DNA of 63,897 nt, filler included, from Sandaracinaceae bacterium (GTDB lineage: Bacteria; Myxococcota_A; Polyangia; Polyangiales; JADJQN01): assembly GCA_947483975.1 (NCBI GenBank). It is 6 parts of 6 records of this genome, joined end to end, with 100 filler letters (N's around TTAATTAATTAA, not from the genome) between each part and the next. Parts side by side here need not be neighbours in the genome. Positions count along the whole stretch, not along the records: positions 33,927 to 45,008 come from CANKOL010000153.1; 5 more parts are not named here. One strand, given 5' to 3'. Below are positions 1-63,897 of the stretch, piece by piece. The notes beneath the pieces are model-generated. The model was not told the origin of the DNA, ran no database searches, and was given only the letters and a program-made list of their open reading frames with translations. Both the position numbers and the translations under genes were made by a program. Numbering within the stretch: position 1 is the stretch's first letter; every line of letters begins with the position of its first letter.

Positions 1-2
1 CA

Positions 3-1184
3 CCCACGGCCGGCGCGGCTGCCGGTCCCGCGCCGGTGCGCTACGACGACGGCTTCGCGTGGTTCGAGCTCGGCAACAACGTCGAGCCGGTGAACGGCAG
101 CCCGACGAACCTCGGCTGGAAGATCGACGCCAACCTCCGCGCGTATGGCACGGCACCGCAGCACAGCGCGTTCCGCCTCTTGCTCAAGCAGGGCAGCCGC
201 GCGCTCGGCGAGGCGCGCTGCGAGGCGCACGAGAGCGGGCTGAACTTCGTCGACTACGTCGAGGTGAGCGACTGCGGGCAGCGCGACGACCAGGGCGTCG
301 GCGGGCCGATGCGCATCTCCGCCACCGGCGTCATTCAGGTCGAGGTGCACTTCGTCGACGGCGTGACGTCGCAGGACACGCTCCTGCGGACCCACACCAT
401 CGAGGTCCTCGCGGCGACGGGCATTCGCGGCAACGGCGAGCCTGACGCGACCAACTACTACGTCTCGCACAACGGCGAGGTGCTCGCGACGCTGATCGAG
501 GCCTCCGAGCACAGCTCCCTGCTGCCCGGCGGAGCCAGCCGCTCGGGACGCGTCGGCATCTCGTTCCAGCTCTCCCCCACCGAGGCGGGCATCACGACCC
601 TCGGGGACAACGACGATATGCTTCGCTGCCGCGTGAACGATCAGCCGATCGTGCTGCCCCGCACGCAGCAGACCGCCGACCGCACGATGAGCACCGCGGT
701 CGAGCACACTCGGCCTGACCCGGCCAGCAGCGCCAACCCGATCCGCGAGATGGTGCGGTACCAGCGGTACGCCCTGGAGCTGCCGATCAACGTCGGTGAA
801 GAGAGCGACACGCTCGGGATCGCGCTGCGCAGCAAGCCCGGGAACTGGGCCTGCGACTGGCGCTCGAACGGCCACACGCTCCGCACGTTCAAGTGGACCG
901 TCGGCGCGGACGGCGCGATCGTGCCAAGCGCGGAGGAGGCCAGTGGGCTCTCGCTCGCGCCCTACGCTCACCTGATCGAGACCGTGGTCCCGGCGGACAG
1001 CGCGGTGGATCAGCGCGTCGTTCCCGCCGCGGCTCGCGCCGGTGGGTTCTATGGTCGCGCGTGGACGAGCCCGGCGATGAGCGCCATGGCCGCCGCGCTC
1101 CCCACCATCGGTACGCCTGCGCCGCCGCAGCCGGCAGGTCGCGCGGTGGCTGCCACGGCAGGTCGTCGCGGTCGCGGGCACTGA
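3..1184 (+). CDS. Hypothetical protein, probably secreted and beta-rich; 5' end lies outside the window
   Basis: Frame of ORF 36..1184 is open back to the window edge. GC3-biased codons and globular composition. No family motif recognised. Confidence 0.65.
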   Translation, partial: PTAGAAAGPAPVRYDDGFAWFELGNNVEPVNGSPTNLGWKIDANLRAYGTAPQHSAFRLLLKQGSRALGEARCEAHESGLNFVDYVEVSDCGQRDDQGVGGPMRISATGVIQVEVHFVDGVTSQDTLLRTHTIEVLAATGIRGNGEPDATNYYVSHNGEVLATLIEASEHSSLLPGGASRSGRVGISFQLSPTEAGITTLGDNDDMLRCRVNDQPIVLPRTQQTADRTMSTAVEHTRPDPASSANPIREMVRYQRYALELPINVGEESDTLGIALRSKPGNWACDWRSNGHTLRTFKWTVGADGAIVPSAEEASGLSLAPYAHLIETVVPADSAVDQRVVPAAARAGGFYGRAWTSPAMSAMAAALPTIGTPAPPQPAGRAVAATAGRRGRGH

Positions 1185-1194
1185 GGCACAGAGC

Positions 1195-2481
1195 TCAACG
1201 CTGCGTGATCACCAGGGTGGCGTCGTCTTTCAACGTGATGGCGCCGCCCTCTCCGCCGCAGCCCCAGCAGGTCGACCAGAGCAGCTCGCGCTGCGAGGTC
1301 GTGGCGTAGGCGACGGCGATGGAGGTCGCCTCGTTCTCGAGGATGAAGCTCGCTGCGTGGAGGAACGTCCCGTCGGGCATCGGGTAGAGGACCGCGATGA
1401 GCGAGTCCGGCCCGCTCGTGCCCGCGATGACCCACACCTGTTCGCCGTCGGCGGGCGCCCACACGAGCACGCCCGCCATGAGCTCCCAGCCGCCGAGCGC
1501 CTCTCTCGAGAGCCCGCCGCGACCGAGCGCGTGATCGACGTCGTCCGCGTCGTAGGGAGTGAAATGCGCCGCGAAGCGCGCCACCTCGGGCACGCTCGCG
1601 AGGACGCGTCGGACCTCGCTGGTCTCGACAGCGCGGTCTTGAAACATCGTCCGCGCGCGGGCGACGGGCGGGTAGGTGACGCTCGGCGCTTCGCCGCTGC
1701 AGCAGCGGAAGCCGAGCCCGTCGACCTTGGTGGCAGAGGGAAACGCGCGGCGCGCCGCGCAGCGATGGACGGTCGTCGCCGAGAGCGCCGCGCCCCCGTG
1801 CACGATCCCGTCGAGCCCGCTCGCGGCGAACTCGGGAGGAGCTGCGTCCGCGGTCCACTCGCCGACGGAAGTGCCGAGCGAGAGCACTCCGTCGGGTGAG
1901 GCGCACGCGAGCGCGTCGAGGCTGCAGGTCTCTGGGTCGAAGGTCGAGCCTCCGGGGAACATCGCGCCGAGGGGCGCCGCGTCGTTCGTCGGTCCTTCAC
2001 AGGCGCGCTCCCACTCGAGGTCGCTGCAGAGGCGTTTGCCTTCCGCGCTACAGAGTGCGGCGGCCTCATCGCGCGAGACTGCCGCGCGGGGAGGAAGCTG
2101 AGGGTCGTTGGGATAAGGAAGGCGGTCGATGGTGAAGGCGGGGAGCGTCACGGGCAGGAGGTCGGCCTCCGTCCCCGGCGTGCGCCCCGAGACACCGGGA
2201 CGACTCCCGGCGCGCATGGGTCCTGCGGCGATGCTGACGGACTCGCCTACGCGCGGTGCGGCTGCGCGCGCGGCTGGGCTCGTCGGTGGTTCCGTCGCGC
2301 TCTCGCTCGACGCCTGCGGGACCGCGTGGCGTGTCGTCGCGGCGAGCGCGCTCTGCTCTCGTACGCCCGCGTCTTGCGCCGCACGACTGCCGTGCGTGCC
2401 ACTCCCGAAGGAGCAGCCCGCGAGCGCGAGCGCGAGAAGGACGACGCGCACGGTGGCGCGTGAGAGACGGAGTCCGGACAT
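1195..2481 (-). CDS. FGE-sulfatase (SUMF1-like) domain lipoprotein
   Basis: Lipobox LAGC; motifs AAALCSAEGKRLCSDLEWERAC, VGEWTAD, GFRCC. Confidence 0.8.
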   Translation of the reverse strand: MSGLRLSRATVRVVLLALALAGCSFGSGTHGSRAAQDAGVREQSALAATTRHAVPQASSESATEPPTSPAARAAAPRVGESVSIAAGPMRAGSRPGVSGRTPGTEADLLPVTLPAFTIDRLPYPNDPQLPPRAAVSRDEAAALCSAEGKRLCSDLEWERACEGPTNDAAPLGAMFPGGSTFDPETCSLDALACASPDGVLSLGTSVGEWTADAAPPEFAASGLDGIVHGGAALSATTVHRCAARRAFPSATKVDGLGFRCCSGEAPSVTYPPVARARTMFQDRAVETSEVRRVLASVPEVARFAAHFTPYDADDVDHALGRGGLSREALGGWELMAGVLVWAPADGEQVWVIAGTSGPDSLIAVLYPMPDGTFLHAASFILENEATSIAVAYATTSQRELLWSTCWGCGGEGGAITLKDDATLVITQR

Positions 2482-2598
2482 GGGTGAACGAGGGCGACGC
2501 TGTGGGAACGGCGCGAAATGGGCAAGTTTTCGGCCTCACGCCACAGCGTGCGGTGGGCACGCCTTGCGCTGCCCGGCACCCACCCGCATAAGCCGCGC

Positions 2599-3007
2599 GT
2601 CGGAGCGGCTCTGGTGATCGCTCGGGCGCTTCGGCGCACGGGAGGAAAGTCCGAGCTCCATAGGGCAGGGTGTGAGCTAACGGCTCGTGGGGGCGACCCC
2701 GAGGAAAGTGCAACAGAGAATCAGACCGCCGCGACGCGCGCGAGCGCTGCGCGGTAAGGGTGAAAAGGTGGAGTAAGAGCCCACCGGATCGGCGGCAACG
2801 TCGGTCGCATGGCAAACCCCACCCGGTGCAAGACGAAATAGGGGAGCGTAGCGGTCGTGGAAACACGGCCGTCGGAGAGTGGCCCGCTCGAGCTCCCGGG
2901 TAACGTCGCTCGAGGTGCGCGGTGACGCGCATCCCAGAGGAATGATCATCCCCCGCGCACAGCGATGTGCGCGGGCTACAAAACTCGGCTTATGAGCTCT
3001 CCGACCA
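2599..3007 (+). ncRNA. rnpB: RNase P RNA, bacterial type A
   Basis: Conserved GAGGAAAGTCCGAGCTC, GAGGAAAGTGCAACAGAG, GGTAAGGGTGAAAAGGTGGAGTAAGAGC, GGCAAACCCCACC and ACAAAACTCGGCTTAT. The 5' GTCGGAGCGGCTC pairs with the 3' GAGCTCTCCGAC (P1). Confidence 0.97.
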
Positions 3008-3047
3008 CGAAGCCTCGCTGGCAACAGCGGGGCTTCGCGCTTTCGTG
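3008..3047. terminator. Hairpin between convergent rnpB and the M2 peptidase; likely bidirectional terminator
   Basis: CGAAGCCTCGCTG-GCAA-CAGCGGGGCTTCG stem-loop; T tract is weak. Confidence 0.6.
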
Positions 3048-3051
3048 GGCC

Positions 3052-4884
3052 TCAAGGCGCAGGTAGCGCGCACTGCCGCCCGGCGTTCTGCGTCTGCAGA
3101 TACGCCATCAGCGGCTCGTAATAGCGCAGCATCGGCTCGGCGCTGAGGTCGCTGCCGGTCGTCTCGCGCAGCACCTCGCGCCAGTCGCGCGTCATGCCGG
3201 GCGCCATGATCGAGCGGAGGAATTCGCCGACCTCTGGGTGCCCGACGTAGTTACACGCATGCGGATCCTGGTGGAGGATGTCGCGGCAGATGTGCTCGTG
3301 GAACTGGTACACGAGGACGCTCGCGATGGCGTAGTCGTAGTACTGCCCGGGGTCGTCGTTGATGTGCGTCTTGGTGCAGGCGTCGCAGCCGTCGGCGGGG
3401 CGCGGGCTCGGCGGGGCGAGGCCCTGGTAGCGCGCGACGAGGTCCCACCACTTGGTGTTGAGCTGATCGGCGGGGAGCTCGTCGGTGTAGAGCGCCTTCT
3501 CGAACTGGCTCATCGTGCCCGCGGCGAACGGCAGGAACACGATGGGACCGGTGAGCGCGGAGTCGAGCAAGGCGCGCTGTTGGTCGACGACCTGCCCCTC
3601 GGGGATCAGCCCGATCGAGCGCAAATACGGCTCCTGCGAGGATGCGAGCGAGATGAGATCGCCCATGCCCTCGTGGTACGCGCGGTTCGCACCCTCGCGC
3701 AGCAGCGGAGGCACGGAGTCGTTCGAGTAGCTGAGGAAGTAGTAGATGTGCCCGAGCTCGTGGTGCGTCGTGGTGAACCAGTCCCAGTTCGCCTCGACGC
3801 TCATCAGGGAGCGCACGTCTTGGTTGAGGTCGATGTGCCACGCGCTCGCGTGCGCGTTCTTGTGGCGGGGGCTGCCCGCGGCGACGGGGTAGAGGTCGCT
3901 CGCCGTCCAGAACGACGGCGGCAGCGCGGAGAAGCCCATGCCCGTGTAGAAGCGCTCGGCGGTCTGCACGATCCACTCGGGCGACTTGCCGCGGACGAGC
4001 GCGTCCATGTCGACGCCGTCGACCATGCCGGGCCACTCCTGCCCCCAGCGGTTGCCGAGCCAGTGCGCCGGGATGAGCGCGGGCGGCTGCGCGACGCCGT
4101 AGCGGTGCGCGAGCTCGTAGCGCGCGTAGCAGTGCAGCTGCTCGTAGAGCGGGCGCGTCTCCCGCACGAGGCGATCGAGCAACGCCATCATCTCGGGCGT
4201 CGACATGCCGTAGTTCGAGACTTGGAACTGAAAGAAATCGTCGTAGCCCATCTCGCGCGCGACGCCGTTTCGCAGGCCCTGCAGCTCGATCAGCCCGGGG
4301 CGGAGCGGCGCGCCGACCTCCTTCGACGCGTTCCAGGCGCGCTCGCGGTCGGCGAGCACGCGCGACTCGTCGAGGATGCGGTCGAGATCGTTGGTGATGA
4401 CGGGCTGCGTGCACGTCGTGCCCGCGCGCGCGAGGCAGAACTGAAAGCCGTCGAGGAGCTCAGACTGGCGTGACTCGGCTGCGACCCGGCGCCGCGCGAG
4501 GTCGGCGTTGGTCTGCGGCGCGTCTGCGGCGAGCGCGAGCATCTGCCGCAGCTGGCGCTTGGTCAGGTCGGTCAGCTCGGGCGCGTGGGTCAGCAGCGCG
4601 CGCGCCTGCGTGATGAACAGCGCGTTGCCCGCGAAGGCGCTGAACGCCGTCGCCGCGCCGGTGCGCTCGCCGGTGTGCTCCTCGCTGACGTCGGTGCTCG
4701 CGAGCCAAGAGGCGCGCGACGACTCGGTGACGAGCGAGACGTAGATGGGGTCGTAGAACGCGAGCAGCTGCGTCGCCTCGCGCTCGAACGAGGTCTGGGC
4801 GTCGCGCGCGTCGGCGCTGTGCGTCGAGGAGCCGCCACAAGCGGCGAGGGCGAGCGTGAGGAGCGTGGCGAGTGAGCGGCGCAT
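3052..4884 (-). CDS. Peptidase M2 family (ACE / peptidyl-dipeptidase A-like) lipoprotein
   Basis: True start at MRRSLATLLTLALAAC (lipobox). Motifs IPAHWLGNRWGQEW, HASAW, HHELGH and EGANRAYHEGMGD. Confidence 0.93.
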   Translation of the reverse strand: MRRSLATLLTLALAACGGSSTHSADARDAQTSFEREATQLLAFYDPIYVSLVTESSRASWLASTDVSEEHTGERTGAATAFSAFAGNALFITQARALLTHAPELTDLTKRQLRQMLALAADAPQTNADLARRRVAAESRQSELLDGFQFCLARAGTTCTQPVITNDLDRILDESRVLADRERAWNASKEVGAPLRPGLIELQGLRNGVAREMGYDDFFQFQVSNYGMSTPEMMALLDRLVRETRPLYEQLHCYARYELAHRYGVAQPPALIPAHWLGNRWGQEWPGMVDGVDMDALVRGKSPEWIVQTAERFYTGMGFSALPPSFWTASDLYPVAAGSPRHKNAHASAWHIDLNQDVRSLMSVEANWDWFTTTHHELGHIYYFLSYSNDSVPPLLREGANRAYHEGMGDLISLASSQEPYLRSIGLIPEGQVVDQQRALLDSALTGPIVFLPFAAGTMSQFEKALYTDELPADQLNTKWWDLVARYQGLAPPSPRPADGCDACTKTHINDDPGQYYDYAIASVLVYQFHEHICRDILHQDPHACNYVGHPEVGEFLRSIMAPGMTRDWREVLRETTGSDLSAEPMLRYYEPLMAYLQTQNAGRQCALPAP

Positions 4885-5007
4885 GGCGGGCGCACGATGC
4901 CGGAAGGCGGGCTCGGAGCGCAATGGGCCCACGCACGAGCGCGCCCGGTGCGCTCGTGGCGGGGCCGCCGGAGGCGTGCTTGAATCGCGCCCTTCTGGGG
5001 GTCCTCC

Positions 5008-7110
5008 GTGATGATGCTTCGCTCGAATCGATTGCTGTCGTGTGTGCTCGTGTCGTCGGCGCTTTTCGTCTTGGGGCTCTCCGCCTGCGGGGATGATGCC
5101 GCCCCGCCGGTCGCAGATCCGTGCGCCGTGGCGGTCAACCCTTGCGGCGCGGGTGAGTGCGTCAACCTCGCGGGCGCGTACGTCTGCACTTGCCCTGCAG
5201 GCTATCGGCTCGCGTCGACGCCGACGCTCACTTGCGCAGACATCGACGAGTGCGCGGAGGGCATCACGGTGTGCACGCAGGTCCCGATGGCGACGTGTGC
5301 GAACACCGTCGGGAGCTACGACTGCGCTTGCCCGCCGGGATATCTCGGGACGGGGCGCGGCGGCGGTGGGTGCTTGGCGGACGAGCCTCTGCTCGAGGGC
5401 CTCGTCGTCGGCGACGGCGCGCTGCTCAGCCCTGCGTTCGCGTCGAGCACGACGATGTACACAGTGGCGCTGGCAGTGGGCGCTACCGCGACGACGCTGA
5501 CGCCGACGGTCGCGGCGCCCGCGCGGATGACGGTCACCGTCGATGGCGCGCTCGTCGCGTCGGGCGCGAGCGCGGCGCTCGACGTCGGCTTTGCCCCGCG
5601 GCCCGTCGAGGTGGTCGTGACGACGACCGCTTCGGGCGCGACGCGCACCTATACGCTGGTGCTCCGCCGGAGCGAGTCGACCTACGTGAAGGCCTCGAAC
5701 ACCGGCGCGGGGGACGGCCTCGGCGCGTGCCTCTCGCTCTCCGCGGACGGCACTCGCCTCGCGGTAGGTGCGCCGCGCGAGGGGTCGAGCGCGACGGGCG
5801 TCGACGGCGATCAGGCCAACGACAGCGCGCCGAGCAGCGGCGCGGTCTACGTCTTCGCGCGGGCGGGCGCGAGCTGGGCGCAGGAGGCCTACTTGAAGGC
5901 GTCGAACACGCAGCTTGGGGACACTTTTGGCTCGGCGGTCGCGCTCTCGGCGGACGGTCTCCGCCTGGCGGTGGGCGCGGCCGGCGAAGACTCGACCGCG
6001 GCGGGGATCGACGGCGACCAGAGCGATAATTCCGCGCTCGGCAGCGGCGCGGTCTACGTGTTTGCCCGAACGGGGACGAGCTGGGCGCAAGAGGCTTACG
6101 TGAAGGCGTCGAACACCGCCGCGGCGGACAGCTTCGGCGCCGGCGCGGTGTCGCTCTCGGCGGACGGCCTGCGCCTGGCGGTGGGCGCGGGCGGAGAAGA
6201 CTCGAGTGCGACCGGGATCGACGGTGATCAGGGCAACAACGCCGCGGCCGGCAGCGGCGCCGTCTACCTGTTCGCCCGCTCCGGGACCAGCTGGGCGCAA
6301 GAGGCGTACGTCAAGGCGTCCAACAGCGCTGCGGGCGACAACTTCGGTGCACGCGGGCTGTCGCTGTCGGCCGATGGGACGCGGTTCGCGGTCGGCGCTT
6401 CCAGTGAAGACTCCGCCGCGACGGGCATCGATGGCGACCAAGCGGACAACAGCGCGCCCAACAGCGGGGCGGTCTACGTGTTCGGCTGGACGGGCACGCA
6501 TTGGGCACAAGAGGCGTACCTCAAGGCGTCCAACACGGGCGCCAACGACTCGTTCGGCGACTCGGCGGTGTCGATGTCCGGGGATGGTGGCTGGCTCGCA
6601 GTCGGCGGCGTGACCGAGGCGTCGAGCGCGACGGGCATCGACGGCGACCAGGCCAACGACGGGGCCGTGGACAGCGGCGCCGTCTACGTCTTCTCGCGGA
6701 CGGGGACGACCTGGCGGCAGGTGGTCTACCTCAAGGCCTCCAACACCCGCGCGTCCGCGTACTTCGGGATGTGCGTCGCCATCTCGGTGGACGGCACGCG
6801 CCTCGCGGTCGGCGCGTACGGCGACACCTCGCGCGCGACAGGCATCGACGGCGACCAAGCCGACACGACGGCCGCGTACAGCGGCGCCGTGTACGTCTTC
6901 ACGCGGACGGGCACGACCTGGGCTCAGGAGGCGTACGTCAAGGCCTCGAACACCGACGTCAACGACACCTTCGGCTTCGCGCTGTCGCTCTCGGCGGACG
7001 GTCAGCACCTCGCGGTCGGTGCCGAGGCCGAAGACTCGAGCGCGGTCGGCTTCGACGGCGACCAGAGCGACGACACCGCGCTGTCGAGCGGCGCGGTGTA
7101 CGCGTACTAG
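5008..7110 (+). CDS. Lipoprotein with EGF-like (Ca-binding type) domains, a cadherin-like beta-sandwich and a 7-repeat FG-GAP/integrin-like beta-propeller
   Basis: Lipobox LSAC; DIDECAEG..CANTVGSYDCACPPGY; LSPAF..YTV; seven Y(V/L)KASN..LS.DG..LAVGA..SGAVYVF repeats. Confidence 0.88.
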   Translation: MMMLRSNRLLSCVLVSSALFVLGLSACGDDAAPPVADPCAVAVNPCGAGECVNLAGAYVCTCPAGYRLASTPTLTCADIDECAEGITVCTQVPMATCANTVGSYDCACPPGYLGTGRGGGGCLADEPLLEGLVVGDGALLSPAFASSTTMYTVALAVGATATTLTPTVAAPARMTVTVDGALVASGASAALDVGFAPRPVEVVVTTTASGATRTYTLVLRRSESTYVKASNTGAGDGLGACLSLSADGTRLAVGAPREGSSATGVDGDQANDSAPSSGAVYVFARAGASWAQEAYLKASNTQLGDTFGSAVALSADGLRLAVGAAGEDSTAAGIDGDQSDNSALGSGAVYVFARTGTSWAQEAYVKASNTAAADSFGAGAVSLSADGLRLAVGAGGEDSSATGIDGDQGNNAAAGSGAVYLFARSGTSWAQEAYVKASNSAAGDNFGARGLSLSADGTRFAVGASSEDSAATGIDGDQADNSAPNSGAVYVFGWTGTHWAQEAYLKASNTGANDSFGDSAVSMSGDGGWLAVGGVTEASSATGIDGDQANDGAVDSGAVYVFSRTGTTWRQVVYLKASNTRASAYFGMCVAISVDGTRLAVGAYGDTSRATGIDGDQADTTAAYSGAVYVFTRTGTTWAQEAYVKASNTDVNDTFGFALSLSADGQHLAVGAEAEDSSAVGFDGDQSDDTALSSGAVYAY
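5680..7107 (+). repeat. Seven coding repeats of about 69-70 aa (about 207-210 nt) forming the propeller
   Basis: Recurring tacgtgaaggcgtcgaacacc and ggcatcgacggcgacca units. Confidence 0.85.
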
Positions 7111-7132
7111 CGTCCTGCGCCGTACCCCGCGG

Positions 7133-7585
7133 TCACTCCGGTATCGCGGGGCCGCTCGGCGCAGCGATGGACGGCGGTGCGCTCGGCGGAGGCGGCAAGG
7201 TCACCATCGGCATCGCTCCGCCGAGCATGATCACAGCCGGGTGCGGGGTGAGCCCGAGCCCGACGGTGACCTCGACGGCGCTGCGCTTGACCGCGAGCTC
7301 ACCCAGCAAAGAGAGCGCCTGGCCCGTGTGCGTGCGGACCTCGTCGAGGCGCGTCGCCTGACACTCGGGCGCCTCGCAGCCGCTCAGCGCGAGGGCCGAG
7401 AGAGCCGCGCCCCCGAGCACCGCCGAGCGCAACACGCCGGCGAGCGCGGGCTCGCGGACCAGGTCTGCGAGGCGCGGGTAGCTGCGGCTGCGCGCGTCGC
7501 AGGGCGCGAGCGGCTTGGGCGCGTCGGCGTGAGCGAGCGGGGCCTTCTGCGGCTTGCGTCGGGTGGTCATCGTCGGGTCTGACAA
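7133..7585 (-). CDS. Small hypothetical protein with an internal lipoprotein-like signal and a Pro-rich tail
   Basis: Hydrophobic stretch ending LSGC; lies 40 nt downstream of the cytochrome gene on the same strand. Confidence 0.55.
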   Translation of the reverse strand: MSDPTMTTRRKPQKAPLAHADAPKPLAPCDARSRSYPRLADLVREPALAGVLRSAVLGGAALSALALSGCEAPECQATRLDEVRTHTGQALSLLGELAVKRSAVEVTVGLGLTPHPAVIMLGGAMPMVTLPPPPSAPPSIAAPSGPAIPE

Positions 7586-7625
7586 CGGTCAGCGCCGGAA
7601 GTTTGGACCGCGCGCAAAGGTCGCA

Positions 7626-8843
7626 CTACCTGCAACGCGCCTCGAGCGCGCCGAGGTCGCCGTGGCACGTCACGCAGGCGCGTGAGTTCGCGGCGAGCAG
7701 GCTCGCGCAGCGCGCCGCGAAGCCCGCGGGGTGCGGCGAGACTCCCCCGCCGACGCCGAGCGCTCCGTGGCAGCTGACGCAGTCGCGCTCCGCGTGGCAG
7801 CTGACGCAAGCGGTGAGCGAGCGCCTCGCCTCGAGGCCGTGCGCGCGCTCCCAGGTGGCCGCGGGCGGATGGTAGCGATCGGTCCCGCGCACGACCGGCG
7901 CGGTCGTCGTCGCGAGGCCGAGGCGCGCGTGGCACTCGAGGCAGAACCGCTGCGTGGTGTGGCACGTAGCGCAACGCGGGGCGTCGCGCCGAGCCTCCTG
8001 CGGGTGAGTCGTCAGGTAGTCGTTGGCGTGCACCGAGCGCGGGCGCAGGCGGCCATCGTGGCAGTCGGCGCACTCGGACTCGCGGTGACAGGCGGCGCAC
8101 GCCGCGCCTTGGTCGGCGGCGACCCAGCGGTGGCGCACGAGCCAGTCGGCGTCGTGCTCCAGGCCGCGCAGCGAGCTCGGCGGTCGCAGCGCGCCCTCGG
8201 GGAAGTGCGTCTGCAGCACGCCGTCGGGCTCGGTCAGGTGGCACGTCGCGCACGCGCTCGGCGCCGTACGGGCGCTCGGACCGACGCCACCGCGCGAGCC
8301 GTCGTGGCAGTGGAGGCATTGGCGCATCGTCGGCAGCTGATCTCGCGTCGCGAGGTGCGCGTCGCGGATGCCCGCGTGACATGACTCGCAGGTCTCGGTG
8401 CCGTGCGCCGCGTGCGAGAAGTGCAAGCGAGGCGCGGGGAAGCTCGATGCGGGCACGACGGAAGGCCCGTCCTCGCCGTAGCCGACGTGGCAGCTACCGC
8501 AGCGAGCGGCGGTAGGATTCTCCCGGGCGGTCTGCGCGGCATGGCACGGGTTGCACGTGGCTTCTGTCGGCAGGAGCAGCTCGCGCGAAGTGCGGCTCGC
8601 GGGCGCGGCGACGTGACAGCGCACACACGCGAGCTCGCGATGCGCGGGGTGCGCGTGGTCCATGCGCAGCGCGATGCGCTGCAGCGGGTAGATGAGCGCG
8701 CTGCGGCCCGTCGTGCCGGCCGAAGCGCGGCGCGGGCGCGCTTGGCCCGTCGCTGCGTGGGTGTAGGCGCCGAGCGCGAGCGCTGTCGCGAAGACGAGCG
8801 CGCCGAGCGTGACGAGCAGCGACCTCGAGAAAAGACGGTTCAT
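7626..8843 (-). CDS. Multiheme c-type cytochrome, 13 CxxCH motifs, with signal/anchor peptide
   Basis: Start MNRLFSRSLLVTLG overlaps the upstream stop (ATGA). Motifs in order: CVRCH, CNPCH, CGSCH, CESCH, CLHCH, CATCH, CAACH, CADCH, CATCH, CLECH, CVSCH, CVSCH, CVTCH. Confidence 0.92.
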   Translation of the reverse strand: MNRLFSRSLLVTLGALVFATALALGAYTHAATGQARPRRASAGTTGRSALIYPLQRIALRMDHAHPAHRELACVRCHVAAPASRTSRELLLPTEATCNPCHAAQTARENPTAARCGSCHVGYGEDGPSVVPASSFPAPRLHFSHAAHGTETCESCHAGIRDAHLATRDQLPTMRQCLHCHDGSRGGVGPSARTAPSACATCHLTEPDGVLQTHFPEGALRPPSSLRGLEHDADWLVRHRWVAADQGAACAACHRESECADCHDGRLRPRSVHANDYLTTHPQEARRDAPRCATCHTTQRFCLECHARLGLATTTAPVVRGTDRYHPPAATWERAHGLEARRSLTACVSCHAERDCVSCHGALGVGGGVSPHPAGFAARCASLLAANSRACVTCHGDLGALEARCR

Positions 8844-10300
8844 CGCCACGCCTCGATGCGCAGCGCGAGCACCGCGCGGAAGCGCTGCCCGACCACGCGA
8901 CTCGCGGCGTGCTCGAGCTCCACGAGCGCCGTCGTCGCATCCCCGACCTGCCAGTGCACCCCGAGCACCTCGCTCACGGTCGCCCCATAGAGCTCCGGAC
9001 GATTCGCGTCGTCGAAGTGCCAGAGCGACGCCCGCGCCTCGAGGCGCACGTCGCGCGTGACGACGAGCGCACCGTCGACGAGCACGCCGGCCATAGGACC
9101 GAGGTCCCCGCTCCACACGAACGCCGAGCCGCCGAGCGTGAGCCGCCCGAACCGTGCGCGCGCGCGCCCTTCGACGCCGAGGTCGAGGTCGGAGCCGTCG
9201 TTGCCAGAGAGCTCCGCGTGCCTGCCGTGCAGCGCGCCGCCGAGCTCGAGGTGGTCGCTGAGGCGCCACGTCGAGTCGAGCTGCGCGTCCGTGATCGGCG
9301 CGACGGTGAAGTACGCCCAGATCGACCCGGGGTCGAAGCGCGGCACCTCGCGCTCGACCCGCGCCGCGACCGTCACGGCTTCGCTCGCGCGCACGCTGAC
9401 GCCCGCGCGCGCCGCGATGACACGGCTCCCGAGGCCGCCGGTGTCGAGCAGATCGAGCACGCCGTCGGCCTCGAGCCGCAGCGCCTCGAGCGGCTCCGAC
9501 GCGAGCGAGAGCGACGCGCGGCGCGACACCACTCCGCCTTCGACTTCGCCCTGCGCGAGCTCCCAGACCTCGCGATAGGCGACGCGTCCCCGCAAGATCG
9601 TGGTGCGCCCGAGCTCGAGCGCGACGTGCGCGATCGGTGTCGTCGCCGCGGCTGCGACGTACGCTGCGCGCGAGGGCTCGACCGCGAGGTCGAGGCGCGG
9701 TGCGCCGACGGGCTCGAACGCATACGAGCCGCCGACGCTGGTGTCGCGGACCATCAAGCCGCCGAGCGCCTCGACCGCGAGCCAAGGCGTCGGCTCCGCG
9801 CGCACGCGCAGCGCATCTGCCCGCAGCATCCCGAGGACGTCGTAGTGGAGCTGTCGCCCGAGGCGCGCGTCGAGCCCGAGCGGCAGCCCGGTCACCTCGA
9901 CATACGCCGTCGGCAGGTCGATCCAAGTGTCGCGGGCGAGCGGCTGGTAGGCTGCGAGGTTCCGCTGATCGGTGGCCCGCACGCAGAGCTCGCGCGCGAT
10001 GAGGCAGGTGTTGCCGAACTCCTGCGTCAGGCGCAGGCGCACCGTCGCGGACACGCGCGGCGTGCGCCCATCGGCGCTCGGCTCGTCGGCGAGGACGTGC
10101 GCCCAGCTGAGCCCGAGCGTCGTGACGAGCCGGCGCCGCGTGTAGAAGACCGTCGTGCCCGGCGAGCGGACCTCGTACGCCTGGAACGACGAGTCCGACT
10201 CGACCCGCGCGTCGTCTGCGCGTGCGACGCCCGTACCGCCGCACGCGAGCAGGCCAACGGCGAGGCTCAGGCCGGCCGCGATTCGCAGCCGAGCGCGCAT
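8840..10300 (-). CDS. Putative outer-membrane beta-barrel (porin) protein
   Basis: Signal peptide; many alternating amphipathic strands (ATVRLRLTQEFG, LDARLGRQ, VRLEARASLWHF); C-terminal strand LALRIEAWR. Confidence 0.7.
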   Translation of the reverse strand: MRARLRIAAGLSLAVGLLACGGTGVARADDARVESDSSFQAYEVRSPGTTVFYTRRRLVTTLGLSWAHVLADEPSADGRTPRVSATVRLRLTQEFGNTCLIARELCVRATDQRNLAAYQPLARDTWIDLPTAYVEVTGLPLGLDARLGRQLHYDVLGMLRADALRVRAEPTPWLAVEALGGLMVRDTSVGGSYAFEPVGAPRLDLAVEPSRAAYVAAAATTPIAHVALELGRTTILRGRVAYREVWELAQGEVEGGVVSRRASLSLASEPLEALRLEADGVLDLLDTGGLGSRVIAARAGVSVRASEAVTVAARVEREVPRFDPGSIWAYFTVAPITDAQLDSTWRLSDHLELGGALHGRHAELSGNDGSDLDLGVEGRARARFGRLTLGGSAFVWSGDLGPMAGVLVDGALVVTRDVRLEARASLWHFDDANRPELYGATVSEVLGVHWQVGDATTALVELEHAASRVVGQRFRAVLALRIEAWR

Positions 10301-10303
10301 CGC

Positions 10304-10747
10304 TCAGCCGCGCGCGCGGGTCGCGTCGAATTCGCGAGCGAGCGCGTCGTCGAAGTGATCGGCGACGGCGCCCACCGTGCGGATCGCGGCGTCGACCTCG
10401 GAGGCATCGAGGTCGCGCACGCTGCGCTCGTAGACGATGACGACCGCGTCGTCCGAGAGCGCGAACGCGCAGCCGCGCGCCTCCGACGCGTTCAGCCGCA
10501 GCAAGCGCTCGAAGAGCGCGAGGCGCTTCTCAGCCGCCGGAAGCTGGATCACCGGCGCGACGATGCGCAGCGTGCCGACGGGTTCGGCGCCGCTCGGCGC
10601 GGCGAGGAGGACGAACACCTCCGCGCTCCCGCGGCGAAGCGCGAACCGCGCGCCCGGGCCTTCTTGCGGCGCGCGAGCCTGCACGGGGTCGAGCCCGAGC
10701 GTGCGGATCGAGGCCTCGACGAGCGTGATGGCAGCAGAGAGAGTCAT
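10304..10747 (-). CDS. YbjN / type III chaperone-like (CesT fold) protein
   Basis: 147 aa from MTLSAAITLV; RRGSAEVFV, ALFERLLRLNASE..AFALSDD.V and DHFDDAL motifs. Confidence 0.75.
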   Translation of the reverse strand: MTLSAAITLVEASIRTLGLDPVQARAPQEGPGARFALRRGSAEVFVLLAAPSGAEPVGTLRIVAPVIQLPAAEKRLALFERLLRLNASEARGCAFALSDDAVVIVYERSVRDLDASEVDAAIRTVGAVADHFDDALAREFDATRARG

Positions 10748-10920
10748 ACGTCGTCTGCTTTCGCCCAACGCAGGGGAGCGTGTCAAGCGCGGGGGCGCAC
10801 TGGGACGTGCGCGCGGGGCCCAAGCGCCGCGCCCGCGTTCAGAAGCTGGACGCCTCGCCGCGACCGACGTTGAGCTGTTTTCGCCGAAACTGGCAGGGCT
10901 CGCGCGCTTGTGTGACGACC

Positions 10921-10935
10921 TGGCACACTCGCTGC
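10921..10935 (+). promoter_or_regulatory. Candidate sigma54 (-24/-12) promoter
   Basis: TGGCACA-CTCG-CTGC with GG-N10-GC spacing, about 60 nt upstream of the ATG at 10998. Confidence 0.45.
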
Positions 10936-10997
10936 GCAGCTCACGCAGCGATCGCCCGCAGCCGAAGCGGGCACACGGGTTGCTGTACCGGAGGCTC

Positions 10998-11278
10998 ATG
11001 CGCATCCGTCTCACGCCCCGGTCGGCCGCTCTGTTCGTGACGCTCGCGCTCGCCGCCTGCGGGACCGACCCCGTGGCCCCGCAGCTCGAGGGCCTCACGC
11101 GCCTCGACGACGCGGCGCGCGCCGCCGGGCAGTCGTTCGGCGTGCCGGCGGACCTGACGCTCGCGGTCGCTTATGCCGAGACGCGCTGGCAGCTGCCGAC
11201 CGTCGACGGTCCCGCGGCCAGCGGCGGCGATCGCGAGCACGCGCCTGCGCTCGTCGGCGTCGGGGGCCTGCGCCCGTG
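10998..11278 (+). CDS. Lipoprotein N-terminus, truncated by the contig end; resembles the N-region of some amidase/lysozyme-like proteins
   Basis: GGAGG RBS; lipobox LAAC; FGVPADLTLAVAYAETRW motif. Confidence 0.6.
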
Positions 11279-11378
11279 NNNNNNNNNNNNNNNNNNNNNN
11301 NNNNNNNNNNNNNNNNNNNNNNTTAATTAATTAANNNNNNNNNNNNNNNNNNNNNNNNNNNNNNNNNNNNNNNNNNNN
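11279..11378. other. Artificial contig spacer
   Basis: 100 nt of N with a central TTAATTAATTAA (stops in all frames). Confidence 0.99.
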
Positions 11379-12510
11379 GCAGGTCAACGACCTCGGCGGC
11401 GTCGACGGCCAGAAGTTCGCGGTCGTCTTCTGCACCAACCAGCAGAACTCCGTGATCGACACCTCGACCGAGGAGCAGGCGACCGCCACCGTCGGGAGGT
11501 TCCTCGCCAGCGACCTCGGCGTGCCCGCGATCCTCGGGCCCTCGACGTCTTCGCAGGCCGAGGCGCTCTACGCTGCGGTGGCGCCGCTCGGCACGCTCGT
11601 GATCTCGCACTCGGCGACGAGCACCTCGCTGACCGCGCTCGACGCGAGCACGGGGCTCTTCTGGCGCACCTGCGCGCCGGACTCGGAGCAGGGCGCCGCG
11701 ATCGCCGACGACCTCGAGTCGCGCGGCGTCGGCACGGTCGCGATCGTCTTCGAGGAGGGCTCCTACGGCACCGGCCTCGCGGACGTCTTCACGCGCTCGT
11801 TCTCGGGCACGGCCACGCGCTTCCCCTTCGAGCTAGGCAACGCGACGCTGCGGGACGCGCAGGCGATGACCGTCGCGACGCGGGCGAGCGAGTTCGAGGA
11901 GATCTTGTTCATCTCCTCCAACTTCTCCGACACGCAGCAGTTTCTCCGCTTCGCGGCGTCTTTCCCGGGTCTCGCGGGGAAGCAGATCTTCCTCACCGAC
12001 ACCGCCGCGGGCTCGCCGGAGTTCCTCAGCGATATGCTCGCGGCGCCGCTCTTTCCGCAGCTCCGTGGCTCGCGCCCGGCGCTCGCGACGGGCCCCGTCT
12101 ACGAGCAGTTCCTCGCCGCCTATCGCACGCGCTTCAGCACCGCCCCCGACGTCACGCAGTATCAGTACGTGCCGTACGCGTATGACGCCGCTTGGCTCGC
12201 CTTCGCGAGCGCCGTCTGGTCCGTGCAGAAGAGCGGCGCGATCCGCGGCACAGACATGGCGGACGGACTCGCCCACGTCAGCGGCACGGGACCGACGGTG
12301 ATGGCCTTCGACCTGCTGCCTGGGGGCTGGAGCGCCCTCTCGACGGCGCTCGCCGCAGGACGAGACGTCAACGTGAACGGCGCGTCCGGCGCGCTCGACT
12401 TCGACCCGGTGACCGGCGAGACGAGCGGCCCCGTCGAGATCTGGACGGTCGACACGATGGCGCGCCCGGCGCAACTGGTCGTCGACCGGGTGGTCACGCC
12501 GGGGCCATGA
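11379..12510 (+). CDS. Periplasmic binding protein type 1 (LivJ-like ABC substrate-binding), 5' truncated
   Basis: AILGPSTS, ISHSATSTSLT, FWRTCAPDSEQG, YGTGLA, AYDAAWL, GASGALDFD. Confidence 0.88.
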
Positions 12511-14513
12511 GCGGCTTCGACGACGTCCTCGAGGACGACGGCACCGGGCTCTGGCGCTGGTGCGAGCAGACGGATGTGCTCGAGTGGTCACCGGCGATGT
12601 TCGCGCTGCACGGGCGTCCGCCCGTGGCGGGCGCGCCCGCGCTCGACGACTGGCTCCCTCAGGTCCGCGCGAGTCAGCACGCCGGCGACGGCGTAGGCGA
12701 GTTCGCGTCGCTCATCCTCGACGGCGAGCAAGGCTGCGTCACGCGCACGGAGCTGATCGTGCTGTGCGCGGACGGCATCGAGCGACACGCGGCGAGCACC
12801 GTGCGCGTGCGCTGCGCGACGCCGGGTGCGCGCGAGGTCGTCGGCACGATGCGCCCGATCTTCTCGACGCCGCGGCTGAGCGTCGAGCACGCGCTCAAGG
12901 AGAGCCGCGCGCACGTCGAGCGCGTGCGCACAGCCGAGTCTCTCCGCACGCAGACGCAGGAGCTCGAGGCGGCGCAGACGCTCGCGAACGTCGGGACCTG
13001 GGTGTTCAACACCGAGACCGGCGCGATGCGCTGGTCGGAGGAGATGTTCCGCATCCACGGGCTCTCGCCGGAGACGTTCGTGCCGACGGTCGCCTCGGCC
13101 GCGACCGTGATCGTCGCCGAGGACCGCGAGCTCGTCGAGCGCGCGAACAAGTCGCTCCGCACCAAGCCGCGCATCGGGCCCTACAACTACCGCGTGCGCC
13201 TGCCCTCCGGCGAGGTCCGGCACATGGTCGGCGCCGCGCGGCTGATCCGGAACAGCGACGGGCTCGGCGTGCGCATCCTCGGCACCGCGCTCGACGTGAC
13301 CTCGCGGGTCGAGCTCGAGGCGATGCTGCTGCACGCGCAGAAGCTCGAGGGGCTCGGCCGGCTCGCGGGCGGCGTCGCGCACGACTTCAACAACGCGCTG
13401 ACGGCGATCCTCGCGAACGCCGACGCCGCGCTGCTCGATGGCGCGAGCGGCGTGGAGGAGGAGCTGCGCGAGATCACGCACGCGGCGCTGCACGCGAGCG
13501 AGCTGACGCGGCAGCTGCTCACCTTCGCGCGGCGCGACGTCGCGCGGGCGCAGCGCATCGCGCCGAACGACATCGTCGCGTCGCTCTCTCGCACGCTCGG
13601 GCGCCTCGTCGGCGAGGACGTGAAGGTCGCCATCCGCTACGGCACGCCGTCCGCGACCGTGCTCGCGGATCCGGGTCGGCTCGAGCAGGTCGTGCTCAAC
13701 CTGGTGTTGAACGCCCGCGACGCGATGCCGGGCGGCGGCGCCCTCACGATCGAGACCTCGGTGGTCGACCTCGACGCGGCGCACGTCGCGCGGCACGTCG
13801 AGGCCAGCCGCGGTCGGCATGTGCGCCTCGACGTCAGCGACACCGGCTCGGGGATGAGCGAGGAGACGAAGAGCCGCCTCTTCGAGCCGTTCTTCACGAC
13901 GAAGGCTTCGGGCGTCGGCACCGGCCTCGGGCTCGCGACGTCCTACGGCATCGTCCGGCAGGCCGGCGGGCACCTCACCGTCGAGAGCCATGAGGGCGTC
14001 GGCTCGACGTTCTCGGTGATCTTGCCCGTCGCCTCGGAGGAGGCGGTGTCGCTCGCCACGGCCCCGCGGGCGCGGGCGCGCAAGGGCGGGAACGAGACGA
14101 TCCTCGTCGCGGAGGACGACCTCGGCGTGCGTCGAGTGCTGCTGCGCACGCTGCGCACGCTCGGGTACACCGTCCTCGAGGCGGTCGATGGGCTGGAGGC
14201 GGTCGAGCGCGCCCGCACGCATGACGGGCCGATTCATCTGCTGCTGAGCGACGTGATCATGCCGCAGATGCGCGGCCCCGACGCCGCGCGCGCGGTCCGC
14301 GAGCTCCGCCCGAGCATTCAGGTGCTCTTCATCACGGGCTACGCGGGTGAGTACGGCACCGCCGTCTGGAGCGAGGGGCCCGTGCTCGGCAAGCCGTTCA
14401 CGCCGGACGCCCTCGCGAGCCGCGTTCGGGAGTTGCTCGACGGGGAGGGCGCGCTCGACGTCGGCGCGGCGCTCGACTCCGACCTCAAGAACGACGACGC
14501 CCCGCCGACCTGA
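12507..14513 (+). CDS. PAS-PAS-HisKA-HATPase-REC hybrid histidine kinase (CckA-like architecture)
   Basis: ATGA overlap with the upstream gene; GRLAGGVAHDFNN, NLVLNARDAM, DTGSGM, FEPFFTTK, GTGLGL; receiver EDD..LLSDVIMP..KPF. Confidence 0.93.
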   Translation: MSGFDDVLEDDGTGLWRWCEQTDVLEWSPAMFALHGRPPVAGAPALDDWLPQVRASQHAGDGVGEFASLILDGEQGCVTRTELIVLCADGIERHAASTVRVRCATPGAREVVGTMRPIFSTPRLSVEHALKESRAHVERVRTAESLRTQTQELEAAQTLANVGTWVFNTETGAMRWSEEMFRIHGLSPETFVPTVASAATVIVAEDRELVERANKSLRTKPRIGPYNYRVRLPSGEVRHMVGAARLIRNSDGLGVRILGTALDVTSRVELEAMLLHAQKLEGLGRLAGGVAHDFNNALTAILANADAALLDGASGVEEELREITHAALHASELTRQLLTFARRDVARAQRIAPNDIVASLSRTLGRLVGEDVKVAIRYGTPSATVLADPGRLEQVVLNLVLNARDAMPGGGALTIETSVVDLDAAHVARHVEASRGRHVRLDVSDTGSGMSEETKSRLFEPFFTTKASGVGTGLGLATSYGIVRQAGGHLTVESHEGVGSTFSVILPVASEEAVSLATAPRARARKGGNETILVAEDDLGVRRVLLRTLRTLGYTVLEAVDGLEAVERARTHDGPIHLLLSDVIMPQMRGPDAARAVRELRPSIQVLFITGYAGEYGTAVWSEGPVLGKPFTPDALASRVRELLDGEGALDVGAALDSDLKNDDAPPT

Positions 14514-14544
14514 GGTCAGCGGGGCGCAGTTCGAGTGGGCTTTG

Positions 14545-14575
14545 GCGTGCGGCTGGCCGAGGCCACGCCGCACGC
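14545..14575. terminator. GC hairpin between convergent genes
   Basis: GCGTGCGGC-TGGCC-GA-GGCCA-C-GCCGCACGC. Confidence 0.4.
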
Positions 14576-14589
14576 TTCAGCGAGGCGCG

Positions 14590-17500
14590 TCAGATACCGA
14601 AGCCGTACTCCCAGCTGAGGCGGCGGACGACGTTGACGTTGTCCATGTAGCGCGCGAGGTCAGCGGTCGAGCCCGCCGTGAGGAGCGCCTGCGCGTGCAG
14701 GAGCATGTTCGCGCCGACGCCCTTCTCGACGCCACCGACCATGCGCGAGACCGCGACGTAGGTGAGGCCGCTCGACGGGTCGAGGAACGTGACGGTCGGA
14801 CCAGCGAACGTCACGCCTTCGGCGCCGCCGAGGACGGAGATGCGCGAGTCGTTCATGTACGTCTGGTCGAAGGTCTGCGGGATGAGCGCCATGCCGAGCA
14901 CGGTCGCGTAGAGCTGGATGGAGAACGACGCGCCCGGATCGATCGGGTTGCCCGGGGCGCTGTTGTTCGCCAGCTCGAGGGGGGTCGGGTAGGTGAGCGG
15001 TCCACCGCGGACTGCGCCGACGCGCGGGCCGATCGTGCTCCAGTCGTCCGACAGGAGGCCGCGGAAGAAGCCGTTCATCGAGGGCGCGAACGTCGTGTAG
15101 TAGCTGAGCTGGTACTGGCGGACGTCCGCCGAGGTGTCACGACCGATGAAGTGCGTCTCGGGGTCCGTGAGGGCCTGGAGGGCGACGACCTTGTCGTAGA
15201 AGTAGCCAGCGCGCTCGACCTGGTCGAACCAGAAGTAGCCGGCGTCGAAGTTCCAGGTCGTCTCGATGTAGCGACCGTCGGGGACGCCGATCGTCGTGCG
15301 GCCAGTGCCGGGGAGCAGCGCGGTGCTGCCGTCGGGGCGGGTGCCCGCGCCGTAGTCGCCGGGCTCGGGAGCCGCGATCACGCGCGTGAACATCGCGTAG
15401 CCGACGCCGACGCCGAGCGTGTACGCGCCCATGCCGTGCTCGTCGGTCCAGTAGGGGTCCGTGTCCGTGACGCCGAAGACGTCCGTGATGATCGGGCGGT
15501 AGAGCGCGTAGATCTGGTTCGCGTACTGCAGCTTCGTGAAGTAGCGGCTGTAGATGCGGTCGACGTACGACTCGGGGTTGAACCCGACGCGCTGCCGGCG
15601 GAACGCGTTGAAGATGTAGTAGTTCCAGTACGTGTCCGCCTGGTTCTGCATCGTCTCGTAGACGTCCGCGCCAGCGTCGTAGCGCAGGCAGTCGGGGCCG
15701 AGGTCCGCCTGCTCGTCCGAGCAGAACAGGTACGGAACGGTCGGGCGGCCCTGCGCGTCGACGACCTTCGTCTCGATGCCGGAGCCAGCGAGGGTCGCGT
15801 CAGCGGCGAGCGAGGTGTAGGGGACGTCTGCGCGACGCTCGAGGCCGGCGATGCCGCCGAGGAGGCCGGGGATGTCCGTGTAGTTGTACGCCGAGAGCGG
15901 GCCACCGAAGGCCGCGTCACGCGTGAGCGTCGCGGGCCAGCCGTAGGTCGAGAAGGCGTCGTACCAGATCATCTCGTCGGGGTTGGTGACGCCGTCGAAG
16001 ACCTCGACGAGGTCGGCGTAGCCCATCTTGATCGCGGCGCGGTCGTAGTGACCGATGCCGTTCGCGTCGGTGACGACGAAGTTGTTGCCGTAGTCCATGA
16101 CGGTCGAGTACTGCGCCTCGCGCTGACGGCCGTTGATCTCGGCCTCCGTCATCGGGTCCCACGCGCGGGGGCGCATGTTGCCGTCGTCGCGCAGGGTCCA
16201 GTATTGGGGGCCGTAGTTCACGGAGTCGAACGAGCCGCTGAAGTTGTGGCGGAGGCCGAGCGTGTGACCGACCTCGTGCGTGGTGACCGCGTCGAAGATC
16301 GGGTGACGCAGCATCGAGCGGACTGCCTGCTGGTCGATCGCGCCGGTGCCGTCGATGACCGAGTAGTCGTGGCCGTACCAGGACACGACGCCCGTGCCGC
16401 TCGTGATCGCGGCCTTGATCTCGCGCGCGAGGCCGAGCATGCCGTCGTCGGCGAACTCGGTGCCGAGCACGCAGCCGTTGGCCTGGAGGCGCTGGCGGGC
16501 GGCGTCGAGGGCGCGCATCTGCGCGACGTTCATGTTGCCGCGGAGCGGGGAGGCCGCCGCGAGCGTGGAGTCGTCCACCGCGAGCGCCGGGTCGATGCCC
16601 GCGCCGGCGATGAGGTCACGCGTCGTCAGCTGCCGCTCGATGCTGCTGCCGTCGAGGCCGCCGAGGAGGCCCTGACCGCGGTTGTCGTTGCGCCCGAAGA
16701 CGCCCGCGCGGGTGAGGCGCGCGCGGCTCTGGTCGACGCTCGCGAGGAGCGCGGCCGGGGTCGAGGGACCGGCGTGTGCCGCGCCGACGATGGGCGCGAG
16801 GCGCGAACCGAAGTTCATCGCCGCGTTGATGTCGGCGGCGTTCGAGCCGTCGATCGGGATGATGTGGTCGTCCGCGCTGCGGCCCGACTCGAGCGAGCCG
16901 GGAGCGGCCATGCGCTCGACCCACGCGCTGACGTTCTGCCCGCTCGTGATGGTGTCGGTGCCGATGTCGCCGTTGAGCAGGGCGACGATGTCACGCGCGA
17001 AGGTCGAGAGCGTCTCGATGCCCGCGCCGTAGATGAACGCGTTGCCTTCGATGATCTCGCCGGTCTCCGGGTCGGCGGCCGAGGGGCCGTAGCCGAGCGG
17101 GGACGAGCGGTGCGGGTCATTGACCCAGCCGATCATCGAGTAGCGGAGGTCGCCGATCTCGGCGGTCGTGCCCTCGGTGCCGCAAGACGCGGGGTCGCCC
17201 GCGCGGACGGGGCTGTGGCAGAGCACGAAGACGTTCGCGCCGTCGGAGCGCGTGCGCTCGCTGACGCAGGAGCCGGCGTCGCCGCCGTTGGCCAGACACT
17301 CTTGCTCGCGGGCCGAGGCGACGGTGTCGACGAAGGCCGAGTTCCACTGCTCGGTGAGGTGCGTCGCGTCGTCCTCGAGGTCGGCCGGGAAGTTGGTCGA
17401 CAGGAAGTACGGGATCTGACGGACCGTGCGGTCACGGAACGGGATGGTGCAGGCGCCGGTCGGCGTCAGGTGCGCGCGGGCGTAGTCCATGTCGCAGACG

Positions 17501-18507
17501 GAGCCGCGACCGCCGGTGCAGTCGGCGTTCGTGGTGCAAGCGACGAGGTCGCCAGCGGCCGTGTGCACGTGGCTCTGCTGCCAGACGTTGTGGCGGTTGA
17601 CGAAGCGGTTACGCGCCGACTCGACGAGGCCGTACTGCGGGTTGTAGCCGGGGCGAACGGTGACGAAGTAGCCGAAGCGCTCCATGCGATCGCCGTCGTA
17701 CACTTCGGGCTGGTAGTCGCGGTCGGGGTCGACCTTGAGGAACGAGCTACGGACCGTGATCTCAGCCGAGGTGCAGTCGAACTGGTCCTGGTAATACATG
17801 TAGCAGCTGGAGATGTTGCCGAGGCCGGGGATGTTCACCATGCCGGGCGTGACAAAGGACTTGTTGACGATGTCCATGTAGTCGAAGTTGCCGTCGCCGG
17901 TCTGGTCGACGAACTTCGGGGCGTTCGGGTCGTCCGAGCCGAACGGAACCTCGTACGCGACGGACTCGGTCTGGACGCCGTCGAACAGGCGACCGAGCGC
18001 GAGGAAGTCCGAGCTCTCAGCGAGGTTCTTCGACCAGTCGACGCGGAAGAAGTCGCGCTCCTGCCAGGGGCGGTCGCTCGAGTTCTCCTCGACCACGTTC
18101 ATCTCTTCGCCCGTCGTCGTGTTGTACTGACGGCGGATGTCGAAGTGCGACTTGATCGCGTAGATCGCGACGGGCGCGTTCGCCTCGGTGGACGGGCCGG
18201 TGATGCCGGTGCCCTCGGAGTTGGCGACCCACTCGTAGCTGCGGCGGGCGATCAGGTAATTCTCCTGGATCTCCCACTTGATCTTCTCGAGCGGCCCTTC
18301 CTCACCGACGAAGGTGAAGGCGACGCTGTACGGCGTATCGATGACCGTCTGGCGCAGGTAGAAGGTCGAGTCGAGGAACTCGGACTTCTTCAGGGCACCT
18401 GGCTGGACGCGATTGACCGTGGGCTGCGCCACAGCACAACCCCCGAGTGTCGTCGCTATGAGAGCGGCGGCGACCATGAGGGGGGTAAGACGGTTCCACG
18501 AAAACAT
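14590..18507 (-). CDS. Large zinc-dependent metalloprotease lipoprotein (metzincin; DUF4953/EcxA-like)
   Basis: Start MFSWNRL with AGAGGAG RBS; lipobox LGGC; HEVGHTLGLRHNF, Met-turn STVMDY, PLGYGPSAADPETGEII, PYLFCSDE. Confidence 0.9.
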   Translation of the reverse strand: MFSWNRLTPLMVAAALIATTLGGCAVAQPTVNRVQPGALKKSEFLDSTFYLRQTVIDTPYSVAFTFVGEEGPLEKIKWEIQENYLIARRSYEWVANSEGTGITGPSTEANAPVAIYAIKSHFDIRRQYNTTTGEEMNVVEENSSDRPWQERDFFRVDWSKNLAESSDFLALGRLFDGVQTESVAYEVPFGSDDPNAPKFVDQTGDGNFDYMDIVNKSFVTPGMVNIPGLGNISSCYMYYQDQFDCTSAEITVRSSFLKVDPDRDYQPEVYDGDRMERFGYFVTVRPGYNPQYGLVESARNRFVNRHNVWQQSHVHTAAGDLVACTTNADCTGGRGSVCDMDYARAHLTPTGACTIPFRDRTVRQIPYFLSTNFPADLEDDATHLTEQWNSAFVDTVASAREQECLANGGDAGSCVSERTRSDGANVFVLCHSPVRAGDPASCGTEGTTAEIGDLRYSMIGWVNDPHRSSPLGYGPSAADPETGEIIEGNAFIYGAGIETLSTFARDIVALLNGDIGTDTITSGQNVSAWVERMAAPGSLESGRSADDHIIPIDGSNAADINAAMNFGSRLAPIVGAAHAGPSTPAALLASVDQSRARLTRAGVFGRNDNRGQGLLGGLDGSSIERQLTTRDLIAGAGIDPALAVDDSTLAAASPLRGNMNVAQMRALDAARQRLQANGCVLGTEFADDGMLGLAREIKAAITSGTGVVSWYGHDYSVIDGTGAIDQQAVRSMLRHPIFDAVTTHEVGHTLGLRHNFSGSFDSVNYGPQYWTLRDDGNMRPRAWDPMTEAEINGRQREAQYSTVMDYGNNFVVTDANGIGHYDRAAIKMGYADLVEVFDGVTNPDEMIWYDAFSTYGWPATLTRDAAFGGPLSAYNYTDIPGLLGGIAGLERRADVPYTSLAADATLAGSGIETKVVDAQGRPTVPYLFCSDEQADLGPDCLRYDAGADVYETMQNQADTYWNYYIFNAFRRQRVGFNPESYVDRIYSRYFTKLQYANQIYALYRPIITDVFGVTDTDPYWTDEHGMGAYTLGVGVGYAMFTRVIAAPEPGDYGAGTRPDGSTALLPGTGRTTIGVPDGRYIETTWNFDAGYFWFDQVERAGYFYDKVVALQALTDPETHFIGRDTSADVRQYQLSYYTTFAPSMNGFFRGLLSDDWSTIGPRVGAVRGGPLTYPTPLELANNSAPGNPIDPGASFSIQLYATVLGMALIPQTFDQTYMNDSRISVLGGAEGVTFAGPTVTFLDPSSGLTYVAVSRMVGGVEKGVGANMLLHAQALLTAGSTADLARYMDNVNVVRRLSWEYGFGI

Positions 18508-18562
18508 GCTCGGTTCTCCTCTTTCAGCGCGGCCCGGCGGGCAGGCGCGCCGCAAGGTACTA

Positions 18563-18578
18563 CGCAAACGGCGTGCCG
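18563..18578 (-). promoter_or_regulatory. Sigma54 promoter of the metalloprotease gene
   Basis: Minus strand CGGCACG-CCGT-TTGCG, close to consensus YGGCACG-N4-TTGC; about 55 nt upstream of the ATG. Confidence 0.65.
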
Positions 18579-18670
18579 CCCGCGCAGAAACGAGATCCCG
18601 CGGGAATAGGACGCTCTTTCGCGTTTCAGGAGCCGGACCCTGCCGGGCCCGCCCGGCGATCGTCACGTCC

Positions 18671-19945
18671 CTAACGGCTCGATCGGCGGATCGCTACCGC
18701 GCGCGCATGGCCGTCGAGGCCCTCGAGGTGCGCGAGGGTCTCGAGGAGGTCCGCCTGGGCGCGGATGGCCTCGGGCGTGTACCGGATGAGCGAGGTGCGG
18801 ACGACGAAGTCGTAGACGCCGAGCGGCCCGCCGAAGCGCGCCGCGCCGCCCGTCGGCAGGACGTGGGACGGACCGGCGGCGTAGTCGCCCGCCGCCTCGG
18901 GCGTGAAGTCCCCGAGGAACGCCGCGCCCGCCGCGCCGATGTGCTCGAGGAGCGCCTCGGGCTCCCGCACCTGGAGCGAGAGGTGCTCGGCGGCGAGCAG
19001 ATCGGCGACGCGCGCCGCCTCCGTGAGGTCGTGTACGACGAACGCCTGCGCGTGCCTGCGGACGCTCGCCTCGGCGATGGCGCTGCGCGAGAGCGTGCGC
19101 AGCTGCGCTTCCACCTCACGCGCGACGGCCTCGGCCTGGGCGCGCGAGAGCGTGACGAGGAGCGCATAGGCGTCCTCGTCGTGCTCGGCTTGGGAGAGGA
19201 GGTCCGCCGCGACGACGCGCGGGTCGGCTTGGTCGTCCGCGACGACGAGGATCTCGCTCGGCCCCGCGATGCCGTCGATGTCGACGACGCCGAAGACGAG
19301 CCGCTTCGCGCACGCGACGAAGATGTTGCCGGGGCCGACGATCTTGTCGACGGAGCGCACGGTCTCGGTGCCGTACGCGAGCGCCGCGATCGCCTGCGCG
19401 CCGCCGACGTCGAGCACCTCGGTCACGCCCGAGAGCACCGCGGCGCAGCAGATCTCAGGCGTCGGGTTCGGCGTCGCGAGCACGATGCGCGGCACGCCGG
19501 CGACCTTCGCCGGGATCGCCGCCATCAGCACGCTCGATGGATAGCGCGCCTTGCCGCCCGGCGCGTAGACGCCCGCCGCCTTGCACGGCCGCACGCGCAG
19601 GCCGAGCGTCACGCCGTCCTCTTCGTAGCGGAAGCCAGGGTCCCGCTGGTGCACGTGGTAGCGCTCGACGCGCTCCGCCGCGGCCGAGAGCGCCGCGCGC
19701 ACCTCCGGCACGACCTCGAGCGCGCGCGCCCGCCACAGGCTCTCCGGCAGCACGACCTCCTGCACGGCGCGCTTGTCGAAGCGCTCCGTCAGCTCTCGCA
19801 CGGCGGCGTCCCCGCGCGTTCGCACGGCTTGGAGGATCGCGCGGACCTGCGGCTCGACCGCCTCGAGGTCCGCCTCACCGCGCCGCGAGAGCGCCCGCAG
19901 CGCCTCGTCGTACTCGCTCGTCCCGTGCTCGAAGATGGGGAACAT
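18671..19945 (-). CDS. hisD: Histidinol dehydrogenase
   Basis: YAPGGKARYPSSVLM, GGAQAIAALAYG, VDKIVGPGN, AGPSE, QAEHD, AAEHL, GDYAAGPSHVLPT. Confidence 0.96.
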   Translation of the reverse strand: MFPIFEHGTSEYDEALRALSRRGEADLEAVEPQVRAILQAVRTRGDAAVRELTERFDKRAVQEVVLPESLWRARALEVVPEVRAALSAAAERVERYHVHQRDPGFRYEEDGVTLGLRVRPCKAAGVYAPGGKARYPSSVLMAAIPAKVAGVPRIVLATPNPTPEICCAAVLSGVTEVLDVGGAQAIAALAYGTETVRSVDKIVGPGNIFVACAKRLVFGVVDIDGIAGPSEILVVADDQADPRVVAADLLSQAEHDEDAYALLVTLSRAQAEAVAREVEAQLRTLSRSAIAEASVRRHAQAFVVHDLTEAARVADLLAAEHLSLQVREPEALLEHIGAAGAAFLGDFTPEAAGDYAAGPSHVLPTGGAARFGGPLGVYDFVVRTSLIRYTPEAIRAQADLLETLAHLEGLDGHARAVAIRRSSR

Positions 19946-19971
19946 CGCGCGAAAATCTAGCACGCGCGCGC

Positions 19972-20982
19972 TCACGTCCGGCGCGCGATGAAGCCCTCGG
20001 CGACGAGCCACTCGTAGCAATTGCGCACCATCGTCTCGAGCGGCACGGCGCGATAGTCGAGCTCGCGCATCGCCTTCTCGCTGCGGACGAGCGGCGAGTG
20101 CCCGAGCGAGACGAGGCTGTCGGGCGTCAGCTCGGGCGCGCGCCCGGTGATGCGCGAGGCGAGGTCGAGCACGACGGCGACGGGCCACATCAGCCAGAGC
20201 GGCGTGCCGTGCGTGGGGACCTTCTTGCCGGTCAGCTCTCCGACGATGCGGGCGAACTCCACGTAGGTCGCGTCGGTGCCGCCGAGCAGGTAGTTCTCGC
20301 CGCTCTGGCCGCGGTCGAGCGCCGCGAGGTGGGCCTTGGCGACCTCGACGGCGCAGCAGAACGAGCCGGTCCCTGGCGGCAGCCCGGGGAGCTTCCCGGC
20401 GTCGATCGCGAGGATCATGCGGCCCCAGCTGGTGCGGTCGTATTTGCCGAGGATCTTGGTCGGGTTGAGGATCACCGCGTCGAGCCCCTTCGCGATGCCG
20501 GCGCGCGCCTCGACCTCGCCGAGGTACTTCGTCCGCTCGTAGTTGACGCTCGAGACCCCGCCGAGCAGCGTCGCCGACTCGTCGAACGGCACGGTCGGTT
20601 GCCCGCCATACGCCGAGCAGCTCGAGGTCAGCACCAGCCGACGCGCGCCCTTCTCGAGCGCCGCGTCGACGATGTTCCGCGTGCCGTCGACGTTCTCGAG
20701 CGTCTGCCGCGCGTTGCCGCCGCGCCAGAAGTTCGTGTTCCCGGCGACGTGAAAGACGCCGTCGCAGTCGGCGGGGATCGCCCGCACCAGCGACTCACGG
20801 TCGGTGATGTCGCCGACGGCGAGCGTCAGGGGGTGCGCGCCGACGAACGGCGAGAGGAACCGCAGGTCGCTCGACGCGCGATGCAGCGCCGTCACGCGGA
20901 AGCCCGCGAGCAGCAGCTGCTCGACGACGTGCAGCCCGAGGAAGCCCGTCGCGCCGGTGACGAAGGCGGTGCGTTGGTTCAT
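19972..20982 (-). CDS. NAD-dependent epimerase/dehydratase (extended SDR, HpnA/DFR-like)
   Basis: VTGATGFLG, VFHVAG, TSS, YERTK. Confidence 0.9.
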   Translation of the reverse strand: MNQRTAFVTGATGFLGLHVVEQLLLAGFRVTALHRASSDLRFLSPFVGAHPLTLAVGDITDRESLVRAIPADCDGVFHVAGNTNFWRGGNARQTLENVDGTRNIVDAALEKGARRLVLTSSCSAYGGQPTVPFDESATLLGGVSSVNYERTKYLGEVEARAGIAKGLDAVILNPTKILGKYDRTSWGRMILAIDAGKLPGLPPGTGSFCCAVEVAKAHLAALDRGQSGENYLLGGTDATYVEFARIVGELTGKKVPTHGTPLWLMWPVAVVLDLASRITGRAPELTPDSLVSLGHSPLVRSEKAMRELDYRAVPLETMVRNCYEWLVAEGFIARRT

Positions 20983-21015
20983 GCGCGGGGGAGTATAGCC
21001 CCCAAAATCGCAGCC

Positions 21016-21118
21016 AAACTCAACCTTGGTCGGGTCCCGAGCTCAACCTTGGTCGGGTTCCGAGCTCAACCTTGGTCGGGTCCCGGTCGGGTCCCGAGCT
21101 CAACCTTGGTCGGGTCCC
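21016..21118. repeat. Intergenic tandem repeat: 23-bp unit GAGCTCAACCTTGGTCGGGTCCC, four copies plus one 11-bp partial
   Basis: Units at 21016, 21039, 21062 and 21096; partial GGTCGGGTCCC at 21085. Confidence 0.95.
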
Positions 21119-21178
21119 GCACCCAATTGGGCGACGCAGGGGCTTGTCAGGGAGCGTCCCAGGACTAGGGTCGCGCCC

Positions 21179-22574
21179 ATGAAACTGCCACTTCTCTCCG
21201 CCGCGCTCATCGCGGCGCTCCTCGCCTGGGCACCGGCGCACGCCGACGCGCAGGAGCCGTTCATCTGGGTGCGAGGTGAGGCCGGCGCGAGCCTCGGCCT
21301 CAACGGCCCCCCCAGCGACGCCGGCGTCGGCGGTCACATCGCCGGCGAGGCCATGGTCTACGTCGTGCACCCGCTCGCCATCGCCGTCCGCGCAGGCGGC
21401 TCGTATTTCTCGCCGTTCCAGGCGAAGCCCGACGCCCTCCACGCGTCGTGGAGCGGCGGTCTCGTCCTCCGCCTCGACCGTTTCTGGCTCGGCGGCTTCG
21501 CGGGTATGCACGAGTCGCTCGGCGAGAACGTCTTCGGCGTCGACGCGGAGCTCGGCTACGACCTCCCGTTCTGCGCGAACGCGGGCTGGGGCCCGTTCGT
21601 CGGCTACTCGATGGCGATGCTCGACACGCCGCTCCACTTCATCCAGGCGGGCCTGAGCATGAGCCTCGGCCTCCCCTGGCAGAGCGCCGCGGGCGACGAT
21701 CCCGACCACGACGGCATCCTCGGCGCGGCCGACGCGTGCCCGACCGACCCCGAAGACCTCGACGGCAACGCCGACCAGGACGGCTGCCCGGAGGCCGACG
21801 ACCGTGACGGCGACGGCATCCTCGACGCCGCCGACCAGTGTCCGACCGACGCCGAAGACCCGGACGGCTTCCAAGACACCGACGGCTGCCCGGACGCCGA
21901 CAACGACGCCGACCACGTCCTCGACGCGGCGGACGGGGCTCCGAACGACGCCGAAGACGCCGATGGCTTCCAGGACGCGGACGGCGTGCCCGACCCGGAC
22001 AACGACCTCGACCTCGTGCTCGACGCCGCCGACGGCGCCCCCTTGGTCCCCGAGGACCGCGACGGCTTCCAGGACACCGACGGCGTGCCTGACCCGGACA
22101 ACGACCAGGACACGGTCCTCGACGGCGATGACCAGTGCCCGACCGCGCCCGGCACGCCGGCGGCGCATGGCTGCCCGCAGGCGGTCCGCGTCGAGGCAGG
22201 CCGTATCACGATCCTGCAGCGCATCGAGTTCGCCACGGGCCGCGCCACGCTGCTCCCGTCGGCGGCCGCCATCCTCGAGGAGATCCGCGCGGCGCTCGCC
22301 GTGAACCCGCAGATCCGCCACGTGCGCGTCGAAGGCCACACGGACGACCGCGGGCGCGCGCCGCACAACCTCGAGCTCTCGCAGGCTCGCGCGGAGACCG
22401 TCGTGAAGTGGCTCAGCGACCACCAGATCGCGGCCGACCGCCTCGAGGCGCTGGGCCTCGGACAGACGCGCCCGCTCGCGCCGAACACGACCAACGCCAA
22501 CCGCCAGACGAACCGGCGCGTCGAGTTCATCATCACCGACCCGGCGCCCGCGCCCGCGCCCGCGCCCGCGGACA
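21179..22574 (+). CDS. OmpA-family protein: N-terminal small beta-barrel, TSP3-like Ca-binding repeats, OmpA C-terminal domain; 3' end cut
   Basis: Signal peptide AHA-DA; DxDxDGxxD..CP repeats; IEFATG, VRVEGHTDDRG, NLELSQARA, NRRVEF. Confidence 0.92.
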
Positions 22575-22674
22575 NNNNNNNNNNNNNNNNNNNNNNNNNN
22601 NNNNNNNNNNNNNNNNNNTTAATTAATTAANNNNNNNNNNNNNNNNNNNNNNNNNNNNNNNNNNNNNNNNNNNN
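22575..22674. other. Artificial contig spacer
   Basis: N run with TTAATTAATTAA. Confidence 0.99.
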
Positions 22675-22946
22675 GGCACCGCAACCGGCAGCCCCGCGCC
22701 CGGGATTTGCCCCACGGCTCCCTGCCCGCCCGGCTTCGCGATCGGGCTACCCGGCCCGCCGAGCGCACCGGAGGGCAGCGCCCCCGGCAGCCCACTCAAC
22801 GGAGGCGGCGGCGGCGGCGAGGACCCTCCGAACGGCGTGCAGCAGCCGGCGACCCAGAGCGCCGCGATCATCGCGTGCGGCTGCACGGAACGGGAAACGG
22901 AGCGTCGAGTTCCCCCTGGGAGGCTCGAGAAAGACGTCGAGTTCAT
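22675..22946 (-). CDS. Possible lipoprotein N-terminus, truncated
   Basis: IAALWVAGCC followed by a Pro/Gly-rich linker; start uncertain. Confidence 0.35.
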
Positions 22947-23209
22947 GCGCCGAGGCTGCTGGAGGCTCGCCTGGAAGTCAAAAACCGCCTTCATCGCGGC
23001 GCCGCGCGCCCCCCCGACCCGTCGCGCGCGTGGGCTGTGACGCACCGCGCAAGCCCCCTCTCGACAATTCCGGGCTCCGCTGCTAGAAGGGCGCACCTCC
23101 GACGGCGCCGGAGCCTCTTTGCGCGCGCGATCCGCCCGAGAATTCGCGGTGAATCGCGGGACAAAAGGCTACGGGACGTCCTCTCTGAGACCACTCCTGG
23201 AGACCTCTC

Positions 23210-25819
<2,610 letters not shown>

Positions 25820-25866
25820 GCTGAGCGGTCTCGCCACACGCCTCGGAGGATGACTCCGCGGTGACT

Positions 25867-25906
25867 GAACGCCTCGGAGGGAGCCCTCCGGGGCGTTTCG
25901 CTTTTT
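25867..25906 (+). terminator. Rho-independent terminator after hppA
   Basis: GAACGCCTCGGAGGG/CCCTCCGGGGCGTTTC stem followed by GCTTTTT. Confidence 0.7.
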
Positions 25907-25957
25907 GGCATTGCCGGGCGCTGGATCGACCGCGGCTCTTCGATCACAATCGCGCCC

Positions 25958-27445
25958 GTGGCCACCTCCCTCAGCGTTCTCGTCCCCGTCTACAACGAGC
26001 AATATCTGGTCGCGGAGTCGCTCGGTCGGCTGCGCGTGCTCGAGTCGAGCCCGCACCTGTCGCGCCTTCAGGTCATCGTCGTCGACGACTGCTCGAAGGA
26101 CGGGACCGCCGAGTCGCTCGCGCGCTTTCAGGACGAGGAGCGGCGCCGCATCTCGGACGCGAAGGTGCGCATCGAGTGGGTGTTCCTCCGGCACGAGAAG
26201 AACGGCGGCAAGGGCAAGGCGATCCAGACGGCGCTCGTGCGCGCCGACTGCGAGATCACGGTCATTCACGACGCCGACCTCGAGTATCACCCCTCGGACC
26301 TGCTGCACGTCGTGCAGGTCTTCGTCGATGAGCACGCGGACGCCGTCTTCGGCTCGCGCTTCGCCGGCTCAGCGTCGCGGCGAGTGCTCGACTTCCGACA
26401 CGAGCTCGGCAATCGGCTGCTGACGACGCTGACGAACCTCGTCACCAACCTGAACCTCACCGACATGGAGACTTGCTACAAGGCCGTGCGCACGACCTTG
26501 CTCAAGTCGATCCCGATCGACTCGAACGACTTCCGCCTCGAGCCGGAGCTGACGATCAAGCTCGCCAAGCGGGGCGCGCGCGTGTTCGAGGTGCCGATTC
26601 GCTACTCGGGGCGGACGTACCAAGAGGGCAAGAAGATCAACTGGCGCGACGGCTTCAAGGCGCTGGCGGCCATCTCGAAGTACGCCGTGTCGGACGAGGT
26701 CTACACGGGGGATGAGTACGGCTCCGCGATGCTCTCGCGGCTGTCGCGCGCGACGCGCTTCAACACCTGGATGGCGGACACGATCCGCGCGTATTGCGGG
26801 GAGCGCGTCCTCGAGATCGGCGCGGGCGTCGGCAACCTGACGATGGCGCTGATCCCGCGCACCGAGTACGTCGCGAGCGACATCAACCCGCTCTACCTCG
26901 AGACGCTCGACGCGATGCGCGCGGGGCGCCCGTACCTGTCGACGACGTTCTGCGATGTGACGGATCCGAAGTCGTTCCCGAAGAGCGAGGGGAGCTTCGA
27001 CACGGTCGTCTGCCTCAACGTGATCGAGCACGTCGCGGACGACGTCGGCGCGCTCCGCAACATCGGCAAGGCGCTCGGCGACGGCGGGCGCGCGATCATC
27101 CTCGTGCCGCAGGGGCAGTGGAACTTCGGCACGCTCGACGAGGTGCTCGGGCACGTGAAGCGCTACACGCGCGAGACGCTCGGCAAGCTCGCGGACGACG
27201 GCGGCTTCGAGGTCGACGAGATGATCGAGTTCAACCGCGTCGGCACCGCGGCGTGGTTCCTCAACGGCAAGGTGCTCAAGCGCCGGCACTTCGGGCTCTT
27301 CCAGGTGCTGACGCTCAACGCGATCACGCCGGTGATGCGCGCGGCGGACCCGTGGTTCCCGCTGCCGCCGCTGTCGCTGATCGCGGTGCTGCGCAAGCCC
27401 GCGCGCGCCGTCGAGCGCGCCGGCGCCGCGCACGCACGCGCGTGA
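25958..27445 (+). CDS. Bifunctional GT2 (DPM1-like) glycosyltransferase / class I SAM methyltransferase
   Basis: LSVLVPVYNE, VVDDCSKDGT, GKGKA, HDADLEY, DMETCYK; C-terminal VLEIGAGVG and VCLNVIEH. Confidence 0.92.
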   Translation: MATSLSVLVPVYNEQYLVAESLGRLRVLESSPHLSRLQVIVVDDCSKDGTAESLARFQDEERRRISDAKVRIEWVFLRHEKNGGKGKAIQTALVRADCEITVIHDADLEYHPSDLLHVVQVFVDEHADAVFGSRFAGSASRRVLDFRHELGNRLLTTLTNLVTNLNLTDMETCYKAVRTTLLKSIPIDSNDFRLEPELTIKLAKRGARVFEVPIRYSGRTYQEGKKINWRDGFKALAAISKYAVSDEVYTGDEYGSAMLSRLSRATRFNTWMADTIRAYCGERVLEIGAGVGNLTMALIPRTEYVASDINPLYLETLDAMRAGRPYLSTTFCDVTDPKSFPKSEGSFDTVVCLNVIEHVADDVGALRNIGKALGDGGRAIILVPQGQWNFGTLDEVLGHVKRYTRETLGKLADDGGFEVDEMIEFNRVGTAAWFLNGKVLKRRHFGLFQVLTLNAITPVMRAADPWFPLPPLSLIAVLRKPARAVERAGAAHARA

Positions 27446-29196
27446 ACCGTCGGAGCCTCGCGCTCTCCGTCGCCTGCGGGGCGGTGCTGTCGCTGGCGTA
27501 CTGGTTCCCGGCGCTGCGCGTGCTCGACGCGACGGGCCTCGGGGACTGGCAGATGGTCCACCACAACTGGGAGGTGGGCTGGGTCGCGCTCACGCGCTTC
27601 GGCGAGTGGCCGCTCTGGGACCCGTATCACTGCGGCGGCGTGACGATGCTCGGCAACCCCGAGTCGCAGCACTTCACGCCGTGGTTCCTCGCGTCGCTGC
27701 TCGTCGGCACGACGCTCGGCACCAAGCTGATGTTGCTCGGGCACACGGTCGTCGGCTTCGTCGGGATGCTCGCGTACGCGCGCAGCGCCGTGCGCCTCTC
27801 GTGGCCGGCGGCTGCCCTCGCCGCGGTCGCGTGGACGTTCTCGGGCTTCTTCGCGTGGCATGGCGCGGGCGGGCACGGGACGTTCCTCGCGTTCGACTAT
27901 CTGCCGCTCCTCTTGCTCGGCTGGCGGCGCGCGCTCGTCGACGTGCGCGCGGCCGTCGGTGTCGCCGGCCTTCTCGCGCTGACGGTCGCCGAGGGCGGGA
28001 CGTATCCGCTGCCGTACATGGGGCTCGCGCTCGGGCTGGAGGCGCTGTGGCTGCTGCGCGCGCGGGAGACGCGGCGCGCGTCGGTGGTCGCGGCGACGGT
28101 CGTCGGCGTGCTCTTCCCGCTGCTGGCGGCGCTCCGCGTCTTGCCGATCCTCGACGCGCTCCGACGCTACCCGCGCGAGATGCTCTCGATCGACCGCATG
28201 ACCGTCGGGGACCTGCTGGTCGTGCTCACCGAGCGCAAGCACGACTGGCGCTGGCCGGGGCACGAGTTCGTGTGGCCCGAGTACAGCGCGTTCGTCGGCT
28301 GGACGGTCGTCGCGCTCGCGGGGCTGTCGCTGCTGCTCGCCCTGCCGCGCTCTGCCCCGGGGCGCACGCGCGCGCGGCGTGAGGCGACGGCGGCCGCTGC
28401 CCTCGGCGCGCTCGTCTTCTTCGGGTTCGTGCTCGGCAACGGGCCGCTGCGCCCTTGGCCGCTGCTGCACGCCCTGCCTGTCTTCGACTCGCTGCGCGTG
28501 CCGTCGCGCTTCCTCGGCGTCGCGACGTTCTACCTGACGCTCCTCGCCGCGCTCGCGCTCGACCGGCTCGCGACGGCGGGCGTGCCGCGCAGCTGGCGGC
28601 GTCGCGCGCTCGTCGCGCTCGCGTGGCTCGTCGTGCTCGGCGCGGGCCTCGACCTCGCCATGGCGACGCGCTCGATCGTCGACCGCTGGACGGATCGCCC
28701 CATCGGCGCCGAGGTCGCGGAGCGCGACTTTCACCTGATCTCGGTGGCGAATTACGACGCCGAGTACGCGCACCTGCCGCGCAGGAACGCCGGCACCAAG
28801 AGCTGCTTCGAGTTCGGGATGCACTGGAAGGTCGCGCCAGGGCTCTGGGTCGGCGACGTGCCGCAGGTCCGCGTGCCCGCGCCCGCGCGCGTGCTCGAGA
28901 GTCACCGCACGCCGTCGCACCTCGTCGCGGACCTCGACCTGCCGCGGCCGACGCGCGTGCTCTGGAACTCGAACTTCGATCCCGGCTGGCAGCCGAGCCG
29001 CGGGACGCTCGTGGAGGACGCGGGGCGGCTCGCCGTCGACGCGCCCGCGGGACGCTATCGGCTCGAGGTGGTGTTCCGCCCGGCGCTGCTCGCCCCGTCG
29101 CTCGCGCTCTCCGGGCTCGGCGCCCTGCTCTCGCTCGCGCTCGTGCTCTCCCGCAGGCTGCGGCGCGCGCTCCGGCTCGAGCGCTCGATGCCGTAA
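27442..29196 (+). CDS. Polytopic membrane protein, YfhO-like GT-C
   Basis: GTGA overlap with the GT2 stop; WPLWDPYHCGG..LGNPE, LRVPSRF, NFDPGW; many TM segments. Confidence 0.75.
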   Translation: MNRRSLALSVACGAVLSLAYWFPALRVLDATGLGDWQMVHHNWEVGWVALTRFGEWPLWDPYHCGGVTMLGNPESQHFTPWFLASLLVGTTLGTKLMLLGHTVVGFVGMLAYARSAVRLSWPAAALAAVAWTFSGFFAWHGAGGHGTFLAFDYLPLLLLGWRRALVDVRAAVGVAGLLALTVAEGGTYPLPYMGLALGLEALWLLRARETRRASVVAATVVGVLFPLLAALRVLPILDALRRYPREMLSIDRMTVGDLLVVLTERKHDWRWPGHEFVWPEYSAFVGWTVVALAGLSLLLALPRSAPGRTRARREATAAAALGALVFFGFVLGNGPLRPWPLLHALPVFDSLRVPSRFLGVATFYLTLLAALALDRLATAGVPRSWRRRALVALAWLVVLGAGLDLAMATRSIVDRWTDRPIGAEVAERDFHLISVANYDAEYAHLPRRNAGTKSCFEFGMHWKVAPGLWVGDVPQVRVPAPARVLESHRTPSHLVADLDLPRPTRVLWNSNFDPGWQPSRGTLVEDAGRLAVDAPAGRYRLEVVFRPALLAPSLALSGLGALLSLALVLSRRLRRALRLERSMP

Positions 29197-29234
29197 TAGG
29201 CCCAAGCCGAGCGGAACTGTTACCGTCCCGGAGC

Positions 29235-31136
29235 GTGGGCATCCTCGTCTGCAGCTTGCTGAGCGCGCTTTGCCTCGCGGCCTCGTACTGGGTCGCGGCG
29301 GCGACGCATCGCGATCGCAGCACCTCCTATCGCCTGCTCGTCGCGGGCGTCGTCTCGTTCTCGGTGCTCTTGGGCGTGATGCAGGGGCTCGGCTACGCGG
29401 GGCTGCTCACGCGCGTCGCGCTCGGCGTGGCCGTCGTGCTCATCTACGCGAACCTCGCCTTGGTCGCCTCGATGAGGCTGCCGTGGCGCGGGCTCCGAGA
29501 GGTCCTCCGCGAGGACCGCGCGGCCGTCGCGCGCCTGTTCCGCGAGGCCGCCCGGAGCCGCGAGCCGCTGCTCTTGCTGGTGCCCGCCGGGCTGTTGCTC
29601 CTCGGGGAGCAGGTGCTCCGCGTGTGGGCGCTGCGGAGCTGGGCGTGGGACGCCATCTGGTACCACCACCCGATGGCGAGCTTCGCCATCCAGGACGCGA
29701 CGCTGATCCTCCGCGACGCGCAGGTCGCGCATCACATCGAGGGCTACCCGAACGGCGTCGAGCTGCTCGGCGTCTGGCTCTGCATCTTCTCGCGCAGCGA
29801 TGTGCTCGAGGACGCGATGCAGCTGCCCTTCGTGCCCGTCGGGGTGCTGCTCGTCTACGTGTGGTCGCGGCGCGTCGGCGCCACGCGCGCGGCGTCCCTC
29901 GGGCTCGCGTCGGGCTGGCTGCTGCTGCCGCCCGTCTTTCTCCTGCTCGCGACCGGCTACAACGACGTCGCCTGCGCGGTGCTCTTCGCGACGGGCGTGT
30001 TCTTCCTCTCCGACGAGCTCACGGCGCGCGCCCGCTCGCTCGCGTGCCTCGCGCTCTCGCTCTACCTCGCGTCGAAGCTCTCGGCGGTCTTTCACCTCGC
30101 GCTGCTCACGCCGTTCTTCGCGCTCGCCTACGGCGCGGGGCTCTGGCAGGACCGGCAGCGCTTCTTCCGCGTGCTCGGCGGCATGGCGCTCAGCCTGCTG
30201 CCCTTCGCGCTGCTCGGGCTGCCGAACTACCTCGACAACTGGCTCGCGCACCAGAACCCGATGTGGCCGATCCAGGTGACGGTGCCGCTGACCCATCAGG
30301 TGCTCGCGGGCCCCGAGAACCTCGACCTCGCCTACCCGCTCCACCGCGCGTTCTTCGAGGGCGAGCACGCGTTCCTGAAGACGCTCGAGAGCTGGTGGAA
30401 GCCCGCGACGTTCTTCCGCCCCGACACGAACGAGGGCGGCTGGGGCCCGGCGGGGCGCTGGCTGCTCGTGCCGATGGTGCTCGTGCCGCTCGTCGATCTG
30501 CTGCGCGGGCGGCGCGTGCGCGAGACGCTCGCCATCGTCGCCCTCGCCGTCATCGCCGTGTGCGGACCGCAGACGGATGTGCCGCGCTTCGCGATGGGGC
30601 TCGTCTTCGCGATGTTCGCGGCGACGGCGCTGTTCCTCGCGACGACGCGCAAGCGCGTGGCGCTCGTCGCCTCGCTCGCGCTCGTCGGGCTGCTCGCGCA
30701 GGGCTATCGCGAGGTCGCGGGGCACGCGATCCAGCCCGAGTGGTCGCGCGTGGTGTCGCTGCTGACGGCGAGCGAGCTCGAGCGCGCGACGACGCCGCTC
30801 GTCGACTACGAGTGGCCCGCGGAGATCGCCCGCGCGAAGGAGGCGCTGCCGGCGGGGAGCGTCGTCCTCTACGACGAGGGCGTGTTCTTCCCGCAGGAGG
30901 TCTTCACGCACGACTACCACACGGTCGTGCGGTACGTGCCGAGCGGCGGCGACGCGGAGGCGTTCCTCGCCGAGGTGCGCTCGCTCGGCGCCCGCTGGGT
31001 CCTGGTGCGCCCCCGCGCGGCCATCGAGCGCGGGCTCCGCGACCTCGGCGGACGGCTCGTCTTCACGCCGAGCGGCACCGTGCACATCTACGAGCTCCCC
31101 GCGCACCTACCCGCGCGGGCGCCCGCGCGCCCGTGA
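29235..31136 (+). CDS. Polytopic membrane protein, putative GT-C glycosyltransferase
   Basis: WDAIWYHHP, YPNGVEL, YNDV, NWLAHQNPMWP; multiple TMs; start codon approximate. Confidence 0.7.
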   Translation: MGILVCSLLSALCLAASYWVAAATHRDRSTSYRLLVAGVVSFSVLLGVMQGLGYAGLLTRVALGVAVVLIYANLALVASMRLPWRGLREVLREDRAAVARLFREAARSREPLLLLVPAGLLLLGEQVLRVWALRSWAWDAIWYHHPMASFAIQDATLILRDAQVAHHIEGYPNGVELLGVWLCIFSRSDVLEDAMQLPFVPVGVLLVYVWSRRVGATRAASLGLASGWLLLPPVFLLLATGYNDVACAVLFATGVFFLSDELTARARSLACLALSLYLASKLSAVFHLALLTPFFALAYGAGLWQDRQRFFRVLGGMALSLLPFALLGLPNYLDNWLAHQNPMWPIQVTVPLTHQVLAGPENLDLAYPLHRAFFEGEHAFLKTLESWWKPATFFRPDTNEGGWGPAGRWLLVPMVLVPLVDLLRGRRVRETLAIVALAVIAVCGPQTDVPRFAMGLVFAMFAATALFLATTRKRVALVASLALVGLLAQGYREVAGHAIQPEWSRVVSLLTASELERATTPLVDYEWPAEIARAKEALPAGSVVLYDEGVFFPQEVFTHDYHTVVRYVPSGGDAEAFLAEVRSLGARWVLVRPRAAIERGLRDLGGRLVFTPSGTVHIYELPAHLPARAPARP

Positions 31137-31252
31137 TACCCATCGCGCGCGGGTGGCCTGAAGAGCACGCGTAGGGGCGGCCCGTGGCCGATGCCCCGCT
31201 TCGGTCGGACATCGTCGAATGTGCCGCGCGCCCGCGGTATGCTCGGCCCGAT

Positions 31253-31678
31253 ATGCCTCCGGAAGAGCTCCCGCTCGATTCGCTCCTCGCCGTGCTGCGT
31301 GCGGGTCCGCCCCTGCGGCTCGCGATGCTGTTCGGCTCGGCGGCGCGCGGAGAGCTGCGCGCGGACAGCGACCTCGATCTCGCCATCCTGCCCCAAGACT
31401 CCCGCCTCTCACTCGGCGCCGAGCTCGGGCTCCAGACCGCGCTGGCGCGTGCGGTGGGCCGCAACGTCGACCTCGTACGCCTCGACCTCGCGCCGACGCT
31501 CGTGCGCTGGCAGATCGCTCGGCACGGACGCCCGCTGCTGGAGGCGGGGCCGTTCGAGGCGGCCCGCTTCGTCGCGGACGCGGTAGGCGAGTACCTCGAC
31601 TTCGCACCCGCGTTCGACCGCGCGGGCGAGCTGTTTCGCGCGCGGCTCGCCCTCGATGCGCGAGGCGCAGCGCGATGA
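31253..31678 (+). CDS. MNT nucleotidyltransferase antitoxin (MntA-like)
   Basis: LFGSAARGELRADSDLDLA (GSX10DXD), VDLVRL. Confidence 0.9.
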   Translation: MPPEELPLDSLLAVLRAGPPLRLAMLFGSAARGELRADSDLDLAILPQDSRLSLGAELGLQTALARAVGRNVDLVRLDLAPTLVRWQIARHGRPLLEAGPFEAARFVADAVGEYLDFAPAFDRAGELFRARLALDARGAAR

Positions 31679-32097
31679 CCGACCTCGAGGTCGTGCTCCG
31701 CCGGCTCACCGCCTTGCGCGAGCACGTCGGCCGGATGCGACGCCGACACGGCGACAGCCTCGCCGAATGGCGGCGCGACGTCGACCGTCAGGACGCGCTC
31801 GGCATGAGCCTCCTCGTCGCCGTACAGAACGCTCTCGACATCGCGCTCCACATCGCCGCGGACGAGGGCTGGGGAGTGCCGAGCTCCTACGCGGAGAGCT
31901 TCTCCGTGTTGGCGAATCACGCGGTGATCGAGGCCGGCCTCGCCGACCAGCTCGCGAACCTCGCCTCGCTACGAAACCGCCTCGCCCACGGCTATGCGAC
32001 GGTGGACGTCGATCGCATCTGGACCGAGCTGCCGGCAGGGCTCTCCGCGCTCGAGGCCTTTGCGGCTGCGATCGCGCTCCGCTTGGGCACTCCGTAG
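31675..32097 (+). CDS. HEPN / DUF86 ribonuclease toxin (HepT-like)
   Basis: ATGA overlap with the MNT gene; RNRLAHGY (RX4HXY); P.SYAESF..L. Confidence 0.9.
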   Translation: MTDLEVVLRRLTALREHVGRMRRRHGDSLAEWRRDVDRQDALGMSLLVAVQNALDIALHIAADEGWGVPSSYAESFSVLANHAVIEAGLADQLANLASLRNRLAHGYATVDVDRIWTELPAGLSALEAFAAAIALRLGTP

Positions 32098-32149
32098 ACA
32101 CCGGCAGCCGGGTCCATCCGAAGGCGCCCCGCGCCGACGCGCCCCGCGC

Positions 32150-33826
32150 CTACGGATTGAAGCCGAGCGTGCGGTCGAAGTTCTTGTACTCCTCGGTGAA
32201 CGACTCGTAGTTCGCGAGGAAGTTCGAGGCGAGCGCGACGAAGAGGAGCATCCCGACGACGATGGCGACGCGTGACATCAGGCGCGTCGTGCGGTTCGGG
32301 AAGAGCGTGCTCAGCGCGAAGGGCGTCAGCGCCGGGATGACGAACGCCGCGACGTAGCGGCGCAGCGGCAAGAGCGACGCGGGGGACGCGTACCAGCTCA
32401 TCGGGAACACGAAGTTGAAGCCGTACATCACGAGCATCAGCATCAGGAGCGCGCCGCGGAAGAGATCGGGCTCCTCCCAGAGATCCGCGAGGAACAGCCC
32501 CGCGCCGATGGCGAGCAGCGCGTGGAGCGGCATCGCGTACCAGCCGAAGGTCCAGCTCCCGGCGGACAGCGAGATCGAGACCATGTACGCGAGGAGCGGC
32601 ACCGCGAGGACAGGCTCGACGCGCTTGTTTCGCGTGATCGCGCCGCCGACGAAGGCGAGCCACAGGAACACGAGCCAGCCGCGCCCGACCTGGTTGAAGT
32701 CGATGATCGCGTAGTCGATCCAGCGCGGGAAGAGGTTCCAGTGCGTCGCGCGCCCGCTCGACTGCTTGATCAGCGTGTCGAGGAAGACGCGCCAGTCGAT
32801 CAGCGCGCCGTAGACGAAGAGCAGCGCCGACACCGCCGCGCCGACGCCGAGGGCGAGCCACGCGGCGCGCCAAGGGCGGTGCGGCTGCGCGAGGACGAGG
32901 ATGACGTACGCGGGGATGAACGCGGCGCCGGGCACCTTGGTCAGCGTGCCGAGCCCCGCGCAGAGGGCGCCGAGCACGAGGTCCGAGGTGCGCTCGCCGT
33001 CGTCTCGCCAGCGCAGGAAGAACCACAGCGAGCCGAGCAAGAGCGGCACGAGGAGCGACTCCTCTTTGACCTCGCGCCCCTGCAAGACGATGAACGGGAT
33101 GAAGGCGTAGAGGGTGCCCGCGAAGACGGCGGCGGGTCCCTTCGGCGCGAGCCTCCTCGTGATCGCGAGCACGAGCATGAGCGAGAGGAAGCCGAGCCCG
33201 AGGGGCACGAGGCGCGCGTGCCAGAGGCGCGAGTGCGCCCAGTGGTGCGCCCCGCCGAGGCGAGCCGCGGCGCCCGCGAGCAGGTGCATCAGCGGCGGGT
33301 GCTCGAGGTACGGCGTGATGACGTCCCACGTCGTGTGCGACTCGAAGTAGACGAGGTGCTCGACCTCGACGTCGTTGCCGTACCAGGGCGCCCAGCTCGA
33401 CCAGCCGCGCGAGGTGCCGTCCTCGAGCAGCGACCAGCCGTTCCACGTCGCGAACATCCAGTCGTCGTTCTCGAAGACGTCCGGCGCGAGCTGAAAGTCG
33501 TAGAAGCGCGCGACCCCGCCCGAGGCGAGCACGAGCACGACGGCGACGGCGTAGAGGCGCGGCCAGCGGAGGTCGTGCTCGGCGCGCGCGGCGCGAAAGA
33601 CGAGCCAGGCGAGGAGCCCGCCGAGGAGCGCGATGGCGGCGAGGACCCACTGCGTGAACGTGTCGCGCGCCGCGAGCGGCGGGGTGAGCGCGAGCGCGGG
33701 GACGTTCTCTTCGGGCGCGGTGCCGGCGCGCCAGCGGAGCGCGAAGGCGACCGCGTTCGGGTCGATCAGCCCGCCGCGCCAGGTGATGCGCAGGCGGTGC
33801 GTGCCCGGCGCGAAGGGGCGCGTGAC
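32150..33826 (-). CDS. ArnT/PMT-like GT-C glycosyltransferase, 5' truncated
   Basis: Frame open to the contig end; acidic ENDD loop, YLEHPPL, ARL, GLGTLTK; many TMs. Confidence 0.78.
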   Translation of the reverse strand, partial: VTRPFAPGTHRLRITWRGGLIDPNAVAFALRWRAGTAPEENVPALALTPPLAARDTFTQWVLAAIALLGGLLAWLVFRAARAEHDLRWPRLYAVAVVLVLASGGVARFYDFQLAPDVFENDDWMFATWNGWSLLEDGTSRGWSSWAPWYGNDVEVEHLVYFESHTTWDVITPYLEHPPLMHLLAGAAARLGGAHHWAHSRLWHARLVPLGLGFLSLMLVLAITRRLAPKGPAAVFAGTLYAFIPFIVLQGREVKEESLLVPLLLGSLWFFLRWRDDGERTSDLVLGALCAGLGTLTKVPGAAFIPAYVILVLAQPHRPWRAAWLALGVGAAVSALLFVYGALIDWRVFLDTLIKQSSGRATHWNLFPRWIDYAIIDFNQVGRGWLVFLWLAFVGGAITRNKRVEPVLAVPLLAYMVSISLSAGSWTFGWYAMPLHALLAIGAGLFLADLWEEPDLFRGALLMLMLVMYGFNFVFPMSWYASPASLLPLRRYVAAFVIPALTPFALSTLFPNRTTRLMSRVAIVVGMLLFVALASNFLANYESFTEEYKNFDRTLGFNP

Positions 33827-33926
33827 NNNNNNNNNNNNNNNNNNNNNNNNNNNNNNNNNNNNNNNNNNNNTTAATTAATTAANNNNNNNNNNNNNNNNNN
33901 NNNNNNNNNNNNNNNNNNNNNNNNNN
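33827..33926. other. Artificial contig spacer
   Basis: N run with TTAATTAATTAA. Confidence 0.99.
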
Positions 33927-34327
33927 CCCGCGGCGGTGCAGGCGTCCTCGAGGGGATAGCCCGGGAACCACGTCGCGGCGTCGGCGACGACGAGCCTGAC
34001 GGTCGAGTCCTCCTCTGAGACGAACAGGCGCAGCGAGCGCGCGCCGTCGAGGTCGCAGGGCACGAAGCGCGTGTGCGCGCGCAGTCCAAAGAGTCCATCG
34101 CGGAACGTGAAGGCCATCTCACCCTCGGGCGCAGGTCCGGGCGTCGCCTGGACGGCGCGCTGATTCTCCGCCTCGATGCGGTCGACGACCTCGCCGCGGT
34201 GGATCGCCACGGCGCGCGGCGCGCTGACGCCGAGCCGAACCCGCCCGCCCCCGACGTCGACCACGGTGATCTCGATGTCGTGACCGATCACGATTCGTTC
34301 CCCCGCGCGGCGTGTGAAGGTCAGCAT
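33927..34327 (-). CDS. csrA: CsrA fused in frame to a FliW-like domain; 3' end truncated by the contig end
   Basis: MLTFTRRAGERIVIG..VRLGVSAP..IHRGE..EAEN (CsrA, with R44 and N55), continuing without a stop into FTFRDGLFGL..RF..SEEDSTVRLVVAD..WFPGY (FliW-like). Confidence 0.85.
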
Positions 34328-35211
34328 CAGCCGCCCGAGTTGACGAGGCCCCTGAACGGGAGCTTCGAGGCGACGGAGACGGCTGCGTCGAGGGCGGTCT
34401 GCGCGTTCGCGAGGTTCGAGTACGCGCGATAGGGGTCGATCTCGACGAGCTGCGCGCGGCTGGTGGCTGCGGTGTCTTGCGCCACCTGAGCGCCCGCGCG
34501 CGCGCCCTCGAAGGCGAGCATCTGCGAGCCCAACTCCGCGCGGGCGTCGTTGATCTGCTGGAACGAGGCGTCGATGCCGGTGAGGCTCGCCCGCACGTTC
34601 GTGATGTTGTTGGCGTCGAGCGCCGTCGCGAGGTTGTCCAAGGTGGCGAGGATGTCGGTGCCGCTGCCCGCGCCGAACGTCGTGCCGCCGGGCACGTTGA
34701 TCGGGAGGTGCAGATGCGGCGCGACCTCGAGCCTGGGCACGGAGTTGTCGCCGGTGTAGGCGCCGGTCACCGGGTCGAACGGCGGGGCGCTGTCGAGGTA
34801 ACCGCCGAAGACGTACTGGCCCTTGACCTGGGTGTTCCCGAGGCTCGCGATGTCGGACCGGAGCCCACGCACCTCGTAGGCGACGGCGGCGCGGTCGGAG
34901 GCCGAGTACGTGCCGTTCGACATCTGGACCGCGAGCTCGCGGGCCCGCGTGAGCGCATCGCTGACGCCGCCGAGGGCGCCCTCGGCGCCTGTCGTCAGCG
35001 CCAGCCCGTGGTCGGCCGTGCGCTCACTCGCCTGCGCGGTCGCCTGGCGCGCGGTCTCACGACGGGCGAGCGCGAACGCGACCGGGTCGTCCGAGGGCTT
35101 CTCGACGCGCATGCCGCTCGACGCGACGGACGAGGCCGTCGAAGCGCGGTCTCGTGCACGCTCGATGGAGCGCAGGGCCTGATCTTGGAGCATTCCGTCA
35201 GATACACGCAT
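34327..35211 (-). CDS. flgL: Flagellar hook-associated protein 3
   Basis: MRVSD..SSGMRVEKPSDDP, RARELAVQMSNGT, GQYVFGG; directly after flgK. Confidence 0.9.
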   Translation of the reverse strand: MRVSDGMLQDQALRSIERARDRASTASSVASSGMRVEKPSDDPVAFALARRETARQATAQASERTADHGLALTTGAEGALGGVSDALTRARELAVQMSNGTYSASDRAAVAYEVRGLRSDIASLGNTQVKGQYVFGGYLDSAPPFDPVTGAYTGDNSVPRLEVAPHLHLPINVPGGTTFGAGSGTDILATLDNLATALDANNITNVRASLTGIDASFQQINDARAELGSQMLAFEGARAGAQVAQDTAATSRAQLVEIDPYRAYSNLANAQTALDAAVSVASKLPFRGLVNSGG

Positions 35212-35213
35212 GG

Positions 35214-36599
35214 CTAACCTCGCAGCGCGAGTAGGCTGGACAGCATTTCGTCGGCAACCTGGACGACCTTGAGCGACGCTTGGTAGGCGCGCTGATAGCG
35301 CGTCAGGTTCATCAGCTCCTCATCGGCTGAGACACCCGAGATCGAGGCGCGCAGGGACTCGACCTGAACCTTCGCGTCGTCGGTGTGAGTGCGGTCGCCG
35401 AACGCGCTCTGGATCGCGGTCCCGACCTCGGCGCCGGCGTTGCCGAACTCCTCGCTCGCCGTCCGCGTGCCCGCCGAGGCGATGCTCGTCGTCGAGAGCG
35501 CCATGAGCGCGAGCGCGTTGCGGTTGTCACCCGGCAGCGCGACGGCGGACTGCGCGGCGGCGAGCTTGCGAGGCTGACCGGCGATCGACGCGGACAACGA
35601 CATCGACTGGGCTGCGCCCGTGGGCGTCGCCGAGATCGTGAAGAGCGGGGTGCCTGTGCCAGCGTCGAGATCGACACCGGCGGCGTGCGCGGTGTTGTAA
35701 GCAGTCGCGACGTCGAAGGCGAGCTGGTCGAGGTGCGTCGCGGCGTTCGTGATCGCGCCATCGCGCGCGGCGACGAGACCGCCGATGGTGCCGCCGCTCC
35801 CATAGCGAGTGACGTCCGTGGCGACGCCCGCCTCGATCGCGGTCACGCGCGTGTCGCCGGTGCCGGGATCGGGGGACGCAGTCAGCAGATGCGCCTTGCC
35901 GTCGCCGGAGACGAGCGCCGTGCGGCCCGCGAGCAGGAGCGAGATCTGCCCGTCCGCCTGCGGCATCACGGTCACGGGGATCTGCGTCGAGACCTCGCGG
36001 ACGAGCTGGTCCCGCTGGTCACGCAGGTCAGCCGCCTCGCGACCGTCGACCTCCGAGGCGGAGATCTGTCGGCCGAGCGCGGCGATCTGCGTGAGGCGCT
36101 GGTTGATCGAGCGGACCTCGGCGGTCAGGCGCCCGTTGACGTCGGCGCGCGCCTGCGCGACCTGGGCGCCAGCGCTCGCAAAGGAGCGCGCGAGCGCGTC
36201 CGCGGCGCCGAGGGCGGCCGTGCGGGGCGCGACCTCGGCGGGGTGGGCCGCGACGTCGGCGAGGGCCGCCTGGAAGTTGTCGAGCTGAGTACCGACGCCG
36301 CCGTCGATGAAGATCTGGTCGAGCGAGGTCAGCGCGTCCGAGCGGGCGGACGCCTCGCCTGCGGAGCTACGCACACCGAGCAAGCGCTTCTCGACGAACG
36401 GGTCGATCGTGCGCTTGGCGTTGAGCGCCTGCACGCCATTGCCGCCCGCGGGCGCAGGGCCAAGTGGCACGAGGGTCGCCACGCGGCGCGTGTAGCCCTC
36501 GGTCGCCACGTTCGACGCCCCCTGGGACGCGACGTTCGCGCCGAAGGTCCCCGCGGCCATGCCGCTGGCACCCAGGTTCAGGAGGCTCATCACACTCAT
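35214..36599 (-). CDS. flgK: Flagellar hook-associated protein 1
   Basis: NVATEGYTRR, DLRDQRDQLV, GDNRNALAL, SGVSADEELMNLTRYQRAYQAS. Confidence 0.93.
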   Translation of the reverse strand: MSVMSLLNLGASGMAAGTFGANVASQGASNVATEGYTRRVATLVPLGPAPAGGNGVQALNAKRTIDPFVEKRLLGVRSSAGEASARSDALTSLDQIFIDGGVGTQLDNFQAALADVAAHPAEVAPRTAALGAADALARSFASAGAQVAQARADVNGRLTAEVRSINQRLTQIAALGRQISASEVDGREAADLRDQRDQLVREVSTQIPVTVMPQADGQISLLLAGRTALVSGDGKAHLLTASPDPGTGDTRVTAIEAGVATDVTRYGSGGTIGGLVAARDGAITNAATHLDQLAFDVATAYNTAHAAGVDLDAGTGTPLFTISATPTGAAQSMSLSASIAGQPRKLAAAQSAVALPGDNRNALALMALSTTSIASAGTRTASEEFGNAGAEVGTAIQSAFGDRTHTDDAKVQVESLRASISGVSADEELMNLTRYQRAYQASLKVVQVADEMLSSLLALRG

Positions 36600-36952
36600 A
36601 GCGCGCCCCGACGTCTCGGCGCGACCGAGGCAGAGCACTGTCCAGCCGCCCCGTAGGTGGGCTCTTCTTCGCCGACGAGCGAGCGGAGGCACGCGACGAG
36701 GTGCCGCAAAAGCAGGAGATTCTCTCGGGCGGTGTCCGCGAGCCGCCCGGCACCGGGCGGAAACTGACCATCGTGCGCGCCGAGCACCGCCGCGAGGGCG
36801 AGCTGCTTCTCGGCCTGGATCGCGAGGAGCTGATCGACGTTCGCCGCGAGCGCCGCTGCCCGCTCCGCATCGAGCAAGCCAGCGAGCCGAGCGACCGCGT
36901 CCGTGCGGTCCTCAGTCGGTGGCATCGCTGCAGGGTTGGCGGCGGCAAACAT
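36596..36952 (-). CDS. flgN: Probable FlgN chaperone
   Basis: Position between flgM and flgK; helical LDAERAAL..EKQ..N..LL with a TY tail. Confidence 0.65.
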   Translation of the reverse strand: MFAAANPAAMPPTEDRTDAVARLAGLLDAERAAALAANVDQLLAIQAEKQLALAAVLGAHDGQFPPGAGRLADTARENLLLLRHLVACLRSLVGEEEPTYGAAGQCSASVAPRRRGAL

Positions 36953-36954
36953 GG

Positions 36955-37209
36955 CTACTGCTCCTCTCGAAGCATCGCGTCGGCGATCTTCTCGTGGTCG
37001 ACCTTGAAGGTCCCCTTGCTGAGAGAATCGCGGAGGCGGGCCACCTTCTCGGCGTCGGCGACCTCAGGAGCGCGCGCGTCCGACAAGGCCTTCGCCTGGC
37101 CCGAGATGCGAACCTGCTCGGCCGCACCTGCGGGACGCGGTTCCGTGCCCTGCGAGACGCCGCGCGACTCGTAGGTGGGGTTCGTGCGGGATAGCGGAGT
37201 GACCTTCAT
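36955..37209 (-). CDS. flgM: Anti-sigma28 factor
   Basis: VRISGQAK..EKVARLRDSLSKGTFKVDHEKIADAML. Confidence 0.9.
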   Translation of the reverse strand: MKVTPLSRTNPTYESRGVSQGTEPRPAGAAEQVRISGQAKALSDARAPEVADAEKVARLRDSLSKGTFKVDHEKIADAMLREEQ

Positions 37210-37227
37210 GACTTCTCCTCATGGGAC

Positions 37228-37255
37228 TATTCGGACGCTGAAGGGGGGATCTTGA
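37228..37255 (-). promoter_or_regulatory. Candidate sigma28 (FliA) promoter for flgM-N-K-L-csrA
   Basis: Minus strand TCAAG-N15-TCCGAATA, preceded by a T tract and followed by a GAGGAG RBS. Confidence 0.55.
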
Positions 37256-37278
37256 GAAAAAAAAGCCGAGGGGACGTG

Positions 37279-38427
37279 TCAACGGCGATCCAGCGCACTG
37301 CGGGGAGCACGACCGCTGGTCGGAGTTTCAGGGCCTTCGCCCGCCGCGGGCCGGGCTAGCTCGAGCACTTCGATCTGGCCGAGACCGTTGCGCGCCCCGG
37401 GCGTCGGATGACCCGCGCGGGACCAGACGCGGCCCTCGAGGTGCTGGGCGCCGGTCGCGCGGGCCTCCCAGCCGTCGAAGACGATGCGCTGGACGTGGCC
37501 CTCCGCGTCGTAGTCGACCGTGTGGATGCGCTCGACGACGGCCATATGACCGGCGTGCCCGTCCGACCCGCTGCCCGCGAGCACGAAGGCCCGGTCGCCG
37601 CGGACGCCCGACGCGACCAGCGGCGCCTCGCCCTCGCCCGTGACGACGCGCGCCCAGTCCTCGCGCAAACGGCCATCCCCGGCGTCGCGGACGACGCCAT
37701 CGGGGTTCGGGTAGCCCCAGCCCTGTGCGCGGGCTTGGACCGGGACGGCGTACCCGGCGCGGCGGGCGGCCTCGAGCGCGAAGAGGTTGCACTTGTAGAA
37801 GCCCTCGAAGCCGTTCGCGTCGCGCACGTTGAACGCCGCGACGCCGCCGTCGGCGGTGGGCGTCGAGAAGGTGCTCGCGAGGTCCTGAGGGGTGAGCGCC
37901 CCGGCGCGGGACCAATGCTGCGCGGCGTCTCCTGCGCTCATCTGCGCGGCGGCGACCGAGAGCGCGCCCGACGCGCCCGTGTACGTGGCGGCCGACGCGG
38001 AGGGCTGGCGCATCGCGGCAAAGCGCGCGGCGAGCGGCTCCGTGACCAGCGGCGAGAGGCCGCCGCCTCGGCCAGGCGTGATCATCGGCGCGCCGCCGAG
38101 CTGCGCTGGGTCGGCGCCGAGCGCTGGACCGATGACGCGCGCGAGGCCGATGCCGCCTCCATCCGCGAGGCGCTCCGCGAGGGTCTCGTCGAACATCGAC
38201 AGGTACTGCTGCGACGCGCCGGAGGCTTCCTCGCCGCCGGCGTCGGTCGTCTTGCGGAGCACCTGGATCATCTGCTGCAGGAGCACCGCCTCGAAGCGGC
38301 GCGCTGCCTTCACGGCGCCATCGGGCCCGTTGACGCCCACGCGGGCGCGCTGCGCGGCGAGCTCGGCGGCGCGGGTCGGGCCGTCGATCGCCGCCTCTTG
38401 GGCGCCCCGCGGCAGTACGGCGACCAT
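37279..38427 (-). CDS. flgJ: FlgJ rod-binding domain fused to a putative NlpC/P60/CHAP-like Cys-His domain
   Basis: AARRFEAVLLQQM..YLSMFDETLA..GGIGLA; C-terminal KCNLFA..AG and GHMAVV. Confidence 0.8.
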   Translation of the reverse strand: MVAVLPRGAQEAAIDGPTRAAELAAQRARVGVNGPDGAVKAARRFEAVLLQQMIQVLRKTTDAGGEEASGASQQYLSMFDETLAERLADGGGIGLARVIGPALGADPAQLGGAPMITPGRGGGLSPLVTEPLAARFAAMRQPSASAATYTGASGALSVAAAQMSAGDAAQHWSRAGALTPQDLASTFSTPTADGGVAAFNVRDANGFEGFYKCNLFALEAARRAGYAVPVQARAQGWGYPNPDGVVRDAGDGRLREDWARVVTGEGEAPLVASGVRGDRAFVLAGSGSDGHAGHMAVVERIHTVDYDAEGHVQRIVFDGWEARATGAQHLEGRVWSRAGHPTPGARNGLGQIEVLELARPAAGEGPETPTSGRAPRSALDRR

Positions 38428-38443
38428 CAGCGAGCCCCCGCGT

Positions 38444-39568
38444 TCATTGGGCCTCGATGCGGGCGCGCAGGGCGCCCGCGCTGCGCAGCGCTTGGAGGAT
38501 CGAGACGAGGTCGCGCGGCCTTGCGCCGAGCGCGTTCAGCGCGGCGACGACCTCTTGCAGCGAGGCCGTGTTGTTCACGTGAGCGACGGCGCCCGCCTGC
38601 GACTCGGCGTTGACCTGCGTCTGGTTGACCGTCGTCGTCGTACCGCCGGAGAGCGCGCCCGGCTGCGAGACGGCTTGCTGCTCCACGATCTCGACGGTGA
38701 GGTTGCCGTGCGCGACCGCCGCCTCGGAGATCCGCACGCCGGCGCCGAGCACGACCGTGCCCGTGCGCTCGTCGACGACGACGCGCGCGGTGGAGTCCGC
38801 CTCGACCTCGAGCAGAGATAGCTGCGCGACGAGCGCGACCGGACGCGTGCGGAACGCCTCCGGCACCGTGACCTTGACGAGCGCGTGGTCCACCGCCTGC
38901 GCGGTGCCCGCGCCGAGCGCCGTGTCGATCGCCTGCACGATGCGCTCGGCTGTGACGAAGGACGGCTCGCGCAATTGCAGAAAGATCCCGTTGGCGCCGA
39001 GCACGGGCGCGTCGACGCGCCGCTCGACGATCGCGCCGTCCGGCACGCGGCCCGACGTCGGGTGGTTCTGCTGCACGCTCGAGCCGTTGCCGCCCGACGC
39101 CGAGAACCCGCCGACGAGCACCGCGCCCTGCGCGACGGCGTAGACGCGGCGGTCCGCGCCGTAGAGCGGCGTCTGCAGGAGCACGCCGCCGAGCAGGCTC
39201 TTGGCGTTGCCGATCGACGCGACCGTGATGTCGACGCGCACGCCGGGCGTGGCCGCCGACGGAATCGAGGCCGTCACCATCACGGCGGCGGCGTTCCGCA
39301 TCTGGATGTTCTGAATCGTCTGGAGATCGACCGTCGCGCCGAGGCGCCGCAGCATCGCCGCCGTGCTCTGCACCGTGAAGCGGTCCGCGCCGCGGTCACC
39401 CGTCTGGTTGAGCCCGACGACGAGCCCGTAGCCGACGAGCTGGTTCGGGCGCACCCCGCCGACGTCGCAGAGGTCTTCGATGCGCGTCGCGCGCGCGGTC
39501 GACGCGCTCGCGAGCAGCGGCAAGGCGAGGAGCAGAGTCAGGAGCAGGCGCTGAGGCTTGAAGTGCAT
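38444..39568 (-). CDS. flgI: Flagellar P-ring protein
   Basis: RPNQLVGYGLVVGL.GD, NAAAVMVTA, ARVVVDERTGTVV, LQALRSAGAL. Confidence 0.96.
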   Translation of the reverse strand: MHFKPQRLLLTLLLALPLLASASTARATRIEDLCDVGGVRPNQLVGYGLVVGLNQTGDRGADRFTVQSTAAMLRRLGATVDLQTIQNIQMRNAAAVMVTASIPSAATPGVRVDITVASIGNAKSLLGGVLLQTPLYGADRRVYAVAQGAVLVGGFSASGGNGSSVQQNHPTSGRVPDGAIVERRVDAPVLGANGIFLQLREPSFVTAERIVQAIDTALGAGTAQAVDHALVKVTVPEAFRTRPVALVAQLSLLEVEADSTARVVVDERTGTVVLGAGVRISEAAVAHGNLTVEIVEQQAVSQPGALSGGTTTTVNQTQVNAESQAGAVAHVNNTASLQEVVAALNALGARPRDLVSILQALRSAGALRARIEAQ

Positions 39569-39578
39569 GGGGTTCGCC

Positions 39579-40283
39579 TCAGAAGGGGTTGATCGCGTCG
39601 AGCAGCTTGACCAGCCAGCCGCGCTCTTGGTTGTCGCTGAGGGCGCCGCGCCCGGTCAGCTCGATCTCCGCGTCGGCGACCAGGCTCGAGCGCACGGAGT
39701 TGTCGGGCTCGATGTCCTCGGGCCGGATGACGCCGCTGATGTAGATGTGGAGCTCCTCGTCGTTGACGAGCACGACCTTCGTCCCCTCGATGAAGAGGTC
39801 GCCGTTCGGCAGCGCTTGCTTCACGCGCACGGCGATGGCGGCGCGCACGCGGCTCTCTCGGCTCGTCGCGCCCGTCCCGTCGAAGTGCCGCTGGCTCATC
39901 AGCGACACGAGCTCCGACGGGTCGATGTCGGGATAGGCGCGCTGGAGCGCTGTGCCGAGCCCGAGCACGTTGCCGCCGAAGGACATGGACGAGTCGCGGT
40001 CGAGCGTCGTCGCGGCGTCGCCGCTCGCGTTCGCCGTCTCGTCGATGTTGATCGTCACGATGTCGCCGATGCGGTTCGCGCGGAAGTCTGCGAAGAGCCC
40101 GCGCCCGGCGTCGGGCCAGAGGGAGCCGCGGCTCGTCGCGCGCGGCGCCGTCGCGTACTCGTCGACGTTGTACGTCCGCGAGCGCGGCACATGAGGGTCG
40201 ATGTGCCGACCTCCGCCGCAGGCTGCGAGCGTCGGCACGAGCAGCGAGAAGGTCAGGAGCGTAGCGAGGCTTCTCTGGGTCAT
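39579..40283 (-). CDS. flgH: Flagellar L-ring lipoprotein
   Basis: Lipobox LAAC; GSLW, LFAD.RA..GDIVTI, LPNGDL.IEG, GVIRPEDI, C-terminal PF. Confidence 0.95.
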   Translation of the reverse strand: MTQRSLATLLTFSLLVPTLAACGGGRHIDPHVPRSRTYNVDEYATAPRATSRGSLWPDAGRGLFADFRANRIGDIVTINIDETANASGDAATTLDRDSSMSFGGNVLGLGTALQRAYPDIDPSELVSLMSQRHFDGTGATSRESRVRAAIAVRVKQALPNGDLFIEGTKVVLVNDEELHIYISGVIRPEDIEPDNSVRSSLVADAEIELTGRGALSDNQERGWLVKLLDAINPF

Positions 40284-41017
40284 GGACGTACCTCGACCGT
40301 GCCGGAGTCGACGACTCGACCTGTCAGCTGCACGCGCGTGTCGACGTTCGTCACGCGCACCTGATCGCCCCGACGCCCCGGCTGCGCGACGATCCCCGGG
40401 GCGGTCGCGCGCACCGCTCCGACGATGACGACGATCTGCACGCGGGCGCCCGCGGCGATGATCGGCGGCGGGCACACGACGCGCGCCGAGATGAGCACGC
40501 GGGTCTCCACGGCGCCCACGGTCACGACGACGGGCGCCGTGACGCGACCGCTCGCGCGCGGCGTCGTCCCGAGCGAGGCGACCGTCGGCGTGCCCGCGGG
40601 CAGCAGCAGCGAAGGCGGCGCGTCGAGCTCGGTGAGCTCACAAGGCGAGAGCGACGCCTCGACCGCCGGGCGCACGAGGCGCTCGACCGCGTCCTGGTCG
40701 AGCCGACTCGCCTCGCGGCTGACGCGCGTGGTGCGCGGAATATCGAGACCGCGCGCGTCTCTACCCGCGGCGACCAGCGCCCGGCGCACGTCCGTCGCGC
40801 GCACGACGCGCGTCCCGCCGGGGACCGGAGCCGCGCCGAGGTCGAGCGCGCCGAGGTCCGTTCCAGCCAGCGCCGGCAGCACCTCGGCGAGCGTGATGCG
40901 GTCCGCCGTCTGCTGCGCCGACGCGATGGCCGGCGCGAGCAGCGCGGCGCCGAGGAGCACGGCAGCGACGGCTGTCCAAGCGGCGTGGGTCCGAGCTGCG
41001 CGGAGGGCGTACTTCAT
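40280..41017 (-). CDS. flgA: Flagellar P-ring formation chaperone
   Basis: Signal peptide; C-terminal G.RV.I..G..GD.VRV.N..T...G.V; lies between flgG and flgH. Confidence 0.85.
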   Translation of the reverse strand: MKYALRAARTHAAWTAVAAVLLGAALLAPAIASAQQTADRITLAEVLPALAGTDLGALDLGAAPVPGGTRVVRATDVRRALVAAGRDARGLDIPRTTRVSREASRLDQDAVERLVRPAVEASLSPCELTELDAPPSLLLPAGTPTVASLGTTPRASGRVTAPVVVTVGAVETRVLISARVVCPPPIIAAGARVQIVVIVGAVRATAPGIVAQPGRRGDQVRVTNVDTRVQLTGRVVDSGTVEVRP

Positions 41018-41029
41018 GAGCCCTGCAGG

Positions 41030-41045
41030 AGCACGCTGCGTGCCA
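41030..41045 (-). promoter_or_regulatory. Candidate sigma54 promoter for flgA-H-I-J
   Basis: Minus strand TGGCACG-CAGC-GTGCT (GG-N10-GC). Confidence 0.55.
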
Positions 41046-41143
41046 GATCCTTTTGCCCGGATCCATGGGCTTTTTCGAGGGGGCGTGGGTCCCGCGTGTC
41101 GGAGCGCCGACGCTCGCGGCGGAACCCTGACGCCCCGCCGACG

Positions 41144-41926
41144 TCAGCGCTCCGTCGCCTTCTGCAGCATTTGGTCGGCCGCGCTGATGACGCGCTGGTT
41201 GATCTCGTAGGCGCGCTGGCTCGCGATGAGGTCCATCATCTCGGAGACGACCTCGACGTTCGAGCCCTCGAGGAAGCCCTGCGCGACGGTCCCGATGCCC
41301 TCTTCGCCCGGCGCCGCGACGGTCGCCGCGCCGCTCGCGGCGGTCTCGGTGAAGAGCGAACGCCCGGTCTGGAGCAGGCCCGCCGGGTTCGCGAACGTCG
41401 CGAGCTGGAGCTGCCCAACCTCGACGGTCTGCGCGCTCCCGGGCTGCGTCACGGAGATGGTGCCGTCTGGTGCGATGGTGATGCCCGTCGAGTCCGTCGG
41501 GATCTGAATCGCGGGCTCGACGGGATATCCGTCCACCGTCACGAGGCGCCCCTCGGCGTCCGTCTTGAGGTTCCCAGCGCGCGTGTAGGCGAGCGTTCCG
41601 TCCGGGCGCTGCACCTGGAAGAAGCCCTTGCCCTCGATCGCGAGGTCGAGCGGATTGCCACTCTGCTGCATCGTGCCCTGCTCGAAGATCGTCGAGGTCG
41701 CGACGGTGCGCGTCCCTTGGCCGATCTGCAGGCCCGTCGGCAGCTGCCCGCCGCCCGCGGTCTGCCCGCCTGGCTGCCGGAGCGTCTGATAGAGCAGGTC
41801 CTGAAACTCCGCCCGACTCCTGCGAAAGCCTGCGGTGTTGACGTTGGCGACGTTGTTGGCGACGACGTCGATGTGGAGCTGCTGGGCAGCCATTCCCGTA
41901 GCCGCGGTGTTGAGCGCTCGGAGCAT
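41144..41926 (-). CDS. flgG: Flagellar distal rod protein
   Basis: AATGMAAQQ..ANNVANVNTAGFRRSRAEFQDLLYQ, DLAIEGKGFF, GFLEGSNV. Confidence 0.97.
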   Translation of the reverse strand: MLRALNTAATGMAAQQLHIDVVANNVANVNTAGFRRSRAEFQDLLYQTLRQPGGQTAGGGQLPTGLQIGQGTRTVATSTIFEQGTMQQSGNPLDLAIEGKGFFQVQRPDGTLAYTRAGNLKTDAEGRLVTVDGYPVEPAIQIPTDSTGITIAPDGTISVTQPGSAQTVEVGQLQLATFANPAGLLQTGRSLFTETAASGAATVAAPGEEGIGTVAQGFLEGSNVEVVSEMMDLIASQRAYEINQRVISAADQMLQKATER

Positions 41927-42010
41927 GGGCGTCCTCTTGTTTTCTGTGAAAGTGCCGAAGAGAAGGGGAGTGAAAGCGGGGCGTCGAGATCAGGAGCTGG
42001 GGAGTGCGAA

Positions 42011-42751
42011 TCAGCCGCGAGAGCCGATGTCGCGCGCGGTACGGTTGTCGAGATCGGCAAACGTCTTGATCACGCGCTGGAACGAATCGAAGAGTCGATT
42101 GATCGTGATGAGCTCGTTGAGCCCCGAGATCGGGTTGACGTTCGACTGCTCGAGCGAGCCCTGCACGACCTCCGTGTTCGGAGACGCGGGCTGCGGAGCC
42201 GCGACGGTCATGAAGCGCGACTCGCCCTCTTTGCCGACCGTCGCCGGGTCCGCGAAGCTGACGATCCGGACGCGCCCGACGGGCTCGCCGTCCGCGCTGA
42301 CCGTCCCGTCGGGCCCCACCGTGACGTCCCGCGCGCCCGTGGGAATGCGGATGCGAGCGTTCGGGCCGCCCTCGGCCACGACCTCGATTCCGTCCGAGGT
42401 GCGGAGCACGCCATCAGCGCCCGGCGTGAACGAACCGGCGCGCGTGTAGCGCTCGCCCTGCGGCGCGGCGAGCACGAAGAAGCCGTCTCCGTTGAGCGCG
42501 AGATCGTAGGGATTGCCAGTCGTCGCGAGGGCCCCAGGGGCGGTATCCGTCGTGATTCGCTCGGCGACGACGTAGCGCATGGACGCCGGCTGCGCGGTGC
42601 GCGCGCCTGCCTGCGCGAGCGCCTCGTCGAAGGCGACGCGGTCGGCGCGAAAGCCGACGGTGTTCGCGTTCGCGACGTTGTTCGCCGTGACGTCGAGCGC
42701 GCGCTGTTGCGCGACCGCCCCGCTGAGCGCGCTGTAAATACCGTGCGACAT
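42011..42751 (-). CDS. flgF: Flagellar proximal rod protein
   Basis: IYSALSG..ANNVANANTVGF, TGNPYDLAL.GDGFF, YTRAGSF, QGSLEQSNV. Confidence 0.9.
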   Translation of the reverse strand: MSHGIYSALSGAVAQQRALDVTANNVANANTVGFRADRVAFDEALAQAGARTAQPASMRYVVAERITTDTAPGALATTGNPYDLALNGDGFFVLAAPQGERYTRAGSFTPGADGVLRTSDGIEVVAEGGPNARIRIPTGARDVTVGPDGTVSADGEPVGRVRIVSFADPATVGKEGESRFMTVAAPQPASPNTEVVQGSLEQSNVNPISGLNELITINRLFDSFQRVIKTFADLDNRTARDIGSRG

Positions 42752-42754
42752 CGT

Positions 42755-43504
42755 CTACTCCTCCATGTGGGCGCGCAGGCGCACCGTCGCGTCGCCGAGG
42801 ATCTGGCAGACGCGGCTCTCGGTGACGCCGAGGATCTTGCCGATCTCCGACTGAGTGCACTCCTCCTGGTAATAGAGCGCGAGCACTTGCTGCTGCCGCT
42901 GCGGGAGCTTGCCGAGCGCGGCGAGCAGCAGCGCGCGCACCTCCGTGCCGAGCACGAGGTCGGCGGGCCCATCGAGGCCGCTGCGCACGCCGTCGGGATC
43001 TTCGCCGAGTCGGCCGAGCGCCGGACCGCGCGCGAGGTCTTCCGCGAGCTTCTGATAGTCCTCGAGCGAGAGGCCGAGCTCGGCCGCGATCTCGTCCTCC
43101 TCCGGGGAGCGCCCGAGGCGCTGCTCGAGCTTCCGAACGGCACGCGCGGTCTCGGTGAGCCGCCGGCGCCCATGCCGCGTCATCACGTCCGAGGTGCGCA
43201 ATTCATCGAGGATCGCGCCGCGCACGCGGGCGTCCAGGTACGCCTCGAACGAGGGCGCGCGGGCCGCGTCCCAGGCGTCGATCGCCTTCAACATCCCCTC
43301 GCTGCCGGCGCCGATCAGGTCCCCGACGTCGACGTTCGGGGGCAGCCGCCGGGCGAGCCGAAAGGCGACCCGACGCACGATCGGAAGGCCGACCGCGATG
43401 AGCTCTTCACGCGACGGTCGGGCGACGACCGGCGGTAGGGGCGTCGTACGATCGGTCGGCGCCGAAGGCGCACCCGACTCCTCGGACGACGCGTCGCTCA
43501 GCAT
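42755..43504 (-). CDS. fliA: Flagellar sigma factor sigma28
   Basis: RLPPNVDVGDLIGAG, RVRGAILDELR, LYYQEE..EIGKILGVTESRVCQI. Confidence 0.93.
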   Translation of the reverse strand: MLSDASSEESGAPSAPTDRTTPLPPVVARPSREELIAVGLPIVRRVAFRLARRLPPNVDVGDLIGAGSEGMLKAIDAWDAARAPSFEAYLDARVRGAILDELRTSDVMTRHGRRRLTETARAVRKLEQRLGRSPEEDEIAAELGLSLEDYQKLAEDLARGPALGRLGEDPDGVRSGLDGPADLVLGTEVRALLLAALGKLPQRQQQVLALYYQEECTQSEIGKILGVTESRVCQILGDATVRLRAHMEE

Positions 43505-44364
43505 GGGACCATCTCGCGTGGCGCAGGCGCAAGCCTCCGGGCGACATCGCGCAGCACGCGCGCGGGCTGGCTCTCGGGGGCGCCGATGACGAACGGGAGG
43601 CCCGCGCCGACGGCGCGCCGCACGACCTCGTCGCGGCGCAAGCCGCCGAGGTAGTCCAGCTCGAGATCGAGGAAGCGCTCGACGATCCCCGCGAGCCGCG
43701 CGTGCACCTCGCGTCCCTCCTGATCGCTGCCGACCTGGTTGGCGACGACGCCGACCCGCTCGACCCCGCCCCGACGGTGCAGGACCTTCGCCATCGCGTA
43801 CGCGTCCCGCAGCGAGGTCGGATCCGGCGTGACGACGATGATGACCTCGTCCGCGAGCGCCGCGAAGGCCACCGAGTTGGAGCCTAGCCCGGCGCCAGTG
43901 TCGACGACGAGGACGTCGAAGTCCTTGGCGATCGCGTCGACGGCGGCCACGAGGCGATCGCGCTCTGCGCCGCCGAGGTTCGCCATCTCGTAGCGACCCG
44001 GACACGCAGGCAGGAGCATCACGCCCGCCGGTCCCTCGACGAGCACCTCGCTCGCCGGCACGCCGCGCTCGAGCAGCGCCATCAGGTCCGAGCGCGGCGT
44101 GACGCCGAGCACGAGGTCCTGACTGGCGAGCCCGAGGTCCGCGTCGAGCACGAGCACGCGATGCCCTTGGCGGGCGAGCGCGACCGCGAGGTTCGCCGCG
44201 ACCTGCGTCTTGCCGACGCCGCCCTTGCCGCTCGTCACCGCGATGGAGCGCCTGGCCGAGAACGTGGCGCGCCTCTCGGGCGCCCCCGGCCGGAGCGGCT
44301 GATCCGTCTGCCCACGGGCTGCGAACAGGCGCAGTCCCTCTGCTTGGTCGCCGCTGGTCATCAT
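43498..44364 (-). CDS. flhG: MinD-like flagellar number regulator
   Basis: DQAEGLR N-terminal motif; SGKGGVGKT, DADLGL, DTGAG, TPDPTSLRDAYA. Confidence 0.92.
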   Translation of the reverse strand: MMTSGDQAEGLRLFAARGQTDQPLRPGAPERRATFSARRSIAVTSGKGGVGKTQVAANLAVALARQGHRVLVLDADLGLASQDLVLGVTPRSDLMALLERGVPASEVLVEGPAGVMLLPACPGRYEMANLGGAERDRLVAAVDAIAKDFDVLVVDTGAGLGSNSVAFAALADEVIIVVTPDPTSLRDAYAMAKVLHRRGGVERVGVVANQVGSDQEGREVHARLAGIVERFLDLELDYLGGLRRDEVVRRAVGAGLPFVIGAPESQPARVLRDVARRLAPAPREMVPC

Positions 44365-45008
44365 GCCTCCACTTCCTCGCTGCAAAGCAAGCTGGAGAGC
44401 CGCTCGGCAGAAGCCACTTCGATATCCTCGGGGACGCGCTGCCCCGTCGTTAGCCAGGCGAGCGGGAGGCCGCTCGCGACGTGCGCGCCGACGACCCCGC
44501 CGGCGTCGACCGCCTCGTCGATCTTGGTGACCGTGAGCCGCACGGGCGAGAGCGGCGCCAGGCGCGCGATCGCGCGGTCGCGCTCGGCCGGGCGCATCGC
44601 CGCGGACAGACAGAGGTGCACGAAGATGGGCTCACCCGCGACCTCGAGCGCCTCGCCGAGGCGCGCGATGGCGGCCGCGTCGCCCGGCGCGCGACCTTCG
44701 GTGTCGACGAGCACGAGGTCTGCCCAGCCGAGCTCGGCGAGCGCCGCGGACAGGCTCGCGCCGTCCCAGGCGTGGCGCACGGGCACTCCGATGAGATCTG
44801 CGTAGCGCTCGAGTTGCTCGGCCGCGCCGACGCGGAAGTGGTCCATGCCGACGAGCGCGACGCGGCGTCCTTCGACGAGCGCGGCGTGCGCGGCGAGCTT
44901 GGCGACGGTCGTCGTCTTGCCCACGCCCGTGGGACCGACGAGCGTGACGACGCGCGTCTCGCGGAGCCCCGAGGGTGCGAAGAGCATCCGCTCGCGCAGC
45001 ACCGGGGC
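44361..45008 (-). CDS. flhF: SRP-like GTPase FlhF, 5' truncated
   Basis: GPTGVGKTTTVAKLAA, GAAEQL, DTEG, TKIDE, TTGQRVPEDI. Confidence 0.92.
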   Translation of the reverse strand, partial: APVLRERMLFAPSGLRETRVVTLVGPTGVGKTTTVAKLAAHAALVEGRRVALVGMDHFRVGAAEQLERYADLIGVPVRHAWDGASLSAALAELGWADLVLVDTEGRAPGDAAAIARLGEALEVAGEPIFVHLCLSAAMRPAERDRAIARLAPLSPVRLTVTKIDEAVDAGGVVGAHVASGLPLAWLTTGQRVPEDIEVASAERLSSLLCSEEVEA

Positions 45009-45108
45009 NNNNNNNNNNNNNNNNNNNNNNNNNNNNNNNNNNNNNNNNNNNNTTAATTAATTAANNNNNNNNNNNNNNNNNNNNNNNNNNNNNNNNNNNN
45101 NNNNNNNN
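45009..45108. other. Artificial contig spacer
   Basis: N run with TTAATTAATTAA. Confidence 0.99.
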
Positions 45109-45228
45109 CGGCAAGAGCGAGCGCGCGACGGGGTCCTCGACGGGCGTCTGCGCGGGCGAGGCGAGCGTCGCGAGCCCGCGGGCGAACGCGACGACCTCCG
45201 CGGTGAAGCTCGCGCGGCCTGCGCGCAT
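45109..45228 (-). CDS. N-terminus of a probable class I SAM methyltransferase (LCM-like), truncated
   Basis: MRAGRASFTAEVVAFAR..DPVARSLLP; TGATG coupling to the upstream gene. Confidence 0.55.
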
Positions 45229-46337
45229 CAGCGGGCTCCGCTCGAAGGTTCGACCGCGTCGACGGCCGCCGCGTCGTTGCAGTGAATCGCCGCGAGCATC
45301 CCGCACGCGGCGTGCCGCGCGCTGCCGCCCGAGTAGCGCCGCACGAGCGGCACCTGAAGCGCGCCGAGCCGATCGAGGAACGCTTTGAGCTCCAAGGGAT
45401 CGGCGCGACGAAAGCCGCCCTCGCGCGGGTCGTTGACGTCGATCAGGTTCACGCGCAGCCGCAGATCACCGAGCAGCGCGCCGAGCGCCTCGACCTCGTC
45501 GACGCCCGTGTTGACGCCCGCCATCACGACCCACGCGACCGTGACGCGCCCCTTCGCGACGGCGGCGTACTCGCGCAGCGCGGAGGCGAGGTCCTCGAGC
45601 GCGAAGTTCCCCGCGACGGGCAGCAGGCTGCGGCGCTTCTCGGCGAGCGCGCTCGTCAGCGAGACGATCAGCCGGAAGCGATGCCCTTCCCGCGCGAAGC
45701 GGCGGATCTGCGGGACGAGCCCCACCGTGCTGATCGTGATGGCGTCCGCCGAGATGCGCCCGCCGCACGGATCGCTGAGCACCTGCGCCGCGCGGATCAC
45801 GGCGTCGTAGTTGTGAAACGGCTCGCCCTGCCCCTGGAACACGACGCCGCCGACGCGCCCCGGCGCCTCGTCGCGCACCTGCAGGAGCGCGTCGACCATC
45901 TCCCAAGCCTCGAGGTTGCGCGTGAGCCCGAGGCGCCCCGTCGCGCAGAAGACGCAGCCCATCGCGCAGCCGACCTGCGACGAGAGGCACACCGTGAAGC
46001 GCCCCGGCGCGAGCAGCGGGATGCGCACCGCCTCGGTGAGCGCGCCGTCCGGCGAGCGGAACAGGTACTTCACGAAGCCGTCGGCGTCGTCGGTCACGCG
46101 CTCGACGAGCGTCAGGCGCGCGAAGGAGAGCGTCGCCTCGAGGGCGCTCACGGTCGCGCGCGCGATCGGGCGGCGCGTCGGCGGGCGAGTGCCCGGCAGA
46201 TACGAGAGGTGCTGCGCGAGGTAGCGGCGCGACTCGTCGTCACGGAGCGTGACCCCGTGCGCCGTCGCGTGCGCGACGAGGTCTTGCGGGCGCATACCGA
46301 AGAGGTGCGGGAGCTCGGTCACAGGCGGGCGGTGCAT
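45228..46337 (-). CDS. RlmN/Cfr-family radical SAM RNA methyltransferase (variant motif)
   Basis: CLSSQVGCAMGCVFCATG, RNL, QGQGEP, ITISTVG, AACG. Confidence 0.88.
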   Translation of the reverse strand: MHRPPVTELPHLFGMRPQDLVAHATAHGVTLRDDESRRYLAQHLSYLPGTRPPTRRPIARATVSALEATLSFARLTLVERVTDDADGFVKYLFRSPDGALTEAVRIPLLAPGRFTVCLSSQVGCAMGCVFCATGRLGLTRNLEAWEMVDALLQVRDEAPGRVGGVVFQGQGEPFHNYDAVIRAAQVLSDPCGGRISADAITISTVGLVPQIRRFAREGHRFRLIVSLTSALAEKRRSLLPVAGNFALEDLASALREYAAVAKGRVTVAWVVMAGVNTGVDEVEALGALLGDLRLRVNLIDVNDPREGGFRRADPLELKAFLDRLGALQVPLVRRYSGGSARHAACGMLAAIHCNDAAAVDAVEPSSGAR

Positions 46338-46389
46338 GTACCCGGACGCCGCGCGCTGCGCCAATCGGGGGCCGCGCTAGGCTGTGCGC

Positions 46390-47055
46390 ATGAGCCGCCC
46401 CCGCACCCCGCGCTCTCCGCGCGCCACTCAGAAGCTCGTCATCCGCGCGTTCGAGCCGAGCGACGCCGAGGCGCTCGCGCGCATGATGCAGCAGCCGTCC
46501 GTGATCGCCGGGACTTGCCGCACGCCGCACGAGTCCGTCGCGACGAACGCGGCGCGCTTTCTCGCGGACGACCCGCTGCGCCGCTCGCTCGTCGCGACCC
46601 TCGACGAGCGCGTCGTCGGGCACCTCGCGCTGCACCTGCACAAGCCCGGGCGCTGCCGCCACGCGGCGTCCCTCGGCATGATGGTGGACGAGAATCATCA
46701 GGGTCGCGGCGTCGGCAGCGCGCTGCTCGACGAGGCGATCGCGCTCGCCGAGCGCTGGCTGCACGTGCTGCGGCTCGAGCTCGAGGTGCACGTCGACAAC
46801 ACGCGCGCGCTCCGCCTCTACGGCTCGCGCGGCTTCAGCATCGAGGGCGTCGCGCGGGCGCACACGCTGCGCGACGGGATGCTGATCGACGCGTTCCGCA
46901 TGGCGCGCCTCGGCGCGGCGCTGCCCTACCCGCGCCTGACCGCCGAGGAGGCTGCCTCGCGCACGCCTCCCGCGCTGCCGCGCACGCCGCAGCCGCCGCG
47001 CCGCCCCAAGGGCGGCACCGGAGGCGGCTGGGGGACGCGCGGCGGGCAGGCGTAG
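46390..47055 (+). CDS. GNAT acetyltransferase (YhhY-like)
   Basis: HQGRGVGSAL, RLELEVHVDNTRALRLY..GF.IEG. Confidence 0.9.
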   Translation: MSRPRTPRSPRATQKLVIRAFEPSDAEALARMMQQPSVIAGTCRTPHESVATNAARFLADDPLRRSLVATLDERVVGHLALHLHKPGRCRHAASLGMMVDENHQGRGVGSALLDEAIALAERWLHVLRLELEVHVDNTRALRLYGSRGFSIEGVARAHTLRDGMLIDAFRMARLGAALPYPRLTAEEAASRTPPALPRTPQPPRRPKGGTGGGWGTRGGQA

Positions 47056-49203
47056 TCACGGAGTGCAGGAGTTGACGAACGGGTCCGTGAAGCCGCCCGG
47101 CGTATTGAACAGCGTGACGTCGGCGTAGGGCTGCACGAACGTCGGGATGCCGAGGAAGCCGAATTCCACTGCATCCGCGCGGATCGCGACGCAGCTGTTG
47201 GACACGAGCGTATTGAACCAAGGCTGCTGGTAATACGCCTGCACGCGCTCGGCGTGGCCGTAATAGGCGGGGATGAGCAGCCCCGGGATCTCGGGGAAGA
47301 TCGGCGGGGGCGAGGCGATGCCGGTGAAGTCGGGGCTGAGCACGAGCGGCATCCGAATCGCCGGCTCGCCTGGAGCCGGCGTGTAGAGGTTGGCCGACAC
47401 CGGGAGCCAGGCGCCCGAGCCGGTCACGTAGAGTCCGCGGGTCGGCGTGCCGAGCGCGGAGCCGCGGCTGACGTCGAGGATCAGCGTCGACGGGCGGAAG
47501 CCGGTGTCCTCGACGACCCACGAGAAGCTGCCCGAGCTGCCCCCGCGGGTCGCCTTCGCACGCTCGACCATATCCGTCGCGATGTCCACCGCGGCGAGGT
47601 AGACGTCGCTCGGGACGCCCGTCTGCGCGGCGATCTCCTCCGCGAGGTAGTTGATCCCCTTGTCCACGAGCTGATCGAAGTTGGGGAGTGTGGGCGGGAG
47701 TCCCATCGCGACGAGCGCGTACTCAGCGGCCATCTGCACGAGGGAGTGACACCACGCGGGACAGCCGACGATCCCGTCGAGCGCGTACGCGACGAGATCG
47801 ACCGCGATGCCCTTGATCGCCTCGTAGAGCGCGGCGATGGTGTTGACCGCTTGGGCGACGGCGTCGATGAAGCCAGTGACGGCGTCCGAGAAGCCCGACA
47901 CGAGGTCGTCGAAGAAGCTCGAGTCACCGCCTGTCGGGGGCCAGTGACAGAACGACTCCCCCGGCAACATCGTGTAGCCGCCGGGGTGATAGCCCGTCGC
48001 GACGATGTTCCAGGCGAGCGGATCGTGCGAGAAGATCGGGTCGACGCCGAGCACCGGCAGGGTCTTGGGCGTGACGACGGTGTAGCAGACGGCGCCGAGC
48101 ATCGGCTCGACCCACGGCCCGCTGCCGTGGTCGTAGGTGCCAGTCAGGCGCGTCGGCGGACCGCCGATCATGATGGGAGTCTCCTCGGGCACGACGACCA
48201 CGAGCTCGACCCACGAGCCGATGCCGTAGAGGAGCGGATCGCAGAGCTTCGTGTCGGTCTGCACGGGCACGGCGCGCACGTAGAGCGGCGCGTGGTGATA
48301 GCGGATCTGCTCCCAGCGCGCGCGGACGAGCGCGTCGGCGCCGGCGGGGGGCGCGGCGAGCACCGTCTCGAGGTCGACGTCCGCCTCGTTGACCGTCGCC
48401 ACCGAGTTCCAGACGCGCCGCGTGTGCAGGAGCCCCTGCGGCGGCGCGCACGCAAGCTCGGGCGAGAGCTGATCGACGTCGAAGCGCTCGGTCGCAAATT
48501 GCAGATCGAAGCCGCTGACGCCTGCGAGCGCGGTGCTCCAGCGAAAGCGGCGCGACATCGCGTCGGTGCGCACGAAGTCGCGCGAGACCCAGTGTTCGCC
48601 GTCGGCGCGGGTGCCGCGCACCTCGAGGTGAGAGCGCACCGCGACCGCGTCGAAGCGCGCGGCCGGGCCGCCCGGCGTCAGCAACCCGGCGCGCGGACCG
48701 CGCCAGTCGAGCGCGCCAGCCGCGGGGTCATCGACGTCGACGCCGATCTGATAGAGGTCCGCCTCGACGAGGTCTGGAATCTGAAACGTGAACACGCGCG
48801 GATCGGCGGTCGCGGAGACGACCGCGGGCAAGATCACGGCGGGCGGCGGCGCGGGGGTCGCGACGGTGCGCGAGCCGACGAAGGGCGCGGGAATGCGGCG
48901 CGCGCGCACGTGGATGGTGTCCAGCGTCGGCACGATGCCGAGGAAATTCAGCTCGCCCGCGAGCGGCGCCGTCGGGCGCGGACCGGCGTCGAAGGGGCCG
49001 AGGTCGACGCGTCCCAGGTCCACGCGTCCAAGATCCACTGGCCCGAGGTCGACGACGCCGAAGTCGACGACGCCGTCGAGGCGCCCGGCGTCGGGCTTCG
49101 CGGCGGACGAACCGCAGCCCAGGCACGCTGCCGACGACACGAATCCCAACGCGAAGCAGAACGCCGCGCGTCGAGCGACCGTGCGGATGTCGCGCGAAAA
49201 CAT
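47056..49203 (-). CDS. Hypothetical lipoprotein with a D-x-G pentapeptide linker
   Basis: Signal ending CLGC; repeats DFGVV/DLGPV/DLGRV/DLGRV/DLGPF; GC3-biased long ORF. Confidence 0.7.
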   Translation of the reverse strand: MFSRDIRTVARRAAFCFALGFVSSAACLGCGSSAAKPDAGRLDGVVDFGVVDLGPVDLGRVDLGRVDLGPFDAGPRPTAPLAGELNFLGIVPTLDTIHVRARRIPAPFVGSRTVATPAPPPAVILPAVVSATADPRVFTFQIPDLVEADLYQIGVDVDDPAAGALDWRGPRAGLLTPGGPAARFDAVAVRSHLEVRGTRADGEHWVSRDFVRTDAMSRRFRWSTALAGVSGFDLQFATERFDVDQLSPELACAPPQGLLHTRRVWNSVATVNEADVDLETVLAAPPAGADALVRARWEQIRYHHAPLYVRAVPVQTDTKLCDPLLYGIGSWVELVVVVPEETPIMIGGPPTRLTGTYDHGSGPWVEPMLGAVCYTVVTPKTLPVLGVDPIFSHDPLAWNIVATGYHPGGYTMLPGESFCHWPPTGGDSSFFDDLVSGFSDAVTGFIDAVAQAVNTIAALYEAIKGIAVDLVAYALDGIVGCPAWCHSLVQMAAEYALVAMGLPPTLPNFDQLVDKGINYLAEEIAAQTGVPSDVYLAAVDIATDMVERAKATRGGSSGSFSWVVEDTGFRPSTLILDVSRGSALGTPTRGLYVTGSGAWLPVSANLYTPAPGEPAIRMPLVLSPDFTGIASPPPIFPEIPGLLIPAYYGHAERVQAYYQQPWFNTLVSNSCVAIRADAVEFGFLGIPTFVQPYADVTLFNTPGGFTDPFVNSCTP

Positions 49204-49320
49204 GAATTCCCCGCCCCTCTCTGCGCGCAACAGGCACTCCGCTCGCAGGCGAGCGACGTGACCATCCTGCGCGCGAAGGCAAGTAGCCACGCGCTCCGGC
49301 GCCGCAACCAGCCGGTCGGC

Positions 49321-51144
49321 TCAGCGCCCGGGCGGGCGCGTCCCCGGCGGCCAGATCGTGAAGATGGCGCGCACATCCATGCGGTCGGGGAGCGATAGGC
49401 TCGTGAAGCCGGAGACGCGCGCGCCGTCCGGACCGAGCGCGGCGCGTAGGTCGCCCTCGGCGCGCAGGAGCGCCGCCGGCGGACCGACGATCTGCACGGT
49501 GACGTAGCCGCTCTGACGCAGCTGAGCGAGCGGCAGCGAGCGCACGTCGATGTTCATGCGCACCGCGCCGCCGAAGAGCGCGAGCCCGAGCGTCACCTCG
49601 ACGGTGATCGGCTCGACGCGCACGTCGACGCGCACGTCCGGCGCGCGCACGTCGAGGCGTCCACCGTAGTCGACGGAGCCATTGCCGCTCGGCGGCGGTG
49701 GAGGCGGCGGGGGTGGAGGCGGAGGCGGAGGCGGGGGAGTCGGCACGCGCTCGGGCGTGTACTCGCCTCCACAGCGATAGGCGCTCTGCGGGCTGCCGCT
49801 GCGCGCGAGGCTGTCCTCTGCGAGGGCGCCGCGCTCACTGCCGTACTCGCCGCCGAGCACGAACATCAGCGCGTCGTAGCGCTCGTTCTGCGCGAGCACG
49901 CCAAAGCGATAGTGCACGCCGAGCTGCCCGCCGACGCCGCAGCCGGTGAGGTTGAGTCCGAGCCCGACGTCGACGATCGCGCCCGAGCGATAGTCCATCG
50001 GCTTCGTGCCGACGACGTGCGTCCAGCCCGCCATCGCCTCGAGATACATCGGCACGATGCCATTGGTCCGCAGGCGCACCCCGCCGAGCCCCGAGAAATG
50101 GAACGGAGCGCTCTCGTCCTCGTTGCCCGTCTGCGCGAGGTACGAGATATCCGCCTGCAAGCGCGGCTCGAGCCAGCGCGCGAGGGGCACTCCGAACGTG
50201 AAGCCGAACAGCCCCGTCGCGAGCCCGACGCCCGGCTCACCGTCGAGCGAAAACGCCAAGAGCGCCCAGCGAATCCCGAAGGTGTACGCGAGGCGCGAGA
50301 CCGCGGGCCGAGTGTCGATATCGAGCGCCTCGGGCACGCCCCACTCGGGGAGGAGGCGCACTCCGAACGTCACCGCGCGCAGGTCCGCCGCGGGCCCGAA
50401 GCCCTGCACATAGCTGACCTGCAGCCCGACCTGCGCGACCGCGTCGCCCGAGAAATACTCGCCGAACTGCCGCCCGAGCCCGACGCGCACGAACGCGCCG
50501 CTGCCCGAGACCGCGTCGCGTGAGTACGCATAGCCGCCGTCGATCTCGAGCGACCACGCCTCGCGCGCCGTCTCGTCGGTGAAGAGGCGCAAGCGCGGCC
50601 CCGCGCCGAACAGGTGCACGCCGAGGTTCTCCGTGTCGGCGTCGTCCGCGCTGCCAGCGTCGGGCCCGTCGTACGCGCCGTCGCCTCCGGTCAGGTACGC
50701 CCAGCGAAAGCCGAGCGAGAGCGCGCGCGTCAGCCCGACGTCGAGCCCCGCCGCGAACGCGAGCCCGTTGCCCAACACCGGCTCACGCGCCTCGACCCAA
50801 GCGGGCGCGAGCTCGACCGTGAACATCCCGTGAAACGGCCCCGAGTCGAAGTGCGGGCGGCACGTATAGAGCGTGCCCGGCGCGGGGCTCGGCGAGCCCG
50901 GCGGACACAGCGGCAAGCCGCGCACATCGTCGGGAGTCGGCGGCGGCGGACTCCACGCGACGAGCACCGGCGCGCTCGACACGACGGGCGCTGTCGACAC
51001 GACGGGCGAACCGCTCGGCTGCGCTGTCGTCCCATCGCTGCCGCCGGAGAGCGAGCGCGCGACCTGTGCGTGCGCGCTCGAGGAGGCGAGGACGAGCGCG
51101 GCGAAGGCCGCGAGCAAGGCGAGCGGCGAGCGGGCGCGGGGCAT
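49321..51144 (-). CDS. Secreted / outer-membrane protein with putative tandem beta-barrel domains, poly-Pro linker and C-terminal domain
   Basis: Signal AHA-Q; amphipathic strands (AAGLDVG, LSLGFRWAY, FVRVGLGRQF, IVDVGLGLNL); long Pro tract. Confidence 0.65.
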   Translation of the reverse strand: MPRARSPLALLAAFAALVLASSSAHAQVARSLSGGSDGTTAQPSGSPVVSTAPVVSSAPVLVAWSPPPPTPDDVRGLPLCPPGSPSPAPGTLYTCRPHFDSGPFHGMFTVELAPAWVEAREPVLGNGLAFAAGLDVGLTRALSLGFRWAYLTGGDGAYDGPDAGSADDADTENLGVHLFGAGPRLRLFTDETAREAWSLEIDGGYAYSRDAVSGSGAFVRVGLGRQFGEYFSGDAVAQVGLQVSYVQGFGPAADLRAVTFGVRLLPEWGVPEALDIDTRPAVSRLAYTFGIRWALLAFSLDGEPGVGLATGLFGFTFGVPLARWLEPRLQADISYLAQTGNEDESAPFHFSGLGGVRLRTNGIVPMYLEAMAGWTHVVGTKPMDYRSGAIVDVGLGLNLTGCGVGGQLGVHYRFGVLAQNERYDALMFVLGGEYGSERGALAEDSLARSGSPQSAYRCGGEYTPERVPTPPPPPPPPPPPPPPPPSGNGSVDYGGRLDVRAPDVRVDVRVEPITVEVTLGLALFGGAVRMNIDVRSLPLAQLRQSGYVTVQIVGPPAALLRAEGDLRAALGPDGARVSGFTSLSLPDRMDVRAIFTIWPPGTRPPGR

Positions 51145-51310
51145 GGCGCGGTCGTGGACGCCGACGAGGCGCGGCGCATTCAGCGGCAAGGAGGTCGTCA
51201 TCGAAGGCGGAGCTTACAGGACCGCCGCGCCGCCGGGAGTCAGCGCGTGCGGGCCGTACGCGGGCTGCGCGCGCTTGCTCGGCGCGCCCGACTACTGCAC
51301 GAACGGGGCG

Positions 51311-53659
51311 ATGTTCGCCGCCGACTCCTACGAGCACTCGGGTTTGTTCTATCTCGGTCGCCCGCTCGCCCCCGGGGGCGGCGCGCCGCTCTTGCAGCCG
51401 CTGCTCTACGACTCGCGCCATCTGCTGACGCACGGCGTGATCGTCGGCATGACCGGGAGCGGCAAGACGGGGCTCGGCGCGGTGCTCCTCGAGGAGGCGG
51501 CGATCGACGGCATCCCCGCGATCGCGATCGATCCGAAGGGCGATCTCGGCAACCTCCTGCTGACCTTCCCCGAGCTGCGCCCGGACCAATTCGCGCCGTG
51601 GGCGCCCCCCAACGAAGACCCCGCGACGCTCGCCGCGCGCGCCCGCGAGGGGCTCGCCGCGAGCGGCCAAGACCCGGCGCGCATCGGGCGCTTCGCGAGC
51701 GCCGTCGAGCGCACGATCTACACGCCGGGCGCATCAGCCGGCGCGCGGCTCTCGCTGCTCCGCTCGTTCGAGCCTCCGCCTGCGGGCGCCGACGCGGAGC
51801 TTGCGCGGGAGCGCGCCGTCGCGACCGTCTCTGCGCTCCTCGCGCTCGTCGGGCTCGACGCCGATCCGATGCGCAGCCCGGAGCACATCCTCGTCACGAC
51901 GGTCCTGCTCGGCGCTTGGAGCGAAGGGCAGGCGCTCGATCTCTCGACGCTGCTGCGGCGGATTCAGACGCCGCCGTTCGACCGCATCGGCGCGATGGAT
52001 CTCGAGAGCGTCGTGCCGGGCAAGCAGCGGCAGGCGCTCGCGCTCGCGATCAACAACGCCTTCGCGTCGCCCGCATTTGCAGGCTTTCTCGAGGGCGAGC
52101 CGCTCGACATCGGGCGGCTGCTGTGGACGCGCGAGGGCAAGCCGCGCCTGTCGATCTTGTCCATCGCGCACCTCGGCGAGGCGGAGCGGATGTTCTTCGT
52201 CACGCTGCTGCTCGGCGAGCTCGTCTCGTGGATGCGTGCGCAGCCGGGCACGAGCAGCCTGCGCGCGCTCCTCTACATGGACGAGGTCTTCGGCTTCTTC
52301 CCGCCCGTCGCCGCGCCGCCCTCGAAGCAGCCGATGCTCACCCTGCTGAAGCAGGCGCGCGCGTACGGGCTCGGCATCGTGCTCGCGACGCAGAACCCCG
52401 TGGACCTCGACTACAAGGGCCTGTCGAACACGGGCACGTGGATGCTCGGGCGCCTGCAGACGGAGCGCGACAAGGCGCGCGTGCTCGACGGACTCGAGGG
52501 CGTCAGCGCGGCGAGCGGCGCGGCGTTCGATCGCGCGCGGCTCGACGCGGCGCTCTCGGGCCTGCCGAAGCGCACCTTCCTCTTGCACGACGTCAACGAG
52601 AGCGCGCCGGTGCTCTTCGAGACGCGCTGGGCGCTCTCGTATCTGCGCGGTCCGATGACGCGCGCCGACATCGCGCGGCTGACCGTGCCTGTGCGGCCCT
52701 CGACGCCGAGCGCAGGCGCGCCGACGGGCTTCCCTGCGGCGCCCGTCTACGCAGCGGCGCCCGGCACGACGACGCCGAGCGCCCGCCCCCTGCTCGCGCC
52801 GGGCATCGAGGAGTGCTTCCTCGCGACGCCCGCGCCGCCCGGCACTCCGCACGTCCCGCACATCCTCTGTCGGCTGAGCGCGCACTACGTGCTCGCCGGC
52901 GCGAAGCTCGACACCTGGCTCACGCCGACGCTCGTCGCGCCGCTCGTCGACGACGCGCCCGCGTGGGCGCAAGCGTGGGTGTTCATGCAAGCGCCCGCCG
53001 TGACGAGCGCGCCTGTAGAGGGCGCGAGCTTCGCGGCGCTGCCCGCGCGCGCGTCGCGCCTCGAGAGCTACACCGCGTGGCGCAAGAGCGCCGCGGAGCA
53101 CGTCTATCGGGATCGCCCGCTGATCTTGCTGACGGCGCCCGCGCTCGGGCTCGCGTCGAGCTTCGGCGAGTCGCGCGAGGCGTTCGCGCTCCGCGCGTCC
53201 CAAGCCGCACGCGAGGCGCGCGACGCCGCGACGAACGCGCTCCGCGAGAAGTACCGCGCCCGCGCGGAGGGCGCGCAGCGCAAGGTCGCCGCCGCGGAGG
53301 ACAAGCTCTCGAGGGCGCGCGCGCAGCACTCGGACAGCCAGGTGAACCAGACCCTCGAGCTCGGCTCGAGCGTGCTCGGCGCGCTCTTCGGGCGGCGCTC
53401 TGCCGTGCGCGGGGCGGTCGCCGCCGCGAAGCGCGCCCAGCGCACCTCGCGCAAGGGCGACGACGTCGAGCGCACGCAGGCGCTCCTCGAGACCGCGCGC
53501 GGGGCCCTCGCCGCGCTCGAGCGAGAGGTGCAGCTTCGCCTCCAGGAGCTCGCCGCGGAGTACGACCCGGCGCGCCTGGTGATCGAGGAAAAGCAGGTCA
53601 CCGCGAAGAAAGCGGACCTGCGCGTCGAGCGCCTCGCGCTGGCGTGGGCGCCGCGCTGA
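51311..53659 (+). CDS. HerA-like P-loop ATPase (DUF87/DUF853 type) with a coiled-coil C-terminus
   Basis: THGVIVGMTGSGKT, IDPKGD, LLYMDE, KQARAYG, ATQNPVDLDYK. Confidence 0.88.
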   Translation: MFAADSYEHSGLFYLGRPLAPGGGAPLLQPLLYDSRHLLTHGVIVGMTGSGKTGLGAVLLEEAAIDGIPAIAIDPKGDLGNLLLTFPELRPDQFAPWAPPNEDPATLAARAREGLAASGQDPARIGRFASAVERTIYTPGASAGARLSLLRSFEPPPAGADAELARERAVATVSALLALVGLDADPMRSPEHILVTTVLLGAWSEGQALDLSTLLRRIQTPPFDRIGAMDLESVVPGKQRQALALAINNAFASPAFAGFLEGEPLDIGRLLWTREGKPRLSILSIAHLGEAERMFFVTLLLGELVSWMRAQPGTSSLRALLYMDEVFGFFPPVAAPPSKQPMLTLLKQARAYGLGIVLATQNPVDLDYKGLSNTGTWMLGRLQTERDKARVLDGLEGVSAASGAAFDRARLDAALSGLPKRTFLLHDVNESAPVLFETRWALSYLRGPMTRADIARLTVPVRPSTPSAGAPTGFPAAPVYAAAPGTTTPSARPLLAPGIEECFLATPAPPGTPHVPHILCRLSAHYVLAGAKLDTWLTPTLVAPLVDDAPAWAQAWVFMQAPAVTSAPVEGASFAALPARASRLESYTAWRKSAAEHVYRDRPLILLTAPALGLASSFGESREAFALRASQAAREARDAATNALREKYRARAEGAQRKVAAAEDKLSRARAQHSDSQVNQTLELGSSVLGALFGRRSAVRGAVAAAKRAQRTSRKGDDVERTQALLETARGALAALEREVQLRLQELAAEYDPARLVIEEKQVTAKKADLRVERLALAWAPR

Positions 53660-53700
53660 GCGTCGAGCCGCACGCGCTCTTTTGGGCGCCGCGCTGAGCG
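53645..53700. repeat. 18-bp direct repeat duplicating the end of the ATPase gene
   Basis: TGGGCGCCGCGCTGAGCG at 53645 and 53683. Confidence 0.8.
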
Positions 53701-53836
53701 CGCTGGCTCGGCGGCGTTCCATCGCACGCGGCCTTACACGCGCTCACCTCCGGCGCGCGAGCGCGCGCAGAAACACGCGCCGCTTTGTGGACCGAGCGGG
53801 TCGGCGCCGTTAGTTTCGCGCGCCGAGGACACCGCC

Positions 53837-54541
53837 ATGCATCTCGTCGCGCATCCGTCGAAAGCCGCCGCCAACGCCCCGTCGCCGCACGAGCACTTCT
53901 CGGGCGTGCCGCTCTCGGTCGTCTTCGCGAGCGGCGAGGCGATCAGCGCGGTGCTGCGCGGGCACGCCGAGACGCTCCCGCTCTCGCCGCCCTATCACGT
54001 CAGCGACGAGGACGCGTACCTGGTGCTCCCCGAGGACATCGGCAGCGAGATCGTGGACATCCTCCGCGACGGCGACGCGGACCTGCTCGCGGAGGCGCTG
54101 CGCGACGGCTTGCTCGTCATCGGGACGATCGAGCGTGAGAGCCGCGCCGTGCTGCTCGTCGTCGAGTCGTTCGTCGTGCCCGCGAAGGCGCTCGCCGACG
54201 GCCTCCCCTACGCGGAGACCGTCGCGCTCGCGAACCTCGAGAGCGGACTCGCGGCGCTGAACGCGCTCGACCATGTGCAGATCACGGTGTGCAGCGCGCT
54301 CGTCGACGAGGAGGGCCTCACCGAGGTGCTCTCGAACGCCGACTACGTCGGGCCGTCGTGGCAGGCGCCGGAGCGGCTCGCGCCAGGCGCGCGCGGGGCG
54401 AGCAACGCGGCGGTCGAGCCGACCTTCGTCTGGTCGCGACGGCAGCGCGATGGGCGCGTCGGCATCGAGCTGGCGCTGTTCTCCGAGTACGAAGAGCTCG
54501 TCGTGCTGCTGCGCCCAGCGCTGCTCGCGCCGGCAGGCTGA
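53837..54541 (+). CDS. Hypothetical protein
   Basis: GAGG RBS, ATG start, typical codon bias; no motif recognised. Confidence 0.65.
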   Translation: MHLVAHPSKAAANAPSPHEHFSGVPLSVVFASGEAISAVLRGHAETLPLSPPYHVSDEDAYLVLPEDIGSEIVDILRDGDADLLAEALRDGLLVIGTIERESRAVLLVVESFVVPAKALADGLPYAETVALANLESGLAALNALDHVQITVCSALVDEEGLTEVLSNADYVGPSWQAPERLAPGARGASNAAVEPTFVWSRRQRDGRVGIELALFSEYEELVVLLRPALLAPAG

Positions 54542-54614
54542 GCCAGCTCAGCGGGGGTCGAGCGCGTGGGGCGTTTGCGCGAGTCCCGCCGCCCGGACCA
54601 TGGTGCGGCATTGC

Positions 54615-55736
54615 ATGACAACGCCGAAGCCCCCACGCGAACGCGGGAAGAAGCCAGCCTCGAGCGGTGAGCGCGGGGCTGTGCTCGAGACCGACGCCGA
54701 GGTCGTGTCTGAGCGGCGCGGCGCGAGCGACGGCCAAGGCAGCGACGGCCATGATGGCGACTCACGCGAGGACGCGTTCTCGGACGAGGCGCTCGCCGCG
54801 GACGACGCCTCGGTCGTGTACGAGGACATCTCCGCGCACGACGTGAAGCTGCCCGTGAAGCGCGCGAAGGGCGGCGGCGACACGCTCTCGCGCCAAGACC
54901 CGCTCGCCGCTTATATGCGCGACGTGCAGCGCTATCCGCTGCTCAAGCCCGACGAGGAGCACGCGCTCGCCGTGAAGTACGCGCAGACCGGCGACGTGAA
55001 GGCCGCGGCGCAGCTGGTCACCGCGAACCTGCGCCTCGTCGTGAAGATCGCGTACGACTACCGGCGCGCGTACAAGAACCTCCTCGACCTCGTGCAGGAG
55101 GGGAACATCGGCCTGATGCAGGCCGTGAAGAAGTACGACCCGTACAAGGGCGTGAAGCTCTCGTCGTACGCGGCGTGGTGGATCCGCGCGTACATCCTGC
55201 GGTTCATCCTCAACAACTGGCGCCTCGTGAAGATCGGCACGACGCAGGCGCAGCGTAAGCTCTTCTTCAACCTCGCGAAGGAGAAGGCGCGCCTCTCCGC
55301 GCTCGGCATCGAGCCGACGCCCGAGGCGATCGCCAAGCGCCTCGACGTCACGACGGACGAGGTCGAGATGATGGACCGTCGCCTCGGCGGCAACGACGTC
55401 TCGCTCGACACGCCGACGGGCTTCGACGGGGACCGTGGACCGGCGCGCGTCGAGCTCTTGCCCTCGAACCTCGGACGCTCCGACGACTTCCTCGCGGAGG
55501 CGCAGGTGCGCGGGATGCTGCACGAGAAGATCGCGGAGTTCGGGGAGAAGCTCTCAGGCAAGGAAGCGATCATCTTCCGCGACCGCGTGCTCTCCGAGGA
55601 CCCGCAGACCCTGCAACAGCTCGGCGACAGCTTCGGCGTGAGCCGTGAGCGGGTGCGTCAGCTCGAGCAGCGGCTGCAGCAGAAGCTCGAGCGCTACCTG
55701 CGCGAGCAGCTCGGCAACGAAGTGCTCGAAGCGTGA
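54615..55736 (+). CDS. RpoH/sigma32-family sigma factor with an acidic N-terminal extension
   Basis: NLRLVVKIA, DLVQEGNIGLMQAVKKYDP, YAAWWIRA, RpoH box QRKLFFNL, GVSRERVRQLE. Confidence 0.93.
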   Translation: MTTPKPPRERGKKPASSGERGAVLETDAEVVSERRGASDGQGSDGHDGDSREDAFSDEALAADDASVVYEDISAHDVKLPVKRAKGGGDTLSRQDPLAAYMRDVQRYPLLKPDEEHALAVKYAQTGDVKAAAQLVTANLRLVVKIAYDYRRAYKNLLDLVQEGNIGLMQAVKKYDPYKGVKLSSYAAWWIRAYILRFILNNWRLVKIGTTQAQRKLFFNLAKEKARLSALGIEPTPEAIAKRLDVTTDEVEMMDRRLGGNDVSLDTPTGFDGDRGPARVELLPSNLGRSDDFLAEAQVRGMLHEKIAEFGEKLSGKEAIIFRDRVLSEDPQTLQQLGDSFGVSRERVRQLEQRLQQKLERYLREQLGNEVLEA

Positions 55737-56156
55737 GCGAGCCTCACGACGAGCCCGACGCTGCGCCCGCAGAGGCAGCATCCGCAGAGGCAGCGCCCGC
55801 GGACGCAGCGCCGAAGATCGAGCGCGCGCGCGGCGTGCTCTACATCGTCGCGACGCCCATCGGGAACCTCGAGGACCTGACGCTGCGCGCGCTGCGCGTG
55901 CTGCGCGAGGTCGACGCCATCCTCGCCGAGGACACGCGGCACACGCGCAAGCTCTGCGAGCGGCACGCCATCGGCACGCAGCTGCGCGCCTTTCACGCGC
56001 ACTCGCCCGCGCACCTCGTCACGCGCGTCGTCGACGAGCTGCTCGCGGGCGCGCGCCTCGCGCTCGTCTCGGACGCGGGCACGCCGCTCGTCAGCGATCC
56101 CGGCGCGTCCCTCGTCGCCGCGGCGGCGAACGCGGGCGTGCGCGTCGAGGCGCTCC
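55733..56156 (+). CDS. rsmI: 16S rRNA C1402 2'-O-methyltransferase, 3' truncated
   Basis: LYIVATPIGNLEDLTLRA, AEDTR, ALVSDAGTPLVSDPG. Confidence 0.95.
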
Positions 56157-56256
56157 NNNNNNNNNNNNNNNNNNNNNNNNNNNNNNNNNNNNNNNNNNNN
56201 TTAATTAATTAANNNNNNNNNNNNNNNNNNNNNNNNNNNNNNNNNNNNNNNNNNNN
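56157..56256. other. Artificial contig spacer
   Basis: N run with TTAATTAATTAA. Confidence 0.99.
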
Positions 56257-56784
56257 GAGCCTGAGCCGACTCAGCCGGTCGACGGCGCTCGTCGCAGGGT
56301 GCCGAGGGTCCCAGCGGAGGCTCGCGCGCGGACGCGGCCCCTGCGCGACCGTGACGCGCCGACGCGGCGACTTGGCCAGCGCGTCGAGGACGACGAGCCC
56401 GTGCTTGCAGAGCCCGAGGGAGCTCCGCACGAAGTCCGCGCACGCGCAGCTCGTGCGGATCGGGTCGAGCGACTGAACCTCGACCGCGTAGCTCGCCCCC
56501 GCCGTGCGCGTCACCCGATACGTCCCGAGCGTCGTCTTCGAGCGCGCCGCGATCCGCAGCGCGTCGCGCTCGCCAAAGGCCCACCGCCGCGCGAGCGCCT
56601 CCAGGGCCGCCAGCCGCACGGGCCAGTCGCGCTCGGGCGTGACCGTGAGGATGTGGGCCGCGATGCGCTCGGCGGAGACTCGCCCGAAGCGTCGATGCGC
56701 GTACTCGACGAGCGCCGCGCGCGCCTCGTCGTCAGTGACCAAGATGGGCGCAGGGAGCGAAGCGGGCGGGTCGCAGTCGGTCAT
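56257..56784 (-). CDS. SWIM zinc-finger protein, 3' truncated (often the N-terminus of SNF2 helicases)
   Basis: Y.V..SCACADF..LGLCKH. Confidence 0.7.
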
Positions 56785-56832
56785 CGAGGCCGGGAGCGTA
56801 GTCGATCTCTCACCGCCCCCGCGACGCGCTCG

Positions 56833-58425
56833 CTACTCCGGGATGGTCTCGCCGCGCTCGACCCGCTCGTTGCGCCAGTTCTCGATAGCCTCGTTGAACT
56901 CGTGCGCGACGTCGGGATCGAACTGCGAGCCGGCGCAGCGCGCGACCTCGTTCGACGCGACCTCGTGCGGCAGCGCGCGCCGATAGGCGCGGTCGCTCGT
57001 CATCGCGTCGTAGGTGTCCGCGACCGAGATGATGCGCGCGAGGAGCGGGATCTCCTGCGCCTTCATGCCGAGCGGATAACCACGCCCATCCCAGCGCTCG
57101 TGGTGCAGGTGCACGCCCGGGACGAGCGGCTGCAGGAACGTGATCGGCTCGAGGATGTCCTTGCCGAAGCCCGGGTGCTTCTTGAAGATCTCGTAGTCTT
57201 CCTGCGAGAGCTTGCCGGGCTTGTTGAGGTTCAGCACGCAGCCGATCTTGCCGACGTCGTGCATCAGCGCCGCTTGGCGGACGATCTCGACCTTCGCCTC
57301 GTCGAGCCCGAGCTTGATCGCGAGGATCTGCGCGTACGCCGCGACGCGCTCGCTGTGCCCGGAGGTGTACCTGTCCATCTTGTCGATGGCGCTCGCGAGC
57401 CCGCGGATCGTCTGCCGAAACGTGAGCTGCAGGTCCTCGTAGAGCTTGGCGTTCTCGATCGCCGCCGCGGCGCGGTCGCTGACGATGCTGAGCAGCTTGC
57501 GCTGCCCCTCGTCGAACTTCTTCCCGCGCGTGAAGCTGAGGCTCGCCAGAAAGCCGATGGTCTTGCCGCGCGCGCGGAGGTTCGTGACGATCAGCGACGA
57601 GAGGCGCGCGCCCTCGGGCTCGCGCGAGAAGTAGTGCAGCCCCTTCGTGCCGTGCACGCGGAGCAGCTTCTCCTCGGCGAAGTACTCGTGCAGCGACGCG
57701 ACGTCGAGCGCGCCGAGCTTCTCCGGGTCGAGCGGCTCGCCGCTCAGGCGGTCCGCCACCTGCTCCGCCCACGTCGGCGACAGCACGCGCGTGCGCTCGA
57801 AGAAGCCGCCCGAGCCGTCGTCGAGCAGGATGAACACCGCGTCCGCGTCGACCTCGTGGATCGACGCGTCGATCACGGTGCGCAGCACCTCGTCGAGCGA
57901 CAGCGACGCGCTGATGGCCTCGCTCACCTTGTAGAGCGAGAGCGCCTCACGCAGGCGCAGGTTCTCGCCGTGCAGCTTCTGCTTCTCGAGCCCGCGGCGG
58001 ATCGTCTGCACGACCTCCTCGACCTTGAACGGCTTGAGGATGTAGTCGTATGCGCCGCGCTTGAGCGCATCGATCGCGGTCTCGACGGTGCCGAAGCCCG
58101 TCATGATCACGGTGACGACGTTCGGCGTGTGCCGCCCGATCGCCGCGAGCAGCTCGAGCCCGCCCATGTTGGGCATCTTCAGGTCGGTGAGCACGAGGTC
58201 GTAGTGCGTGCGCGAGAGCTCCACGAGCGCCGCGCTGCCGTCCTCCGCCGTGCGGACCCAGAAGCCCTCCATCGACAGGAAATCCGCGAGGATCTCCCGG
58301 ATCACCTTCTCGTCGTCGACGACGAGGATACGGGGAGAGTCCTCGTGGAGGTGGTACTCCGTCGCGGAACCTCCACCGGCGTCTCCCGGCCCGTCCGCGG
58401 CCCCCGACGATGATCCTGCCTGCAT
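56833..58425 (-). CDS. REC-GAF-HD-GYP cyclic-dinucleotide phosphodiesterase
   Basis: ILVVDDE..DLKMP..KPF; GAF segment AAIENAKLYE; YTSGHSERV, HDVGK, HHERWDGRGYP, ADTYDAMTSDRAYR; start may be as far up as 58476. Confidence 0.92.
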   Translation of the reverse strand: MQAGSSSGAADGPGDAGGGSATEYHLHEDSPRILVVDDEKVIREILADFLSMEGFWVRTAEDGSAALVELSRTHYDLVLTDLKMPNMGGLELLAAIGRHTPNVVTVIMTGFGTVETAIDALKRGAYDYILKPFKVEEVVQTIRRGLEKQKLHGENLRLREALSLYKVSEAISASLSLDEVLRTVIDASIHEVDADAVFILLDDGSGGFFERTRVLSPTWAEQVADRLSGEPLDPEKLGALDVASLHEYFAEEKLLRVHGTKGLHYFSREPEGARLSSLIVTNLRARGKTIGFLASLSFTRGKKFDEGQRKLLSIVSDRAAAAIENAKLYEDLQLTFRQTIRGLASAIDKMDRYTSGHSERVAAYAQILAIKLGLDEAKVEIVRQAALMHDVGKIGCVLNLNKPGKLSQEDYEIFKKHPGFGKDILEPITFLQPLVPGVHLHHERWDGRGYPLGMKAQEIPLLARIISVADTYDAMTSDRAYRRALPHEVASNEVARCAGSQFDPDVAHEFNEAIENWRNERVERGETIPE

Positions 58426-58676
58426 GATGGTGACCAGTGGAAGAGAGACGTAAACCGTCGCGGGAGGGTATGTCAATCGGCGTGCGTGTGCGCGGGGCGA
58501 CGACGAGCGCGATTTTCCTGGAGGGCGAGGCGAACGCGGCGTGCCGGGAGGCGGCGCGGTGGTCCCACACCGGACCGACGGGAGCGCGTCGAGGTCTGCC
58601 GCCGTCCCGGTCGCGGTCCCTCCCCCGCGTTGCTGCGCCGTCGTCGCTCTGATAGACGCCGGACGAAGGTCGTGCC

Positions 58677-59327
58677 TTGAGCCGTCGTCGCCTGCTCGTC
58701 TCCTGCGCCATCTACGGCCTGCTCAGCGCAGCGGCCGTGGTCTGGAGCGGTGTGCGCGGGGACTGGTCCCCGTGGGACGCCGACGCGGCGTGGCTCCCCC
58801 TCGGGCTCGGCGCGCGCGTAGGCGTGTCGCTCGCGGCGGGGGCGCTCGTCGCTGGGCTGACCGTGCTCGCGACCCGCGTCCTCGTCCGACGGGCGGCGTG
58901 GGCGCGGCGGCTCCACACGGACTTCCGCGCGCTGCTCGGGCCGCTGACGGGCGCCGAGATCGCGGCCTATGCGCTGCTCTCGGGCATCGCGGAGGAGCTC
59001 TTCTTTCGCGGCGCGATGCAGCCAGCGTTCGGGCTCGCGCTCACGGCGCTGCTCTTCGGCGCGGTGCACTTCGGCCCGAGCGGTCGGTTCTGGGTGTGGA
59101 CCGCCTGGGCGGGCGTGATGGGCCTCGTGTTCGGAGCGCTCGTGGCGCTGACCGGCAACCTCTACGGCGCGATGCTCGCGCACTTCCTGATCAACTACGA
59201 GAACCTGCACTTCATCGACGCCTACGATCCCGGCGCGAGCGCGCTCGACGAGGAGCTGCGCGGACGCGCGGCCGATGCGTCGGCGCCGCCCAAGCTGAGC
59301 GGCACCCGCGTGCGCACCGGGCGCTGA
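58677..59327 (+). CDS. CPBP/Abi (CAAX protease-like) intramembrane glutamic protease
   Basis: AEELFFRG, LFGAVH, AHFLIN. Confidence 0.88.
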   Translation: MSRRRLLVSCAIYGLLSAAAVVWSGVRGDWSPWDADAAWLPLGLGARVGVSLAAGALVAGLTVLATRVLVRRAAWARRLHTDFRALLGPLTGAEIAAYALLSGIAEELFFRGAMQPAFGLALTALLFGAVHFGPSGRFWVWTAWAGVMGLVFGALVALTGNLYGAMLAHFLINYENLHFIDAYDPGASALDEELRGRAADASAPPKLSGTRVRTGR

Positions 59328-59337
59328 CCGCGAACGG

Positions 59338-60915
59338 CTACTCGAGCGCGACGCTCAGCTCGTACCCGGCGCGGTTCCCATGGCCGCCGTCCCGCACGAA
59401 GAGCGTGTACCAGCCCGGCTGAACGACGCGGCCGATGTTCTCCGCGGGGGTCTCCCCGTGCGAGGCGACGATCAGCTCCGTGCGGATCGAGCGCAGCTCG
59501 AGGTCGAGGTCCGTGTGATCGACCGCGCGACCGCTGCCTTGCAGCCTCAGGTGCGCGACGAGGAAGCCCGCGCGCTCGACGTGCACCCTGTAGGCGTTGA
59601 CGGCGTCGAAGCCGTTCTCGGGACGCGCGGTGCCGCCGCTCGGCGCCGGATTCGAGAGCCCGTCGATGGTGCCCGTCGCGCGGCCGGGCAGCGCGAGCAG
59701 ATGCGGCCAGCGGGGCTCATCGACGTCGGGGACCATCGACGGCGGCTGCGTTCCCTGCGCGAGCATCTCCTTCAGCGGCAGCGCGCCGACGGCGTTCGTC
59801 CGCACGAGATAGCGCAAGAAGCCCGCGAGCTCGGGGATCGCGCCGGGCTCTTGGGCGAGCGTCATCATCGCGCGCAGCACGACCGCGGGCCCGAGGGCGA
59901 CGCCGTCAGCGTCGGCGTCGGGGATGCCCTCGACCCCGTCGGTCAGGTCCCAGAGCACCTCCGAGACGCCCATCTCCGAACCCGGGCCGACGGGACCGAC
60001 CAAGCCGCGCTCGAGATCGTGGTCGACGCGCAGCGAGCCCGTCGGCTCACGCCCGATCGTGTCCCGATACGCCGGATCACCGAGCACGCTCGTGGCGAAC
60101 CAAGTGGCGCGCCCCTCCTCCCAGGCGACGCCGGGGTCGACGAGCGTCCCCGAGGGATGCATCCCGCCGATCGACGAGTCGGAGGAGAGCCGGTCGAACA
60201 CGAAGTGCCCGAGCTCGTGCAGGATGATCGCCTCGTCGTGATCATCCGTGTCCGTGTCTCGGTACCGCCCTGGGTCCCCGCCCATCAGCTCGAGCGCGTA
60301 CCGCCCGGAGCCCGCGGGACGCTCCCCGTGATAGAAGCTCCACGCGCTCGTGCCCTCGCGCACCCAGTAGACGAAGAGCGGCGGGAGGTCGCGCCCGGTC
60401 CAACGCGCCGCGGCATCGAGCCCACGCAGCAGCGTGTCGAGGATGTGAAACGCGCCCCCGGAGCCGTTGCGATCCTCGTCGCGCGCCACCAGCTCGAGCG
60501 TGCGCGAGCTGAGCCCGGTGAGCGGCACGAGCACCTCGTGCAGCGTCCGCCCGAGCGAGTCGTTCGCCACCGACGCGTCGCTCGTCCCGACGTGCGCGTG
60601 CGCGACGATGGCGAGCACGGTCGCGGTTGGCGGCGCGGCGAGGCTGAACGCACCGTCAGCGCCGGTCGCCGTGCGGGCCACTTCCGCGCCCTGCGCATCG
60701 CGCGCGACGACGTCGACGAACCGCGCCGGACGCTGCTCGACGGCGATCGAGAGCCCATGCGGCGTCGCCATGCGCGCCTCGAAGCGCACCGCCCCGGACC
60801 AAGGCGGCGCCACCACAGCCGCGGTCACCGGAAGCGTCGTGCCGCGCTGCGTGCCTCCACCACAAGCCGCAAGCAGCAGGAAGAAACCGCACAGAACTGA
60901 CAGGATAGGCTTCAT
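59338..60915 (-). CDS. Zincin metallopeptidase lipoprotein with a C-terminal PPC-like domain
   Basis: Lipobox LAAC; HELGH and downstream AWEEG.A; DLDLEL..PGWYTL.V. Confidence 0.75.
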   Translation of the reverse strand: MKPILSVLCGFFLLLAACGGGTQRGTTLPVTAAVVAPPWSGAVRFEARMATPHGLSIAVEQRPARFVDVVARDAQGAEVARTATGADGAFSLAAPPTATVLAIVAHAHVGTSDASVANDSLGRTLHEVLVPLTGLSSRTLELVARDEDRNGSGGAFHILDTLLRGLDAAARWTGRDLPPLFVYWVREGTSAWSFYHGERPAGSGRYALELMGGDPGRYRDTDTDDHDEAIILHELGHFVFDRLSSDSSIGGMHPSGTLVDPGVAWEEGRATWFATSVLGDPAYRDTIGREPTGSLRVDHDLERGLVGPVGPGSEMGVSEVLWDLTDGVEGIPDADADGVALGPAVVLRAMMTLAQEPGAIPELAGFLRYLVRTNAVGALPLKEMLAQGTQPPSMVPDVDEPRWPHLLALPGRATGTIDGLSNPAPSGGTARPENGFDAVNAYRVHVERAGFLVAHLRLQGSGRAVDHTDLDLELRSIRTELIVASHGETPAENIGRVVQPGWYTLFVRDGGHGNRAGYELSVALE

Positions 60916-61566
60916 TCAGCGCTCACTCACGAAGGGGAGACGGGTCTGCGGCAGCGCGTCGACGATGCGCCCCACGAGGCGCTCGAGGTCGCGCGGGTCT
61001 TCGACGAAGTCGTGCTCCTCGCCGCGCACGAGCAGCTTGGGCCCCCGGTCGTACGCCTCGAACCACGCGTCGTAGCGTCGGCCGAGATCCTCGAGGTAGT
61101 CCCGCGGCATCTGCTGCTCGTAGTCGCGGCCGCGCTTCTGGATCTGCGCGAGGCAGCCGGCGGGGGAGCGCGACAAATAGACGAGCAGGTCCGGAGGCTC
61201 GAGCCCCGCGAGCAGCTGCCCGGAGACGAGCAGGTAGGTGTCCCAGTCGCGGTCGTCCATGTCGCCGCGCTCGTGCAGGTTGGCGGCGAAGATGTCCGCG
61301 TCCTCGTAGCAGGTGCGGTCCTGGACGGCGCTCAAGCCGAGGCGCTGCACCTCGCGGGTCTCGCCGACGCGCAGCGCCAGGAAGCGCAGCTGCAACGGCA
61401 GCGAGTACCGCGGCATATCGCGGTAGAAATCGGCGAGGTAGGGGTTCGCCTCCGTCGACTCGTAGAGCCCACGGACCTCGAGGCGGTGCGCGAGGCGGCG
61501 CGTGAGGGTCGTCTTGCCGGAGCCGATGCTGCCGGCGACCGCGAGGAAGGGGTGGTGCGCAGACAT
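60916..61566 (-). CDS. Deoxynucleoside kinase
   Basis: AVAGSIGSGKTTL, NPYLADFY, QDR..ED..IF, PDLLVYL, RGRDYE. Confidence 0.93.
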   Translation of the reverse strand: MSAHHPFLAVAGSIGSGKTTLTRRLAHRLEVRGLYESTEANPYLADFYRDMPRYSLPLQLRFLALRVGETREVQRLGLSAVQDRTCYEDADIFAANLHERGDMDDRDWDTYLLVSGQLLAGLEPPDLLVYLSRSPAGCLAQIQKRGRDYEQQMPRDYLEDLGRRYDAWFEAYDRGPKLLVRGEEHDFVEDPRDLERLVGRIVDALPQTRLPFVSER

Positions 61567-61706
61567 GGCTCCCCGACTGACTGCCACGGCGAGGCCCTTC
61601 CCCGCAACCGGCTTGGTGGGCTGTGATCATCCTTGAGGCGGACGACGGCCCCTGCTACGGTGTGCGTTGTCGTGTAGCTACTGGGCGCGAGGCGCCGAGG
61701 GCGGAC

Positions 61707-62594
61707 TTGGACTCGGATATCAAGACGCGGATTACTCCGCTCGAAGACGTCAAACCAGACAAGTCCGACAAGGGAGAGGACTGTCTCGTCGTGATTTACA
61801 CGTCGGACGCTCGCCAATTCGGCAAGCGCCACGTGCTCGCGAACGAGGGGTTCAGCCTCGGGCGCGGCGGCGAGAACACCTTCGTCCTCGAGAACGACTC
61901 CGTCTCCCGCCGGCACTGCCGCATCGAGCGGAAGAACCGCGCGTGGGTCGTGATGGACCTCGACTCGACGAACGGCACCTACGTCAACGACGAGCAGGTG
62001 AAGGAATATCAGCTCCGTCGGGGCGACCAGGTGAAGGTCGGCGACACGATCCTGAAGTTCCTGAGCGGCTCGGACGTCGAGGCGCAGTACCACGAGACCA
62101 TCTACAAGATGACCATCATCGATGGTCTCACCGGCGCCAACAACAAGCGCTTCTTGCTCGAGTCGCTCGAGCGCGAGATCCCGCGCGCGCGGCGCCACCA
62201 GCGCCCGCTGTCGCTCGGCATGTTCGACATCGACCACTTCAAGACGGTGAACGACAGCTTCGGGCACCTCGCCGGCGACTACGTCCTCAAGGAGCTGGCG
62301 ACGCTCGTGCGCACGCGCCTGCGCCCGGACGACGTCCTCGCCCGCTACGGTGGCGAGGAGTTCTGCATCGCCCTGCCCGAGACGCCCCGCGAGGGCGCGG
62401 TGGTCATCGCCGAGCAGATTCGGACGCTGATCGAGCGGCACCGCTTCGTCTTCGAGAGCGAGTCGATCCCCGTCACGGTGTCGATCGGCGTCGCCCAGCT
62501 GGAGGACCGCTGGGACGTGCTCGCGTTCCTCAAGTGCGCCGACGAGAAGCTCTACGAAGCCAAGCGCGGCGGGCGAAACAAGGTCTGCTTCTAG
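61707..62594 (+). CDS. FHA-GGDEF diguanylate cyclase
   Basis: Likely TTG start after GAGG; FHA motifs LGR, VSRRH, STNGT; DIDHFK.VND..GH.AGD, RPDD I-site, GGEEF. Confidence 0.93.
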   Translation: MDSDIKTRITPLEDVKPDKSDKGEDCLVVIYTSDARQFGKRHVLANEGFSLGRGGENTFVLENDSVSRRHCRIERKNRAWVVMDLDSTNGTYVNDEQVKEYQLRRGDQVKVGDTILKFLSGSDVEAQYHETIYKMTIIDGLTGANNKRFLLESLEREIPRARRHQRPLSLGMFDIDHFKTVNDSFGHLAGDYVLKELATLVRTRLRPDDVLARYGGEEFCIALPETPREGAVVIAEQIRTLIERHRFVFESESIPVTVSIGVAQLEDRWDVLAFLKCADEKLYEAKRGGRNKVCF

Positions 62595-62702
62595 GGACTG
62601 CGAGCCGCGGGGCGGGCGCGCTCCCGGCGTCCAGCAGGCGCGACAGCGGTCCGCGGTCTGCGATTCCACCGGACGGCGATTTGTTGCTAGGCTCCCGGCC
62701 CT

Positions 62703-63821
62703 ATGCACCGCGGCGTCGAGGACTTCATGCGGGTCGTGCGGTCGCAAGGTGAGGCGCTCGGCATCCGGCCGAACCCTCCCGCGACGGCCGCGGAGCTGTC
62801 CCACCTCGAGCATCAGATCGGCAGCCCGCTGCCGACGGACCTGCGCCTCGCGCTCAGCAAGTTCAACGGCGCGGCGCTGCCGACCGGCACGCTGCTCGGC
62901 GTCGGTCAGCCCCTCGGCGAGACGATGGAGGCGTCCCTGAAGGAGCTCGCCGAGCGCATGGAGCGCTCGTTCCTCGACCCCGATCTGCCGCTGCCGTTCC
63001 ACAAGAACGACGAGGGCGCGCTGCTCGCCTTCGACCGGAGCGCCGGCCCCGTCGCCGATACCTGGCCGATCATCGACTACTTCGTCGACACGGGCGAGGT
63101 TCGCCTCGTGCACCGGACCTTCGACGGCTGGTGCCGCACGATGGTCGCGGGCTGGACCTCGCCCGACTTCTTCGACGAATTCACGCTCGACAAGTACCTG
63201 CGCGCGGGCGAGCGGCACGCGGCGATCGAGTCCGACGTCGCGAGCGCGCACGCGACGGTGGCGCACGCGCTCAAGCGCGCCGGGCGCCCAGACGACGCGC
63301 TCGAGAGCTACCTGCGCGCGGCGCGCTGCGTCCCGCCGCTGCTTTGGTGCGACTGGGAAGCGCTCAAGGTCGCGGCGCTGCTCGGCGACCGCCCCGCGGC
63401 GTTCGAGGCTGCTGGGCGTCTAGCCGCGCGTGCGCCCGCGTACCGCTGGGCGCAGCGAGAGACGACGCCGGGGCGAGTGGCCGACGTCCTCGGGAAGATC
63501 GCGCGCGGCGACGCGGACCTGAGCCGCTGGACTCGCCTGCTCGACCAACTCGCAGGTCAGACGGTCGAGACGGACGACAAGGACCGCGTCGCGGCGGTGC
63601 GGCGCGCGCTCCTGCATCAAGAGCAACTGCCGCTGACGCAGCCCTCGCGCGCGAGCGTGATGCCCGCTGCGCCCGACCTCGCGCGCTGGTGGGCGACGGC
63701 GTATCAGGCCTACGTGGACGGGCAACTGCGCGACGAGGATCTGCTGCTCGACCCGACGTTCGAGCCACTCCGCGCGGCGTACGATTTCTCGCAGCTACTG
63801 CGAATTCGGCGCGAGTTCTGA
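62703..63821 (+). CDS. SMI1/KNR4-like domain fused to a TPR-like helical region
   Basis: NPPAT..EL..LE..IG..LP.DLR..L..FNG; helical repeat AHALKRAGRPDDALESYLRA. Confidence 0.75.
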   Translation: MHRGVEDFMRVVRSQGEALGIRPNPPATAAELSHLEHQIGSPLPTDLRLALSKFNGAALPTGTLLGVGQPLGETMEASLKELAERMERSFLDPDLPLPFHKNDEGALLAFDRSAGPVADTWPIIDYFVDTGEVRLVHRTFDGWCRTMVAGWTSPDFFDEFTLDKYLRAGERHAAIESDVASAHATVAHALKRAGRPDDALESYLRAARCVPPLLWCDWEALKVAALLGDRPAAFEAAGRLAARAPAYRWAQRETTPGRVADVLGKIARGDADLSRWTRLLDQLAGQTVETDDKDRVAAVRRALLHQEQLPLTQPSRASVMPAAPDLARWWATAYQAYVDGQLRDEDLLLDPTFEPLRAAYDFSQLLRIRREF

Positions 63822-63897
63822 GCCCGGCGGGGCGCTCGGCGCGGTCACCGGCGCGGCCGTCGGCGGCGCGATGGGCGCTGCGGCGGCGGGCGGCAGC

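Follow-up and report, generated by a model that had tools for sequence, protein, structure and literature searches.

A csrA-fliW fusion gene at the end of a late flagellar operon in an uncultured freshwater myxobacterium

The DNA analysed here (the window) is a stretch of 63,897 nucleotides, filler included, composed of six contigs from the genome of an uncultured flagellated myxobacterium (Sandaracinaceae bacterium, assembly GCA_947483975.1). The contigs are joined artificially by N runs with a ttaattaattaa spacer at 11279-11378, 22575-22674, 33827-33926, 45009-45108, and 56157-56256, and adjacency across a joint does not reflect the genome. At its low-coordinate end, the fourth contig (33927-45008) carries a csrA::fliW gene on the minus strand that closes a late flagellar operon (flgM ... 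flgK-flgL-csrA::fliW). The upstream genes on the same strand were identified by Pfam matches and comprise those for a rod-binding FlgJ-like protein, flgI, flgH, flgG, and flgF (37282-42751), flgM for the anti-sigma-28 factor (36958-37209; FlgM, E 2.2e-12), flgK for hook-associated protein 1 (35217-36692; FlgK_D1, E 2.7e-55), and flgL for hook-associated protein 3 (34327-35211), whose 294-aa product matches both Flagellin_N and Flagellin_C. These matches place csrA::fliW beside flgK-flgL, where the initial annotation of this DNA described csrA and fliW as normally lying as separate genes. The stop codon of flgL and the start codon of csrA::fliW share one base (TGATG), an overlap that is also seen in locus L004, and csrA::fliW is always the last gene behind flgK-flgL in the clade of fused proteins to which the window belongs.

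The csrA::fliW frame starts with an ATG at 34327 on the minus strand and is free of stops up to the contig end at 33927. The translated fragment (133 codons, 0 stops) reads MLTFTRR...IHRGEVVDRIEAENQRAVQATPGPAPEGEMAFTFRDGLFGL...WFPGYPLEDACTAA and consists of a complete CsrA domain, a linker of 13-14 residues, and FliW residues 1-61. The CsrA domain (residues 1-58; 34154-34327, minus strand) includes the RNA-binding beta core and the C-terminal helix with N55, and was assigned from Pfam, NCBIfam, structural alignment, and a predicted swap dimer. The linker (residues 59-72, VQATPGPAPEGEMA; 34112-34153, minus strand), as placed by alignments A1 and A3 and by HMM projection, takes the place of the tail of CsrA and of the T.RFG motif at the N terminus of FliW. 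FliW is represented by its first 61 residues (residues 73-133; 33929-34111, minus strand), which were assigned from a Pfam match below cut-off, 132/133 identity to the protein P0007, and the model of an orthologue. Since the ORF ends at the artificial joint (33827-33926), its truncation is real, in agreement with the earlier reading that the contig end cuts the gene about 60 aa into FliW. A FliW family search of the same genome matched only this fragment, and thus the missing 3' part lies on no other assembled contig visible to the search; the assembly is a fragmented bin of 524 contigs that is 81% complete.

The domain assignment of the two halves differs in strength within the window. HMMER analysis of the 133-aa fragment, as had been proposed, matched Pfam CsrA (PF02599) over residues 1-52 with an E-value of 9.7e-22 and 77.1 bits (cut-off 27), and two NCBIfam equivalogs were also above cut-off (NF002469, 76.5 versus 73; TIGR00202, 71.9 versus 70.1). 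Residues L2, R6, R7, and R44, which we take to be the RNA-binding residues of CsrA, are all present in the translated protein. Pfam FliW (PF02623) was matched over residues 73-126, corresponding to profile positions 1-55 of 122, with an E-value of 0.0011 and 19.2 bits (cut-off 25), and NCBIfam FliW models were matched far under cut-off at E-values of 3e-5 and 3e-3. The Pfam score falls under the cut-off because the fragment stops about halfway through the domain; the full-length orthologues were all above it (10/10, 49.5-81.5 bits), and the FliW part proposed in the initial annotation is thus borne out in full-length relatives. Its further description of a complete CsrA domain with R44 and an EAEN motif containing N55, no stop codon afterwards, a TPGPAPEG linker, and FliW-like motifs beyond it was likewise reproduced in the translation. 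Among the residues of the CsrA-FliW contact the fragment displays N55 alone, as those on the FliW side lie beyond the cut.

That the two domains are encoded as one protein is practically certain. In a search of the own genome and 40 others of its order, 13 of the 41 matched the fragment, and 11 of these 13, the own genome included, have a single frame across both domains, so that close relatives are fused rather than split. The complete fused ORFs of these relatives measure 197-218 aa, and among the full-length orthologues of related genomes all 10 score above the Pfam cut-offs of the two domains. A word-based protein search returned 11 proteins, 10 of them with both Pfam domains, and P0007 (200 aa, 11 member sequences), which also has both, is identical to the window fragment at 132 of 133 positions. 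In a fragmented bin, and for a gene located at a contig end, one might suspect that a stop had been lost or that an indel or chimeric join had been introduced. Nevertheless, contigs from four other runs of four studies aligned to 33927-35300 with 0 inserted or missing letters, including the 34100-34170 interval where an indel or a miscalled stop had been considered, and single contigs from three studies cross the CsrA-linker-FliW junction (X4, 33927-34866; X6, 34002-34590; X2, 34089-35300). Eight of the 10 strain differences within the ORF are silent, which is the pattern of a translated frame; the other two, V59I and T62S, both fall in the linker, where together with a silent change at P65 they keep the frame. 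Together with the near-identical full-length protein and the 10 fused orthologues, these data leave a negligible chance for an assembly or sequencing artefact. FliW is thus not a separate diffusible protein here: the frame is a single ORF, each fused relative has exactly one FliW match, namely the fused one, and family searches of the own genome (81% complete) detected no second FliW and no other CsrA match at a meaningful E-value. DNA nearly identical to 33927-35300 was also present in lake-water and freshwater metagenome runs of several studies, and nine runs contained at least half of the sampled words; the single RNA run among those listed contained 0.04 of them.

The fusion is the rarer arrangement in our sample of the phylum. 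We scanned 251 genomes, each at least 80% complete, and 89 of them matched. A fused match was found in 5 genomes, all of the window's order, and a separate FliW match in 48, about 41 of which have it directly 3' of csrA on the same strand; the remaining matching genomes have CsrA alone. The split csrA-then-fliW pair is therefore the common state in this sample, which explains the domain order of the fusion. In genome G032 (locus L015), a member of the same order, the pair also lies behind flgL; csrA encodes 74 aa and ends with TAG, and fliW starts 11 nt further on in a different frame and retains MLVEGTRFGRIEF.... A locus search of species-representative genomes, with an alignment of the 8 closer rows as query, recovered 11 full-fusion loci, all labelled Polyangiales, Polyangia, Sandaracinaceae, Polyangiaceae, or Myxococcota, and a further 22 loci with the CsrA part alone.

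Fused proteins were also found in larger protein databases. A profile of the fused protein gave 41 matches at E <= 1e-30 against 1.84 billion representatives. When 161 proteins were classified with domain HMMs built from alignment A1, 62 had the order CsrA-FliW (52 of the best 150 representatives), 5 had FliW-CsrA, and 1 had CsrA-CsrA-FliW. Two clusters in the ESM Atlas (68 and 89 members) are named by the two Pfam domains alone; few of their members have a record, and the phylum recorded most often is Thermodesulfobacteriota. The initial annotation knew of no characterised example, and our literature search by title and abstract, in which the core papers were not all covered, agrees in that no publication on a natural CsrA-FliW fusion was found; the architecture is nonetheless already present in databases, unnamed and without comment. 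In the accessible text of a 2026 Geobacter paper the word fusion refers to tags and reporters only, and the passages found in a 2026 NAR survey of CsrA variation do not mention a natural fusion. New here are the contig check of the window, the split arrangement of the phylum, the comparison of fusions with and without the N-terminal motif, the residue-level conservation of the interface, and the sites in the flagellin leaders.

A quick-search, unrooted tree of 104 FliW-domain rows, with a sample biased to fused proteins, places all 9 included loci of fused relatives and the proteins of the window's genus in one starred clade of 45 rows, of which 42 are fused and 3 are short and probably truncated. 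The sister clade, also starred, comprises four further fused proteins together with the split FliWs of G032 and G035. A grouping of all 67 fused rows was rejected (AU p 0.0006), indicating that the fusion state changed more than once; gains and losses are not separable with this biased sample and unrooted tree. It is somewhat probable that the fusion arose from a csrA-then-fliW pair and that, in the window's clade, the N-terminal motif of FliW either disappeared or decayed into the linker.

The length of the join between CsrA and FliW, projected from domain HMMs in 70 proteins, ranges from 13 to 58 residues with a median of 16 (two short rows with meaningless values are left out of the range). 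In the window's clade it is 13-22 residues, and in the window's species 13. The FliW hairpin motif T.RFG.iE is absent from this clade, as alignment A3 bears out for the loss suspected from the window alone, and is kept in split relatives and in other fused forms. These motif-bearing fused proteins include P0039, P0044, P0048, P0052, P0053, and P0076, the last with the motif directly after the CsrA helix. In the model of the orthologue P0002 the CsrA helix ends at residue 57 and the first residue structurally aligned to FliW is 62, leaving about 4 residues between them. Residues 62-72 of the model overlie FliW residues 6 onward, with a pLDDT of only about 64 in that segment, and it is possible on this overlay that the linker is a degraded remnant of the FliW hairpin. 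The linkers are rich in Pro, Gly, and Ala, and the model is least confident there (block 61-70, pLDDT 64). An in-frame ATG (M71) preceded by GAGGGTGAG is located in the linker of the window (34115-34125, minus strand), and an internal start there that yields free FliW is conceivable; the Met is not conserved, as the closest relatives already have T, P, V, or Q in that column.

The AlphaFold2 model of P0002, an orthologue from the same genus, has a mean pLDDT of 84.6 and a pTM of 0.74. Its residues 62-190 align with residues 6-139 of the FliW structure 5dmb_A (Z 14.3, rmsd 2.3 A, 127 aligned), Foldseek assigns FliW with a probability of 1.0 (TM 0.69-0.73 depending on the target), and residues 1-57 align with CsrA chains at a Z of about 5 and an rmsd of 2.5-2.7. 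A dimer check predicted a CsrA-type pair with a score of 0.63, compared with 0.00 for the best of 3 controls; this mark is reached by 20 of 30 proteins solved as one-chain pairs and by 1 of 23 solved as single chains. Contact agreement among the homodimer runs was at least 97% and the pLDDT of the partner at least 83. The predicted interface is formed by residues 1-48 of both copies, as in the CsrA strand-swap dimer, and as CsrA dimers have already been solved, this outcome may only reflect likeness to them. The dimer model has no confident contact for residues beyond 48 and thus speaks neither for docking of FliW in cis nor for docking in trans.

Conservation of the contact residues can be compared with the Bacillus system. 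In the part of the relevant report available to us (bioRxiv 10.1101/2020.07.02.184341), FliW residues P26, F58, N108, A111, and Q124 surround CsrA N55 and are required for binding, and a B. subtilis salt bridge between K123 and D41 is required for inhibition after binding. In the HMMER alignment, P0002 residues N158, A161, G172, V173, and Q174 correspond to N108, A111, G122, K123, and Q124 of 5dmb_A. Among 67 full-length fused proteins (P0002 numbering), N55, the counterpart of Bacillus CsrA N55, is present in 59, and the counterparts of FliW N108, A111, and Q124 are kept as N158 in 66, A161 in 57, and Q174 in 66; P162, for which no Bacillus equivalent is given, is invariant (67/67). On the CsrA side, the residues at Bacillus positions R44, R6, and L2 are conserved in 66, 63, and 62 of the 67 proteins, position 7 is R or K in 62, and E46, again with no Bacillus equivalent given, is present in all 67. 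The salt-bridge pair is variable, with V, R, K, or A at position 173 and P, A, or S at position 41. Conservation of the N55/Q174 contact and of the RNA-binding residues points to selection on both the FliW-CsrA contact and the RNA-binding face, which argues, as far as sequence can, that FliW would still dock on CsrA and that CsrA would still bind RNA at times.

Flagellin contact can be considered in the same manner. In the accessible part of an HDX study of the Bacillus system (PMC6070490), flagellin protects FliW residues 22-28 and 95-115, a region that overlaps the residues near N55 and is kept in the fusion. The same source reports protection of FliW residues 3-11, which is the site of the T.RFG motif missing in the window's clade. 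With this flagellin-protected motif lost, flagellin binding may be weakened or changed in the clade.

The flagellin mRNA leader is the likely target of the fused CsrA, judging from its sequence. The own genome has one flagellin gene, on a different contig, which is 75% identical to the flagellin of locus L016, the locus that encodes P0002 and in which fliS, fliD, and flagellin come after the fused gene on the opposite strand. We compiled 22 distinct flagellin leaders from 12 fusion-bearing genomes, and 19 of them, that of the own genome included, have CUCA-N-GGA-N-GAG at the Shine-Dalgarno position. The motif is not rare, with 40 matches across the own genome that lie mostly within genes, and the leader evidence is therefore supportive, not decisive. 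A second, upstream GGA occurs in a hairpin loop (stem of at least 4 bp) in 16 of the 22 leaders, with stem sequences that vary between genomes; dinucleotide shuffles gave a mean of 8.3 and a maximum of 14 of 22 in 300 trials. An upstream GGA hairpin was rejected as a strict rule, given the lenient criterion and this high background, and the leader of the own genome has a GGA at -45 that is outside any hairpin by the same criterion. A sigma-28-like pattern, T(C/T)AA-N(13-18)-CCGA(A/T), was observed in 9 of the 22 leaders of 120 nt (L016, L049, L051-L072), where it precedes the flagellin ATG by 63-91 nt, and in several others the CCGAA part is visible at the margin of the extracted sequence; at 9 of 22, a promoter of this TCAAG-N-CCGAA type deserves no more than a mention. 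Several fusion-bearing relatives have multiple flagellin matches (four in G008, three in G092, and two each in G024, G037, G028, G269, and G003), and these genes (loci L051-L072) are partly in tandem, each with its own GGA-bearing leader. A response-regulator/GGDEF gene lies directly upstream of the flagellin gene of L016 on the other strand (13597-14919).

The fusion shares its two families with the Hag-FliW-CsrA switch of Bacillus subtilis and with the Geobacillus thermodenitrificans structure 5DMB, conserving the equivalents of N55 and of N108/A111/Q124, and the linkage to flgK-flgL is likewise common to it and the B. subtilis system. The Shine-Dalgarno GGA and the frequent second GGA in an upstream hairpin resemble the two sites of B. 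subtilis hag, as these are given in the accessible portions of two reports (PMC13443453, PMC6070490). In contrast, one polypeptide replaces two, the N-terminal motif of FliW is absent, and the K123-D41 pair is not conserved. Gene order also differs, being CsrA-then-FliW here, whereas Bacillus fliW is upstream of csrA and overlaps it, according to the available text of a further study (PMC6529632). The same text describes about one FliW per CsrA dimer in B. subtilis, with one FliW sufficient for inhibition and the ratio set by translational coupling, whereas the fusion fixes two FliW per CsrA dimer. The split csrA-fliW pairs of Myxococcota, such as that of G032 (L015), have the same order behind flgL and, in the sister clade that contains G032 and G035, the FliW domains that are the closest relatives; unlike the fusion, the G032 pair keeps a csrA stop, a fliW 11 nt on in another frame, and MLVEGTRFGRIEF... 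in FliW. The motif-bearing metagenome fusions listed above have the same architecture as the window, but the T.RFG hairpin is present in them, their joins span 16 to 58 residues, and they fall outside the window's clade on the FliW tree. CesT of enteropathogenic E. coli (CesT-CsrA, 5Z38) and the small-RNA sponges CsrB/RsmZ are CsrA antagonists as well, but they are unrelated to FliW and, as described in the source material available to us, none is covalently joined to CsrA.

Taken as a whole, the observations are best explained by an operon-terminal CsrA-FliW fusion of about 200 residues that acts as a tethered partner switch, an explanation that we favour with slightly more belief than doubt. 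That it works as a tethered, flagellin-responsive repressor of flagellin translation is a proposal for which belief and doubt are evenly balanced. The protein would dimerise via the CsrA core, resulting in a fixed ratio of two FliW per CsrA dimer. By default, each FliW would dock in cis on its own CsrA helix (N55 against Q174, the equivalent of Q124), so that RNA binding would be off and flagellin would be translated. Unexported flagellin that builds up would then engage the FliW surface overlapping the CsrA contact, and the freed CsrA core would bind the GGA sites at the Shine-Dalgarno sequence of the flagellin mRNA and stop translation. The docking in cis, the release triggered by flagellin, and the target are steps that we infer. 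The one-component, autoinhibited flagellin sensor suggested in the initial annotation would likewise accord with the conserved N55/Q124 pair and RNA-binding residues. Tethering should strongly favour the CsrA-bound state, and release by flagellin is thus not obvious. The loss of T.RFG in a flagellin-protected segment and the poor conservation of the K123-D41 pair may also complicate a tethered switch, as may, by analogy with Bacillus, the enforcement of two FliW where one per CsrA dimer suffices.

It is possible, though unlikely, that the protein is instead a permanent cis complex in which FliW never leaves CsrA and serves as a fixed flagellin-binding adaptor that carries CsrA to free or nascent flagellin, in co-translational feedback or mRNA placement, or tunes the affinity for RNA with no switching between on and off states. 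The mere 4 or so residues between the end of the CsrA helix (57) and the FliW-aligned residue 62 would suit such a complex, as would the loss of one flagellin-contact element, and the Campylobacter CsrA-FliW network also governs flagellin mRNA localisation, according to the part of that report available (PMC4894983). However, N55 and the Q124 equivalent, the two residues behind reversible binding in Bacillus, persist in 59 and 66 of the 67 proteins, and a permanent inhibitor would leave the conserved RNA-binding residues pointless. Less probable still is a polypeptide split during or after synthesis, by internal initiation or linker proteolysis, with two proteins in the cell. The M71 codon after GAGGGTGAG and the low-confidence, Pro/Gly/Ala-rich linkers (61-70, pLDDT 64) would allow it, but M71 is already missing from the closest relatives, the frame stays free of stops in at least 10 genomes of the order and in 52 of the best 150 database representatives, and the strain differences in the linker preserve the frame. 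We consider it similarly improbable that the fused FliW senses a ligand other than flagellin or that the protein governs a wider regulon. Loss of the flagellin-protected motif and the repeated change of fusion state on the FliW tree (AU p 0.0006) are in keeping with such a shift, and the constant last position behind flgK-flgL in the window's clade and the GGA sites in the flagellin leaders speak against it.

Going beyond a tethered copy of the Bacillus circuit, we tentatively suggest, with doubt outweighing belief, that the fusion is a single-chain allosteric switch. As FliW cannot leave, flagellin would have to shift the position of the domain on the CsrA dimer, and a requirement for two flagellins per dimer would make the response steeper. 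In the window's clade, the N-terminal flagellin-contact motif might then have been traded for a minimal linker to balance the much stronger binding in cis. How FliW turns CsrA off without competing for the RNA site is debated between binding and an allosteric step (bioRxiv 10.1101/2020.07.02.184341, in the part available). The Bacillus switch also relies on precise stoichiometry, and a natural protein in which both the ratio and the closeness of the two partners are fixed offers a ready system for testing the action of FliW; variants with and without the flagellin-protected N-terminal motif exist for comparison. If the allosteric reading is true, the fusion would be a natural experiment that separates the binding and allosteric steps of FliW, which are unresolved in Bacillus. 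Another potential use of the fusion is as a compact translational repressor that responds to a protein. Cultured relatives of freshwater Polyangia glide rather than swim, and csrA::fliW documents flagellar regulation in uncultured members of the group.

Other repeated architectures were present among the best database matches (P0035-P0161), which include 65 tandem CsrA-CsrA proteins, 4 four-fold CsrA repeats, 11 tandem FliW-FliW proteins, and 5 FliW-CsrA proteins. These single-chain CsrA dimers and doubled FliW domains may be further ways of fixing the stoichiometry.
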